Shown here: in pieces, positions 1-64,000 of the stretch | How the letters are laid out: the number at the start of each line of letters is the position of its first letter | Position numbering within the stretch: position 1 is the stretch's first letter | DNA from: a virus | Direction: 5' to 3' (one strand) | IMG/VR virus record: IMGVR_UViG_3300023202_000163 | Coordinates: 14,117 to 78,116 of that record | DNA: 64,000 nt | Program-made: the position numbers and the translations under genes | The notes under the pieces: model-generated | Seen by the model: only the letters and a program-made list of their open reading frames with translations | What the model was told of the DNA's origin: nothing | Database searches by the model: none

Positions 1-56
1 ATATTAAATAAACTAAATTGTGTCAGCAACTAAAGCTATAAGTACTTGATTTTACT

Positions 57-2939
57 CTATAAAATACCTATCGAGGATAAAGTTTGAATAATATCTCCCG
101 ACTGAAAGCTTTGAAGAGGAAAAGTAAATCTGTGTAAGGCTCTGAAGCCAAGGGGTTTTCCACTAAATACACCCACTGAACTAGTAGCTCGTATGAACGC
201 TACCTTGGCAGGCGTTACAGCATTATCCAGATAATCTCGGAACCTATTTATAGCTTCAGCAAGCATAGGAGCGTGGTCATAATCGAGTGTTACTGTTTGA
301 CCAGAATTATGAACAATTATTCCACCTGCCGTAAATCCGTGGTCTAATAATTTAGGCCCCCCTTCCAGAGAGATATCCACAACATTAACTTCTCCGTATG
401 TTTCTATACTTTTTACTGGCATCCATAAAATATTGTGATTTAGGAGAAAATTTACTTTATTCGAAAAGTCTGGATCTGTGTCCTCAAAGTATTCTTCAGC
501 GCTTTCCCACCATTTTCGTAGACGGGCCTTGGTAACATGTTTCGAATACCAGTCTCCCCCAGAACGGTGCCATGATATTTTAGCTCGCTTTCTCTCACCT
601 GTGCGCGTTACGTACCATCCTTTGTTACTGGATACTGTTTTGGTTTTTTCTCTAATTGTTTCAATAACAGGAAAAGGAATTATTTCTCTTTTGGTATAAA
701 ATCTATTTGTTTTTAATATTTCTCCGTTTTTGTGAAGAAATCCAATTTTATTTATATATTTAGATAAACTAGTGCCTCTTATAGTCACCCGGTCACGTCC
801 GTTATCGCGAGATACTATTCCAAATCGCAAAAGCACTGCTTGAAGTTGATTTCTCCACTTCTCTGAATAGCTTGTAAAAATTATCTCATTTTTACCTATG
901 CACCCGTCACCATCAAAATGAGCTTTAAGGTATTCCCCAACTGTTTCAAGTGGGGCTTGTAGTATGCACCAAGGTATTTCTTTTTCTTTTGATTTATAAT
1001 AGCCCAAGCCTACGGAAGCAAGGAATCGTCTAAGTGTTGCTCCGTGGGCCAGGAGATATCGCATTCTCGTAGAATCCCCACCGAAGCCTGTATCATAGTC
1101 TTTAGAGCTTTCTTTTATTTTTAATTCCCTTCCAGGAAATACATGTTCAAAATCTTTTTTATACTGCTCAAGCATTTTGGCCCCAACTTCTGTGTCTTTA
1201 TAGCAGCCGAATAAAATTTCACTATTTGACGAGTGTGCTCCCTCAGAAGTTAAGTATCCAAGTACCCTTGCTAGTTCTGGGGTCAGTCTATTAGGATACG
1301 TCCATTCTTTAGAATTTCTAGAAGAAGGTGTATCTAAATAACTAACATCTTCAAAGTTTATTTCCCAGTATTTATCATCTTCAGGTGTTGTGTCCAAGGC
1401 TATTAAATCACCTATTTCCATATCTCTTAAGGGTTTCCACACACAATCTAGAGATTTTTCATTTAGTGTTAAAAATCCGTGATTTTTTGTTGCTTTTATG
1501 ATGTAACCCAGATTAGTTTTTACAGAAAACACCTCAGATTTGTTTTGTTCAATAAATTTAGTTACAGACTTAGATTGACCTAAAGAATTAACTTGATACT
1601 TTATGGTTTGTTTTTCGTTTTCCTCTACTAGTCCATAGGGTTTTAAAATATCCTCAAATTTAGACAAATCCCAAACCCAATGACTTGAATTTTGTTCGTC
1701 TCTGTTTCTTACTGCTGATAATTTAAATCTAGAGAATAGCTTTCCAAGTTGTTCTGCGCTGAGATCAAAATCAAATTTTTCTAGTATCTCTGAACAACGA
1801 AGATTTTCTTTATTTTCTTTTATCGCATTAAAAATATTTTTTACATCTTCAGTTAATAATTTTTCGCTTGCTAGATATGAAGATTTAATTCCTTTCATGT
1901 CTTTTATTTTGACTAAACCTCTATTTGTATGAACTAAAGAGTTCTCTTCCAAACAAAAAGCAAAGCCCAAGTCAACTTCGGTCAAATACTGTGCATTTAG
2001 GCCATACCAAGCAGCGCCTAATAATATGAATGAAGTAAATTGTGAGTTTCCTGCGAAAGACATTTGCCAAGATGTAATGGGATGCGCTAGGTTTATAATA
2101 TCTAAGCCTCTATCTAAATACTCTATAAGATCAGAATCTTCGTAAGCCTGAACCCTACCGCGCTGTTTCTGAAATTTATCTATTAACTGTCTTAATTGTA
2201 CAGTCATATTTAAAATTTGGCCGTCTACTGTGCGTATCAGCGTAAATTGCTTTTCCTCAGCAGCGGCTATATTTTGTCTAATAGTCCAAAGGGCAATGTA
2301 TTGGCAATTTGGTGCCTTCAGAGCGCCCTCTGGAATGTCATAAAAATATATAAAGCTGTCTCCATTAGGAACTTCTTGTATTTGGCCGTTCGATAAGGTT
2401 ACTTCTGTAGTAGTGCCCTGTGGTCCTATGGGCACGTAGCCGTTTTTACTGGCCGTATTTCCAAGTATTACCTGTAGCTTCAAAGAACCAAAATTATCTA
2501 GGTCTATTCGTTCCGTACACCTAATCATTGCTCGAAATTCACACCCCGCTAGTGATATATGACATTGGCTTCTATCTTCTGTCGCTGTTACTACTACATC
2601 CTGCACATCAAATTCGTGCGTAATTTCAGCTTGTTCGTTTACATTGGTGACGATAAACGCTGTGAATTGGTAGCGATTATTTGGGTTAGATAAGGTTGCA
2701 TCGCTAGGTACGGTCCAGTTTGTAGAGTATTCTCCAACACCCCCGTCTGATTGCAGAACACCAGACTGAACAGTCACTCCGTTAGGGTCTTTTATTTCGT
2801 AAGAGGGATATCTAAGAGGGTCTTTAGGAATAAGAGGAATAGTTTTAGATCCATCTGTAAAAAAACCTATTCTGAATGTTTGACTAGTTCCTCGTGTAAG
2901 GAGCCTAGGTATGTCGTCGGATTCTGTTAAAAACGCCAC
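57..2939 (-). CDS. Putative head-tail adaptor/neck protein containing one intein (about 410 aa after splicing)
   Basis: GTG start. N-terminal beta-rich part, then an adaptor-like helical segment (LRQLIDK...YEDSDLIEYLDRGLDIIN). Intein lies between LGFAF and SGQTVTLDY. Function is inferred from this motif and morphogenesis context. Confidence 0.6.
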   Translation of the reverse strand: MAFLTESDDIPRLLTRGTSQTFRIGFFTDGSKTIPLIPKDPLRYPSYEIKDPNGVTVQSGVLQSDGGVGEYSTNWTVPSDATLSNPNNRYQFTAFIVTNVNEQAEITHEFDVQDVVVTATEDRSQCHISLAGCEFRAMIRCTERIDLDNFGSLKLQVILGNTASKNGYVPIGPQGTTTEVTLSNGQIQEVPNGDSFIYFYDIPEGALKAPNCQYIALWTIRQNIAAAEEKQFTLIRTVDGQILNMTVQLRQLIDKFQKQRGRVQAYEDSDLIEYLDRGLDIINLAHPITSWQMSFAGNSQFTSFILLGAAWYGLNAQYLTEVDLGFAFCLEENSLVHTNRGLVKIKDMKGIKSSYLASEKLLTEDVKNIFNAIKENKENLRCSEILEKFDFDLSAEQLGKLFSRFKLSAVRNRDEQNSSHWVWDLSKFEDILKPYGLVEENEKQTIKYQVNSLGQSKSVTKFIEQNKSEVFSVKTNLGYIIKATKNHGFLTLNEKSLDCVWKPLRDMEIGDLIALDTTPEDDKYWEINFEDVSYLDTPSSRNSKEWTYPNRLTPELARVLGYLTSEGAHSSNSEILFGCYKDTEVGAKMLEQYKKDFEHVFPGRELKIKESSKDYDTGFGGDSTRMRYLLAHGATLRRFLASVGLGYYKSKEKEIPWCILQAPLETVGEYLKAHFDGDGCIGKNEIIFTSYSEKWRNQLQAVLLRFGIVSRDNGRDRVTIRGTSLSKYINKIGFLHKNGEILKTNRFYTKREIIPFPVIETIREKTKTVSSNKGWYVTRTGERKRAKISWHRSGGDWYSKHVTKARLRKWWESAEEYFEDTDPDFSNKVNFLLNHNILWMPVKSIETYGEVNVVDISLEGGPKLLDHGFTAGGIIVHNSGQTVTLDYDHAPMLAEAINRFRDYLDNAVTPAKVAFIRATSSVGVFSGKPLGFRALHRFTFPLQSFQSGDIIQTLSSIGIL
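306..1955 (-). mobile_element. Intein with LAGLIDADG endonuclease (550 aa)
   Basis: Starts CLEENSLVHTNRG, block B IKATKNHGFL, LAGLIDADG motifs LGYLTSEG and YLKAHFDGDG, ends GIIVHN followed by Ser+1. Confidence 0.95.
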
Positions 2940-3614
2940 TTATAACTCCTTGGGGACTGAACGTGAAGCAAGGTATGTACTCTCTGGAATAAAAACTATT
3001 CCAATTTTATTGTGGTCAGTAAATACCCTGTGTCTTAATTTATCTTTATTTTTTATTGCCACAGAAACATCGTTTTTCATAGAATTTAAAAGTCTATCGG
3101 AAAAGCCCTGAAATATCCCACCTCTAAAATCTACATCGTGGGGGAAATCTTCTGCTTGTACAGTTATAGTGATAGTATCCCCCCATGCATCTACGTCTCC
3201 GTATTTGCCTTTTAATTTATTTAAATTAGTTTTAATAGCCAATCCTTCCAATTCGAAATAAGGCAATAAACTAAACGCCATAAACTTTTTTACTACTTCC
3301 GCTGCATAGTTTATGGATGGCATAGGATATACATTTAATTCACAAGCGGGTATTTTATGTCTTGTTATAGTAAAACCTATATCTTGGTTACCGCGTTCAT
3401 CTAATTTATAAACGATTGCTACCCATAAATCAGTTTTCATACTTACAAGATTTTTTAGATCTTGCATATGGATGTAAAACGCAGAACACAGCACATAGTC
3501 CATATCCACGCCTTGGTCTGATTCGTAGGAAACATTCATAGGAACTCTGGCCTCAGACATAAGTGTATGGGCCAGAGTAATTCCTATGCGTTGTACCACA
3601 TGAGCGGCATCCAT
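2940..3614 (-). CDS. Hypothetical protein
   Basis: 224-aa ORF abutting the next gene, GGAG RBS upstream. Confidence 0.75.
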   Translation of the reverse strand: MDAAHVVQRIGITLAHTLMSEARVPMNVSYESDQGVDMDYVLCSAFYIHMQDLKNLVSMKTDLWVAIVYKLDERGNQDIGFTITRHKIPACELNVYPMPSINYAAEVVKKFMAFSLLPYFELEGLAIKTNLNKLKGKYGDVDAWGDTITITVQAEDFPHDVDFRGGIFQGFSDRLLNSMKNDVSVAIKNKDKLRHRVFTDHNKIGIVFIPESTYLASRSVPKEL

Positions 3615-3632
3615 AAACCCAGTCTCCTAGGG

Positions 3633-4754
3633 TTAAGGATTGTTACGAATTAAATCAGATAGCAGGTCTGGATGAAGCACCACAGCTACAGGGTTTGTAT
3701 CGTTTATGGAATTTAGAATTCTAACAACACCAAACTGGAAAGTCCCGTATCGGATATTCGTTAGGCGATCTATTGAGGCTGCATCAAGCTCCACCAGCTC
3801 GCTACCTGTGGGGGAAACCGAAGCACTGCCCAGAGTGGCTCCGGTAGCTCCCTCTACGGCGAAGCCTAGCACAGTATTTTCTTCGGTAACGTCTATTGTA
3901 CCTCCAAGATCTTGGGAGCGTAGTACAACCTGAGATCCTTTTTGGGCTAAGGCCTGTCTTTTAGCTTTGTCTTGGATTATTTGAGAGTTACCTACAAGCA
4001 GGGCCCTGTCCGTTGACAACACACCGCCTACAAATTCTAATGTAGCTCCACCTAACCCGTCTACGTTAACTCCGAGATCCTCGTCTGTAGCAAAATCAAA
4101 ACTTTCTCCTGTTACCCCCACTAGCATAGCTTCAGATCTTACATCAATGAGGTCTGGTAGATTAAGATTTACACCGTGTACCTCTCCTGTAGCACCTCCT
4201 CCTCCGATTCTATCATTGTTCAGTGCTCGAACATCAAAATTCTGAGTCTCTGCTACAATTTCTTGAGTAATATCGCGAACAGCAAAAAGACTTCCATCTG
4301 CCCTCAGTTTCGCGGCTCGTCCTACTAGTCCTCGACCTGCATTTTTCGTCTGTTGTGAATTGTTTACCCCAGCAACAAAGTCGATAAGATCGAAAGGTTC
4401 TTTGGCGAAACCGTTTACATCTATATCTGTATACTTTCTACTAGGGGGAGTGGAGAATGCAGCTTCAGCCCCTGCGTAGTTTGCAATTAAGCTCGAATAT
4501 CTTGCGTAACTTATTAATTTAGCTACTGGATTGGAAGTTGTTATACCGATGTTAGATACCTTAGTGGAATTACCTCCACCTGTTCTTCTTCTTTTTATGT
4601 CTACGCCAGCACCATTAGCTAGAGAAGCGAAGGGTTCTCTATTTTCTTGGATATCTTTGAGAATTTTTGGCAAACGAGATTTTCCGTTTGCGTAGCCTTC
4701 GTAAATTTCTTCATAAGTAAGGTCTGTTCTAGCGTTTAAAGTCTTGAATCCCAT
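3633..4754 (-). CDS. Putative virion structural protein
   Basis: 373 aa, rich in G/A/N/T, no Cys or Trp, located among neck genes. Confidence 0.55.
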   Translation of the reverse strand: MGFKTLNARTDLTYEEIYEGYANGKSRLPKILKDIQENREPFASLANGAGVDIKRRRTGGGNSTKVSNIGITTSNPVAKLISYARYSSLIANYAGAEAAFSTPPSRKYTDIDVNGFAKEPFDLIDFVAGVNNSQQTKNAGRGLVGRAAKLRADGSLFAVRDITQEIVAETQNFDVRALNNDRIGGGGATGEVHGVNLNLPDLIDVRSEAMLVGVTGESFDFATDEDLGVNVDGLGGATLEFVGGVLSTDRALLVGNSQIIQDKAKRQALAQKGSQVVLRSQDLGGTIDVTEENTVLGFAVEGATGATLGSASVSPTGSELVELDAASIDRLTNIRYGTFQFGVVRILNSINDTNPVAVVLHPDLLSDLIRNNP

Positions 4755-4886
4755 TTTTTCCCCCAGAACGCATCTGGACCATCGCCAGCAGCGTCGTTCT
4801 GAATTTAAACTAAAAATATACAGATAATTTCTGTATTAATTTTAATTTTTCCCATTAATTGGGTATGCTAATATATAAGACATACA

Positions 4887-7130
4887 TTAACTTCCACCGA
4901 TTGGCACCCTAACATAGGGCTCAAAGGTCTGAACCAGCCTTAAACTAACGTCGTGGCTTGTTAATATATCCAAAGGCCTATTAGGGCTAGAGTCTACCAC
5001 TTTCCATAATTCTTGGTCCCTGCATCTAAATACAAAATCTTCAACTCCTACTTTCTGAACAGTGCTGTCAAAATAGGCAGTAATAGTTTGAAAACTATCA
5101 TAAATTCCGAATTCGGCTAGAGTGATACTTTCTCTATCTCTGGGTATGTCTACTCTTACTTTCAAATCTTCTATAAGCTTGGCCCTCATAAAAAAATGTG
5201 ATAATATAGGATTAGCGTCACTTAATGTCCTTCTATTAAACTCTATTCTAATTGTTAATTTTTGGTAACTTATTCTAGAATTTAAAGAATCGTAAGTAAT
5301 AGGCACAAAATCAATTTCTGAGGGAGTTTTCACAAAAGCCCTAATGCTGTTGTTTTGGGTAAGGCTGGTAGTTCTAGTAATTAAATTAAAAGTGTCTACA
5401 ATTCCTGTAGATTGGCGTATTTCTATATCTGTGTCTATAAATCCATAAGTAGCGTTATTTTCTAGGCCTAGTAGAACGGGTCTGGTTTGTAGTTCGAATA
5501 GTGGCCTAACATTCAATGTTCGTAGACCTGGGTGAGTTACATCTATTGTGTGGTCTACTGTGCCAAATTTTGTGTATCCGCCCACTATTCCTGTTCCGTG
5601 ACAATTGTGAGTAACAATTCCGTTCACTACGTATGTATGGTCCCCCTCTACTTCTAAATTATATACAGGACCGCAGTAGTCTACAAAACCTACATCTTTG
5701 ATTCTAGTTAGGACTTCCTTATTTTTGAAGAACCATCCATTTTTTCTGTTTTTATGTTTTAATGTGTCTTCGGCCCAACTAATACAATATGCTAATTTTC
5801 TTTTGTTTCCTTTAGGAGTCAACTTATTAGAAATCTGTTGACGAACCAATGGTTGCTCCCCAAGTCTATGTAATATTTCCGCTAATTGCAAAGCAAGTAT
5901 TTCTGATGTTTGTGTTATTTCATTACTACTTTTTGAACCATCCCCGTCAAATACTCCCAATAATATGTGTCTTAATTTTTTAACAGGAAGACGCATTAAT
6001 TCTTCTGGGATTTTTTTTATGTGACAATATTTACCCAACCAATCTGGAAACCATTGGGCTAGCGTGGTGCTTCTTACGCAGACATCTATTCCATTGTCTG
6101 AAGACTTTTTTATTACAGGATTATATCCATGTTTAGAGAAAAAATTTATTAAGCGTTGTTGAAATTCTTTTTCTTTTCTATGTAGAGAGAAAAATATTTC
6201 CCGATTTCCTGCACTACCTTCTGCCAAGTACATTCCCAACATCCACAAGAAATCAACACTCATCCCAAATTGATTAGGTCCAAATCTTTCTTTACTATAT
6301 TCAGTTTGTTTAGTGTATTTTACAGGTATAGAAATTTCTTTTAGATCTTCTTCTTTTAAGGGCCATTTAGCCGTAAGCCAATCTTTTTCTTCTAGTTCCT
6401 TGGCTTCTTTCCAAATTAGCTCATGACCTAATTTTATGTTTTCTATTTTATATTTGTTTACAGCCTCTATAGCTTCTTCTCTTGTGTCGAAAGTACCAAT
6501 AGCTTTTCGATTTTTTCCGTAAATTTGCGCACGAGCATGCCATCTACCGCTTTTTATTTGATGAACGTCTAAATTTCTTGAATTTCCGTCCCCCATATTT
6601 ATATACTTATCACATTTGGGGCCGCACCCAGTACTTACCTTACGTTGACCACGCATGACCAAAAAAGGATGATCTGGTGTTGTAAAAATAGGTTTAGTTG
6701 AGACATGAGAGTATATTTTAATTAGTTCTCCCGTATAGGATGTTTTAAAGGTATTTGTAACTTTGTGAAATTTACCGTCAGAGGATAAAACATTATCTCC
6801 AATTTTTATATTTTCTATCGGTATATATCCATTTTCTGCTCGTACTAAAGTTCCAGGTATGAAACAAATTTGACATTGGCCGTCAGGGGAGGACTCTACT
6901 AAAAAACAGGAGCATCTTCTTCCGTTGGTTTTTCTTTGAAAAAATAGAGTATCTACGCGATCTACAGAAAGGGCATCTCTCGCCCGGGATTGTATTCTAG
7001 GAACTAAATCCCGCAGGGCAATTTCGTGAGGAAAGTCTTCTTTGTGTTGAGTCTTATCAAAAACCCAATTATCTCGGTTTACCTGCTTAGAGGCTGTTCC
7101 TCTAACATTGTTTGCTTTTCTCAGAGACAC
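4887..7130 (-). CDS. Putative head-closure/neck protein with Zn-finger, containing one intein (about 326 aa after splicing)
   Basis: Exteins rejoin as RCSC...CQI|CHGTGIVGGY, a CxC...CxxCxGxG motif typical of head-completion proteins of large myoviruses. Confidence 0.6.
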   Translation of the reverse strand: MSLRKANNVRGTASKQVNRDNWVFDKTQHKEDFPHEIALRDLVPRIQSRARDALSVDRVDTLFFQRKTNGRRCSCFLVESSPDGQCQICFIPGTLVRAENGYIPIENIKIGDNVLSSDGKFHKVTNTFKTSYTGELIKIYSHVSTKPIFTTPDHPFLVMRGQRKVSTGCGPKCDKYINMGDGNSRNLDVHQIKSGRWHARAQIYGKNRKAIGTFDTREEAIEAVNKYKIENIKLGHELIWKEAKELEEKDWLTAKWPLKEEDLKEISIPVKYTKQTEYSKERFGPNQFGMSVDFLWMLGMYLAEGSAGNREIFFSLHRKEKEFQQRLINFFSKHGYNPVIKKSSDNGIDVCVRSTTLAQWFPDWLGKYCHIKKIPEELMRLPVKKLRHILLGVFDGDGSKSSNEITQTSEILALQLAEILHRLGEQPLVRQQISNKLTPKGNKRKLAYCISWAEDTLKHKNRKNGWFFKNKEVLTRIKDVGFVDYCGPVYNLEVEGDHTYVVNGIVTHNCHGTGIVGGYTKFGTVDHTIDVTHPGLRTLNVRPLFELQTRPVLLGLENNATYGFIDTDIEIRQSTGIVDTFNLITRTTSLTQNNSIRAFVKTPSEIDFVPITYDSLNSRISYQKLTIRIEFNRRTLSDANPILSHFFMRAKLIEDLKVRVDIPRDRESITLAEFGIYDSFQTITAYFDSTVQKVGVEDFVFRCRDQELWKVVDSSPNRPLDILTSHDVSLRLVQTFEPYVRVPIGGS
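5604..6866 (-). mobile_element. Intein with LAGLIDADG endonuclease and inserted AP2-like domain (421 aa)
   Basis: Starts CFIPGTLV, block B TTPDHPFL, motifs LGMYLAEG and GVFDGDG, ends NGIVTHN followed by Cys+1. Confidence 0.95.
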
Positions 7131-7204
7131 AGTAACCCCTATATTTCTTTTCTCTATAAATATATATAAGTATATACATTATCTTTATCCTATGGAGGTG
7201 TAGT

Positions 7205-7600
7205 TTGCCTAAAAATGCTACATATTTTGAAAACGAAGATGATGAACCTAGAAATAAGGACCATAGTCCTACACCTAACGAGTGGTTTGGTTCGGATAGA
7301 AAAAAATTTCGTAAAAAATCTTCTTCTCCTACTTTCTCTACAGAAATGAGAGAGTACGATAGAAGCTCCGACTGGCGGGATTGGTTTCAGGGACATAAAA
7401 GAGAACCTTTGTGGAATCCTCTCCTGCCGTCTGAAAAAAAGAACGAAGCTATAAAGTTTAGAGATGAAAAGAATGATTCCAGAGGTCTAATATTTGTTCT
7501 GGAAAACGCAGCGGAGTTGTTCGAAGAGGCCGGGCATATAGATTTAGCTGCTGAATGTGAAAGAATATGCGAAAAAATTTACGAAGAAGAGAAATCATGA
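7205..7600 (+). CDS. Hypothetical protein with C-terminal helix-Gly-helix tag
   Basis: TTG start after strong GGAGGTG RBS; C-terminal LENAAELFEEAGHIDLAAECERI. Confidence 0.75.
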   Translation: MPKNATYFENEDDEPRNKDHSPTPNEWFGSDRKKFRKKSSSPTFSTEMREYDRSSDWRDWFQGHKREPLWNPLLPSEKKNEAIKFRDEKNDSRGLIFVLENAAELFEEAGHIDLAAECERICEKIYEEEKS

Positions 7601-7941
7601 ATAAATTTATATTTACTTTATTAATTTTTTTATTTTCTTGCGCTAGTTATAACCCTGAAGCCATAGAGGCACTTTCGTCTAAGCAAAAAAGTTTATCTAA
7701 TATAAACAAGGAACTTTGTCAAGACTTTTATGAAGGAGCGGAGGCCTTTAAGTCAGGGCCCGAGAAAGCTTGGCCCTTTTTAGGAAGAGCTAGAGAAATA
7801 GATGATATGTATGTAATTATGAAAAAACAAGGAGCAGCTTGTTTTGAAGTCGAATCTAGGGATCTAAGTAGTGAATTGGAAAATCGTGCCTTGGAGGCTT
7901 TTAAGCTTACGTGGGAAGAAGCGTTAAGGATAGTGCAATGA
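7597..7941 (+). CDS. Putative lipoprotein
   Basis: ATGA-coupled start at 7597 gives MNKFIFTLLIFLFS-C, a type II signal peptide with lipobox Cys. Confidence 0.7.
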   Translation: MNKFIFTLLIFLFSCASYNPEAIEALSSKQKSLSNINKELCQDFYEGAEAFKSGPEKAWPFLGRAREIDDMYVIMKKQGAACFEVESRDLSSELENRALEAFKLTWEEALRIVQ

Positions 7942-8441
7942 AATTTATAAACTGGCTTTTAGAAATAATAAAAACCTTAATAGCTTACTTTTCTGTGAAG
8001 AATAGAAGTAAAGATGAAATTGTGTCAGATTTTACTGAATTCCTGGGAAACAAAACTGTAGGCTTAGATGGGGTGGAAAAAGCTTTAGCGGATGCAGGTA
8101 TAGAGTTAGGGAGTGCTGTGTTAGGAGAAGCGCTAGGTTTTGCTAAAAAACACAAAACTTCTTTATTTTCTATGACTAAGGAAGAAATGAGTTTTGTTTG
8201 GGGCAAAATATTTAAAAGAGAAGGAAATTTTGACGAAGCTATCTATAAAGATTTGTTAAAATCTCTAGATGACGAGGCGTTAGTGGCAGAAATTGAAGCT
8301 AATGCTGCGGACGCAAATAAAATTAAAATAAGGGTTCAAGATAAGAAAGAAATGTTAAAGGATCTAAAGGAAAATCTCTCTACTTTAGCAAGATTTGCTT
8401 TGGCGAAAGCCATTAGTGTTGCGTCTCACGGAATTCTTTAA
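7938..8441 (+). CDS. Hypothetical protein with hydrophobic/amphipathic N-terminus
   Basis: ATGA overlap with the lipoprotein gene; MKFINWLLEIIKTLIAYFSV. Confidence 0.7.
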   Translation: MKFINWLLEIIKTLIAYFSVKNRSKDEIVSDFTEFLGNKTVGLDGVEKALADAGIELGSAVLGEALGFAKKHKTSLFSMTKEEMSFVWGKIFKREGNFDEAIYKDLLKSLDDEALVAEIEANAADANKIKIRVQDKKEMLKDLKENLSTLARFALAKAISVASHGIL

Positions 8442-8965
8442 TTATTTTTTGGTGCCTTTCCTGCGTGCGGGTATTTTCTTAGTCTTCTAACTCTTTTTAA
8501 TATCTTACCTTTTTGATCCAATTCATTCTCTAGACAATAAACAGCCAAAGCTGTTGCGTCAGCTTCGTGTACTGATAAATGAGGAAAATGACTTTTCATG
8601 CTGTCTACAGCTCCGTATCTAGAGTTTATATAATTTTTCCACTGAGCACTTGTTACTAAATGCGTAGGCACTCCTTTAGACGCATTTATAGTAGTTATAA
8701 CCCCCAACATGATATTGATATATTCCCCGACAGCCCCTTGCTGAACTCCGGGTCTTGCCATAAATCTTTCGGCGATCACGCAGTCTGGATCTATTTTTGT
8801 TAAAAAATTAAAATAATTTTTTCTAAATGCTTCAGATTCCTTATTAAAATCATCCCACTTTAGAGATTTAATTGGCTCTATATAACAAGTTTCCAGTATT
8901 TTGGCGTCCTCCATAACGGCGGCGGCAAAATTATTTTTACCTGGATCAAGTGCAATAATTTTCAT
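8438..8965 (-). CDS. RuvC-like Holliday junction resolvase
   Basis: MKIIALDPGKNNFA, VIAERF and HEADATALA supply the RuvC/RNase H-fold acidic residues. Start placed at MKII rather than 8980. Confidence 0.8.
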   Translation of the reverse strand: MKIIALDPGKNNFAAAVMEDAKILETCYIEPIKSLKWDDFNKESEAFRKNYFNFLTKIDPDCVIAERFMARPGVQQGAVGEYINIMLGVITTINASKGVPTHLVTSAQWKNYINSRYGAVDSMKSHFPHLSVHEADATALAVYCLENELDQKGKILKRVRRLRKYPHAGKAPKNN

Positions 8966-9021
8966 GTGAGTCCGATACACTAAAGTTTAACGTAAGCTTT
9001 CATTTAAAGATAAGAGGAAGT

Positions 9022-9618
9022 ATGTCAAAAAAATCAAACAATTCCGATATATTAGACCTTTTGCACAGAACTTCGAACATGACGCCCTCTGAGGTACAAA
9101 AAACTATAGATAGTTTAGCGGACATGGGAATAGAGCCCCTGGACGAGACTTTAACACGCCCCGGAATAACTTGCCCATTTACTGATACACAGCTTGTAGT
9201 ACCCTGCTCTATGGAGAAATGTTCCTTTTATATAAAAAATGTGTGGTCTAAAAACTGTCTTTTACAGTATATGGACAATCAGAACGCAGATTCGCTTTCT
9301 GTCGAAGAAATTGCATTTTTATACGAAACTAATACAAAAACTGTGGAAAACTCTATAAAAAATTCTATGGAACATCTAAAGGAAGGGTCAGAGGAATCCT
9401 TGGGGATCTCAGGAGATTTTGTAAAAAAAGAAAAAATAACATTTAAAATTAATACATCTTTTAAAGAGACAGAAATTAATTCCCATGCCTTATCTCCTCC
9501 TTTTATAGAAAACTTAAATAGTCGGCTAATTAGAATAATTCCAGACGAAGAGGTTGTAAAGCACCCCGCAGCTCGATTCTTAGCGGCTTTGGATGTAATT
9601 ATATCGGAACTTGAGTAA
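9022..9618 (+). CDS. Cys-rich protein with sigma-region-4-like HTH, putative transcription factor
   Basis: CPF...C..EKC...NC cluster followed by LSVEEIAFLYETNTKTVENSIKNSMEHLK; GAGG RBS. Confidence 0.55.
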   Translation: MSKKSNNSDILDLLHRTSNMTPSEVQKTIDSLADMGIEPLDETLTRPGITCPFTDTQLVVPCSMEKCSFYIKNVWSKNCLLQYMDNQNADSLSVEEIAFLYETNTKTVENSIKNSMEHLKEGSEESLGISGDFVKKEKITFKINTSFKETEINSHALSPPFIENLNSRLIRIIPDEEVVKHPAARFLAALDVIISELE

Positions 9619-9619
9619 A

Positions 9620-9634
9620 ATTTAGGTATTATAT
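9620..9634 (+). promoter_or_regulatory. Candidate phage late promoter (variant copy)
   Basis: ATTTAGGTATTATAT, close to the element at 27131 and 58980, upstream of the operon leading to TerL and portal. Confidence 0.45.
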
Positions 9635-9674
9635 ACATATAGGACTAACGCTATCCGCGCGGGAGAAATATACT

Positions 9675-10478
9675 ATGAGTTCAATTCCAGAATCTAGCCA
9701 AAGCCGAGAACATCGCATGTTAGCAAGACTGCGAGGTAAGATGCAAAGTAAAGTAGGCCACCGTGCTGATCTATACCTTGGAGACTACAGAGCTATAAAT
9801 AACGCAACGGCTCAGTTACTTATAGGCTACGACAGCCGTTTTGGATCCCCCTCAGGAAACGACCTTTCCGAGTTTATGGTTAAAAGCTTCTCCGGGCAGG
9901 TGGTTCCACAAATGGCTACAGCAAAAGTTCACAAAGATATAGAAGCTGTCTCTATCGTAGCAGAACTGTACAGACCGACTAGAAGACTCGAAGATTCCAG
10001 ATCTATGGTCACCATAGCCTCTACTTTGTACGTAGATAGCGATATGGGGGAAACCTGGGAAGTAATGGGCGATGAAGATACAAAATATTTAGCTCGTGTA
10101 ATGAAAGACGATATTTCTGCTATCTTACAAGAAAGAAGAAATAGAATGCAATCTCAATTTTCTGGAAAAGTTACACTGGCTAATGCTCTATCCGCAGGTA
10201 TAAATCAAGTAGATCAAGGTGCGTTGGTTCGTTTTTACTGGAATGGTAATATTCTTCAAGGAGAAGTAACTCAGGTCCAAGAGCATGGCGTTAAAATTAA
10301 TGCTGACGATGGGGGTTCTTTTACCGTACCTAGAGAATCTGTTACTGAGGTTTTGCGTTACGGGGATAAAACCGAAAGTAATTTAAAAAATACCCTAAGC
10401 CAATATTTTGCAGATGCCTACGGATTTGAAGATTACGGCCAACAAATTGCGAGAGATTTAAACGGAAAGTTTAGATAA
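9675..10478 (+). CDS. Hypothetical protein, probably virion-associated
   Basis: 267-aa ORF, GGGAG RBS, first gene of the packaging operon. Confidence 0.75.
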   Translation: MSSIPESSQSREHRMLARLRGKMQSKVGHRADLYLGDYRAINNATAQLLIGYDSRFGSPSGNDLSEFMVKSFSGQVVPQMATAKVHKDIEAVSIVAELYRPTRRLEDSRSMVTIASTLYVDSDMGETWEVMGDEDTKYLARVMKDDISAILQERRNRMQSQFSGKVTLANALSAGINQVDQGALVRFYWNGNILQGEVTQVQEHGVKINADDGGSFTVPRESVTEVLRYGDKTESNLKNTLSQYFADAYGFEDYGQQIARDLNGKFR

Positions 10479-10501
10479 AACTACGTTGGGAAGTATTAAA
10501 C

Positions 10502-11017
10502 ATGCCCAAACGTGCTTTACCAAAACCCCCAAGGATACCAAAAACAGATCCGATTGAGAGACCTCCACAGTTAAATGCGCCGGACGAAGTGTCCCGGCCT
10601 AAGCCCTTAGATAGGGCGGAACTTCGTCTGTCCAGAAGGCCTAAAAGAGACGACTCTCTTCGTGGTCAGCCTGGAGGTCCTTTCATCTCTCCTTATATGC
10701 ACAAACAAAGACAAGACCCCTCTCGACAAAATCGAGAGGATAGTGAACAGTTTCGCGAATTGCAGGAACTAAATAAACAAAAAAAAGAAATCGATGATAA
10801 AATAAACGAAATAAGAAATAGAGATACTCGGATAAACCCTTATAATGTGAACAAACATGTTTCAGAGACTGTCAACTCTATTATAGCAGATTTGCGGAAT
10901 ATGGAGCAAGCTCCATGGAGTGGAAATCTAGACGGTTTTTACGAATATTCTCCTTTACATAGTTTATTTAAAAATCAATTTAGCATATCTGAAGAAGAAA
11001 ATGAAGAAGAAAAATAA
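10502..11017 (+). CDS. Hypothetical Pro/Arg-rich protein with short coiled coil
   Basis: 171-aa ORF in operon. Confidence 0.7.
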   Translation: MPKRALPKPPRIPKTDPIERPPQLNAPDEVSRPKPLDRAELRLSRRPKRDDSLRGQPGGPFISPYMHKQRQDPSRQNREDSEQFRELQELNKQKKEIDDKINEIRNRDTRINPYNVNKHVSETVNSIIADLRNMEQAPWSGNLDGFYEYSPLHSLFKNQFSISEEENEEEK

Positions 11018-11042
11018 AGTGGATGTACAGACAAGGAAATAG

Positions 11043-11390
11043 ATGAGCTATTTTTTAACTATAGATGATTTAAATTCAGGACGTAAAGTACTATTGGGGG
11101 GAAGGATCGTTACTCCTATAGGCATGTACGGAGATATGGTAAAAATAGCAGAAGATGGGAAATGGCACCCTCATTTATCGCTGAAACCATTGACTGAAGA
11201 ACAGTTCCATGAAGCAGAACTCGAAAAGATGTCCGAGGCTGTTTCTGGCCTTCCTATAGTAAAGGCAAAAGCAAAAGGCAGAGGGTTTGAGTTTATATTG
11301 GAAGACAATACTCGTGTAGGGTTAATGTATTCTACCGAACAGGGTATAGAGTTATTTGTCTATGACTCAGAAGGTAAAAGGATTATATAA
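11043..11390 (+). CDS. Hypothetical protein
   Basis: 115-aa ORF, AAGGA RBS, stop overlaps next start. Confidence 0.75.
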   Translation: MSYFLTIDDLNSGRKVLLGGRIVTPIGMYGDMVKIAEDGKWHPHLSLKPLTEEQFHEAELEKMSEAVSGLPIVKAKAKGRGFEFILEDNTRVGLMYSTEQGIELFVYDSEGKRII

Positions 11391-12034
11391 TGCCAGTCCC
11401 CAAGAAAATGCATAAAAAGAAAAAAAGTATAGACGAGGCTTCTGAAGCCCTATTAAAAGAACTATCCTCTAACGGGGATTACGCAGAAGAAAGAGAAGAA
11501 AAGAAAGACGATCCTTTTGTTGATGAAGAAGGGGATTTACTGGTAGTGCCTACTATGGAGAGTCTTTCTGAATTGGTAGAGCATGAGGGGTCCGCTAATA
11601 ACGTTCCTGTAGTGGAGATACTTAGAAGAAACTTAAGAGTAACTCTACGTGCTATAGAGATGGCGGAACTCGCTTATCATATAACCCCCAAGCAAGGAAC
11701 GGCAACTGCCCTCACGCAAATGCAAAATATGGCAAAAGAATTGATGAAATCGATGGAAGATCATCAAGATCCGGAAGCTTTTGCAAATGAACTTTGTGAG
11801 ACTATATTAAAACCCATGTGCATGACTTTCGTTAAAACGTTAACCACAGAAATTGATAGAAAAAGAGCATCTCTAATGTCTATAATAGATGCTGAACGGG
11901 CGGGAGTTGTGCGTCATGAGTTATCTGACCTTCTACAGGGAACTTCTAAGGGCTTAGATGAAGGTTATGAAGATGCCAGAAGACGGTTATATGAGATTCT
12001 TTCTGGAAAGCGAGATAAAAAAGGCAAGAAATAA
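11390..12034 (+). CDS. Putative terminase small subunit
   Basis: Helical 214-aa protein directly upstream of TerL; positional inference only. Confidence 0.4.
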   Translation: MPVPKKMHKKKKSIDEASEALLKELSSNGDYAEEREEKKDDPFVDEEGDLLVVPTMESLSELVEHEGSANNVPVVEILRRNLRVTLRAIEMAELAYHITPKQGTATALTQMQNMAKELMKSMEDHQDPEAFANELCETILKPMCMTFVKTLTTEIDRKRASLMSIIDAERAGVVRHELSDLLQGTSKGLDEGYEDARRRLYEILSGKRDKKGKK

Positions 12035-15000
12035 ATGGCAGAGGAATGGTCTCCATCAAGCCTAATAAGCAAAGCATTAGCTTCCGATATGGACCCTGGT
12101 GTTTTTTCTGTTCTAAACGAAGACGATATACCCAAAGCCAAAAATTTTGCTGAATTTTGTCTAGGGAAAAAATTTCTCAATGTTGTACCCTACCCGAGAC
12201 AGTTACAAATTGGTTTAGGTTTGTTCGAGGACCATTGTCCTTCTTGTACTAATCCTGATTGGGTACACGGAGAAGAGAAAACCTTAGATCTATTCGATCA
12301 GCCCATTTCAGAGATACTAGATAACGTTCAGTTTCTAGAATTCGGTAAATGCCCTAAATGTGGCTCTAATAGGAATGACTTTGTAAAAAAAGGTTACTTT
12401 CATAACCCAACGGAGTTAGCGGCCTGTTGCGGGCAGAGGTGTGTGACCGGGGAAACACTCGTCTTAACGGATAGGGGATTGGCAAGGATAGACGAATTTG
12501 TTAATAAAGCCCTGCCGAAACTTTCTGATCGCTCTGGTAATTTGCAAGAAACTACTAAATTTTTTAATGTTGCTCCCGAATATACCTATAGGGTTAATTT
12601 TTCTAATGGTACTTATATTGAAGGGACAAAAGATCATCCAATACTAACTAATAGAGGTTTTGTAAAACTTTCTGATATTAAACAAGGAGACGAGATACCT
12701 ATTAGTTTTGGTCAAAATATCTGGGGAAACAAAATAGCTTCTTATGACGACATTCATATCACCTTTGAAAAAGAATTTGAAGAATGGAGAATGAAAACTA
12801 ATTTTTGGAAAGTTAAAAACCACGATATTCCTAGAGGAAAACTTTCTCTAGAAGATGCTATGTTTTTAGGTTATTGGGTTTCTGAAGGAAGTGCTGGAGC
12901 TGTCATAACTAATAAAAACCCTAAAATACGAGACTTATGCATCAAAGTTTTAAATAGTTGGTTCTCTACGGATTTATACTATCATAATTTGTCTTTTGGT
13001 TTGCGCACAGAGAAAGCAAAATTATGGATGAGCACGTTATTAGGTTACGCCTCAACGGGAACAAGTGTAGATAAAAAAATTCCAGCAGTAATTAAACAAG
13101 CTCCTAGAGAATATGTAATTGCTTTTTTATCTGCGTTATATGATGGAGACGGGAACGTCGGTAAATCTATTGACTATGACACTATTTCTCCTACTTTGGC
13201 TATGGAAATCTTTTCTTTATTATCCAACCTTGGAATACCCTCAAAGATATATACTTCTTATAAATCCGCCACTAATGGAACAAATAACCAGATACCGGTT
13301 CTCTCCTATAGAGTTGTAATAGAAGGACCTGCTGTACAGAAATTTCAAGAAATTATTGGTTTCAACATAGATTATAAAATAGAGAAAACAAAAAAACTAA
13401 TAGAGGCTCATAATAATAAAAAGCTAAATATGCCTTATTGGTATGAAAAAGCCCCCTTTTCAAAGAAGCTTGAATTTATAAAGTTGGTTAAAAAAATTCA
13501 GAAATGTTTGCATGAAAATGTTCAACCTTTATCCCATAAAGCAAGAGTTTTTGGACTTCGGAGTGCATTGGGTAGGAAAGGTGTTGATCTATTTAAAAGG
13601 ATGAAGGCGGAAAATGTAGCTTTGTCTAAAACTAAGATAAAAGATATATTGTATCCTCTATTGCGTTATAAATATGCATTTACTGAAGATATTATTAAAG
13701 AAATTGAGGATTTCTTGGCATACGCCGAATCTAATGACGCTTATGCGACAGTAAAGTCTATAGTAAAAAGTGACAGCCAAAAACCCACTTATGATTTCCA
13801 TGTTCCTGGAAAACATGAATTCTGGAGTAACGGAGTAACTTCTCACAATAGCGGAAAAAGCGCCGTAACCGCTATGATCGCTGCTTATGTGTTACATCGC
13901 TACTTGTCTATACCCGATCCTATTAATTACCTTAGTTTGCTTTCCTCATCTCAACTTTATATGAGTATGACTGCTATTTCCGCTGGTCAGGCGGAGGCCT
14001 CTTTATGGGCCCCTTTTCGAGAATATGTAGACGCAGCACCCTGGTTTAAAGATTATCATCAATTGTTGCAAGATGCAGGAGAAAGATTAGGGACAGAACT
14101 TTTACATAGACCTAGAACGTTTTTGGTCTATAAACATAAAAGAATTGTTTGCATGTACGAAGCGCCCAACAAAAGACGCCTCCGTGGTAAGACTAGAATT
14201 TTTTGTGTATCTGGAGATACGCAAGTAACAACTAATTTAGGTAGTTTCAGAATAGAAGATTTATTTGCTCCTGTTCAATCTAACTTGGATCGTATCGATA
14301 AAGTAAAAGATTTAACAGTAGCCTCTCCCGCTGGTTTCGAGAAAGCTACACATTTACTCCAGTATAAAAATGTTCCTGGAGTAAAAATAGAAGGCGAAGA
14401 TGGAACACAGCTAACAGGAACACCTGTACATCCTGTTTATATCTACAACCCTATAAATGGTTTTGAGATGAAAAAACTAGGAGATATAAGGCCAGACTTA
14501 GATTATCTTGTATTACAGCCCCCAAAATACGATGCGTTCCCTACCGAAATACCTTTATTTAATTATAAATATAACCGAAACAGAGGAGGCGGGGAAAGGT
14601 CTCCGGCCCAGTTAGACGTTATGGATAGTAGAACGCATTCTATCTTCCCTTCCATGCTAACAACAGAATTAGCAGAGCTTATGGGTTTTTTGTGGGCGGA
14701 GGGCTCCCTTACAAAAAATTACAGAAAAAATAGAAAATGTTATACATATAGATTGAGATTTACGTCCAGTGATGTGTATTGCATTGAAAGATATAAAAAA
14801 TTATTCCTTTCTTGCTTCGGTGTGGAACCTAAATTCGCTAAAGCTGCTGGAGAATCTTGGAATTTAGATAATCAAAGTGCCTCTATATGTCAATTTATGA
14901 ATTATCTAGGGTACGAATATGAAGGTTGTCGTGTCAAAGATGTCCCCTGGCCCATACGAAAAGCCCCTAAAGAGATGGCTGTAGCCTTCTTACGAAGCTT

Positions 15001-16867
15001 TTTTGATGGGGATGGTATGGCGACCGCTACACAAGTAAGTTGCGACCTAAGTGCCCCTAAACTAGCAGAAGGGATTAAATTACTTCTATTCAACTTAGGA
15101 ATTTTGTCTAGAATTTGCAGATACACAAGAAAAGGAAAAAATTACTACAAAGTAAGCATGTATGGTAAAAATAGAATGCTCTTCTTTGAAAAAATAGGTT
15201 TTGGTCTAGAAAGAAAACATAAATTTTCTGAGATAATTACATCTGAATATTCTTCTAAAAACGAGATGTTACCTATCGATGTAACTAATTTAAGTAATAG
15301 TATAGAAAATAAAAACAAACGTATATGGAAAACTTGGAAAAATGAAAAAATAGAATTACCGGCAGGGTGTCTGGTAGAAATGCATACATTAATGAGAGCT
15401 GTTGATGATAGATTTGATGAGCCTGAAAAAAGAATGAAAACAGTTAACCCCAGAAAATTATCCTCTGATTTTATGAAAAATTTAAAATGTATTGATGAAA
15501 AATTATATGATATTTTGGAGAAAGCCAGGGATGGTTTGTATTTTTCTAAAGTTAAATCTAAAAAAGACGTTGGTAATATTAACGTATACGATTTTACTAT
15601 TCAACCCTCTCATTTATTTATGGCTAACGGGTTGGTCAATGGAAATTCAAGCGTCGATGAATTGGGCTGGCTAGAGGCAGACGCTTCCAAACAATCTGTT
15701 ACTTTGTCCGCAGACGAAATTTCTGCTGCTTTGGATAATTCTCTCCGTACTGTAAGAAGTGCTGCACAATTAAAAAGAAAACAAGGTCTTTATAATTCTG
15801 TAGATGCTTACGCATGTAATATATCAAGTCCTTCAGAAAAAGACGATAAAATGATGCGCAATGTACGAGCTGCCCGCACTAATAGAAATATATACGCTTG
15901 TCATTATCCTACGTGGGAAGCCAATCCGACAATTACAAGGGAGAGTTTACAATCAGAATTTGACAAAAGTAGGATGGTAGCCGAGAGAGATTTTGGGGCT
16001 GTTCCTCCTCTGGCCAACGATCCTTTTATCGATAATCCAAACTGTATAGATTTAATGATAGATCCAAAACATGCTCATAATTTGATACAGGTTAAAATAA
16101 ATTACCACACAGACGACTTCGGTAATAAAACTAAATACGCTTCCGTTAATATTCCTCAAATAGACAAGAGAAAACCTAGAATGTTATTAGTAGACGCGGG
16201 AGAAAAAAGAAATCATTTCGCTGTAATGCTTATGACGTGGGATTCTCAAAGAAACCGACCAAGAGTAGATTACGTTTTCGATGTATCGCCAGAAGAGGGC
16301 ATTCCCATAAATTTTGCCTTGATGTGGGAGCACTGTTTTCAGCCTCTTATTAGGGGATTACTAATAAAGCACATGTTTTCCGATACTTGGAACTCCACTG
16401 ACCTAGTACAGAATTTAAGACAAGCTAAAGTTATGTCCGAGCAGTATTCTCTAAAATTTCAAGATTTTGTGGAAATAGCCTCCAGACTTTCTTCTGGCGA
16501 GCTTATATTACCCAAACCAGAGCTTCCTGTGGAGGATCTTAGACTTACGTATGAAAACCCAATAGAATTTGTCCAAGGAAAACCTATATTAACATTAATT
16601 CTACAGATGTTAACCGTAAGGCAAGTAGGTAGAAGAATTACTAAACCTATTAATGGAGAGGATGATATGTTTAGGGCGTTGTGTCTGGGAATGTATCATA
16701 TAGTCCAGCCTCAATATAAAAAATTGTACGCTGTTGATGCAGCCGGAGGCGCGGGAGGAAATCTTGGGGTTATTTTATCAAAGAGCGCAGGATCTGCTGG
16801 GTTAGATGGTAGAAAAACTACCCCAGGGGCTAGAATTGCTACAAAAAGAGGCTACAGGGCCAGATAG
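12035..16867 (+). CDS. terL: Terminase large subunit with two inteins (about 659 aa after splicing)
   Basis: Spliced Walker A GQR|SGKS, LRGKTRIF|SSVDELG Walker B, ISSP coupling motif, PTWEANP, nuclease LLVDAG and DDMFRA. Confidence 0.92.
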   Translation: MAEEWSPSSLISKALASDMDPGVFSVLNEDDIPKAKNFAEFCLGKKFLNVVPYPRQLQIGLGLFEDHCPSCTNPDWVHGEEKTLDLFDQPISEILDNVQFLEFGKCPKCGSNRNDFVKKGYFHNPTELAACCGQRCVTGETLVLTDRGLARIDEFVNKALPKLSDRSGNLQETTKFFNVAPEYTYRVNFSNGTYIEGTKDHPILTNRGFVKLSDIKQGDEIPISFGQNIWGNKIASYDDIHITFEKEFEEWRMKTNFWKVKNHDIPRGKLSLEDAMFLGYWVSEGSAGAVITNKNPKIRDLCIKVLNSWFSTDLYYHNLSFGLRTEKAKLWMSTLLGYASTGTSVDKKIPAVIKQAPREYVIAFLSALYDGDGNVGKSIDYDTISPTLAMEIFSLLSNLGIPSKIYTSYKSATNGTNNQIPVLSYRVVIEGPAVQKFQEIIGFNIDYKIEKTKKLIEAHNNKKLNMPYWYEKAPFSKKLEFIKLVKKIQKCLHENVQPLSHKARVFGLRSALGRKGVDLFKRMKAENVALSKTKIKDILYPLLRYKYAFTEDIIKEIEDFLAYAESNDAYATVKSIVKSDSQKPTYDFHVPGKHEFWSNGVTSHNSGKSAVTAMIAAYVLHRYLSIPDPINYLSLLSSSQLYMSMTAISAGQAEASLWAPFREYVDAAPWFKDYHQLLQDAGERLGTELLHRPRTFLVYKHKRIVCMYEAPNKRRLRGKTRIFCVSGDTQVTTNLGSFRIEDLFAPVQSNLDRIDKVKDLTVASPAGFEKATHLLQYKNVPGVKIEGEDGTQLTGTPVHPVYIYNPINGFEMKKLGDIRPDLDYLVLQPPKYDAFPTEIPLFNYKYNRNRGGGERSPAQLDVMDSRTHSIFPSMLTTELAELMGFLWAEGSLTKNYRKNRKCYTYRLRFTSSDVYCIERYKKLFLSCFGVEPKFAKAAGESWNLDNQSASICQFMNYLGYEYEGCRVKDVPWPIRKAPKEMAVAFLRSFFDGDGMATATQVSCDLSAPKLAEGIKLLLFNLGILSRICRYTRKGKNYYKVSMYGKNRMLFFEKIGFGLERKHKFSEIITSEYSSKNEMLPIDVTNLSNSIENKNKRIWKTWKNEKIELPAGCLVEMHTLMRAVDDRFDEPEKRMKTVNPRKLSSDFMKNLKCIDEKLYDILEKARDGLYFSKVKSKKDVGNINVYDFTIQPSHLFMANGLVNGNSSVDELGWLEADASKQSVTLSADEISAALDNSLRTVRSAAQLKRKQGLYNSVDAYACNISSPSEKDDKMMRNVRAARTNRNIYACHYPTWEANPTITRESLQSEFDKSRMVAERDFGAVPPLANDPFIDNPNCIDLMIDPKHAHNLIQVKINYHTDDFGNKTKYASVNIPQIDKRKPRMLLVDAGEKRNHFAVMLMTWDSQRNRPRVDYVFDVSPEEGIPINFALMWEHCFQPLIRGLLIKHMFSDTWNSTDLVQNLRQAKVMSEQYSLKFQDFVEIASRLSSGELILPKPELPVEDLRLTYENPIEFVQGKPILTLILQMLTVRQVGRRITKPINGEDDMFRALCLGMYHIVQPQYKKLYAVDAAGGAGGNLGVILSKSAGSAGLDGRKTTPGARIATKRGYRAR
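12440..13849 (+). mobile_element. TerL intein 1 in Walker A, LAGLIDADG (470 aa)
   Basis: CVTGETLV ... GTKDHPIL ... LGYWVSEG ... LYDGDG ... NGVTSHN then Ser+1. Confidence 0.95.
14204..15646 (+). mobile_element. TerL intein 2 at Walker B, LAGLIDADG (481 aa)
   Basis: CVSGDTQV ... GTPVHPV ... GFLWAEG ... FFDGDG ... NGLVNGN then Ser+1. Confidence 0.93.
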
Positions 16868-16876
16868 GGGATAATT

Positions 16877-17185
16877 ATGAGCACGATTTTAGCAAAAGTA
16901 GTGGAAAGACTAAAGCTATCTGAGGAGATGTCTAGAAAACTTCGAACAACTTCAGAAATTGCTGAAGCTGATACAGAAGAAAAAATAATGGCTGTATTGG
17001 CCGGAATCAAGGAAGGTGAGCAATTTTCAGTAAGAGCAAAACAATTTTTACAAAAACCTGTAGAATACCCACAAAGAGTAGATGAGTGCCCTATTTGTTA
17101 TGCTCATATGCACCCCGTGACTTTGGCCTCTGATAGAGAAGCTTATTTCTGTCCTGTACATAATGTATGTATGCCAGCCCAATAG
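16877..17185 (+). CDS. Small Zn-ribbon protein
   Basis: C-terminal CPIC...FCPVHNVC; lies between TerL and portal. Confidence 0.7.
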   Translation: MSTILAKVVERLKLSEEMSRKLRTTSEIAEADTEEKIMAVLAGIKEGEQFSVRAKQFLQKPVEYPQRVDECPICYAHMHPVTLASDREAYFCPVHNVCMPAQ

Positions 17186-17211
17186 TATAAAGGGTCTAAA
17201 GAAAGTATTAA

Positions 17212-20200
17212 ATGAAGTTTAATTTTGAAAATTCGCATCATTCTAGAAAAAGTGCCTACGGCAGAAGAGATTCTAGGGAAGGTCTGGGGAAAGTTGTACA
17301 GGCCAATATAGGTGGGTCTCGCGGCACCGGCGGTACCGGTGGTGGCGGGGGTGGTGGCTTTCCTGGGAGTGGTTCAGGAAATAATTTGACCTCAGGGGGA
17401 CAATATGATGTCACTAGGTATAACCCTGTACATGACCATCTAGAAATAGGATCATTAATTGAAGACTGGATGCCCCGAGACGCCTCAGGGCTTCATCAGA
17501 TGTGGAGATTAATATATTTAAGAGATGCTATTGTAGGGCCTTCTATAGACCTATACAGCAATCTTCCGTACAGCGAATACAGACTAACAGGTATAGATGA
17601 TCCGGAAATACTTCGCGTATACCAAGATACGATGGAGCGATTGGACATTTCTACAATGATGCCTGAATTAGTTAAAGAGTTCCTAACTATAGGAAAATTT
17701 TGTTCCTCTTTAATTTTTGATAGTAAGCAAGGATCGTTTATTGATTGGACCCACCACGATCCGGACTTTCTTAGGATAGAGCCTATTCCAGTTAGGGGTT
17801 TTGATCCTAAAGTTGATTTGGTGGCATCGCCCGCTTTAAAGAATTTTATTCATTCTATGGATGATAGAGATTTAGCCGTAAAGGAGCAGTTACCTGAAGA
17901 GTATTTGAGAGAACTAGAAAAGCAAGGTACGTACAAATTAAATCCGTTAAGCACTTTGTTCGTACCGAGAAGAGCGTCTCCTTATGATTTTGTAGGTTGT
18001 GTTACTGGTGACACTTTATTGTCCACGGATAAGGGCTTTATCCGTATTTCTGAAATCCCTAATATTTATCCTTCTCGTGGAGATGGCAAACTGGAAGCGG
18101 TTTCAATACAGGTTCCCGCTATTGCTGGGCAGGATACGGCTACGCACTGGGTAGACAAAGGAGAGCAGCCCACTAAAGGGCTTATTACAGAGCATGGATA
18201 TAGACTTACAGGGACATTGGACCACCCCGTGCTAACCCTAGACACCAGAACTTGTCAATCCTGTTGGGTTCCGTTGTCTGAAATTAGTGAGGGCTCTATT
18301 ATTGCTTTGAATAAGAAAGAAATTTGGCCGGATATAGACGTTGTGTTTGAGAGTACTCCTGTACAGCCTTCAGCAAATAACGCCAAAATTCACGTAATCC
18401 CACAGACTATGACACAGGAGCTTGCTTTAATTTTAGGTTATCTAACTTCCGAAGGTTATGTGAGAGAGGATAAAATCTCTTTTTCTAATTCAAACCCAGA
18501 AGTGCTTGAGGATTTCTTGTCTGCTTTCAGGTTATGTTTTCCTACATATGAGCCTTGTGTGGGCAAACCCAGAGAAAATGGACTAAAAGAAATAACGATA
18601 GCAAGCGTGCATATAACGCGCTTTTTGCATAGTCTTGGACTAGCTCCAGTTAGGGCACACCAGAAGGAAATTCCCTGGTCCGTTCTACAATCCACTAAGA
18701 ATAGTATGGCAGCTTATCTGTCTGGACTATTTGAAGGAGATGGGACAACACGAGCAGACGAATGCGGTCTTACGTCTAAATCTGAAGAACTTATTAGACA
18801 AACTCAAGTAGTTCTGTTGAACTTTGGTATACTGTGCAGTATTTCTTCTCCTTTGGAAGGAGTGTGGTTCTTGCGCATGAGCGGCTCACAGTACGACCTG
18901 TTTCACAAGAAAATAGGCTTTAGAAGCTCCGCCAAAACGCACGAGTCTACACGCCGTGGTAGACGACCTAAAGGATTTAATAAACTTCCAGGTCTAGAGG
19001 CTTATGTAAGGAAATTGGTAAAAGACAGGAGAGTGTCTGTTGGTACTTATATAAACGATGAAGGTAATACAGTAAAAGCTTCTGTAAAAACTAAAACATA
19101 TGGTTGGTTTAATACTCGCTCTAACGTGTATAGAGGAATTTCTTGGCTTCGTTCTATTTCGGTATCTGAAGCCAACAAAGTACAGAATTTTGTTGACCAA
19201 ACTTTGCACTGGGAAATGGTTTCCGAAACCTCGGACGAAGGCACACAGCGTGTTTATGATTTAGTTGTGCCCAATTCTCACGCTTTTACGTCAAACGGTA
19301 TTGTTAGTCATAACACAAGTTTTCTTACAAGGATTGTCTCCTTCTGGGCCCTAGAAAAATCTCTAATCGAAAGCACGGTTACCAACGCCAGAAGACGTAC
19401 TCGCTCTATACTTCACGTAAACGCAGGTTTAGAAAATTTGTGGGAACCAACAGAAGAAGAGCTAGAAGCTATTTCTGGACTATTTATTCAAGCGGACGAG
19501 GATCCGGTTGGGGCTGTTGTTACCACCCGCACAGGGGTTGAGACAAGTGAAATACGAGGAGGAGGAGATTTCTGGAAACTTTCAGATGAGTGGGCATTTT
19601 TGACTGAAGGTAAAATGAGAGCACTTGGTATTTCAGATGCGTTCCTTTGTCTGTCAGGAGATACGTATATTCCTACGGTTGACAGAGGTATTGTAAAGAT
19701 TAGAGATTTCTTAGATAAAACTAGAATTAAAAATTTCAAAGAATCTATACCTGTAGACGCTAGAAATATCACTGTAAGCTCACAATACGGTCTTGGCCAT
19801 GTAGATTCTTGGGTTTACAGCGGAAAGAAAAAAGTATACAAGTTAACTACGGATTTTGGTTATGGTCTTAGTGCAACCAAAGAGCACCGTTTTCCAGTTC
19901 TTCGTGATGGGGGCGTTACATGGGAGCCTTTGGAAAATATTCAAAAGAATGACCATGTGATAATACCCACCAACAAATGTGTTAGAAATACTCCGCTATC
20001 CTTGGATAGGAAAATAAAAAGGAGCTGCATAGAAAAAATTCCCAACTCCAAGAAGATAAACTTACCGACTGAAATGACCCCTAGTTTGGCCTTTTTACTA
20101 GGGGGCGTGGTTTCCGAAGGTGTTATTTTCGATAAGCATATAAGATTTACCAACAGCTCTCAAAAATTTATTAAAAGCTTTAATGATAAGGTTAAAGAAG

Positions 20201-21990
20201 TTTTAGGAATAGAGTGCTCTTTTTACACTAAAAAAGCTGTTGGGGACCTGTATATAAACGGCATTAAAACAGTTAGTGGAAAAGATTGTGTGGAGGCCAG
20301 TATACATAGTGTGAAAGCTGTTGAATTATTTGCTAACTTGGGTGCTAAAAAGAATACAAACGGCTTAGGGCGTAAAAACTCTCATGTAAAGAACATCCCT
20401 TGGTCTATTATGGAAGCCGATGAGCAATCTCAATTATCGTTTTTAGCCGCGTATCTTGAAGGAGACGGTACTGTTTCTACTAGTAAAAGAACTATAGCTT
20501 TCTATTCATTCTCTGATGAAATTAGGAAACAAATTCAAGTTATGTTAGCAACCCACGGAATTATATCAGTACGGAGAGGAAAAGCCGTTTCTGTGCATGG
20601 TCCATTTGCTATTCGTCTTATGACTATGTTGAGGCCATATCTTTTAGACAAAAACAAAGAGTTTAAAGCATTAAAGCTTCATCACAATAGATTTGGAATA
20701 CCCTCTAAACAATTTATTGAAAAACTTGAAAAAAGAATCGTGAAAGTAACTAATAGGGGTGTTCATTTCTTAGACGATGAAGGGGGAGATATTTTTATTA
20801 AAAATTGGGTGGCTTCACTGCCACCAGAAATTTTGAACTATGAGAAGTATACAGAAGGGGAATATACAGATTGGCTTAATATGGTGAGAAAGGTTGATAA
20901 AACTGTCTATGGAACCTTAATAAATCTTTTTGAACAAGAATACTTCTTTGACACTGTTAGTTCGGTGGAGTACGACAGAGAAATAGATACTTATGACTTA
21001 ATGATGAATTCGAATTATGATCGCTCTTTTGTGGCTTCTGGAATTTTGACACATAATAGTGGAGATGCAAGTTACAATAACATGGAAACCGCCCTGTCGG
21101 TATTTATGGAAACTCTCAGAACGCTGAGAACATATATGGATCGTCGTATTTTTTACGAGAAGATTTTTGCTACCCTGGCTAGGGTACACGGTTTCACGAA
21201 AAAAGACGCAAAAAGCAGAGGACCGAATAATCTTCGAAGAACGATGAATTATAAGAAGGCTTTAAGTATTCCAAAAGAAGATCTTCTTATGCCTAAAATT
21301 GTCTGGGATAAAAAACTTCAGCCCGAAGGTGATATGAACTTTATGGAAATGCTTCGAACGGCGGATGAGGCTGGAGTACCTGTTACTATGAAACAATGGG
21401 CCTCAGGAGCTGGATTAAATCTTGAAGAAATGATGGAAGATTTGAACGAAGACGCGCAATATAGAAAAAAAATTGCTGAATGGAGAAAACAGTTTACTGG
21501 CGATCAAGCAATGGAGCAAGAAGTATTATCTGGAGAAGGGCTACGTTCAATTCCTATATGGGACGAAAAAAATAACTTTGTTGCTCTGTCTTCTACAGAA
21601 GCTATAGATATTTTAGAGCATTTCATGGAAAATAGAAGAAACATGCTAAAGCTGACAAGTGCTGACGAGACGATGCGTACTATTAGCGCCATGGTTGACG
21701 GGCACGCTCTGAAAACTGAATTAATGGCATATCTATTAAGAAGGCTTGGAGTAAAAACTGATCTTCCTATAGAAGAAAGAGCAGTGGACGCAATAGGGGA
21801 ACATCTTCTTAAGATAGGAAAATCTTCCGAGTCCTCTAAAGTTAAAAAAGCAGTACATGCGGAGTTTCAGACTTTAGCTCGCGTTATGTCTAAAGATATA
21901 CCTAAGGAAAGAAAACTAGCCTTGTTGGAGGGGATGTCAAACCGTCAAGATATGTCTCCATTCACACCGAAAGCCGTTACTGGAGTATAG
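17212..21990 (+). CDS. Portal protein with two inteins (about 683 aa after splicing)
   Basis: Follows TerL; portal-like motifs YLRDAIVGPSIDLYSNLPYS, G|TSFLTRI, ALGISDAFL|SGDASY. Confidence 0.85.
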   Translation: MKFNFENSHHSRKSAYGRRDSREGLGKVVQANIGGSRGTGGTGGGGGGGFPGSGSGNNLTSGGQYDVTRYNPVHDHLEIGSLIEDWMPRDASGLHQMWRLIYLRDAIVGPSIDLYSNLPYSEYRLTGIDDPEILRVYQDTMERLDISTMMPELVKEFLTIGKFCSSLIFDSKQGSFIDWTHHDPDFLRIEPIPVRGFDPKVDLVASPALKNFIHSMDDRDLAVKEQLPEEYLRELEKQGTYKLNPLSTLFVPRRASPYDFVGCVTGDTLLSTDKGFIRISEIPNIYPSRGDGKLEAVSIQVPAIAGQDTATHWVDKGEQPTKGLITEHGYRLTGTLDHPVLTLDTRTCQSCWVPLSEISEGSIIALNKKEIWPDIDVVFESTPVQPSANNAKIHVIPQTMTQELALILGYLTSEGYVREDKISFSNSNPEVLEDFLSAFRLCFPTYEPCVGKPRENGLKEITIASVHITRFLHSLGLAPVRAHQKEIPWSVLQSTKNSMAAYLSGLFEGDGTTRADECGLTSKSEELIRQTQVVLLNFGILCSISSPLEGVWFLRMSGSQYDLFHKKIGFRSSAKTHESTRRGRRPKGFNKLPGLEAYVRKLVKDRRVSVGTYINDEGNTVKASVKTKTYGWFNTRSNVYRGISWLRSISVSEANKVQNFVDQTLHWEMVSETSDEGTQRVYDLVVPNSHAFTSNGIVSHNTSFLTRIVSFWALEKSLIESTVTNARRRTRSILHVNAGLENLWEPTEEELEAISGLFIQADEDPVGAVVTTRTGVETSEIRGGGDFWKLSDEWAFLTEGKMRALGISDAFLCLSGDTYIPTVDRGIVKIRDFLDKTRIKNFKESIPVDARNITVSSQYGLGHVDSWVYSGKKKVYKLTTDFGYGLSATKEHRFPVLRDGGVTWEPLENIQKNDHVIIPTNKCVRNTPLSLDRKIKRSCIEKIPNSKKINLPTEMTPSLAFLLGGVVSEGVIFDKHIRFTNSSQKFIKSFNDKVKEVLGIECSFYTKKAVGDLYINGIKTVSGKDCVEASIHSVKAVELFANLGAKKNTNGLGRKNSHVKNIPWSIMEADEQSQLSFLAAYLEGDGTVSTSKRTIAFYSFSDEIRKQIQVMLATHGIISVRRGKAVSVHGPFAIRLMTMLRPYLLDKNKEFKALKLHHNRFGIPSKQFIEKLEKRIVKVTNRGVHFLDDEGGDIFIKNWVASLPPEILNYEKYTEGEYTDWLNMVRKVDKTVYGTLINLFEQEYFFDTVSSVEYDREIDTYDLMMNSNYDRSFVASGILTHNSGDASYNNMETALSVFMETLRTLRTYMDRRIFYEKIFATLARVHGFTKKDAKSRGPNNLRRTMNYKKALSIPKEDLLMPKIVWDKKLQPEGDMNFMEMLRTADEAGVPVTMKQWASGAGLNLEEMMEDLNEDAQYRKKIAEWRKQFTGDQAMEQEVLSGEGLRSIPIWDEKNNFVALSSTEAIDILEHFMENRRNMLKLTSADETMRTISAMVDGHALKTELMAYLLRRLGVKTDLPIEERAVDAIGEHLLKIGKSSESSKVKKAVHAEFQTLARVMSKDIPKERKLALLEGMSNRQDMSPFTPKAVTGV
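17998..19314 (+). mobile_element. Portal intein 1, LAGLIDADG (439 aa)
   Basis: CVTGDTLL ... GTLDHPVL ... LGYLTSEG ... LFEGDG ... NGIVSHN then Thr+1. Confidence 0.95.
19648..21057 (+). mobile_element. Portal intein 2, LAGLIDADG (470 aa)
   Basis: CLSGDTYI ... ATKEHRF ... LGGVVSEG ... YLEGDG ... SGILTHN then Ser+1. Confidence 0.95.
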
Positions 21991-21993
21991 ATA

Positions 21994-22971
21994 GTGGAAC
22001 CTAAAAAATATCAATTTAAAAATATAGCACCAGAATTAAGCGTTAAGATGTTTGAAGATCATGCCCTATTGTATGAATCTTACGTTGAGCGCTTAAACAG
22101 CACTATGGAGAAACTTTCTAACCCTTACGACCCAGAATTAATCAGATCGGCAGCTACTTCTGGGGGCCCATTCCGCGGGATGCATGAGGACAGAACATAT
22201 TTAACCAACGCTGTTTTATTGCACGAATTGTTTTTTGAAAACGTTATACTACCTCCTGATAGCCCGCCTATGACTGTAGGTCCTATGTTTTCTTCCTTGC
22301 TTCAGGAATATTATCCTAATTTAAAAGCTTCTGACTTTTGGTCCCATATAGTGAAACCTATTGCCAAAGCAGCAAGAGGTTGGTGTATAGTAGGCTGGGA
22401 TACTATTCAAGCCAAATTAACGGTTTGCATGATAGACGATCATAATACTAATATAATTATAGGGTGCTATCCATTATTGGTAATTGATGTCTGGGAACAC
22501 GCTTACACACAGCAATATGGAATTGATATAGGAACCTATTTAGACCATCTTTATCGAAGCGTAAATTGGAGCGTAGTGGAACACAGAGTTGCTACGGTAC
22601 ATAGTGCTTCCGAAATGATGCGAACGGCTGTGCCTGAGGAAGCTGAGGATTATATCAGGGATATGCAGAAGCAACACAGAGAAGATTCTGAATTTGGCTT
22701 CCCTGATGAAAATTATTTTGAAAGTGGAGAACTGCCGCAAGGAGGAGGGCTGGATACTAGGCAAGAAGAGGCTATTAAACAAAACCCCAGAGTACATAGT
22801 TCTGTAACCACCGCAGATTTGGAAGCTGCTTACGATAAAATTAAATTATTAAGTAAGGTAAGTTTTTCTCAAACTTTTGAAGATTTATTTGACTCTGAGG
22901 TGAGAGGAAAAGATAAAGATTTTAGAGAAAAATTATGGTCTATGTTAAGAGAAGAACAGGAAGATAAATAA
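21994..22971 (+). CDS. sod: Fe/Mn superoxide dismutase family protein with acidic C-terminal extension
   Basis: Four metal ligands present (EDH, LLHELFF, DVWEHAY), plus RGW and VNWSVVEHR; about 120 extra C-terminal residues. Confidence 0.9.
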   Translation: MEPKKYQFKNIAPELSVKMFEDHALLYESYVERLNSTMEKLSNPYDPELIRSAATSGGPFRGMHEDRTYLTNAVLLHELFFENVILPPDSPPMTVGPMFSSLLQEYYPNLKASDFWSHIVKPIAKAARGWCIVGWDTIQAKLTVCMIDDHNTNIIIGCYPLLVIDVWEHAYTQQYGIDIGTYLDHLYRSVNWSVVEHRVATVHSASEMMRTAVPEEAEDYIRDMQKQHREDSEFGFPDENYFESGELPQGGGLDTRQEEAIKQNPRVHSSVTTADLEAAYDKIKLLSKVSFSQTFEDLFDSEVRGKDKDFREKLWSMLREEQEDK

Positions 22972-22973
22972 AG

Positions 22974-23909
22974 ATGAGCATCCAAAAAATTACACAGTTA
23001 GCGGGGCAAGCCATAGCCCTAGGATTTTCTGAAGAAATTATCAAATTAAACGAAGTTTTGGCGTTTGATATGAGATTCAATCTTAGACATCCTAAAATCG
23101 CAGCTATTTATATGCTAGAAACTCCTATAAACGGATGCCATTTTGAGGTAGTGAAAAGAGACGGAAATAGATATCACGTTGGCGGGGACATAGCTGCTAA
23201 AATTCTAGGCGAAGAAAAGGCATATATGTCTACGCTAGAAAATATAGCAAATCAAGCTAAGGAGCAGGCTGGCCTTATAAAACAATTTTGCAGAAAATGT
23301 AGTTTATTTGATAAACTTTATCCCGAAGAGGCGCACGAACAAGCCATAAAAGAACGAGCCAAAGCTATGGAGGAGGAATATTTAAACGAAGCTGGAGGTA
23401 TAATGGCAAGGCTTTCTAAAGCCGATACTATTCTTCCAAAAGCTCCCGTTCCCAATAAACCAAAAATAAATATTGCTCCCGAAGTAGCAGAAAGACTTCA
23501 AGCAAAGATTAGAGCGCACTGTGAAATACAATTTGCGGTTGCTCAGGCCCATATTCCTCATTGGATCGATTTCTTAATAAGCAAAGAAAAACAAGTTTTG
23601 GGGTCTAAAGAGTATTTTAAAGATTCGGACCCCACAGGGGTTTTGAGGTTGGAAGCTAGTGGTGGGAAAATAACTTTAACAAGAGAAGAAGAAATTATTG
23701 GGGAGTGGGATAATTATCAAGAGGCTAAAAATTTTCTAAGCCTTGGTCTGAATGCCCTCCCTAATGCCGTTCTTCCCGCGACAAAAACTTCCTACAAAAG
23801 AATTGTAGAGTCTATTTCTGCTGACGAAAATACATTAAAAAATGCTATAAGTGCGCAATTATCGAAAAATAATTGCTCCTCTGAGCTTTGGAATTATTTA
23901 AACGCATAA
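22974..23909 (+). CDS. Hypothetical head-associated protein
   Basis: 311-aa ORF between SOD and protease; N-terminal helix-Gly-helix tag. Confidence 0.7.
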   Translation: MSIQKITQLAGQAIALGFSEEIIKLNEVLAFDMRFNLRHPKIAAIYMLETPINGCHFEVVKRDGNRYHVGGDIAAKILGEEKAYMSTLENIANQAKEQAGLIKQFCRKCSLFDKLYPEEAHEQAIKERAKAMEEEYLNEAGGIMARLSKADTILPKAPVPNKPKINIAPEVAERLQAKIRAHCEIQFAVAQAHIPHWIDFLISKEKQVLGSKEYFKDSDPTGVLRLEASGGKITLTREEEIIGEWDNYQEAKNFLSLGLNALPNAVLPATKTSYKRIVESISADENTLKNAISAQLSKNNCSSELWNYLNA

Positions 23910-23961
23910 TTTACAGGCGAAGCTCTTATATCTACTGTAGTACATACTGCGGGAGATAAAA

Positions 23962-24705
23962 GTGTCTAATGAGCCCCATATAGTGTTAGGTGAGGTAGTG
24001 TCTGCTACTTCCACGGTAGAAGCATACAAAAAAAATTATAAATATGAGAAAAGTAACGGAATTACCGCCAGCGTTTTGGAGGGTAAAAATACTTCCGCTT
24101 CCGGATCTTTTAAAAGAGATATTGATGTTTCTTGGTTAGCAGCCGCTGCCGATACTTATCATATAAGCGCGGATATAAATGATTACGTTATTGTTGACAT
24201 ACCTTCTGTTACAATAGATATACCTAATAGAAATCTACAAGCATTTCCTTACGAAGAAGTATCATACTTCGATAATATGCAAGGAAGTCTAGTTTACCAG
24301 ACTTTTGTTGGCAGGCCTACGCATATAGACCACCAAAATTCCAACCCCGTGGAGGCCAAAGGTGTACATTTCGATGCCGCCTTGCAGTATGTCCCTAAAT
24401 ACAATGTTTGGAAAATACGAACGCTTGCGGGCTTTGATAGAACCAAAGATCATAAACTTGTGGCTGACATATTAAGTGGGCGCAGCAATGGTTATTCTAT
24501 GGGAGCACTTGTCCAAAATTTCGTCTGTTCTAACTGCGGGAAAGTAGAAACTGTGAAAAACCCATGTAGATGTATGGCAATGGGAAAGGGTTCTATAATC
24601 GATGGAAGACTAGTTTACCAGCTTTGTGCTGGCGTGCAATATTTTGAACAATCTTCTGTATCCGATCCAGCAGATCCCACAGCTATTTCAGACTCTGTGC
24701 GGTAA
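23962..24705 (+). CDS. Prohead (capsid maturation) protease
   Basis: PNRNLQAF, TFVGRPTHIDHQN, GYSMGA (catalytic Ser), CSNCG, EQSSVSDPADPTA; position between portal and scaffold. Confidence 0.8.
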   Translation: MSNEPHIVLGEVVSATSTVEAYKKNYKYEKSNGITASVLEGKNTSASGSFKRDIDVSWLAAAADTYHISADINDYVIVDIPSVTIDIPNRNLQAFPYEEVSYFDNMQGSLVYQTFVGRPTHIDHQNSNPVEAKGVHFDAALQYVPKYNVWKIRTLAGFDRTKDHKLVADILSGRSNGYSMGALVQNFVCSNCGKVETVKNPCRCMAMGKGSIIDGRLVYQLCAGVQYFEQSSVSDPADPTAISDSVR

Positions 24706-24724
24706 TTACAGGAAATTTAACCTA

Positions 24725-25912
24725 ATGTCATATAATCCTGAAAAAATAGAGGCTGGAAAAGGACCTACCAGAACACAAGGGCCTGGAAAGGCTAGTGACA
24801 CTGTTAGAACTATGCGGAAAGTTAGCCGCGAACAAAATATGGGAGGTCCATCAGGAGGCCCTCAGGGCACAAAAAAAGGGAAAAAGGGCTATACACGAAA
24901 ACAAAAACATAAGGGGCAAGATACCGCGCAGAGCGGAGAGCTTACAGAAGTGGATGAGACTTTTAGGCATATGAATTTTCCCCTTGCCCAAAACTGGGAT
25001 GATTACGCTGAAGCAAGGCCTTGTGGCGAAGGAGAAGATCCTAGAATTGGGCACTGTAATCCCAATACTTCTCCTCCTAGTGAGCCTGAAGAAATTATGC
25101 TGGAAGATGAATATGTACCTGAAGAAATTATGCTGGAAGATGAATATGTACCTGATGATAAATTAATAAATTTGATAGAAAGCCCCAGCGAATGGAAGCA
25201 ACCTTCACCCAGAGATAGAGGGAGAGATGACATGAGTTTTTACGATAGAACCACATTACATGGTAATAAAATTTCCGCCAATTGGGGAAGTCTCGTAGAA
25301 TCTCGTCCTTGTGGGGACCAAGAAAAGTATCCAGAAAAGTGCGGAGAAGACTCTGATGGATCTTCTAATTATCCAGCTATAAAAGCCCCCAAAGCTCCCT
25401 CTTATCCGCAGCAAACCGGTAGACCTCCTCGACCTCTTAACGATTACGATAGGCAATGGCACGATGTTGCTTATTACTTAGGCGATACAGATTCGTATTC
25501 AGAACTAAAAGAGAGGGCTGAGGATTTAGGCCTGCACGGAACAGACACCGAAGAACTTGTAGATTATTTGGTTGACGAACAAATGCCAGTTTATGAAGCT
25601 TTAGAAATTTTACAAGATCATTATCAAGAAAAATGGGAAAAAGAAAATCCTGATCCATATAAAGGAACAGCCATGTTTAGAATAGCAGCAGATCTTAGTT
25701 GGTCTACTCATAAACCAGAAACTTTTGAAGATACAGGAGAGGATGGTTCCTTTCCCGCCTGGGGACTTAAATCTATCATAGACAGAGGCGTAAAGCCTCA
25801 CGAGAAGCCCAAGGGTGATAAGAATATAAATCCGGATACGCAAACACAAAGGAGAAAGATTTCTAAGAAAAGTTTTAAATCTTATTCAATGTTTGAAGAT
25901 TTTAATGAGTAA
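24725..25912 (+). CDS. Acidic, largely disordered putative internal head protein
   Basis: ATG at 24725 preferred to the overlapping 24626 start. Contains two RPCG..E...C motifs, a tandem repeat and an AADLSW tag. Confidence 0.7.
   Translation: MSYNPEKIEAGKGPTRTQGPGKASDTVRTMRKVSREQNMGGPSGGPQGTKKGKKGYTRKQKHKGQDTAQSGELTEVDETFRHMNFPLAQNWDDYAEARPCGEGEDPRIGHCNPNTSPPSEPEEIMLEDEYVPEEIMLEDEYVPDDKLINLIESPSEWKQPSPRDRGRDDMSFYDRTTLHGNKISANWGSLVESRPCGDQEKYPEKCGEDSDGSSNYPAIKAPKAPSYPQQTGRPPRPLNDYDRQWHDVAYYLGDTDSYSELKERAEDLGLHGTDTEELVDYLVDEQMPVYEALEILQDHYQEKWEKENPDPYKGTAMFRIAADLSWSTHKPETFEDTGEDGSFPAWGLKSIIDRGVKPHEKPKGDKNINPDTQTQRRKISKKSFKSYSMFEDFNE
25085..25155 (+). repeat. Exact 33-nt tandem duplication (PEEIMLEDEYV x2)
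   Basis: CCTGAAGAAATTATGCTGGAAGATGAATATGTA twice, then CCTGA. Confidence 0.95.
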
Positions 25913-25978
25913 TAATTAAAGTTTCGTTTTAATTTACCGATAAGTAAATATATTTTAATTTGGGGATTTGAGGATTTA

Positions 25979-26626
25979 ATGATGAATGATAAAAAACCTT
26001 ATGGAATTATTTACGTTTTAACAAGTCCGAGTGGGAAGCAATATGTTGGGCAGACTGTGCAGTCTGTGGAAAAAAGACTACTGTCTCACAAATCAGAAGC
26101 TAAAAAAAGTAGATCTGAACATTTACCTTTATACAGAGCAATAAAAAAATATGGAATAAATGCATTCACTTATGAAACTATAGATAAAGCGTATAGTAGA
26201 GAAGAGTTGGATTTCTTAGAAAAACACCATATTTCTACATTAGGTACGCAAGAAACTGGATTAAACGTAGATGCGGGAGGCAGAGGCCGAAGCGGATTTA
26301 AACTAAATGATAAACAGACAGAGGCATTATATATATCAAACAGTAAACCAAAAACAAAAGAGCATAAAGCTAATATATCTAGGTCACACAAAGGAATGAA
26401 AAAACCTTGGGTTTGTACTCGAAATAAACAAGGATTAAGCAAAGAAACAAGACAAAAAATTAGTGAAACTCTTAAACAGTTTAATTCTAAAAGAAAAGAA
26501 AATGAAATATTTCCACATGGTGAACCTCGTGGATATTGGCGCGGGTGTAAATGTGTTATGTGTAAAAAGGCGGCAGCCTCTTATGCTTTGAACAATAAAA
26601 AGAATAGGAAAAGAAGAAATGGATGA
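25979..26626 (+). CDS. Free-standing GIY-YIG homing endonuclease with NUMOD3-like repeats
   Basis: GIIYVL...YVGQT...RLLSH...LYRAIKKYG; TKEHKANIS and SKETRQKIS; C-terminal HG...Y..GCKC..C. Confidence 0.9.
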   Translation: MMNDKKPYGIIYVLTSPSGKQYVGQTVQSVEKRLLSHKSEAKKSRSEHLPLYRAIKKYGINAFTYETIDKAYSREELDFLEKHHISTLGTQETGLNVDAGGRGRSGFKLNDKQTEALYISNSKPKTKEHKANISRSHKGMKKPWVCTRNKQGLSKETRQKISETLKQFNSKRKENEIFPHGEPRGYWRGCKCVMCKKAAASYALNNKKNRKRRNG

Positions 26627-26759
26627 ACGATCAAAAAAATTAGCTGGTGGTCTTAAGTGGAGTGTTTTAGGATACGGACATGGCGGGCAGCACTACAACC
26701 CCCACGTCTCAAAACCCGTTGCTTTGGAACCTATCGGCGAAGAAGGCGGCTATCATTGA
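26619..26759 (+). CDS. 46-aa ORF not in the track (MDERSKKLAGGLKWSVLG...)
   Basis: ATG overlaps the end of the GIY-YIG gene; carries an AGGLKW version of the recurring LxW tag. Confidence 0.45.
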   Translation: MDERSKKLAGGLKWSVLGYGHGGQHYNPHVSKPVALEPIGEEGGYH

Positions 26760-26785
26760 CCCCGCGGGGTCAATGATAGCTTCTT
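26749..26785 (+). terminator. Perfect 32-bp palindrome followed by TTCTT, possible terminator
   Basis: GCTATCATTGACCCCG CGGGGTCAATGATAGC at 26749-26780. Confidence 0.55.
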
Positions 26786-26877
26786 AAAGGTTTTTAGTTT
26801 ATTATTTCGGTCCGCCCCCCGATTACGGGGGCTCATACGGTCTCTATAGCGATGGGGACACTACCATATCTTGCCCA

Positions 26878-27123
26878 ATGGCGCAAGAAGTGTACAGCCC
26901 TATGAACGGCAAGCCCATGAAATACGTGGGACCTACTTCTGTTGAGGACGTTAAAAAAGCCTTATCTGGCTCTAAATTTTCGAAATTGTTACATTCTTGC
27001 CCAGAATGCTCCCATTCCTATGTTACTTCATCTGACTATGTTAAGGCACTTTCTTGCCCTGCTTGCGGCACAGCAAACGAGTACGGATCCGCCTTAATGA
27101 GGGGGAGAAAAAGCAGAGCATAG
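26878..27123 (+). CDS. Zn-ribbon protein (true start uncertain)
   Basis: CPEC...CPACG; the frame stays open upstream to 26788. Confidence 0.6.
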   Translation: MAQEVYSPMNGKPMKYVGPTSVEDVKKALSGSKFSKLLHSCPECSHSYVTSSDYVKALSCPACGTANEYGSALMRGRKSRA

Positions 27124-27130
27124 CAAAAGT

Positions 27131-27146
27131 ATTTTAGCTATTATAT
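27131..27146 (+). promoter_or_regulatory. Candidate phage late promoter
   Basis: ATTTTAGCTATTATAT, identical 16-mer at 58980, upstream of the scaffold-capsid operon. Confidence 0.6.
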
Positions 27147-27308
27147 TTACTTAGCAGTCTAACCCACCTGCAAAGTTTCAGGCTCAGGTGTGGGTCCATA
27201 AAAGTCTTATTGTGCCTGAAAGGCAAAGTTTAAAAAGTATTATATTACAGTAATAATTACTGTGCAATCCTGAGCCCATAGAAATAGTTCAATAAGGACA
27301 AAAAAACA

Positions 27309-29603
27309 ATGGATCTAAACAAAGTACGAAAAGCTCTAGGACATGATGTTAAAGCAGGGACCCCCGGAGAACTTGACCCCGCTGTCGGGCCCGGTGGCGG
27401 AACCCATAACACCGATATAGAAATTGCCGACGATGTGGTGAAACTAGTAGACACTAATTCCCCCGACACGAAAGACCTTGAGACTCGTGCATACGAAGGA
27501 GGAACCGAAGAAGACGGAACTCTTCCTCCTTATGACGGAGAATCTAGTGTTGATGGAATTCCCACTATCCCGGACACACTAGCGGCTGCCGAAGGTAGCG
27601 ACGCTGGGGACAAACAAAAAAATAAAGGTGGCGGTGGTCCTTCAGTACAACTGCCCGATACATTGGAGGATGAAGTGGCCGTGGATCCTAAAGACCCTCA
27701 CGCATCTGCCGCAGTTGCACTAACAACTGACGACGTTTCAGATCTTAGAAAAATTATGGCAGAGCCTACTTCTGAGAATATCAAGAGGGCTGTAGCGGCT
27801 CTACAGTGGTTAGACAGAAATCCTCGCCACGCCAAGCGTTCCACAGTGCAGGCCGGCATCGACAATTGGCAGCCTACTTTAGCACAGGCTAATGAGACCC
27901 AGGCTCGCTATGGTTTCGAATATTTACATACAGAAGCTGCTGCGGAAAAGGGTAATTCTGAAAAAACTAAAAAAGTAATGTCTTGGCTGAAGAAATATCT
28001 AACATCCAAAAAGATTTCTATAGCCCGAGAATTTCTCTCTTCCGAAGAGGCTAAAACCAACAAAGAACTAGCACGACAGATAAGAGCATGGCTTGTAGAG
28101 GCTGTGGATCAGGTTACTGAAAATAAAGAAGATGTAGGACTGGAAGACATCACTCTGTACGGGCCTCAAAATGGAAGCTCTGCTCATCTACCAGGAAAGG
28201 AAGATGGTGGTTTTACAGAGCCTAAAGTTGTGTCTGTTGAGGACGTACCGTTTAAAGACCCCGCCCGACACCCCGCAGAAGCAGGAGCAGAGGTAGACGA
28301 GCAAACAGGTTCTCCTTCCCAGGATCCTGAGGCTGTTGATTCTGACTCTTTCAAAGCAAAAAATCACGATCGAGCCAAAGAAACTCATACACCGACTGCT
28401 GGCAAGAAAGCCCATGCTATGGGTATGGGTATGGACATGGGGCATGCTATGCCGGAAGAAGTAACAGAACCTCCTGTTCCTGGCATGCCCGGACCGATGG
28501 GTGCTCCCGAAGAGGCTCCGCTTCCTCAGATGCCGGGCATGGATCCTGGTATGGACCATGGTTTAGGACTAGAGCCACAAGAAGGCCTACCCCCAGTCCT
28601 TCCTGAAGAAGGCGACCCTGCTGCGGCTATGGGCCCAATGGGTGGTCACGGCGGAGGTGCTCCTATGGCTCCGGCCGCTGGACCGGACGCAGATCACAAT
28701 ATGGGAGATATGGGCCAATCCCTAGAGGAATGGCTACAGGAGGAGCTTATGGAACCCGGTCACCAGGACCCTGCTGAGTCCGCTCATGTAGAAATGCTTT
28801 CTAACTTTGATGAAATTGGCCCTGTTACTTCTGATGATGTTGTAATGGCCCTTTACGGTGAGGATCAGGAGAATCCACACTGGAATATCGACATCAAGGG
28901 AAGACCAGTGGCTCGCGTTGAGCTGTCAGATCAGCCCAAGCCTGAGGAAGTAAGAAGTACATTCCTAAGTGCTCCTTACGCTGAGAATATCGCCCAAGCC
29001 ATGGCAAAGGTAGGTGTTTCTGAGGTTCTTGAAGCTATCAATGCTAAGCCCTATGCTGCTAAAGTAGAAGTAGGTGCCTTGGCGGATAAAATCCGAGCTA
29101 AGGTGGCTGCGGAACACGAAGCTAAGTACGCAAAAGCAGTAGGGGAACTTAGAGAAAGATTCTTGACTGCTGCTAAAATTGCCCTATCTGGTTATAACTC
29201 TAATTTCTTCAGAGGTGAAGATCATCAACTCAAAGCTGCTCTTTGGAGCGAGCTGAAGAGACTCGGTGTTCGTGATGCTGCTGGAGTTATAGAAGCTTCT
29301 TTTGAGGAAGGAGCAGTACCGTTCTTTGAGGCGGTACTCTCCAAGGCTGAAGAACTGATGGATCTGCCTACGGAGGCTCGCGAAGCCATTGCTAGAGCTA
29401 TCCCTCAGAGTAATGCCCTTGTGGCGGCAAGTGCCGACTCCGGGGAAGAATTGCCCGAGCACGAGACTCTCGCCTCTGTTCTGGAATCGGGGAATGTACC
29501 TTTTACAGCTCCTAGAGCTGACAATCAGGTAATTTCTTCTCGATCCGAGTTCCGAGACGGTCTACGAGCCCGGGTTCGTCTATCAACGTATCGGTCTAGC
29601 TAA
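27309..29603 (+). CDS. Capsid scaffold/prohead core protein
   Basis: 764 aa, acidic and Pro/Gly-rich with helical C-terminus; between protease and capsid genes. Confidence 0.65.
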   Translation: MDLNKVRKALGHDVKAGTPGELDPAVGPGGGTHNTDIEIADDVVKLVDTNSPDTKDLETRAYEGGTEEDGTLPPYDGESSVDGIPTIPDTLAAAEGSDAGDKQKNKGGGGPSVQLPDTLEDEVAVDPKDPHASAAVALTTDDVSDLRKIMAEPTSENIKRAVAALQWLDRNPRHAKRSTVQAGIDNWQPTLAQANETQARYGFEYLHTEAAAEKGNSEKTKKVMSWLKKYLTSKKISIAREFLSSEEAKTNKELARQIRAWLVEAVDQVTENKEDVGLEDITLYGPQNGSSAHLPGKEDGGFTEPKVVSVEDVPFKDPARHPAEAGAEVDEQTGSPSQDPEAVDSDSFKAKNHDRAKETHTPTAGKKAHAMGMGMDMGHAMPEEVTEPPVPGMPGPMGAPEEAPLPQMPGMDPGMDHGLGLEPQEGLPPVLPEEGDPAAAMGPMGGHGGGAPMAPAAGPDADHNMGDMGQSLEEWLQEELMEPGHQDPAESAHVEMLSNFDEIGPVTSDDVVMALYGEDQENPHWNIDIKGRPVARVELSDQPKPEEVRSTFLSAPYAENIAQAMAKVGVSEVLEAINAKPYAAKVEVGALADKIRAKVAAEHEAKYAKAVGELRERFLTAAKIALSGYNSNFFRGEDHQLKAALWSELKRLGVRDAAGVIEASFEEGAVPFFEAVLSKAEELMDLPTEAREAIARAIPQSNALVAASADSGEELPEHETLASVLESGNVPFTAPRADNQVISSRSEFRDGLRARVRLSTYRSS

Positions 29604-29659
29604 TTATACTTATAGTTATAATTAAAAGTTAGCCACAAGAAAAGGAAAAGGAATACAAT

Positions 29660-30379
29660 ATGTCCTACGATCTTAAACGAAGTCATTTCTCTATAATTCT
29701 AGAGAAAGAAGTTCTTCCTGGTGAGGTTCTTACCGAGGAAGGTGTCCTATTAACTGCTTCTCTAGACCCTGCTACAGGCACTGAGAAGGTGGCAGCCACC
29801 GCCGGTTTAGCTACTGACGTTGTTGCTGGTTTTGCTATCCGCGATAACGCGGACAATGCTACAACCTCAGAAGTAGAGGAACTGACTGTTCCTTCTGCTC
29901 CGAATCCTCTTGTCGTGCAGCTTAGCAACAATAACCTTGTTGCTACCCAGGTTAGAGTAGTTGCTGAAACCACAGGCGCTTTGACTGAGGGTAACCCTGC
30001 TAACGCAGGTGAGTTCTCCGCTAACGATGCTACTGGTGTCCTAACCTTCAATGCTGCTGAAGCTGGTCAGGCTATTACGGTAACTTACCGCTATAACCTA
30101 ACTGTAGCAGAAGCAAGACTGAAGTTCTTCCAGAGAAACATCAACAACGAGGCAAGCGCTCTGTTTGGTCAGGTAGGCGTTGGCCATGGTCACGGTGAAA
30201 TCTTCACAGACCAGTTTGATGCTTCTGTGGATTGGGCAAGTGCTGCTACTATTAACTCTGGAGCAGGTGGTCAGGTAACATCTGGTGGAACAGGCGTGGA
30301 ACTAGACGCTCGTGTTATCAGTGTGCCTAATGTTAACAACCCACTCTTGGGTATCGCATTCGATCTTGGTGGGAACTAA
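29660..30379 (+). CDS. Capsid decoration/cement protein
   Basis: 239 aa, A/T/G/V-rich, strongly biased codons, directly before the MCP. Confidence 0.65.
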   Translation: MSYDLKRSHFSIILEKEVLPGEVLTEEGVLLTASLDPATGTEKVAATAGLATDVVAGFAIRDNADNATTSEVEELTVPSAPNPLVVQLSNNNLVATQVRVVAETTGALTEGNPANAGEFSANDATGVLTFNAAEAGQAITVTYRYNLTVAEARLKFFQRNINNEASALFGQVGVGHGHGEIFTDQFDASVDWASAATINSGAGGQVTSGGTGVELDARVISVPNVNNPLLGIAFDLGGN

Positions 30380-30401
30380 CACCAATATTGAGTAACATTA
30401 C

Positions 30402-30427
30402 CCCAGGGGTAGGAAACTACCCCTGGG
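30402..30427 (+). promoter_or_regulatory. 11-bp GAAA-tetraloop hairpin between decoration and MCP genes
   Basis: CCCAGGGGTAG-GAAA-CTACCCCTGGG, weak U tail. Confidence 0.65.
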
Positions 30428-30558
30428 TATTTAAAAACCTAGGGAGAGCAACTAGGCTGACTTATCAAGGATTATCTCGTAGCGTGACAAGTTACGAAAA
30501 CGCTCATGGTGCAAACAGTAATTATTAACTCTTAGCTTTAATAGAGGAGAAAAAACAA

Positions 30559-31695
30559 ATGGCTAAGAATCCTTATTTAGCACGTCCGGCTTATGTCGGT
30601 CGTAATGGGGACGCCCTAACCGACGGCGGCGCTCGGGCTGGTCGGCGTAATCCGCGTTCCGGCACCATGATTCAGTCTTCTACTGAGTCACTAGTTGCAG
30701 GTAACGGTGAATTAAATGCCGGCTCTAAGCGTGAGCTTATGCAGGCAATTGCGTCTCTACAGAACATGGTACAGGCTGGCGATGTACGCAGAGCCACCCC
30801 ACAGGAGCAGTACGGTGATATCGTACAGGCTCGTAGAGAACTTGTAGAAGCAGCTTACGCTGATAAAAACGGCGAGGGTTGGCAAGTTCTAGGTGAAGTA
30901 ATCGGTGAAGAAATCTGGGAAACCTTAGGACGTGAAGGTTTCGCTCGGAAGACCCTTCTTATCAAGCCTCTGGGCAAAGGTGAGACTGGTCGTCTGCGCG
31001 TTCGACGTAAGGATGTTATCTCGTTCTTCGTAACGAGTGACCCTAACGTGATTGCGTCTCAGGTTCGCCAGTTCTACATCTACCCACCCGAGTTCTATCT
31101 GATTGCGCACATCACGCTTGAGGACAAAGAAATCGAGCAGGCTTCCGGAGACCTTCTGGACGACAAGTACCAGGACGGACTTGAGCAGATCATGGTTCGT
31201 GAGGACAACGTATGGCGTAATCTAATTAACGCTGCTGCGGGTGCTTCTAACGACTTGTTCCTGTTCAACACCTTTACACCGACTGTGTTCTCTACCATGA
31301 GAACGCAGATTGCTCGGTGGGGTATTCCGGTAACCGGTGCAATCATTGCATTCGATCTCTGGGACGACATCATTGCTGACACCGAGTTCAGCACTTGGTT
31401 CGACCCGGTATCCAAGCACGAGCTTGTTCTTGAAGGCTCTCTTGGTAACATCCTTGGTGTTAACCTCATCACGGACGCTTTCCGACACGATACCTTGCAG
31501 GTTCTACAGCCCGGCGAAGTTTACTTCGTAGGTGCTCCGCAGACCCTTGGTGGTATCACTCAGCGGAAAGAGCTAGCTACCGAGTCCATCAACAAGTACA
31601 ATCAGGGTAAACCTGAGCGTGGTTGGTTCATGGAAACCATCGAGGGCATGTCAATTGTGAACTCAAGAGCTGTCACAAGGGGCAATAGAGTCTAA
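30559..31695 (+). CDS. Major capsid protein
   Basis: 378 aa, strongest codon bias in the window, GAGGAG RBS; HK97-type motifs REGFARKTL, PPEFYLIA, IMVRED, GNILGVNLITD, PGEVYFV. Confidence 0.85.
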   Translation: MAKNPYLARPAYVGRNGDALTDGGARAGRRNPRSGTMIQSSTESLVAGNGELNAGSKRELMQAIASLQNMVQAGDVRRATPQEQYGDIVQARRELVEAAYADKNGEGWQVLGEVIGEEIWETLGREGFARKTLLIKPLGKGETGRLRVRRKDVISFFVTSDPNVIASQVRQFYIYPPEFYLIAHITLEDKEIEQASGDLLDDKYQDGLEQIMVREDNVWRNLINAAAGASNDLFLFNTFTPTVFSTMRTQIARWGIPVTGAIIAFDLWDDIIADTEFSTWFDPVSKHELVLEGSLGNILGVNLITDAFRHDTLQVLQPGEVYFVGAPQTLGGITQRKELATESINKYNQGKPERGWFMETIEGMSIVNSRAVTRGNRV

Positions 31696-31785
31696 GCAAT
31701 TTCAATGACTTAAAGCTATATTTGCTTATTATGGTAAAAATAGTTACGAGTTTAGTTGCACATAGACAAATAAAGACCTAAGTGG

Positions 31786-31821
31786 GGCCGGGATAGGAAA
31801 CTATCCCGGCCTTATCTTTTT
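31786..31821 (+). terminator. Rho-independent terminator after MCP
   Basis: GGCCGGGATAG-GAAA-CTATCCCGGCC followed by TTATCTTTTT. Confidence 0.85.
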
Positions 31822-31854
31822 AAGGCGGAAAATAAAGAAATTTGCTTTTAAGGG

Positions 31855-31882
31855 TTGCATCTATCGTAATCTGTGCTATAAT
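31855..31882 (+). promoter_or_regulatory. Sigma70-type promoter for the HNH gene
   Basis: TTGCAT, 16 nt, TATAAT with extended -10 TG. Confidence 0.65.
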
Positions 31883-31921
31883 ATCTTAGAAATATTGTTA
31901 ATTTTGACTTAGGAGTTATAT

Positions 31922-33022
31922 ATGGCTAAAGCAGATCGTGGACATGCTGATAAATTCAAAGAAATTGATGGAGAATTAAATAAAATATGCCCTACTTGTG
32001 AAAGTAGAAATAGAGATCCATGGCATCCTCTTACAGGAGCTTATTATGGGGTGAGGAAACACGCATCAACTGGTTTTCAATCCAGATGTAAAAAATGTTT
32101 CTACGAAGATCGGAAAGTTAAAAGATCTACCCAATCCGTGAGTCAGCTAGAAAAGCCTCTAAAGAAAACCTGTAAGAACTGTCCTAAATGTAAGCAATGG
32201 AAACCCCATGCCGAGTTTTATAAAAACAAAAATAAAGCAGATGATCTATCTTCTGAGTGTAAAGAATGCAATAAAAAAGCTGTTGCTGCTAACACCAAAA
32301 AGAAGAGACAAGCCAAAATATTAGAGCTTTCTAAACAATCCCCTAAGACCACAAAGTTTTGTCCTGATTGCGGCGAAGAAAGACCGTTTTCGGAATTCGG
32401 AAAACGTTCAGACAGAAAAGACGGATTTAAGCCCTATTGTAAGAAACACACGAACGAGAGACAAAAACAATATTATCACGAAAACCCAGAATTTGCTGAT
32501 AAAAATAGAGCTGCTTCTCGAAAATGGGCTAAGGACAATCCAGAAAAGCACAACGCTAAAACTAAACGGTGGTACCACGAGAACGAAGATAATATCGCTA
32601 AGAGAAACAAAATATCTCTTGAATGGCACTCTCAAAACAAAGAAAGAGTTAGAACTAGGCAGAGAGTATACGAAAAAGAAAGATACAATTCAGACCCTAA
32701 CTACAAACTTAGAAAGCTCCTGCGCAGTCGAATTTATAACATTTTTCGGTCCGCAGCTAGAACAGGCGACAAAGCAGGCTCTCACGTAAAAGATCTAGGA
32801 TGTTCTATCGAGGAGCTTATTTCTTACATAGAAGCCAAATTTGCCCCTGGAATGTCTTGGGACAATCATGGAACTGTCTGGGAATTGGATCACATTGAGC
32901 CGTTGGCTTCGTTTGATCTAACAGACAGAGACCAATTTTTGGAGGCATGCTGCTACACTAATTTGCAGCCTCTTACTATCGAAGAGCATTTAGAAAAAAC
33001 CAGTAAAGAAGTTGGCAGATAA
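31922..33022 (+). CDS. Free-standing HNH homing endonuclease with three Zn-finger repeats
   Basis: CxxC...CKxC repeats; C-terminal LGCSIEEL...GMSWDNHG..WELDHIEPL...YTNLQPL; AGGAG RBS. Confidence 0.9.
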   Translation: MAKADRGHADKFKEIDGELNKICPTCESRNRDPWHPLTGAYYGVRKHASTGFQSRCKKCFYEDRKVKRSTQSVSQLEKPLKKTCKNCPKCKQWKPHAEFYKNKNKADDLSSECKECNKKAVAANTKKKRQAKILELSKQSPKTTKFCPDCGEERPFSEFGKRSDRKDGFKPYCKKHTNERQKQYYHENPEFADKNRAASRKWAKDNPEKHNAKTKRWYHENEDNIAKRNKISLEWHSQNKERVRTRQRVYEKERYNSDPNYKLRKLLRSRIYNIFRSAARTGDKAGSHVKDLGCSIEELISYIEAKFAPGMSWDNHGTVWELDHIEPLASFDLTDRDQFLEACCYTNLQPLTIEEHLEKTSKEVGR

Positions 33023-33178
33023 TCTTTAGAATCTCTTATTTCTTATTTAGAAGTTGACCGCAAAAATGAATAAAATAGGGAAATAATTATATTAAATCTC
33101 TAATCTCTATTAGAGACATGTCGTTAAAAACCTACAACCATTATTTACAAATGGTCACAAATATAAACCCGAATAACC
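33023..33178 (+). pseudogene. Decayed remnant of a related HNH endonuclease 3' end
   Basis: Fragments SLESLISYLE, LETC and NLQPL match SIEELISYIE, LEAC and NLQPL of the intact gene, in order, with stops and deletions. Confidence 0.65.
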
Positions 33179-33183
33179 AATAT

Positions 33184-33212
33184 TTGTGCATTTGTTAGAA
33201 ATATGGTACAAT
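33184..33212 (+). promoter_or_regulatory. Possible sigma70-type promoter
   Basis: TTGTGC, 17 nt, TACAAT with extended -10 TG. Confidence 0.45.
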
Positions 33213-33265
33213 TAGATATACTAATCTCTTATGTATAGACTAAGAGATTTGAATAGGAGAAAAAT

Positions 33266-33592
33266 ATGACCCGGGCACGTAGACTTCTTACTCTGGCTTA
33301 CAGAGCCAATCAGAGAGGCGAAACAGAAATTGCTTCAAGAATTGCTACTATGGCATTCGCCCAAGAAGATGCTGCTTCTTTGTTCGAAGAAATTAACTCC
33401 GAAACAGAAATAGCAGACGAGTCAGTCAGTACGGTACGAAAAGCGGAAGCTTTGCTACGAACAGCAGAAGCCTCCACGGATGGAGATGTTCTTACTGCTG
33501 AAGGTAAAAGAAGTATCTTAGCTATTGCAGAAAAAGCACATAAAGCAGGATTTCCTAAAGTTGCGAAATCTTTAGTTCGTGTAGCCTATTAA
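33266..33592 (+). CDS. Small helical protein with two helix-Gly-helix tags
   Basis: LAYRANQRGETEIASRI and IAEKAHKAGFPKVAKSL; AGGAG RBS. Confidence 0.8.
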   Translation: MTRARRLLTLAYRANQRGETEIASRIATMAFAQEDAASLFEEINSETEIADESVSTVRKAEALLRTAEASTDGDVLTAEGKRSILAIAEKAHKAGFPKVAKSLVRVAY

Positions 33593-33677
33593 TTTATATT
33601 AAAGGAAAGACGAAATAAGAAAAGGCAGCCTTATCCTGTTATAAGGTGCTTTAGAATAAGAGTAAAGGACGATATAA

Positions 33678-34865
<1,188 letters not shown>

Positions 34866-34968
34866 TAGAGTATAAACAGAACCAATGCTTATGTTTATTA
34901 TAGTGAATGCGAGCCCTGCCGCTTGATAGCAGAGGCGCATTAGAATATAACGCTCAATGCGAGACTAG

Positions 34969-40826
<5,858 letters not shown>

Positions 40827-40832
40827 GAGATA

Positions 40833-41738
40833 GTGAGTAATAATCTGATTTATATTCCATCTTCCTTTATTTCTTTGCCGGAAAATCAGGTTTCGTTGCT
40901 GATAAATGAAGACAGAACTTTAGAGACTTTCACAGGCAGTCAGGGAAACCCCACACCTGGAGAAGGTAAGCACAATTTAAATACTGCGGTAGGCGGAGAA
41001 CAAAACCTTGGTTTTGGTGACGGGTCTACTCTAAGTATGTGGTTAAAATCTACATTTGCGGGCCCTAGCGCCCCAGAAAGATGGTCATTTACCTTAGAAT
41101 CCGTTTTTTCCATGATTATCGATAATTCTACTAAGGTTACAGAGATTAATTATGGCTCATTAGTGCGAGATACACAATTTTTCGCTGATTTTTTTGAAAG
41201 CCAAAATTTGAGTAATTATCCTTTCAGTACTAGTGGCGTTTGGTCTCACGTTGTAATACAAACCCCAATTTTTCCAGATAATAACATAAGAGTATGGTCT
41301 AATGGTACAGAGCTTACGCCGAATTCTATTTCCTTTTTTGGCAATGCTGGAATTTCTTTCGCCCCACGCGCTGTTGTGCTAGGAAACACCGGACCTTTTG
41401 CACCTGGTTTTGGTCCGACCAATCAACCTTTCCGAGGAAATTTAGGGCACATTGCGATGTGGAATGTACAATTAGACCAAACAAATATAAATGAAATATT
41501 TAACCCTTCGGTTGGAAAACCATTCGATTTAGATTTGAACAGTAATTCTGGTGGTTATAATCAGTCAGCGAACTTAGTCCAATATTGGAAGCCCGGAGCC
41601 ATTAACAATATAAATCAATTTGGGGATTCTTTTAAAACCGGAGGACATAACCTACAGAATGGCTCTGACTTCAATGGATTAACCGCTTGGACCGTACAGA
41701 TCCCATTAGTAAATCGTGTAGCTGACGTGCCTGTATAA
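40833..41738 (+). CDS. LamG/concanavalin A-like lectin-fold protein
   Basis: TLSMWLK, WSHVVI, IRVWSNG, VVLGN, FRGNLGHIAMWNVQL..TNINEIFN; GTG start after AGGAG. Confidence 0.8.
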   Translation: MSNNLIYIPSSFISLPENQVSLLINEDRTLETFTGSQGNPTPGEGKHNLNTAVGGEQNLGFGDGSTLSMWLKSTFAGPSAPERWSFTLESVFSMIIDNSTKVTEINYGSLVRDTQFFADFFESQNLSNYPFSTSGVWSHVVIQTPIFPDNNIRVWSNGTELTPNSISFFGNAGISFAPRAVVLGNTGPFAPGFGPTNQPFRGNLGHIAMWNVQLDQTNINEIFNPSVGKPFDLDLNSNSGGYNQSANLVQYWKPGAINNINQFGDSFKTGGHNLQNGSDFNGLTAWTVQIPLVNRVADVPV

Positions 41739-41825
41739 TTGCTAATACAAATTAAAGGACTCCGTAGCCCTATAGTATTATTTAATATAGGAAGAACAAA
41801 ATTAAATAAAGAGTTTAATAATTTA

Positions 41826-42143
41826 ATGGAACCAACTAAGCGATACATAGTAGTTGTACTGGAGCCTGTAAAAAAAACCAGGACGAGCGAAGTTGTCGGT
41901 AATTTAGGGCAAGCTTTAAGAACTGCTGATATTTATCCAACAAGGCCCAGCGTAATATTTAGCGGCCCTACTAAAATGTTGGTACACGCAAAAGAAGCTT
42001 TGACCATACCTAAACAAAAATGGTTAAACACAAAAACATTTTTAGCACATTGTTACGCTATCGCTGCACTATTTGGGTTTAAGGTAGAAGTTATACAAAA
42101 TGCAACAACATGGGACGTAAACAAAGCTAAGGAAATTGTATAA
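41826..42143 (+). CDS. Hypothetical protein
   Basis: ATG at 41826 ([10 protein letters not shown]) preferred to TTG at 41739; stop overlaps next start. Confidence 0.55.
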
Positions 42144-44371
42144 TGGCACAAAACCCAGAAGATGCATTCGATACAGAAGAGGGGGCTTTAGGGGGTGGAG
42201 GCAGCGGCGGAAGCAGCCCAACAGCCTCTACTTCAGGACCTACTCCGCACAGAACACCAGTTTCTGACTTAACAGCACTTCAAGCAATATCCGATGGCAG
42301 AACAGGAGAAGTAGTTCTTGTTATCTCCAACAATACACTATATTCTCTGAACACCGATTTAACTTCTGCTCCTACAGGCTCTGTGCCAAGCCAAAGTGGT
42401 GGCTTTTGGGTTCCTGTCGGTACTGTCGGACCTACAGGTCCCCCAGGACCTCCGGGCGCGCCCACAGGAGAGACAGGAGAACGAGGACCTACTGGACCAC
42501 AAGGAGTAGGTTTAGTTGGTCCTACCGGAGTTACTGGAGATGTTGGCCCCACGGGACCTAGAGGTTTCCGCGGCTTAGCAGGCTCAACGGGAAATTCCGG
42601 CACTACAGGACCTACTGGAGTATCGGTTACTGGGCCCACAGGATCTACTGGCTCTACGGGAGTTACAGGGACTACTGGAAATCCTGGACCTATGGGCCCT
42701 CCCGGACAAATAGGAAACACTGGGGCAGGAGAGACAGGAGCCACGGGACCTACAGGTTCTCAAGGACTTCAAGGCTCTACCGGTTTTACAGGCCCCCCAG
42801 GACCTCCTGGAGCAACAAACGGAAGCACAGGCCCGACCGGCCCCACAGGTCCTACGGGCTCTACTGGCCCTACCGGCCCGACCGGTCTACAGGGAGTTAC
42901 AGGAGAAAAAGGCGCTACTGACGGCGCAACCGGAGCTACCGGCCCTACTGGAAATGATGGAAACACTGGACCCCAGGGTCCGGTAGGCTCTATTGGACCT
43001 ACCGGAGAGACAGGAGCCAAAGGAGAGACAGGACCTATAGGCCCTCAAGGAAATACCGGAGAGGCTCCTCCTAATATTGTTTTAACGGACGGATCTACTC
43101 CTATTTTAAGCACACAAGAAATACAGGACGGTATAGGTATAGGCACCTCTATTGTGTCCTCTAATCAAGCTATCAATTCCTTAAAAACCTCTACATCTTC
43201 CTTAGCAATTTTTAGAACCTCTAATCCAGGTTCCAATTCTGTCTTAGAATTGCGTTCTCAAGACGGCTCTGAAATATTTAGATTTTCAAAAAACAGTACT
43301 AAATGGAGTCTTAGAAACGACGAAACTGATAATTTTAGAATTGATAATCCCGGGGGATCAGCAATTTTTCAAATAGAGCCAGGAATTACGCAAAAAGCTA
43401 TACATATAGATTCCACAGGAGAAGTAGGCATAGGTACTTCCAACCCAGTCACAAAACTGGATGTAAACGGTGGAATCACTTCCAGAGGAAATTTAGTAGT
43501 TCAGAATAATTCTGGTGCTCCCGAAACAACATCCACAATAAAAATTGATAGCGGTTTAAGTAATGTACAAAATTCCGATTTAGCTTTGTCTGATAGAGGT
43601 ACAAATAATTGGACTCTACGAAAAAATGTATTTAACGATTTTGTGCTAGTAGATAACGTAAATGGGCTATTCCCCTTAGTTGTGGTGAAGGGTGCAGCTA
43701 CAAATACAATTAGAGTTGCCGCCAACAGTACTGTTGGTATAGGTACAGACACTCCTACAGCAAAATTAGAAGTCATCGGATCCTTTAAAGCGACGAGTGC
43801 AGAAATTGGTGGAAATTTAAGTTCTTCTGGATTTTTTGCAACCAACATAACAGCTCTAAATATTTTAACTTTAACTGCCGGAACTATTAGTGACGGAGCG
43901 TCGAAAAATATAAATATATTTGAATCTGTAGTACCTTCAGGAGCTGTGCTGCCTTTTGCTAGTAATACAGTGCCTAATGGTTGGATTCTTTGTGATGGAC
44001 AAGCAATTAGTAGAGCAGGGTTTTCGGGGTTATTTTCCGCAATTGGAACAACCTACGGTGCAGGGGATGGAATTACTACATTTAACGTACCTGATTTAAG
44101 ATCCAGAGTACCTGTTGGTAAATTAACGGGCGATTCTGATTTTAATGCACTTAATGACCAAGGAGGAGAGAAGACACATACTCTTACTGAGCAGGAAATG
44201 CCTTCTCACACCCACGATATTCAAACTAATACAAGTAATTTTAATGGTTCTTTCACTCTTACAGGATTTAATGTTCAAGGACCCAATACCCAAACACTGG
44301 CCGCTGGTGGAGACCAGCCGCACAATAATCTTCAACCCTTTATCGTTTTAAATTACATTATAAAAACGTAG
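42143..44371 (+). CDS. Collagen-like fibre 4 with phage tail-collar domain
   Basis: AFDTEE tag, collagen, fibre repeats, C-terminal PSGAVLPFA...PNGWILCDG...[13 protein letters not shown]...[16 protein letters not shown]. Confidence 0.9.
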
Positions 44372-44413
44372 ATTATCCTTTATCAAGAGAGCCAAAAACA
44401 GGTAGATGCGTAA

Positions 44414-46264
44414 ATGAGTGAAATAGGACCAACAGGGCCAATAGGGCCTACAGGACCAACGGGTCCGGCAGGGCCGCAAGGGGCTCCGGGCCCTTCCTTG
44501 CCGGGAGCTACAGGCGCTACGGGAGCTACGGGAACTTCGCCCCCTGCCATCCCTGGCCCAAAGGGGGATAAGGGTGGAACAGGGTCTACCGGACCTACAG
44601 GTTCTGCTGGTATACCTGGACCTGCTGGCGCTAAAGGAGATCGCGGTGCTCAGGGCCCTATAGGCGTTAAAGGAAACTCTATAACCGGAGCAACCGGACC
44701 AACAGGCCCCCCAGGCCCCGCAGGCATAGGCTTGGCTGGAGCAAAGGGTAATACGGGCAACACCGGTTTAACGGGCCCTGTGGGCACAACAGGAGCTACA
44801 GGAAGAACTGGAAATACGGGCCCCACAGGGGCCAAAGGGGCCACAGGAGTAGGCCTAGTGGGGCCCACTGGAGCTACTTCTGGCTCTACCGGGGCCACAG
44901 GAGCCCAAGGCAACACAGGGGCTACAGGAATAGCCGGACCTACTGGTCCTCAAGGAATTCAAGGAAATCAAGGAATCCAGGGAGAGACAGGACATCAAGG
45001 ATTATTAGGACCTACTGGTCCGCAGGGGGAGACAGGGCCACAGGGTCCTGCCGGAGGGCCGACCGGACCCACCGGGGAGGGATCTGCTGGCCCTACCGGA
45101 CCCACCGGACCCACTGGGGGAATTACTATACATGCTCAACTATCTAACCTTTCTGCCGATGACCACCCTCAATACGTTTTAACCGATGGAAGCAGAGGCC
45201 TTGCTAACAATAACAATGCAGGTTTGCGATTAATAATTGATTCTGGATTGACCTCTTCGCAACTATCTGTTATAGACTTTCAAGACAGAGGCTCGGATGC
45301 TTGGCGTCTTGGGAAGAATAGTGCAAATTCTTTTTTCCTACAAAATACAAATTTAGGGAATACCACTGTAATTATACAGGATGAAGCTCCTACAAATTCT
45401 TTAGTGATACTGGATTCTGGAAATGTAGGGTTAGGTACCGGGTCTCCTGCACAAAAACTCCATGTAATAGGGAGCGCTAGAGTTCAAGGCGACGAACTTA
45501 GAGTAGACAATAATGCAGATAATGACACTACTGTAACCATAGATAGTGGTTCCGCCGCTCCTCAGCATTCTCATTTAGTCTTCTCTGATAGAAACTTTGC
45601 GCAATGGTTCCTATGTAAGCCCCCGGATAATACTTTTTTCTTACAGCACGTACCTGATGGCTCCCCCTTAATTACATTTAGACCTAATCATACAATAGAT
45701 CTTAATGCCAATACTGTATTTCAGAAGGCTTCTTCTGATAATATGGATATACATGCGCACGCAGCAAGACATGCTCCCGGTGGGCAAGACCCTATAGATT
45801 TTTCAGGGGCTCAGCAAATAGGGCTAATAGGGCAAAATTCAGTAGAATCGTTAAATATTGCAATAGGTAATAATTGGACAGATTTAACAGGACCTTCTGT
45901 AGGTTTAGGGCAAGATTTAGTTTTTGATTTCTCTTCTCGTAGTGCAAATACAATAATTAAAATAGAATATTTTATGACGTTTGCAGAAGCGGGGGGTGCG
46001 GGAGATACATGGTCAGCCGAGGGGAGACTAGTACGTATTGATTCGTTTGGTACTACCCAAGAAGGTCCTGGAATCTTTGGAACAGGAGTTTCTAGTAATC
46101 AGGGCCCACAAAACATAGAAGGAGTTACTGTTAGTGGTTCTCGTTACGTAATAACTCCTCCTGAACTTGTGACGTTTAGACTACAAGCCAGGGAATCTAA
46201 CACGGAAACCATATGTATCATGACCTCTTTTGTTTTCACAGAACTACGTAACGTATCTCTATAA
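44414..46264 (+). CDS. Collagen-like fibre 5
   Basis: Collagen from residue 5, [15 protein letters not shown], fibre repeat [30 protein letters not shown]-terminal beta domain. Confidence 0.88.
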
Positions 46265-46289
46265 TATTATATATCCTTAGGAGAAAAAT

Positions 46290-46832
46290 ATGGCCGTTTC
46301 TATAAGAATTCATCCAAACGCTTTTGATGCTGGCGGCCCCTTAGAGGGTTTTGACGTTAGAGCCAATCCTCCATTTGCTAATACTTTATCCAGCCCAAGG
46401 GTTCCTAGTTTCAATAATCCAGAAGGAAGCCCATTAGCCCCTAAGCCTGGGTTTATTGCAAGCGCCTCTCCCTTGACCCATAGAACCAACATAAATGAGG
46501 ACGGCACTTCAGCACCTGCCGCGCCTTCTGCCACCAGAAACGAAGCGCAAGATGTTCGTGTACATATATCCCCCACAACCGGTTCTTCTATTCTGCGCGG
46601 AAGGCCATTCCAGCCAGGGAACGTGGAATTTGATCTTGCTTATGGAATAGATGTGGGTATAGCCCCCTCTTCAATAGATGAAAATTTGTTTGAAACCGCT
46701 TTGTTGGACACTGTTGGTAGACAGTTTATGGCAACTCTCCAAGACTTGATTATGCGACAAATAATCGAAGTTAGGGATCAAAATGGGGTTGTACTAACTG
46801 CTCAGACATTAGCAGACTTTTCTGTAACATAA
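46290..46832 (+). CDS. Putative structural protein
   Basis: 180 aa, AGGAG RBS, Pro/Ser/Ala-rich. Confidence 0.65.
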   Translation: MAVSIRIHPNAFDAGGPLEGFDVRANPPFANTLSSPRVPSFNNPEGSPLAPKPGFIASASPLTHRTNINEDGTSAPAAPSATRNEAQDVRVHISPTTGSSILRGRPFQPGNVEFDLAYGIDVGIAPSSIDENLFETALLDTVGRQFMATLQDLIMRQIIEVRDQNGVVLTAQTLADFSVT

Positions 46833-46850
46833 CTACACTAAAGACTTTGC

Positions 46851-49685
46851 ATGAAAAACATTTGTTTTCTATGCGAAAGTACAGAATTTTACTCAGCAGT
46901 TTCAACTAGTGGTGAGAATACGCCTTATTTAGTTTGTGGTGGCTGTGGGGTATGGGCACAATTTCCTGAAAAATCCTTTAAAAGAAGTTCAGTCTTACTA
47001 GAGGATTCAGAACTATCAGAAAATTATAAATTAATAAACCAAGACTTGGCTGAGAGGCTTGCAGCAAAGCATAAACCCGAAAGCGTTTTAGACATAGGCC
47101 CCAAATCCCTTCATTTCACAGAGTGTTTTAAGGGTTTAGGGATAAATAAAGTTATAAGTATAGATGATTGCGAGACAAAAAAATATAAAATAGAAAAAAA
47201 CTCTAACAAAATTGTAGGGGATTTTCTAAGCTATAATTTTAATGGACAAAAATTTGATCTTATAACTTTAGTTCATTCTATCGAGAGATTTAAAAATCCT
47301 GTTTCTTTATTTAAAAAAATAAAAAGTATTTTGACAGATAAAGGAGTTGTTTACGTTAGAACTCCATTATCTGAATCGGTAGGTTTGCCTACTCACCTAA
47401 AAAAAGAAAATTATAAGAAAAATTCAATTATTTTTTCAAAAAAATCCTTTAAAGCTTTATGTAAAAAAGAAGGTTTTGTAATTTTTGATGAATGGGAACA
47501 ACCTGGTCTTGGCCAAATTGATTGGCAATTGAAAATTGCTGATGATATTAGAGTTTCTTTTGCTGTAATTTCACACAACGAAGAAAAAATTATAGGTAGA
47601 ATGCTCGACAGTATCTCCCCCATAGCTTGGGAGGTAGTAGTGTATTTAAATAATTGCAGCGACAACACACCACAAGTTATAAAAGATTTTAGTAAAAGAA
47701 CAGGAATTAAAATAAAAATTATAGAAGGGTTTTGGGACAATAACTTCGCCCGCGCTAAAAATGAGGCTATAATGGCCTGTGAGGGTACACACGTAGCTTG
47801 GATGGATTGTGATGATGTGTTATCCCCAGATGCCCCAGAAAAAATTATTAAGCTTTTACAAGAAAAACCCGACCATCCTCAGGATTGGAGACTTATATAC
47901 GGCGGAGACACATTTTTCCATCTAAGGTTATGGAAGAATGAAGCCAGAGACGACGGTAAAGGAAATGTCTATAAACCACATTTTCACGATAAATGCCATG
48001 AATATGTACAATTAGGTGCTTATGGTAGTATGAAGATTAAATGTGACACTATTACGCTAAAACATATTCCCCAGCCAAAAGATGCGTCTGGCAGAAACAT
48101 AGAAATACTAACTGAAGCTGAAAAGGTAGGACCTACGCCTTGTCCATATTGCCCAGGAGAATTTGATGGCAAAAGCAGAACTCTTTTTTATCTTGGTAAC
48201 GGATTAAGAGAAGCTGGTCGGTATGAAGAAGCATTAAAGAGGTACGATACATATCTAATAAACAATATGGGGTGGCACGACGAGAGATTCTGGGCTTGGA
48301 TGTATAAGGGCCAGTGTCATCAAGGGCTAAACCAAAAAGAAGAAGCTTTAAAAGCATATTGCCAAGCCATAGCTACCAATTCTCATTGGGCTGAGCCTTA
48401 CCTCGCTATAGCAAGAATGAAGTATCAAGAGGGTGCAGATACAAAAGAAGTAGCAAAATTCCAGCAAGCTATATCTTGGGCAGTACACGCAGCAACAAAT
48501 CCAATACCAAACACTTTAATGTTTTTGAATATGGGGGCTTATAAAGACCAACCATGGAGGTTAATAAGCTGGTGTTGGGAACATCTAGGAGATTTCGAGA
48601 AAGCTCTTAATTATGGTATAATAGCAAAAGAAAAAATAGGCGGGGAAGATCAATCTTGGGATGATCGTTTAAATAGGTTGCGTACCAGTTTAAATAAAAG
48701 TTCGCCCTCTGTCTCCAATGCTTCAAATAAAATAGTTCAAATATGCAGACCCGGCGCATTAGGTGATATTATCATGTCCACGGCTGCGTGCAAAGGTTTA
48801 AAAGAACAGGGTTATTACGTTCGTTATGTATGCCATCCCAGTTCTATAGAAGCAATATCCAATAATCCTTTTGTTGACGAAGTAATTACGGTTTCTGATA
48901 ATAATTATCCTAAAATTGTAGAAGCTACAAAGAATCTTGAAAAACCAGAAAAGTTTATACTTATGCAGTATCCTATGAATGAAGGCTATCCGGATAAACC
49001 TATGCAAAAACATCTATCTCATTATTTTTGCGAGCAAGCCGGGGTACCGCAGACTACTGATTTAAGTTTAGGTCTTACTCAGGAACATTTAAATTACGGG
49101 GCTGAGAATGGTTTCGGTAAAGTAGTTGTGCACACTACCGCAGGTTGGTCCCCGTTAAAAAATTGGCCTATAAATTGGTACGAAAAATTAGCCAAAATGA
49201 TAAAAGAAGAACTAGGCTTGGATGTAATACAGATAGGAGCAGAGAGGGATGTCCCTGTAGGGGGGATTACTAAGCTGGTAACTCCTTCAATAAAACATGC
49301 TGCGGCGGTGCAGAAATTCTGTACTCTTTTTATTGGCGGGGATTCAGTATTTAATCATACCTCTCGCGCAATGAATAAGAGATCCATTATTATATGGGGG
49401 TCTACTCATCCTCTTGGTTCTGGCTACGACCAGAATATAAATTTAGTAAATGGAGAAAAATGGACAAGAGACATGGGAAACGGGGGACCCACTAAAGAGT
49501 GTCAACCGTGCTATAAGGAGTTTAATCACATGTCTGTACACCCCAAACCTCCCTGTCCTAACTTAGTCGCGCATGATATCTCTACTCTTCCCAGAGAAGA
49601 CTACCCAGAAAAGACATTAAATAGCTGTATGTCAAAAAATACTGTAAATCTTGTATGGAAATACACTAAAGAACTTTTATCTTAG
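46851..49685 (+). CDS. Multidomain methyltransferase-like / GT2 / TPR / GT9 glycosyltransferase
   Basis: CxxC..CxxC plus VLDIG and FDLITLVHSIE; VISHNEE, NFARAKN, MDCDD (DxD); TPR helices; RPGALGDII, KNWP, FIGGDSVFNH, WGST. Confidence 0.88.
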   Translation: MKNICFLCESTEFYSAVSTSGENTPYLVCGGCGVWAQFPEKSFKRSSVLLEDSELSENYKLINQDLAERLAAKHKPESVLDIGPKSLHFTECFKGLGINKVISIDDCETKKYKIEKNSNKIVGDFLSYNFNGQKFDLITLVHSIERFKNPVSLFKKIKSILTDKGVVYVRTPLSESVGLPTHLKKENYKKNSIIFSKKSFKALCKKEGFVIFDEWEQPGLGQIDWQLKIADDIRVSFAVISHNEEKIIGRMLDSISPIAWEVVVYLNNCSDNTPQVIKDFSKRTGIKIKIIEGFWDNNFARAKNEAIMACEGTHVAWMDCDDVLSPDAPEKIIKLLQEKPDHPQDWRLIYGGDTFFHLRLWKNEARDDGKGNVYKPHFHDKCHEYVQLGAYGSMKIKCDTITLKHIPQPKDASGRNIEILTEAEKVGPTPCPYCPGEFDGKSRTLFYLGNGLREAGRYEEALKRYDTYLINNMGWHDERFWAWMYKGQCHQGLNQKEEALKAYCQAIATNSHWAEPYLAIARMKYQEGADTKEVAKFQQAISWAVHAATNPIPNTLMFLNMGAYKDQPWRLISWCWEHLGDFEKALNYGIIAKEKIGGEDQSWDDRLNRLRTSLNKSSPSVSNASNKIVQICRPGALGDIIMSTAACKGLKEQGYYVRYVCHPSSIEAISNNPFVDEVITVSDNNYPKIVEATKNLEKPEKFILMQYPMNEGYPDKPMQKHLSHYFCEQAGVPQTTDLSLGLTQEHLNYGAENGFGKVVVHTTAGWSPLKNWPINWYEKLAKMIKEELGLDVIQIGAERDVPVGGITKLVTPSIKHAAAVQKFCTLFIGGDSVFNHTSRAMNKRSIIIWGSTHPLGSGYDQNINLVNGEKWTRDMGNGGPTKECQPCYKEFNHMSVHPKPPCPNLVAHDISTLPREDYPEKTLNSCMSKNTVNLVWKYTKELLS

Positions 49686-49705
49686 ATTTTAAAGGATTTT
49701 AAAGG

Positions 49706-50365
49706 ATGACAGAAGAAATTATGAATATTGAAAGTGTTATATTCGACCCATCAGATAATGCTGAAGAAGATAAAACCATAAATGGGGTTCCTGCGGGGTA
49801 TATGAGTCCAAATTATCCAAGAATGATAGACGAGAAAGGGGAACAATCCTCTATTGATTTATCTGTTATCGTTTCCCGTTTCCACAAAAACCCTGAACAA
49901 GTATGTGTGTATACAGGTCTTCCTGTGGACGGAATCAACGTCATAGATGGTAATTCGAATAATTTTTTAATAACTAATCTGGAACCTGTGTCAAAACAAG
50001 CCTCTAACGTTATACCGTTTATGCCAAAAATTTCAGCAAATAGAAGAATTTTGACGGATTTTGGAGATTTTGATATTGAATTGTTCGGAGTTCCTTCTTT
50101 TCGTGCTTATAGGATTTTAGATTCTTTGCACGAAGAAAATTTAATAGAAAATGTACCCAGTACTTTAAATCTTCCATACGAGGAATTAAAACTTATGTGG
50201 ATATGGAATGATCTCACCAAAGTTAAATTACTAAAGGGCTTGAAAAAAATAAAATGGATAAATAGAAAAACAAATTCATCAATTGAACTAACAAATGAAT
50301 CGGTGGCAGAATTCTGTATAAGGGCCTTGCACGCCGACGTTACTGAAGGCTTTGCTGCCAAATAA
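49706..50365 (+). CDS. Hypothetical protein with degenerate HNH-like motif
   Basis: INVIDGNSNNFLITNL resembles VHHIDGNxxNNxxxNL without the His. Confidence 0.6.
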   Translation: MTEEIMNIESVIFDPSDNAEEDKTINGVPAGYMSPNYPRMIDEKGEQSSIDLSVIVSRFHKNPEQVCVYTGLPVDGINVIDGNSNNFLITNLEPVSKQASNVIPFMPKISANRRILTDFGDFDIELFGVPSFRAYRILDSLHEENLIENVPSTLNLPYEELKLMWIWNDLTKVKLLKGLKKIKWINRKTNSSIELTNESVAEFCIRALHADVTEGFAAK

Positions 50366-50437
50366 TATTTGGAAGTATAAAATTAATTAAAGATATGCTA
50401 AAATTAAATAGCAAAATATTAAATAAAAGGAGAATAA

Positions 50438-51151
50438 ATGTCTAGTCCAGATCTTGACCAGCTACTAAACGAAGGGAAGAAGATTTACGTAGAGAACACC
50501 TCCAGACCTATGGGTCATATTGTTCTTACTTTCGTAAACCCTAACGGGAAAGCTGTTCCGCGACCCATTCCCAGAACTTGGATTCCTATCTGTCTAACAG
50601 ATTCGTTAGCCCCTAATATCATTAGGGAAAGCAATGATCTTAGACAATTTATATCAAAGGGAATATTAAGACTTGTAGATCCGGCAGAAGCACAGAAAGT
50701 TCTTAGCACACCCGATGGTAAAGAAGAACAAGAAAGACTAAACTTGTCCGACTTTTCTAACAGAGCAGAGGCCACTGAACGTGTCCTTATGTTGGAAGCA
50801 AAGCAAAGAGAAGCAAACTTGGACAACCCCATGGGTCCTCCGCAGGATCATATGATAGATCCAGTAAGTAGTCGAGTAAAGTCTACGTTACTCCAAGTAG
50901 AGTCTAAGGATCTCACAGAAAGAGAAGCTGTTAGTGAATTTAGAATCATGCAAAAAGAATTAAGTAATCATGATTTAACATATATTATTTCTCAAGTAGA
51001 GAATGAAGGACCTCTGAAAAGGTTTGCTTTACAGATACTTTCTGAAAAAAATTCCACAGTAGACACGGACGTAGTTGCGGAAAATACTGAAGAAGAGCCT
51101 GCTGAGGATCCTGCCGCTGTGGAGGCTGCGAGGGCCAACCAGAAGGTATAA
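50438..51151 (+). CDS. Hypothetical (probably virion) protein
   Basis: 237 aa, AAGGAG RBS. Confidence 0.75.
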   Translation: MSSPDLDQLLNEGKKIYVENTSRPMGHIVLTFVNPNGKAVPRPIPRTWIPICLTDSLAPNIIRESNDLRQFISKGILRLVDPAEAQKVLSTPDGKEEQERLNLSDFSNRAEATERVLMLEAKQREANLDNPMGPPQDHMIDPVSSRVKSTLLQVESKDLTEREAVSEFRIMQKELSNHDLTYIISQVENEGPLKRFALQILSEKNSTVDTDVVAENTEEEPAEDPAAVEAARANQKV

Positions 51152-51166
51152 TTAGGAGAAAAATCT

Positions 51167-52264
51167 ATGGCTGGTGTGGCTAGTATTACTTCGTTAATAA
51201 ATGGTGACAGCGGTCCTGGGTTTTTGAGAAGCCCCCGATCCGGTGGAGGTTTTGCGAATTCTTTTTTTGCCCTAACAGGCAATGCTTTAGGGTTCGGTCG
51301 GGGTCTTCTTCCTAACGAAGGATTACTAGAGAATAGAAATGATTTTGAATGGGAAATGGGATGCCTTTCTTGGCAGCGTGGCGGAGGTAGGTTTTTTGTT
51401 ACAGACCCGGAAACAGGAGAAGTACAAGTAGAGAGAGGTTTATTTAGCAACAATACTAGAGAACGTGTAGAAGATGTTCCCCCAAAAGCCATAAAGTTTA
51501 GAGTAAACCCTTCCGATGTCTCTTGGACCTTGGCTCAACGTTCCCAGGAACAAAAAACCAAAGCAGGTACTGTTCTTCATGTTTGGAACGATAACCAACG
51601 TAAAACATATTATGACGAGCCAGTTTTAACTATAAATTTTCAATCTGGAAATATTCTTCCAAGAAGAAGTGTTTTAGACTTTAACGGAAGAATACCAGAA
51701 GGTTTAGATAACTTCTATGAATTTATGGCATTGGTCGATGAAGTAAAAGTATTAGATAACGGTGATCCAAATCTTTGCTATATTCAATACAATAGCTTAA
51801 TTTTTCCTTCTATTACTTTGTGGGGATTTTGGCAGCCACAGGGCATTTCATTTTCTGACAATTCTAATACACATGCCCAGGTAAATAATTGGACAGCTTC
51901 TTTTACGGTTTATAAATCTACCCCTGAAATCGGTAGAGCTATTGCGACCAATAACCAAAGCAGGGTGGATGGTCAAGAAGCAGGCTTACCTTTAAAGCAA
52001 AGATACCTAGAACGTGTGGGATTCACATACTCTAACAAAAGAAGTGAAACTTTTGCACCTCTACAGCAACTTGCAATTACGTCAAGAGCTGTCATTTCAG
52101 GACAAGTTCCTCCAGGGGATATAGCCAGTGCAGCTAAAGCTTCAGTAAACGCTGCCAGCAGAAACGTCACAGCGTCGGCAGTTACTGCCGCTGTAGGGGC
52201 GGGGGCTGCCATAGCAGCCGGAGCGGGAGGGGCCCGCGCTGGGGCCAGTAGAGCGGCTTTTTAA
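51167..52264 (+). CDS. Putative baseplate hub/tail-tube initiator protein
   Basis: FRVNPSDVSW...QKTKAG...W.....LTINFQSG and terminal WTASFTV resemble tube-fold baseplate proteins. Confidence 0.55.
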   Translation: MAGVASITSLINGDSGPGFLRSPRSGGGFANSFFALTGNALGFGRGLLPNEGLLENRNDFEWEMGCLSWQRGGGRFFVTDPETGEVQVERGLFSNNTRERVEDVPPKAIKFRVNPSDVSWTLAQRSQEQKTKAGTVLHVWNDNQRKTYYDEPVLTINFQSGNILPRRSVLDFNGRIPEGLDNFYEFMALVDEVKVLDNGDPNLCYIQYNSLIFPSITLWGFWQPQGISFSDNSNTHAQVNNWTASFTVYKSTPEIGRAIATNNQSRVDGQEAGLPLKQRYLERVGFTYSNKRSETFAPLQQLAITSRAVISGQVPPGDIASAAKASVNAASRNVTASAVTAAVGAGAAIAAGAGGARAGASRAAF

Positions 52265-52341
52265 AGTACTCCACAGTGTAGTTAAAGTTTTATTATTTAT
52301 ACTTTGTAGCAGTTTGCAAGAAGTATACAGGGTCAAAGTTT

Positions 52342-52698
52342 ATGCAAAATTCTAATAAAATTTATATAGATCGTTATACAATTGAGGCGGGAAAAGAATG
52401 TTCAGATTGTTTAAGATGGTTTGTTCCTATATTTAAAAATAGTGATCCTTGTCCGCATTGTGAAAGATTAGGGGTACCTAATTATCCTAACCGAATTAGG
52501 TATTTAGCAATAAAAGCGGGAATATCTTTAAGAGACATTGCTAGAATATCAAAAATTTCTTGGAGAACCATTCGTTTAGCCTCCCAGGGTGAAAGAGATC
52601 CTCATCTTACCACGAAAAGAGAAATAGCAAAAGCTTTAGGAATGTCTATCAGAAAGACCGACATAGCTTACATATTTCCCCATGGAAGGAAAATGTAA
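52342..52698 (+). CDS. Zn-finger plus XRE-type HTH protein
   Basis: CSDC...CPHC; NRIRYLAIKAGISLRDIARISKISWRTIR...EIAKALG. Confidence 0.75.
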   Translation: MQNSNKIYIDRYTIEAGKECSDCLRWFVPIFKNSDPCPHCERLGVPNYPNRIRYLAIKAGISLRDIARISKISWRTIRLASQGERDPHLTTKREIAKALGMSIRKTDIAYIFPHGRKM

Positions 52699-53270
52699 TG
52701 AAAATATGTTGGAAAAGAAAAATAGAAGCAGATTACAGTTATGCGTCTACACAGGTCAACCTCCCAGAAGATGTTTCTAAAAAAATCATAAGGTGGGGAA
52801 AAGAAAATATTGATGACGATGATATAAAAGAAGATGAGGAGGACGACTCTATGGGAAGAGAAGACACTCCCCATTGTACGATTCTATACGGTATTGTTGA
52901 TAATAATGTAGAACCTGTTAAAAATTTATTAAAATACGAAAAACCGATAGAAGCAGAACTTGGAAAAATATCTGTATTCACTGGTGATGAATATGACGTA
53001 GTTAAAATAGATGTAAAATCCAAAGATCTTCATCGTTTACATAAAAAGCTAGCAGATAATATAGAGAACGAAAATAAATTTCCAGAATACAAACCACATG
53101 TAACAATTGCTTATGTAAGTCCAGGAAAAGGTAAGAAATACTCCGGAAGTTTAGAGTTTGAAGGCATTAAATTAACCTTTAATAAAATACGATTTTCTTC
53201 AAAATCAGAAGAAGTAAGCTATATTTATTTAACAAAAAATATAGCTTCCAACTTAAATTGGAAAGTATAG
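52698..53270 (+). CDS. 2H phosphoesterase, T4 57B/Acb1-like
   Basis: Two HxT motifs: GREDTPHCTILYG and FPEYKPHVTIAY. Confidence 0.85.
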   Translation: MKICWKRKIEADYSYASTQVNLPEDVSKKIIRWGKENIDDDDIKEDEEDDSMGREDTPHCTILYGIVDNNVEPVKNLLKYEKPIEAELGKISVFTGDEYDVVKIDVKSKDLHRLHKKLADNIENENKFPEYKPHVTIAYVSPGKGKKYSGSLEFEGIKLTFNKIRFSSKSEEVSYIYLTKNIASNLNWKV

Positions 53271-56708
<3,438 letters not shown>

Positions 56709-57001
56709 AGTTGTCTTTAGATTTATCGACTGGGGAGATAATAATATTGCCTGTCTTTTAGGTATTATCTACAGGGGATGTTATAATATTACCTGTAATG
56801 GTAGGATACACCTTTGAAGCTATAGAGGCATCATGTTATCTTGTTTGTCGCTATCTTCCGGAAGAGGCTGCTGATGAAGTTAGGCCATTAGAAGCTTCTA
56901 GAGAAATCCCTAAAATCTGGCCTTTTCATTTAGATTTTAATTAAAAAAATTGGAGTTAATTATATCTGTAATTAGTCAACAGCACAATAATAGGGGCAAA
57001 A

Positions 57002-57241
57002 ATGGACATACGAGATTTAAGTTGGAAGAAAAAAACTGGAGGTAACACACTAATAGCCGAAATTGAAAAATTAGCAGAAAAAGTAAAAGTACCTGCGGGA
57101 AAAAGAAGAGATTTAAGATGGATGGCTAATAATCTTAGATCTTTGGCAAAAAAAGATAAAGTATGTTGCTGCGAAATGAAAGTATTAATCAGTTATGTAG
57201 ATTTGGCCCTACAGCAAGGTATAAATTCCCTTAGTGAATAG
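57002..57241 (+). CDS. Small basic protein with N-terminal DLSW tag
   Basis: MDIRDLSWKKK; AGGGG RBS. Confidence 0.7.
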   Translation: MDIRDLSWKKKTGGNTLIAEIEKLAEKVKVPAGKRRDLRWMANNLRSLAKKDKVCCCEMKVLISYVDLALQQGINSLSE

Positions 57242-57266
57242 ATTATATATTAATGGGGTACTTTAG

Positions 57267-57518
57267 ATGCTTGCTAAAAACTTAAATTGGAATACAGTAA
57301 TTTCTGCCAACAAACGTCTAATGCGGCGTTTGAAAAAAGGGCGATATGAAGGCATTTGTAAAAGCGGTAAAAGAGTAAGAATAGATGAAATTGATGGAAA
57401 ATGGGAACTTTATTTCGGTACTGAATTTTTAGGAAAGTATCCACTTAAGAGAACTGCCCTAAAAAAAGCTAATGCGTTATTAATTTCTGAGGAGTGCGAT
57501 AAAGAAAAATATGAGTAA
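57267..57518 (+). CDS. Small basic protein with N-terminal AKNLNW tag
   Basis: MLAKNLNWNTVISA. Confidence 0.7.
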   Translation: MLAKNLNWNTVISANKRLMRRLKKGRYEGICKSGKRVRIDEIDGKWELYFGTEFLGKYPLKRTALKKANALLISEECDKEKYE

Positions 57519-57936
57519 CTATGTATGCGGAAAACACGGAGAGTATACACCTATTTTCGACAGAATAATAAAAGAAAAGGAATGTCCTCGTATAATTTGC
57601 GAAAAATGCGAAGAAGATTCTTATAAAGATCCGGAAAAAAGGCCCAAAAATATCCCATATTTTTATAACGGTAATAAAAAGGCTGTTTTAACTGAAGCTC
57701 ACTATGGGTCCGCTGTGTGGCAATTCGACCCTCCTGTAATATACCCAGAATGGCATTTTGACAAAGAACTTAATCCAGTTGTTGCAGAAAATGCAAAAAC
57801 CCCTGAAGAAATAATGGAACAGATGGAAGCGATGTTACCTGAAATAGAGAGAATATGTAAAGAAAACGGAGTAAACATTCCCGATCCAAGGGATTTATTT
57901 ATAGTTCCTGGAAGGAACATGCGTGTCCGAGAATAA
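57511..57936 (+). CDS. Hypothetical Zn-binding protein
   Basis: CGKHG...CP...CEKC. Confidence 0.7.
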   Translation: MSNYVCGKHGEYTPIFDRIIKEKECPRIICEKCEEDSYKDPEKRPKNIPYFYNGNKKAVLTEAHYGSAVWQFDPPVIYPEWHFDKELNPVVAENAKTPEEIMEQMEAMLPEIERICKENGVNIPDPRDLFIVPGRNMRVRE

Positions 57937-58963
57937 TCCAAATCCAGGATATATATTTAGAGCAGCTCCTCAGTCTGTACAGGAAGCTGTTTCTAGGGCC
58001 AGTCATGATAGAATAAAATCTGTTACAAAACAGGCCATACAGTACTATATACAGCAGTTCATGAATACAGATGGGGTAAAGCGGTCTGTTACCGAGGCTG
58101 TGGGTTCTCTGTCTAAACTTTTTATAACAGACACGGAAACCTTAACTACAGATCCTACCTTACGACCGACTCAGTTAGCTCGTTATTATAACGACATACG
58201 AGAAAGACTGCCTGCAATATTAATCGTAGATTCCGGCATGGAATACGTAGACCCAGGCTTAAATGTCATGGACCATGCAACTAATTTTGGAGCCCGCGAT
58301 GAATTTGGAAATCCGAAACTTTGGCAGGGGCAATTTCCCCTGACTTATAATATCCCTATAACTATTGTATGTGCTGCGGCAGACCAGGAATCAGCGGATG
58401 CTTTAGGGTCTTTTTTAACTTTAATCTTTGGTCCCTTGAGGAACTTTAGCGGAGGTCAGAGAATTACAGGTAGAGACGATAAAGGAGATACTTGGGAAGT
58501 TAGATTACCTTTAACGTTCTCTCCGTCTCCCACTACAAATAGTGCCATCAATGACGACCCGAAAGATTCAGTATGGGCTATGACTATAGATATGTTAGTA
58601 CAATTCGAGGATAGAATAATTCTTCAACAAGAATTAGCAGAAATAGCGTTTCCTGTGGGACAAATTACAAATAATCCAAATTTAGGTGGCCCCGGGGGAA
58701 CAATTTCCCCGGAAATCGAATTTCCGGAAGAAATTAAATTAAATGAAACTAAACAAATTAGAGTTAGAAATATACAAAATGGACAAAGGGTTGTTTTGTC
58801 TGACGCTAAAATTGCAGTTTTTGACCCAGAAACATTATTTGTAACTGCAAAAAGACTCGGTTCTTTCGAAATTCAGGTTTTTGATAGAAGACATAGACAA
58901 ACTTCCGGGGCTGCTTTGGCTCCAGAAGTAATTGCAAAAAAAGCTGTAAAGGTGGTTTTATAA
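57923..58963 (+). CDS. Putative tail completion/terminator protein
   Basis: RLPAILIV...ITIVCAAADQESADAL pattern, C-terminal Ig-like segment, directly before the sheath gene. Confidence 0.55.
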   Translation: MSENNPNPGYIFRAAPQSVQEAVSRASHDRIKSVTKQAIQYYIQQFMNTDGVKRSVTEAVGSLSKLFITDTETLTTDPTLRPTQLARYYNDIRERLPAILIVDSGMEYVDPGLNVMDHATNFGARDEFGNPKLWQGQFPLTYNIPITIVCAAADQESADALGSFLTLIFGPLRNFSGGQRITGRDDKGDTWEVRLPLTFSPSPTTNSAINDDPKDSVWAMTIDMLVQFEDRIILQQELAEIAFPVGQITNNPNLGGPGGTISPEIEFPEEIKLNETKQIRVRNIQNGQRVVLSDAKIAVFDPETLFVTAKRLGSFEIQVFDRRHRQTSGAALAPEVIAKKAVKVVL

Positions 58964-58979
58964 AATTTTTATGAATAAG

Positions 58980-58995
58980 ATTTTAGCTATTATAT
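58980..58995 (+). promoter_or_regulatory. Candidate phage late promoter
   Basis: ATTTTAGCTATTATAT, identical to 27131-27146, upstream of the sheath gene. Confidence 0.6.
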
Positions 58996-59079
58996 ATCTT
59001 TTATGTAGTGATTGCGAGTATGCTTGCGACCGAGCGTTGACTTAATAAACAGAGTTTCTAGTAAAGGGATTGCGTAAAT

Positions 59080-62000
59080 ATGGCTAACCCAAGTTTTCGA
59101 TTAGTAAATACAAGATACGTACCTCCTGGGGTATACATCGGGCAGCTTATTCTTCCCACACCTACAAACCTTACAGCAGACGCTCGTCTTCCTGCTTTTA
59201 TAGGGGTAGGTAACAGGTTAGCAGAAGGTAAAAATATTGCGATTAGACGATCATTTATATTTGAAGAAAGTCTATCTTTTACCCCTACTGCTCCACATAG
59301 GGCACAATTAGATTTCAACGCCGATCAGGACCAAAATGCTCCAGGTATTCAGCTAAGAAAGCAAGATGGGACTATAGTTAGATCCGACTTCTGGTTCTTT
59401 AGCGAAAGTATTCCAGGTTCTGGAGTCTTCGACCAAGTTACTATCTCTTCTGAAAATTTTGACCCTACTGCTTCTTATGAGCTAGACTATCAGTCTATCG
59501 AAAGAACTCCGCAAGATGTAATTCCTGTAGAAGAACTTCGAGAAGTTGTAGACGTAGGTCTATCCGAAGACGCTCCTCAATTCAGAGAAAACTTGGACTT
59601 CTTCATCGTAACTGATCTAACCGACGTAGTGGCGGATTCTCAGAACCCAAATAATGATTCTGTTTTAGAAGCCCCTGTGCAAGTTTCTGGCTCCGGTGCT
59701 GGAGTTATAACTCAAAGCACAACATCTCAGTTTAATCATAATTACAATCGTTACTACGAGTTTGAAGTAACTTCTGCCACTGGTTCTTTAGGGGCGGGGG
59801 ACAGAGTGGTTACGCTTGCCTTTACTAGTTCACCTGTGAGCGGCGGTAATGGAGCACTTCCTCCAAGACCGCTAAACCCTGTTGAGCAGCGACCTACTAT
59901 TACAGTGCATGAGGCCGGACATCCTTCGCCCCCAGTCGGGGCGGTATCCCCGTTTAACGTCGAGATAGAGCTGGGTATAGAGCTTGATTTTGCTTGGCCA
60001 GCGGCAGGATCTCCAGACAATTTCGTAGTAGGTGACGTATTTACGTTCCATGGATTTGGTCCTGGGTTAGTAGAGGAAGACGCACGCTATAACAATACAA
60101 ATCAATTTCCAGAAGTGACTGGAATTGTTGTAGGTGACGATAATACAGGATCGGGATCTATATCTATATCTTCAAATTCTACGTTTAACAGAGATTTTAA
60201 CACAGGTTTCTCTTTCCGCGTCATTGGAGTTTCTGGATCCGCACCCAATAGACAAGTTACATTTGCTTGGTCTACCTTCCTAGAGCTTGGACCAAGTGCC
60301 TCTTTTACAGCGGACGAAGCTACTCCAGCAACTTTGACGGAAACCTTAGCTTTTGGGATTAGTATAGACATCGATTTTGGCGGGTCTAATTTTGTGGTAG
60401 GTGACGAATTTGCTTTCATAGCCAAAGCACCTCGTTTACTTTACTCCGGTAAAGACAATAGAGCGTACACTCTTACACACGGGTCTGCTCTAAACATTGT
60501 AGCTCCTGCGGAGAATCCTAATGGTTCCGGTCCGCTTACGGGCAATAATGTTGTCGGAGTAGTAGAAGGTGAATTTAGAACTGACACACCAGAAGGAGGT
60601 TTTGGCACCTATCTAGTAAGGCAGCAAAATTACTTTGATCCGTTAACTCCGGATACCCAAACAGGTCATTTCTTGTTCCCAGATAATGTTAGAATGGCCT
60701 TTAGAAACATGACTCGCGGAGACGGGGCAGTTGGTAATAGACACACTGGAGGAGACATATTTAATTTCTCTGCTATAGACGAAAATAAAATAGACTGGTC
60801 TCTAGTACAGCAAAGAGAGCAAGAATTTGAAGTTGATGACATAATTATAGATGTTAACGGTACAGTAACTGGTACTCCTGGTCAATCTTATGTAATCTTG
60901 TCAGAGTTATTCGAACCGGCTTCTGTCTTGGTAGAAACCACTTCAGGACAAAATGCTGTTTCTTCTTTAGAAATACCGGGGACATCTTTCATAGCTTTTC
61001 CGGTTCCCCCTACGGAAACATTTACAGTTTCTTTCGAAACTAGGGGAGATGAGCCGGACCCAGGTCAGCTATATTTCTTTACTGGAAACTTCCTGCGTGG
61101 AGAAGATCTATACAACACACCTATCCTTGTACTTGACAGGGACTCTGGTAGAACCCTTCTGGGTCCTGCAAGCGTAGATAACCATCTACACATAGCAAAC
61201 GAATTAGCTTTCGATAATAATGTATTTGGGGCCTACTACATACAAGTTAGAGATGCCGACGAAGACGGTGTTTTCCAGCAGACTGATTTCAAAACGGCTC
61301 TGTTATCTACGGAAGATGTTGATAACATTACCGATCGTATTGTCCTTTCTAGACAAGACGCTTGGGGGGATCAGCTTGCAGTCAACGAAAGAGCTAACGA
61401 CCCCTTTGCTAGAAGAGAGTCCCTAGATTGGTTCGGTGCTCCTATAGGCACTCCTATAGGGGATAGAAGAACTCCAGACACTTTGAGATTTATAGCAGAT
61501 AAAACTCTGAGAGTGTTTGGACAGTCGCCCTCTCACGGTACAAGAATTCTTGTAGCTCCTACCTTTGCAGATGTAAACGTAGTCTTGCAAGGTGGGGAAA
61601 CAGTAAGAGTAACGGTAGACGGTTCTTTCGTTGCAGCAGCTTTGGCTTCCCTAACGGCAAGCTTTGCTGACCCAGCAAATACTGTCTTGAAGAAAAACCT
61701 TTCTGGTTTCCAATCGGTACAGACTTACACACCGAAAGAAAATGCTCTCCTTGGTGACTCTGCTCTAGTTTTCTTTACAGACCTTGGAAATGGCATAGTA
61801 AGAATCGAGGAAGATACAACTGTAGACACTTTTGCAATAGATTTCTATCTAATCTCAGCGATGACTCAGAAGCAATTTGTTACTAAAGTTGTCAGAAGAG
61901 AGATGGAAAACGCAGTAATATCTCTAGTCGTTCCGAGTGCTGAAGCTGGAGTTGGAATTATTCGAGCGGCCCTTAGTGGTATTCTTCTGGGACTATTAGG

Positions 62001-62196
62001 TAGGGGAATTATCGGGCAGTATGAGGACGATAATCAAAATGTGCGGAAATTTGACCCACAGGCTGATGTTGTAGTCTTCAGAGATACAGCAGATCCTACT
62101 CTTTACCACATGTTCTACGCATTTTTCTTACGACTGCCTATAAAGAGAGTTTTCGGCCTCTTTACAGTAAATACAAACGATTTTGGGGCTAACTAA
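59080..62196 (+). CDS. Contractile tail sheath protein
   Basis: N-terminal YVPPGVYI; C-terminal DGSFVAAALA...RIEEDTT...LPIKRVF; followed by the tube gene. Confidence 0.88.
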   Translation: MANPSFRLVNTRYVPPGVYIGQLILPTPTNLTADARLPAFIGVGNRLAEGKNIAIRRSFIFEESLSFTPTAPHRAQLDFNADQDQNAPGIQLRKQDGTIVRSDFWFFSESIPGSGVFDQVTISSENFDPTASYELDYQSIERTPQDVIPVEELREVVDVGLSEDAPQFRENLDFFIVTDLTDVVADSQNPNNDSVLEAPVQVSGSGAGVITQSTTSQFNHNYNRYYEFEVTSATGSLGAGDRVVTLAFTSSPVSGGNGALPPRPLNPVEQRPTITVHEAGHPSPPVGAVSPFNVEIELGIELDFAWPAAGSPDNFVVGDVFTFHGFGPGLVEEDARYNNTNQFPEVTGIVVGDDNTGSGSISISSNSTFNRDFNTGFSFRVIGVSGSAPNRQVTFAWSTFLELGPSASFTADEATPATLTETLAFGISIDIDFGGSNFVVGDEFAFIAKAPRLLYSGKDNRAYTLTHGSALNIVAPAENPNGSGPLTGNNVVGVVEGEFRTDTPEGGFGTYLVRQQNYFDPLTPDTQTGHFLFPDNVRMAFRNMTRGDGAVGNRHTGGDIFNFSAIDENKIDWSLVQQREQEFEVDDIIIDVNGTVTGTPGQSYVILSELFEPASVLVETTSGQNAVSSLEIPGTSFIAFPVPPTETFTVSFETRGDEPDPGQLYFFTGNFLRGEDLYNTPILVLDRDSGRTLLGPASVDNHLHIANELAFDNNVFGAYYIQVRDADEDGVFQQTDFKTALLSTEDVDNITDRIVLSRQDAWGDQLAVNERANDPFARRESLDWFGAPIGTPIGDRRTPDTLRFIADKTLRVFGQSPSHGTRILVAPTFADVNVVLQGGETVRVTVDGSFVAAALASLTASFADPANTVLKKNLSGFQSVQTYTPKENALLGDSALVFFTDLGNGIVRIEEDTTVDTFAIDFYLISAMTQKQFVTKVVRREMENAVISLVVPSAEAGVGIIRAALSGILLGLLGRGIIGQYEDDNQNVRKFDPQADVVVFRDTADPTLYHMFYAFFLRLPIKRVFGLFTVNTNDFGAN

Positions 62197-62223
62197 CCCA
62201 AAGAATTATCTAGGAGCTAAGTA

Positions 62224-62607
62224 ATGAACGGATCCAAATTAGTAACACTGTGCAGAATTGCTGCGCATTTGGATAAAGAAGAAGTTGGGAAACATGCCCT
62301 GGCTGCTCAAATATACGAAGTTTTAGCCAAACAAGTACAATTATCTCCAGAAGGTAAAAAGTTACTTGAAAATTTCTTTGGTTTCGGGGTAAACGGAGAA
62401 GAAGACTTCAAAGTAGGGGAGTTTGGTGAAAGAGTTCCCGAAGCGGATTACCAGACAAAAAGAGACCCATTTCTAGATAATCCGACAGAGCGCGGTCCGG
62501 AACCCAAAAGTGACATGTTAGCGCAGGTAGAAGCTACGGCTGTTGAACTTGAAAATCGGGGAGAATTTGTACTTGCTCGCGATATAAGAAATTCTTTTGG
62601 GGCCTAA
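62224..62607 (+). CDS. Small protein with two helix-Gly-helix tags
   Basis: LCRIAAHLDKEEVGKHALAAQI and ATAVELENRGEFVLARDI; AGGAG RBS. Confidence 0.8.
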   Translation: MNGSKLVTLCRIAAHLDKEEVGKHALAAQIYEVLAKQVQLSPEGKKLLENFFGFGVNGEEDFKVGEFGERVPEADYQTKRDPFLDNPTERGPEPKSDMLAQVEATAVELENRGEFVLARDIRNSFGA

Positions 62608-62672
62608 ATCGGCCTCTACCGTTAGTAACGTACTAAACAGCACTTTACCGTGCTATGGAGGATTATCAAAAA

Positions 62673-63493
62673 ATGCCTAATCCATCGCCTCAATAGGGGC
62701 CTTCAGGGAGAAATCCTTGTTGCAAATTCGGTGAATTCGGGGAAACCCCAAACAGATAAAGCTGTGGGCAATCCCGAGCGAAGCCAAGAGGGAAACTTCT
62801 TGGAACGTGTAACGACTAGACCAGAGCCTAAAGCTTAAAGCCATGGCAGTAATGGTCACTCTGTTAGAGTAATCTTCCAGAGAAGCGCCGGACATCCGTA
62901 AGGATGATGATATAGTCTGAGCCACAGTGAAACCTGTGGAGGTTGGCAGAGATGACCAATCCCGTCTTTTTGACGAGTAACAAAACCTGTTTGCTACTAA
63001 TGCATTCGACGTAACCGTTCAGCCCCTTGAACAAGGAGCTGCTGGTGCCCCTACGACTAAAACCTACCATGGTTTGTCTATAGTCGTTGATGGAAATATT
63101 GTAGGTCGAATACAGTCATGGCAACCAAATGCTTACACTCGTGAAGGTAATCATATCAGAGAACTGTCGCACGTAACTTGGGGCCGTCCTATCGATTACG
63201 TGCCTGGACAAGCTACTGGCTATACCATCTCCTTTACCAGGGTTGAAGTATGGAATCAGGAGCTAGAGTTGACTCTAGGCTTTGGTGCCCTGTTTGACGA
63301 TTTAATGGACCAAACTAGACCTTGGGTAACACAAGAATATCTGTTCAGGGGAACAGAATTGAATAAACTTTGGCAGTATAGTGGATGCTGGTTTACTTCG
63401 AAAAATAACAACAACTGGGAAGCAAGTGGGGATCCTACTATTACAGTAGAGGCGGAACTAGCTTATGTTTCTCGTTTAAGAGTGGCGGGATAA
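62673..63493 (+). CDS. Tail tube protein, spliced (exons 62673-62690 and 62990-63493; 173 aa)
   Basis: GGAGGA RBS, MPNPSP joins in frame to FATNAFDVTVQP...GLSIVVDGNIVGRIQSW; tube-like motifs IRELS, YSGCWF; follows the sheath gene. Confidence 0.85.
62691..62989 (+). ncRNA. Group I intron, 299 nt, no ORF
   Basis: P1 GCCU/GGGC with U.G at the 5' splice site; P3 UUCGGUG/CGCCGGA; P4 UUCGGG/CCCGAG; P7 GACUA/UAGUC within GAUAUAGUC; P8 CAUCC-GUAA-GGAUG; P9 hairpins; terminal G at 62989. Confidence 0.9.
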
Positions 63494-63497
63494 TATA

Positions 63498-64000
63498 TTG
63501 TCCTGGAGAAGAAGAAGAAATAGTAATAAACGTAAAAGTAAAGCTGTAGCGTATAACTTATGTTGGGCTACATTCTCTAAAGAAGCTTTACCTTCTAGTT
63601 TGACGGACAATCCGCAGGATTCTGACGATGCTGTCGATCATTCAGAAAAACAAGACGGAAAAGCGACTAATTCTTATCCACACTCTAGAAAAAAAGTAAA
63701 AAGTTTCACAGCTTACGCAACCGATTGGGATACCTTATTAGATTCTAACGGAATCCCTACCGACGGTACTCCTCCCGATCCGCTACAGTCACAAAAAATG
63801 GCAGAACAGATGGAAATACCTTCTATAGACGAGGAGGGTCAGGGACTTGGACAAGCTCCAGGTAGTGGGTCACCCCAAACCCCTCCGGGATTAAAACCAA
63901 CTCCCCCTGGGGCTCATGATAAAGCCGCTCAAAAAAGAAGAGCAGGCCGAGGGATAGAGGGCGAAGAAGGTGCAGGTTTAGGGTGCAGCACTGGCCCATC
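63498..64000 (+). CDS. Partial ORF running off the window, disordered, with two LxW tags
   Basis: TTG start, LSWRRRRNSNKRKSKAVAYNLCWATFSKEA..., no stop before 64000. Confidence 0.7.
   Translation, partial: MSWRRRRNSNKRKSKAVAYNLCWATFSKEALPSSLTDNPQDSDDAVDHSEKQDGKATNSYPHSRKKVKSFTAYATDWDTLLDSNGIPTDGTPPDPLQSQKMAEQMEIPSIDEEGQGLGQAPGSGSPQTPPGLKPTPPGAHDKAAQKRRAGRGIEGEEGAGLGCSTGP

Follow-up and report, generated by a model that had tools for sequence, protein, structure and literature searches.

We find that the window phage and its relatives carry a Trp-centered, floppy peptide of nine residues at an end of five to seven unrelated late proteins, and there is a high probability that this peptide is a functional docking motif shared among them. 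Its core, hydrophobic-Ala-x-x-Leu-[Asn/Ser/Cys]-Trp-x-[Val/Ile/Thr], is present on five mutually unrelated proteins, namely an acidic disordered protein and a Zn-ribbon protein of the head module, an Acb1-like 2H phosphoesterase, the product of ORF 57267 and the disordered product of ORF 63498; ORF 57002 carries two copies of a variant that lacks the Ala. The tag is best explained as a portable short linear docking motif. It sits on flexible terminal extensions or inside disordered protein, and it was added to older, widespread protein families by this clade of uncultured jumbo phages alone.

The window, a stretch of 64,000 nt, comprises bases 14117–78116 of a 78-kb virus contig. Because the capsid protein, the protease, the gene order and the synteny match those of jumbo phages, the contig is a fragment of an uncultured jumbo phage. 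The protease is 37–42% identical to the proteases of Dickeya JA29, Erwinia Alexandra, and Yersinia Yen9-02, and the capsid protein is 33–36% identical to those of the jumbo phages BcepSauron, JA29, Peetri (Pseudomonas), and Vibrio GR11A. The order protease, acidic carrier, Zn-ribbon carrier, 764-aa protein, virion protein (239 aa) and capsid protein is that of the head module of Dickeya phage JA29. Three IMG/VR contigs of uncultured jumbo phages (G001–G003, 184–267 kb) are close relatives syntenic with the window contig, and the orthologs of the carriers that they encode are 45–90% identical and syntenic as well. A search for homologs of the carriers in cultured phages returned none. The features on which the analysis rests, all on the plus strand, are as follows.

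23962..24705, + strand, prohead maturation protease, context (PHROG 18299, E = 3e-57)
24725..25912, + strand, acidic disordered protein, pI 4.9 (likely ATG at 24725; longest frame from 24626)
25682..25702, + strand, internal tag in the acidic protein, I-A-A-D-L-S-W (from orthologs)
26619..27123, + strand, Zn-ribbon protein, two frames (26619–26759 and 26878–27123) around a palindromic insert of approximately 46–49 nt
26640..26660, + strand, N-terminal tag of the Zn-ribbon protein, L-A-G-G-L-K-W (from orthologs)
27309..29603, + strand, 764-aa acidic head-module protein, context (PHROG 20988)
30559..31695, + strand, major capsid protein, context (PHROG 2522, E = 1e-63)
52698..53270, + strand, 2H phosphoesterase, Acb1-like / 2'-5' RNA ligase-like, 190 aa (Pfam, PHROG 755)
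52698..52712, + strand, short N-terminal tag form of the 2H phosphoesterase, M-K-I-C-W (from homolog N-termini)
53241..53267, + strand, C-terminal tag of the 2H phosphoesterase, I-A-S-N-L-N-W-K-V followed by the stop (from the homolog alignment)
57002..57241, + strand, ORF 57002, basic protein of 79 aa, pI 9.5 (from the translation)
57002..57028, + strand, N-terminal variant tag of ORF 57002, M-D-I-R-D-L-S-W-K, lacking the Ala (from homologs)
57104..57121, + strand, second R-D-L-x-W copy (R-R-D-L-R-W) inside ORF 57002 (from homologs)
57267..57518, + strand, ORF 57267, basic protein of 83 aa, pI 9.8, predicted to fold into five strands and a helix (AF2 model)
57267..57296, + strand, N-terminal tag of ORF 57267, M-L-A-K-N-L-N-W-N-T, motif from codon 2 (from homologs)
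63498..63998, + strand, ORF 63498, disordered protein rich in Pro, Gln and charged residues that runs off the contig end (from the translation)
63498..63506, + strand, short tag form at the start of ORF 63498, a TTG start followed by S-W (from orthologs)
63546..63572, + strand, tag near the N-terminus of ORF 63498, V-A-Y-N-L-C-W-A-T (from four genomes)

The original prediction, made from this sequence without database searches, had listed eight strings of a tag A-x-[ND]-L-x-W. Their translations are correct at 25685, 26643, 52698, 53244, 57008, 57273, 63498, and 63549, and they are held by six ORFs as claimed (24626–25912, 26619–26759, 52698–53270 at both ends, 57002–57241, 57267–57518, and 63498 to the end with two copies). 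Within the proposed consensus the Ala, Leu, and Trp stand as invariant positions; the [ND] position does not, being occupied by N, R, E, Q, S, T, H, or Y in orthologs. The pattern was chosen post hoc and statistics within the contig are weak on their own, so that validation has to come from independent genomes. In the 78-kb contig, L-x-W occurs 23 times versus 23.5 expected, [ND]-L-x-W six or seven times versus 2.6, and A-x-[ND]-L-x-W three or four times versus 0.16. Across four genomes, the strict form [ILVM]-A-x-x-L-[NSC]-W is present three to six times per genome, with approximately 0.1 expected per 60,000 residues, and it is confined to the same five families, with none elsewhere in the 25,000–84,000 residues surveyed per genome. 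A position matrix identified 23 sites scoring at least 15 versus 0.2 in shuffles; five of these are outside the training set, among them one N-terminal candidate not seen before and those orthologs of the acidic protein that had not been used for training. The corresponding back-translated DNA pattern had 15 matches in G001–G003 (two of them a tRNA) versus two for the reversed control, and 25 ORFs have the minimal core hydrophobic-[NSC]-W among their first 15 residues versus 8.5 expected. It is the evidence from outside the contig that shows the motif not to have arisen by chance.

Every carrier has an ortholog in G001–G003, and in each the motif is retained at the same place. The only local similarity that the carriers have to one another is in the stretches of 7–12 residues that contain the tag. 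AF2 models give the tags pLDDT values below 50–60 and the domains values above 85–90, which places the tags outside the predicted folded domains. Leu codons vary among orthologous tags (CTT, TTA, CTC, CTA, and TTG), and both Asn codons and several Ala codons are used; because codons differ between copies, selection acts on the peptide and not on the DNA. Conservation in orthologs, gain restricted to one clade, position outside the predicted folds and the lack of any other similarity together bear out the earlier claim of a portable label on unrelated proteins, mostly at their termini.

The 2H phosphoesterase matches PF13563 at 48.3 bits (cut-off 27) and PF23474 (Acb1) at 37.3 bits (cut-off 27), has a confident AF2 model of the 2H fold and contains the two H-x-T/S motifs that characterize Acb1 and other 2H enzymes; His59/Thr61 and His134/Thr136 are invariant among 73 homologs. 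Judged from its sequence, the enzyme could equally well act in cyclic-nucleotide hydrolysis or in RNA repair. Residues 13–180 of the model have a pLDDT above 90, and residues 1–12 and 184–190 are below 50. The C-terminal tag is present in all 35 close homologs (at least 48% identity) and in none of the 76 distant ones (111 homologs in all), which start directly at the core and have nothing beyond the final strand of the domain. In the tails of the 35 close homologs the Ala, Leu, and Trp are 100% conserved and the linker columns are variable (26–74%); in G001–G003 the tail reads [IL]-A-[SA]-x-L-[NS]-W-x-[VI] and is followed by the stop. The opposite end of the enzyme also carries the motif, as 24 of the 35 close homologs begin with M-x-hydrophobic-x-W. 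Four of the 35 begin with a long form, M-x-L-A-K-x-L-[SC]-W-K-V-E, that is nearly identical to the N-terminus of many homologs of ORF 57267.

The tag of ORF 57267 was examined in 21 full-length metagenome homologs, where it reads L-[NH]-W in 20, with the Trp present in all 21 and the Leu in 95%, and the orthologs in G001–G003 begin with M-L-A-x-x-L-N-W. In the AF2 model of this protein, residues 1–19 have low confidence and no secondary structure, and the confident five-strand-plus-helix domain lies behind them. Whether ORF 57002 is a variant or member of the same tag family is doubtful on the basis of its sequence. Among 27 aligned homologs, M1, D2, R4, D5, and W8 at its N-terminus are at least 90% conserved, and R35, D37, and W40 of the inner copy are invariant; the protein is well conserved over the whole of its 79 residues. 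Neither ORF 57267 nor ORF 57002 has a Pfam or PHROG match, a significant Foldseek match in the PDB or a usable Atlas match.

In ORF 63498 the tag is retained in all four genomes as [VIL]-A-x-x-L-[CN]-W-[AT]-T, within surroundings of 40 residues that can barely be aligned. The short form at its start corresponds to M-S-W in G001, and G002 and G003 have [FI]-N-W-T-T at residues 7–11. The gene just before ORF 63498 (63074–63493, 139 aa) is highly conserved and has no family match; we take it to encode the tail tube from its position after the large gene at 59080–62196.

The remaining two carriers are encoded in the head module, where the gene for the acidic protein is directly 3' of the prohead protease gene and the gene for the Zn-ribbon protein comes next. 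The acidic protein consists of repeated modules in which a W-motif precedes R-P-C-G-x9-10-C, and it has one to three tag copies across relatives. The motif in its orthologs is [IV]-[AV]-A-x-L-[SNT]-W-S-T and is retained in G001, G002, G003, L062, and L063; in G002 and G003 another complete copy precedes it. The protein encoded at the same position in Dickeya JA29, gp133, is not similar and has no tag. From the position of its gene, the acidic protein may be a scaffold.

Orthologs of the Zn-ribbon protein have L-A-x-x-L-N-W-K-V at residues 6–14. The gene is a whole ORF of 150 aa in G003; in G001 it is one continuous frame that runs from before the break (132 aa from stop to stop) and does not include the tagged N-terminal stretch. 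The G002 copy contains an intein, which suggests that the gene is important. From a set of 1.8 billion proteins we collected 57 representative homologs and inspected 52 N-termini, of which only the closest three (P0163, P0164, and P0170) have the tag; the other representatives start differently and cannot be aligned before residue 20. Most relatives have the Zn-ribbon module at the N-terminus of a longer protein (approximately 700 aa), the C-terminal domain of which matches the 764-aa protein of the window and gp132 of JA29 (in BLASTP searches the 764-aa protein gave E = 4e-36 with P0200 and E = 1e-12 with JA29 gp132). As the Zn-ribbon module and this C-terminal domain form one polypeptide in relatives, a conserved head-module protein has been split in this clade, and the piece that was split off gained the tag.

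The original prediction saw the tag as an address for import into the capsid. The label itself stands as described above, and the head is a plausible destination, which we infer from the two carriers encoded between the prohead protease and the capsid protein. We consider the probability that the tag directs proteins to the prohead to be a little short of even, and head loading is nonetheless our best guess because a conserved head-module protein encoded in that interval has these two carriers as its split-off pieces or fusion partners. A head destination is also favored because the acidic and Zn-ribbon carriers follow the protease gene, within a gene order shared with JA29, and are fused together as one polypeptide in L062 and P0164, and because the proteins of ORF 57002 and ORF 57267 are basic (pI 9.5 and 9.8, respectively), as the internal proteins of phage T4 are. 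Head modules of this type can do without the tag. G004, with a protease 41% and a capsid protein 43% identical to those of the window, has neither the carriers nor the shared tag; L065, which has the same protease and capsid protein, and L059 are likewise without the tag, and L065 also lacks the cargo genes. That such a head module is present in relatives lacking both the tag and the cargo counts against the head as the destination.

If the prohead is indeed the destination, all copies of the tag would be read by one common partner, which would be part of the assembling prohead (the core or scaffold, the interior of the shell, or the portal). The head core would be formed or joined by the Zn-ribbon protein and by the acidic protein, which has between one and three copies of the tag. 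The cargo that rides in would comprise the 2H enzyme (Acb1-like), the small basic proteins of ORF 57002 and ORF 57267, the product of ORF 63498, and perhaps a SAM-lyase-like protein, and this cargo might be delivered together with the DNA. The tag would work at either end of a protein and, unlike the T4 signal, would not need to be cut off. We tentatively propose, at a probability clearly below even, that this constitutes a clade-specific head-loading code that is distinct from the capsid targeting sequence (CTS) of T4 in that it is unclipped, is used at either end and is found on core proteins as well as on enzymes that might enter the host along with the DNA. A portable short peptide would make it testable how giant phages select the proteins bound for their heads, by providing a concrete sequence for mutation, for reporter fusions and for a search for the receptor. 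A loading tag would predict which small unknown proteins are delivered into the host at infection, making the injected toolkit readable from the genome. Attached to either terminus, such a tag could also serve to bring foreign proteins into capsids.

Removal of the tag by the prohead protease at an Ala-ending site, which had been suggested as part of the import system, finds no support. No conserved site follows the tag, one copy of which is at the extreme C-terminus with others internal, and a cleavage site of either the T4 type or the phiKZ type behind the tag was not found in orthologs or homologs, W-x-V-E being present in some homologs only. The Ala-ending sites that had been named (KIEA, VISA, and SKEA) vary or vanish in orthologs; in the case of KIEA, the Ala is where the conserved 2H core begins.

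The same portable docking peptide could be read outside the head by a part of the tail, baseplate or collagen fiber, by a peptide-binding domain such as the TPR region of a 944-aa methyltransferase-glycosyltransferase fusion, by a chaperone, or at a condensate-like site built by the multi-copy acidic protein. All evidence for a real tag applies equally to such a reader. Four of the carriers (the 2H enzyme and the proteins of ORF 57002, ORF 57267, and ORF 63498) are encoded outside the head module among genes for collagen-like fibers and for the putative tail sheath and tube, which we take to be such from gene size and position, and this arrangement argues against the head. The TPR-bearing fusion is encoded 3 kb upstream, and terminal peptides are common ligands of TPR domains. 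Against a reader outside the head, which we consider somewhat unlikely, two of the carriers are encoded between the protease and the capsid protein and represent parts of the conserved protein of the head module. Even if the reader is something other than the prohead, the tag would belong to an undescribed hub-and-motif system in late phage development.

A signal for degradation or protease recruitment, either a terminal degron recognized by an AAA+ protease of the host or an exosite through which substrates are brought to the prohead protease, in both cases timing the removal of the carriers, would fit the position of the tag at the extreme N- or C-terminus of most carriers, as terminal, floppy, hydrophobic-aromatic peptides are typical degrons, and would also fit a multi-copy acidic protein encoded after the protease gene. 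Both the acidic protein and the L062 fusion have their copies at internal positions, though, and marking one enzyme for destruction at both ends seems wasteful; we also know of no ClpX, Lon, or ssrA-type signal that the tag resembles. This explanation has a low probability.

It is very improbable that the copies have no common function and reflect chance together with the ordinary conservation of terminal structural elements in each family. The post hoc choice of the pattern and the absence of enrichment of L-x-W would be in keeping with this, and ORF 57002, being devoid of the Ala and conserved along its full length, may be unrelated. Chance does not readily account for nine aligned positions common to five families, for a strict motif found nowhere else in four genomes, for the gain of the tag by two old families (2H and Zn-ribbon) in this clade only, or for tags that lie outside predicted folds and have near-identical long forms on unrelated proteins. 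Finally, the idea that what is conserved is a translated DNA or RNA element (a promoter, a ribosome-binding context, or a recombination site), for which an identical stretch of 14 bases at 53250 and 57279 and a tag ending 3 nt before the start of the next gene could be cited, carries a negligible probability, given that the 14-mer with up to two mismatches is not enriched (three seen vs. 1.9 expected) and that synonymous codon differences between orthologous tags rule out a DNA or RNA motif or promoter.

By analogy, the tag may work like the CTS of T4 or the cargo-loading peptides of encapsulins, and it is a member of neither group. In T4 a conserved CTS is found on diverse internal proteins that counter host defenses (PMC3012670), which is a precedent for head loading; its bearers are IPI, IPII, IPIII, and Alt (PMC3012670; Mullaney and Black 1996, cited in PMC10052503). 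The two systems have in common a short peptide shared by unrelated proteins of a large myovirus that has a prohead protease, core proteins, and an HK97-type capsid protein. In both, the peptide is evolutionarily portable, and among its carriers are small basic proteins as well as enzymes with a possible role against host defense. [quoted passage not shown] The CTS is a peptide of approximately 10 residues at the extreme N-terminus of its carrier; the tag has this position in some carriers, namely ORF 57267, the Zn-ribbon protein, ORF 57002, and, in its short form, the 2H enzyme and ORF 63498. In contrast to the CTS, it is also found at a C-terminus and internally with no conserved cleavage site behind it; the best-conserved copy is the C-terminal one of the 2H enzyme and the copies in the acidic protein are internal. 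Carriers of the CTS are located inside the T4 head, and the CTS suffices to package a foreign protein; the packaging of the carriers described here is presumed.

Encapsulin cargo-loading peptides are short and conserved. A variable linker precedes them on a floppy terminus, and they are sufficient to dock cargo inside an HK97-fold shell (PMC8346489, PMC8229669). The same layout of disordered terminus, variable linker and conserved peptide is present here, especially in the C-terminal tag of the 2H enzyme. The consensus is different, however, the shell is a virus capsid with a scaffold and a protease, and the cargo genes are not beside the shell gene. Carrier genes lie on both sides of the capsid gene at distances of 3.8–32 kb, with those for the Zn-ribbon and acidic proteins just upstream and nearest, the 2H gene 21 kb downstream and ORF 63498 32 kb downstream.

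In the phiKZ-like phage SPN3US, propeptides of head proteins are cut by gp245 after A-x-E (PMC10052503). These propeptides are 20–254 residues in length and have only the cleavage motif in common, with no shared docking peptide, and approximately 80% of SPN3US head proteins are uncleaved and have no known signal (PMC10052503). The phiKZ-like phages resemble the window phage in being giant phages, and theirs are many head-internal or ejection proteins and a prohead protease of the T4 type. The window phage is not phiKZ-like, though; BcepSauron, JA29, and Peetri have the capsid proteins closest to its own. A short terminal peptide that occurs on many unrelated proteins and is read by a single hub is also known from the peptide that binds the sliding clamp and from the C-terminal tail of SSB. 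Their carriers are replication and repair proteins, whereas those described here belong to late and structural modules, and the sequences are different. Literature searches found no described packaging motif of the Trp type in jumbo phages.

Several other readings and candidates were considered and set aside. An N-glycosylation sequon N-x-S/T at Asn-Trp-x fits some of the copies only, Lys, Asn, and Arg also being found at that place, and a PDZ-like C-terminal ligand (Trp-x-Val-COOH) leaves the N-terminal and internal copies unexplained. The N-L-V-W near the C-terminus of the 944-aa glycosyltransferase is conserved in the region of the last helix and does not have the Ala-x-x spacing. The SOD-like protein encoded upstream of the protease has a motif-like stretch in G002 and G003 that is absent from the ortholog in the window. 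In L058, the gene after the tube-like gene encodes three S-F-W-Q repeats in place of the tag.

The Zn-ribbon and acidic proteins of the head module, which carry the Trp-centred tag in the window, vary in gene structure among related phages, and one further protein of two related contigs has a tag-like N-terminus. The features are as follows:

Window 24725-25912: acidic head-module protein
Window 26619-27123: Zn-ribbon gene, in two frames
L052:11251-11697 (contig G002) and G001:5222-5665: SAM-lyase-like/DUF3293 protein, 148 aa

In the window, the Zn-ribbon gene is broken after G-G-Y-H: a TGA is followed by a perfect palindrome and roughly 46-49 nt, and past the break the protein resumes in a different frame with Y-F-G-P-P-P. 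There is no interruption at the corresponding point in the related jumbo-phage contigs G001 and G003, and the G003 copy is a single whole 150-aa ORF. The frame break fits either a programmed bypass or a recent insertion. Separately, the copy in the related contig G002 (L007, G002:55016-58033; also locus L063) contains an intein, which is located directly behind the conserved H-Y-N-P-H-V and ahead of S-K-P-V-A-L-E-P.

The acidic protein includes two modules, each composed of a W-motif and R-P-C-G-x9-10-C, as well as an exact tandem repeat of E-E-I-M-L-E-D-E-Y-V-P (two copies). In locus L062 (L062:6681-8369) and the metagenome protein P0164, the acidic carrier and the Zn-ribbon protein are encoded in a single frame, that is, as a natural fusion. 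In the majority of distant relatives (e.g., P0200), the Zn-ribbon module makes up the N-terminal part of a ~700-aa head-module protein, the C-domain of which is that of the protein encoded at window 27309-29603. Many distant Zn-ribbon homologs (P0172-P0216) open with a different Trp motif, [ST]-A-W-W-[KR]-Y-N-P, and another group of them starts with V-E-G-R-T-S-L-Y-N-P. Because the distant homologs fall into differing N-terminal motif groups, the N-terminus of this protein is clade-dependent.

The SAM-lyase-like/DUF3293 protein, which matches PF11697 slightly over the cut-off and PF23780 slightly under it, has a tag-like start, which reads M-D-L-A-Y-Q-L-L-W-K-T in the G002 copy and I-V-Q-Q-L-L-W-K-T in the G001 copy. 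This protein may be a seventh tag carrier and is a candidate for a second defence-countering enzyme.

In the more distant relative L058, the counterpart of the 139-aa protein (window 63074-63493) is 52% identical, and the next gene (L058:10413-12191) codes for a protein of 593 aa in which S-F-W-Q is repeated three times in tandem close to the N-terminus. These repeats replace the tag found at that place in the window.

The gap upstream of ORF 57002 contains two 23-nt direct repeats (window 56732-56754 and 56774-56796) separated by 42 nt, with no further copies elsewhere in the window (0.01 expected); the pair could have a regulatory or promoter function. Finally, the second gene upstream of the protease gene (window 21994-22971) encodes a protein that contains the C-terminal domain of Fe/Mn superoxide dismutases (PF02777, E = 8e-16).
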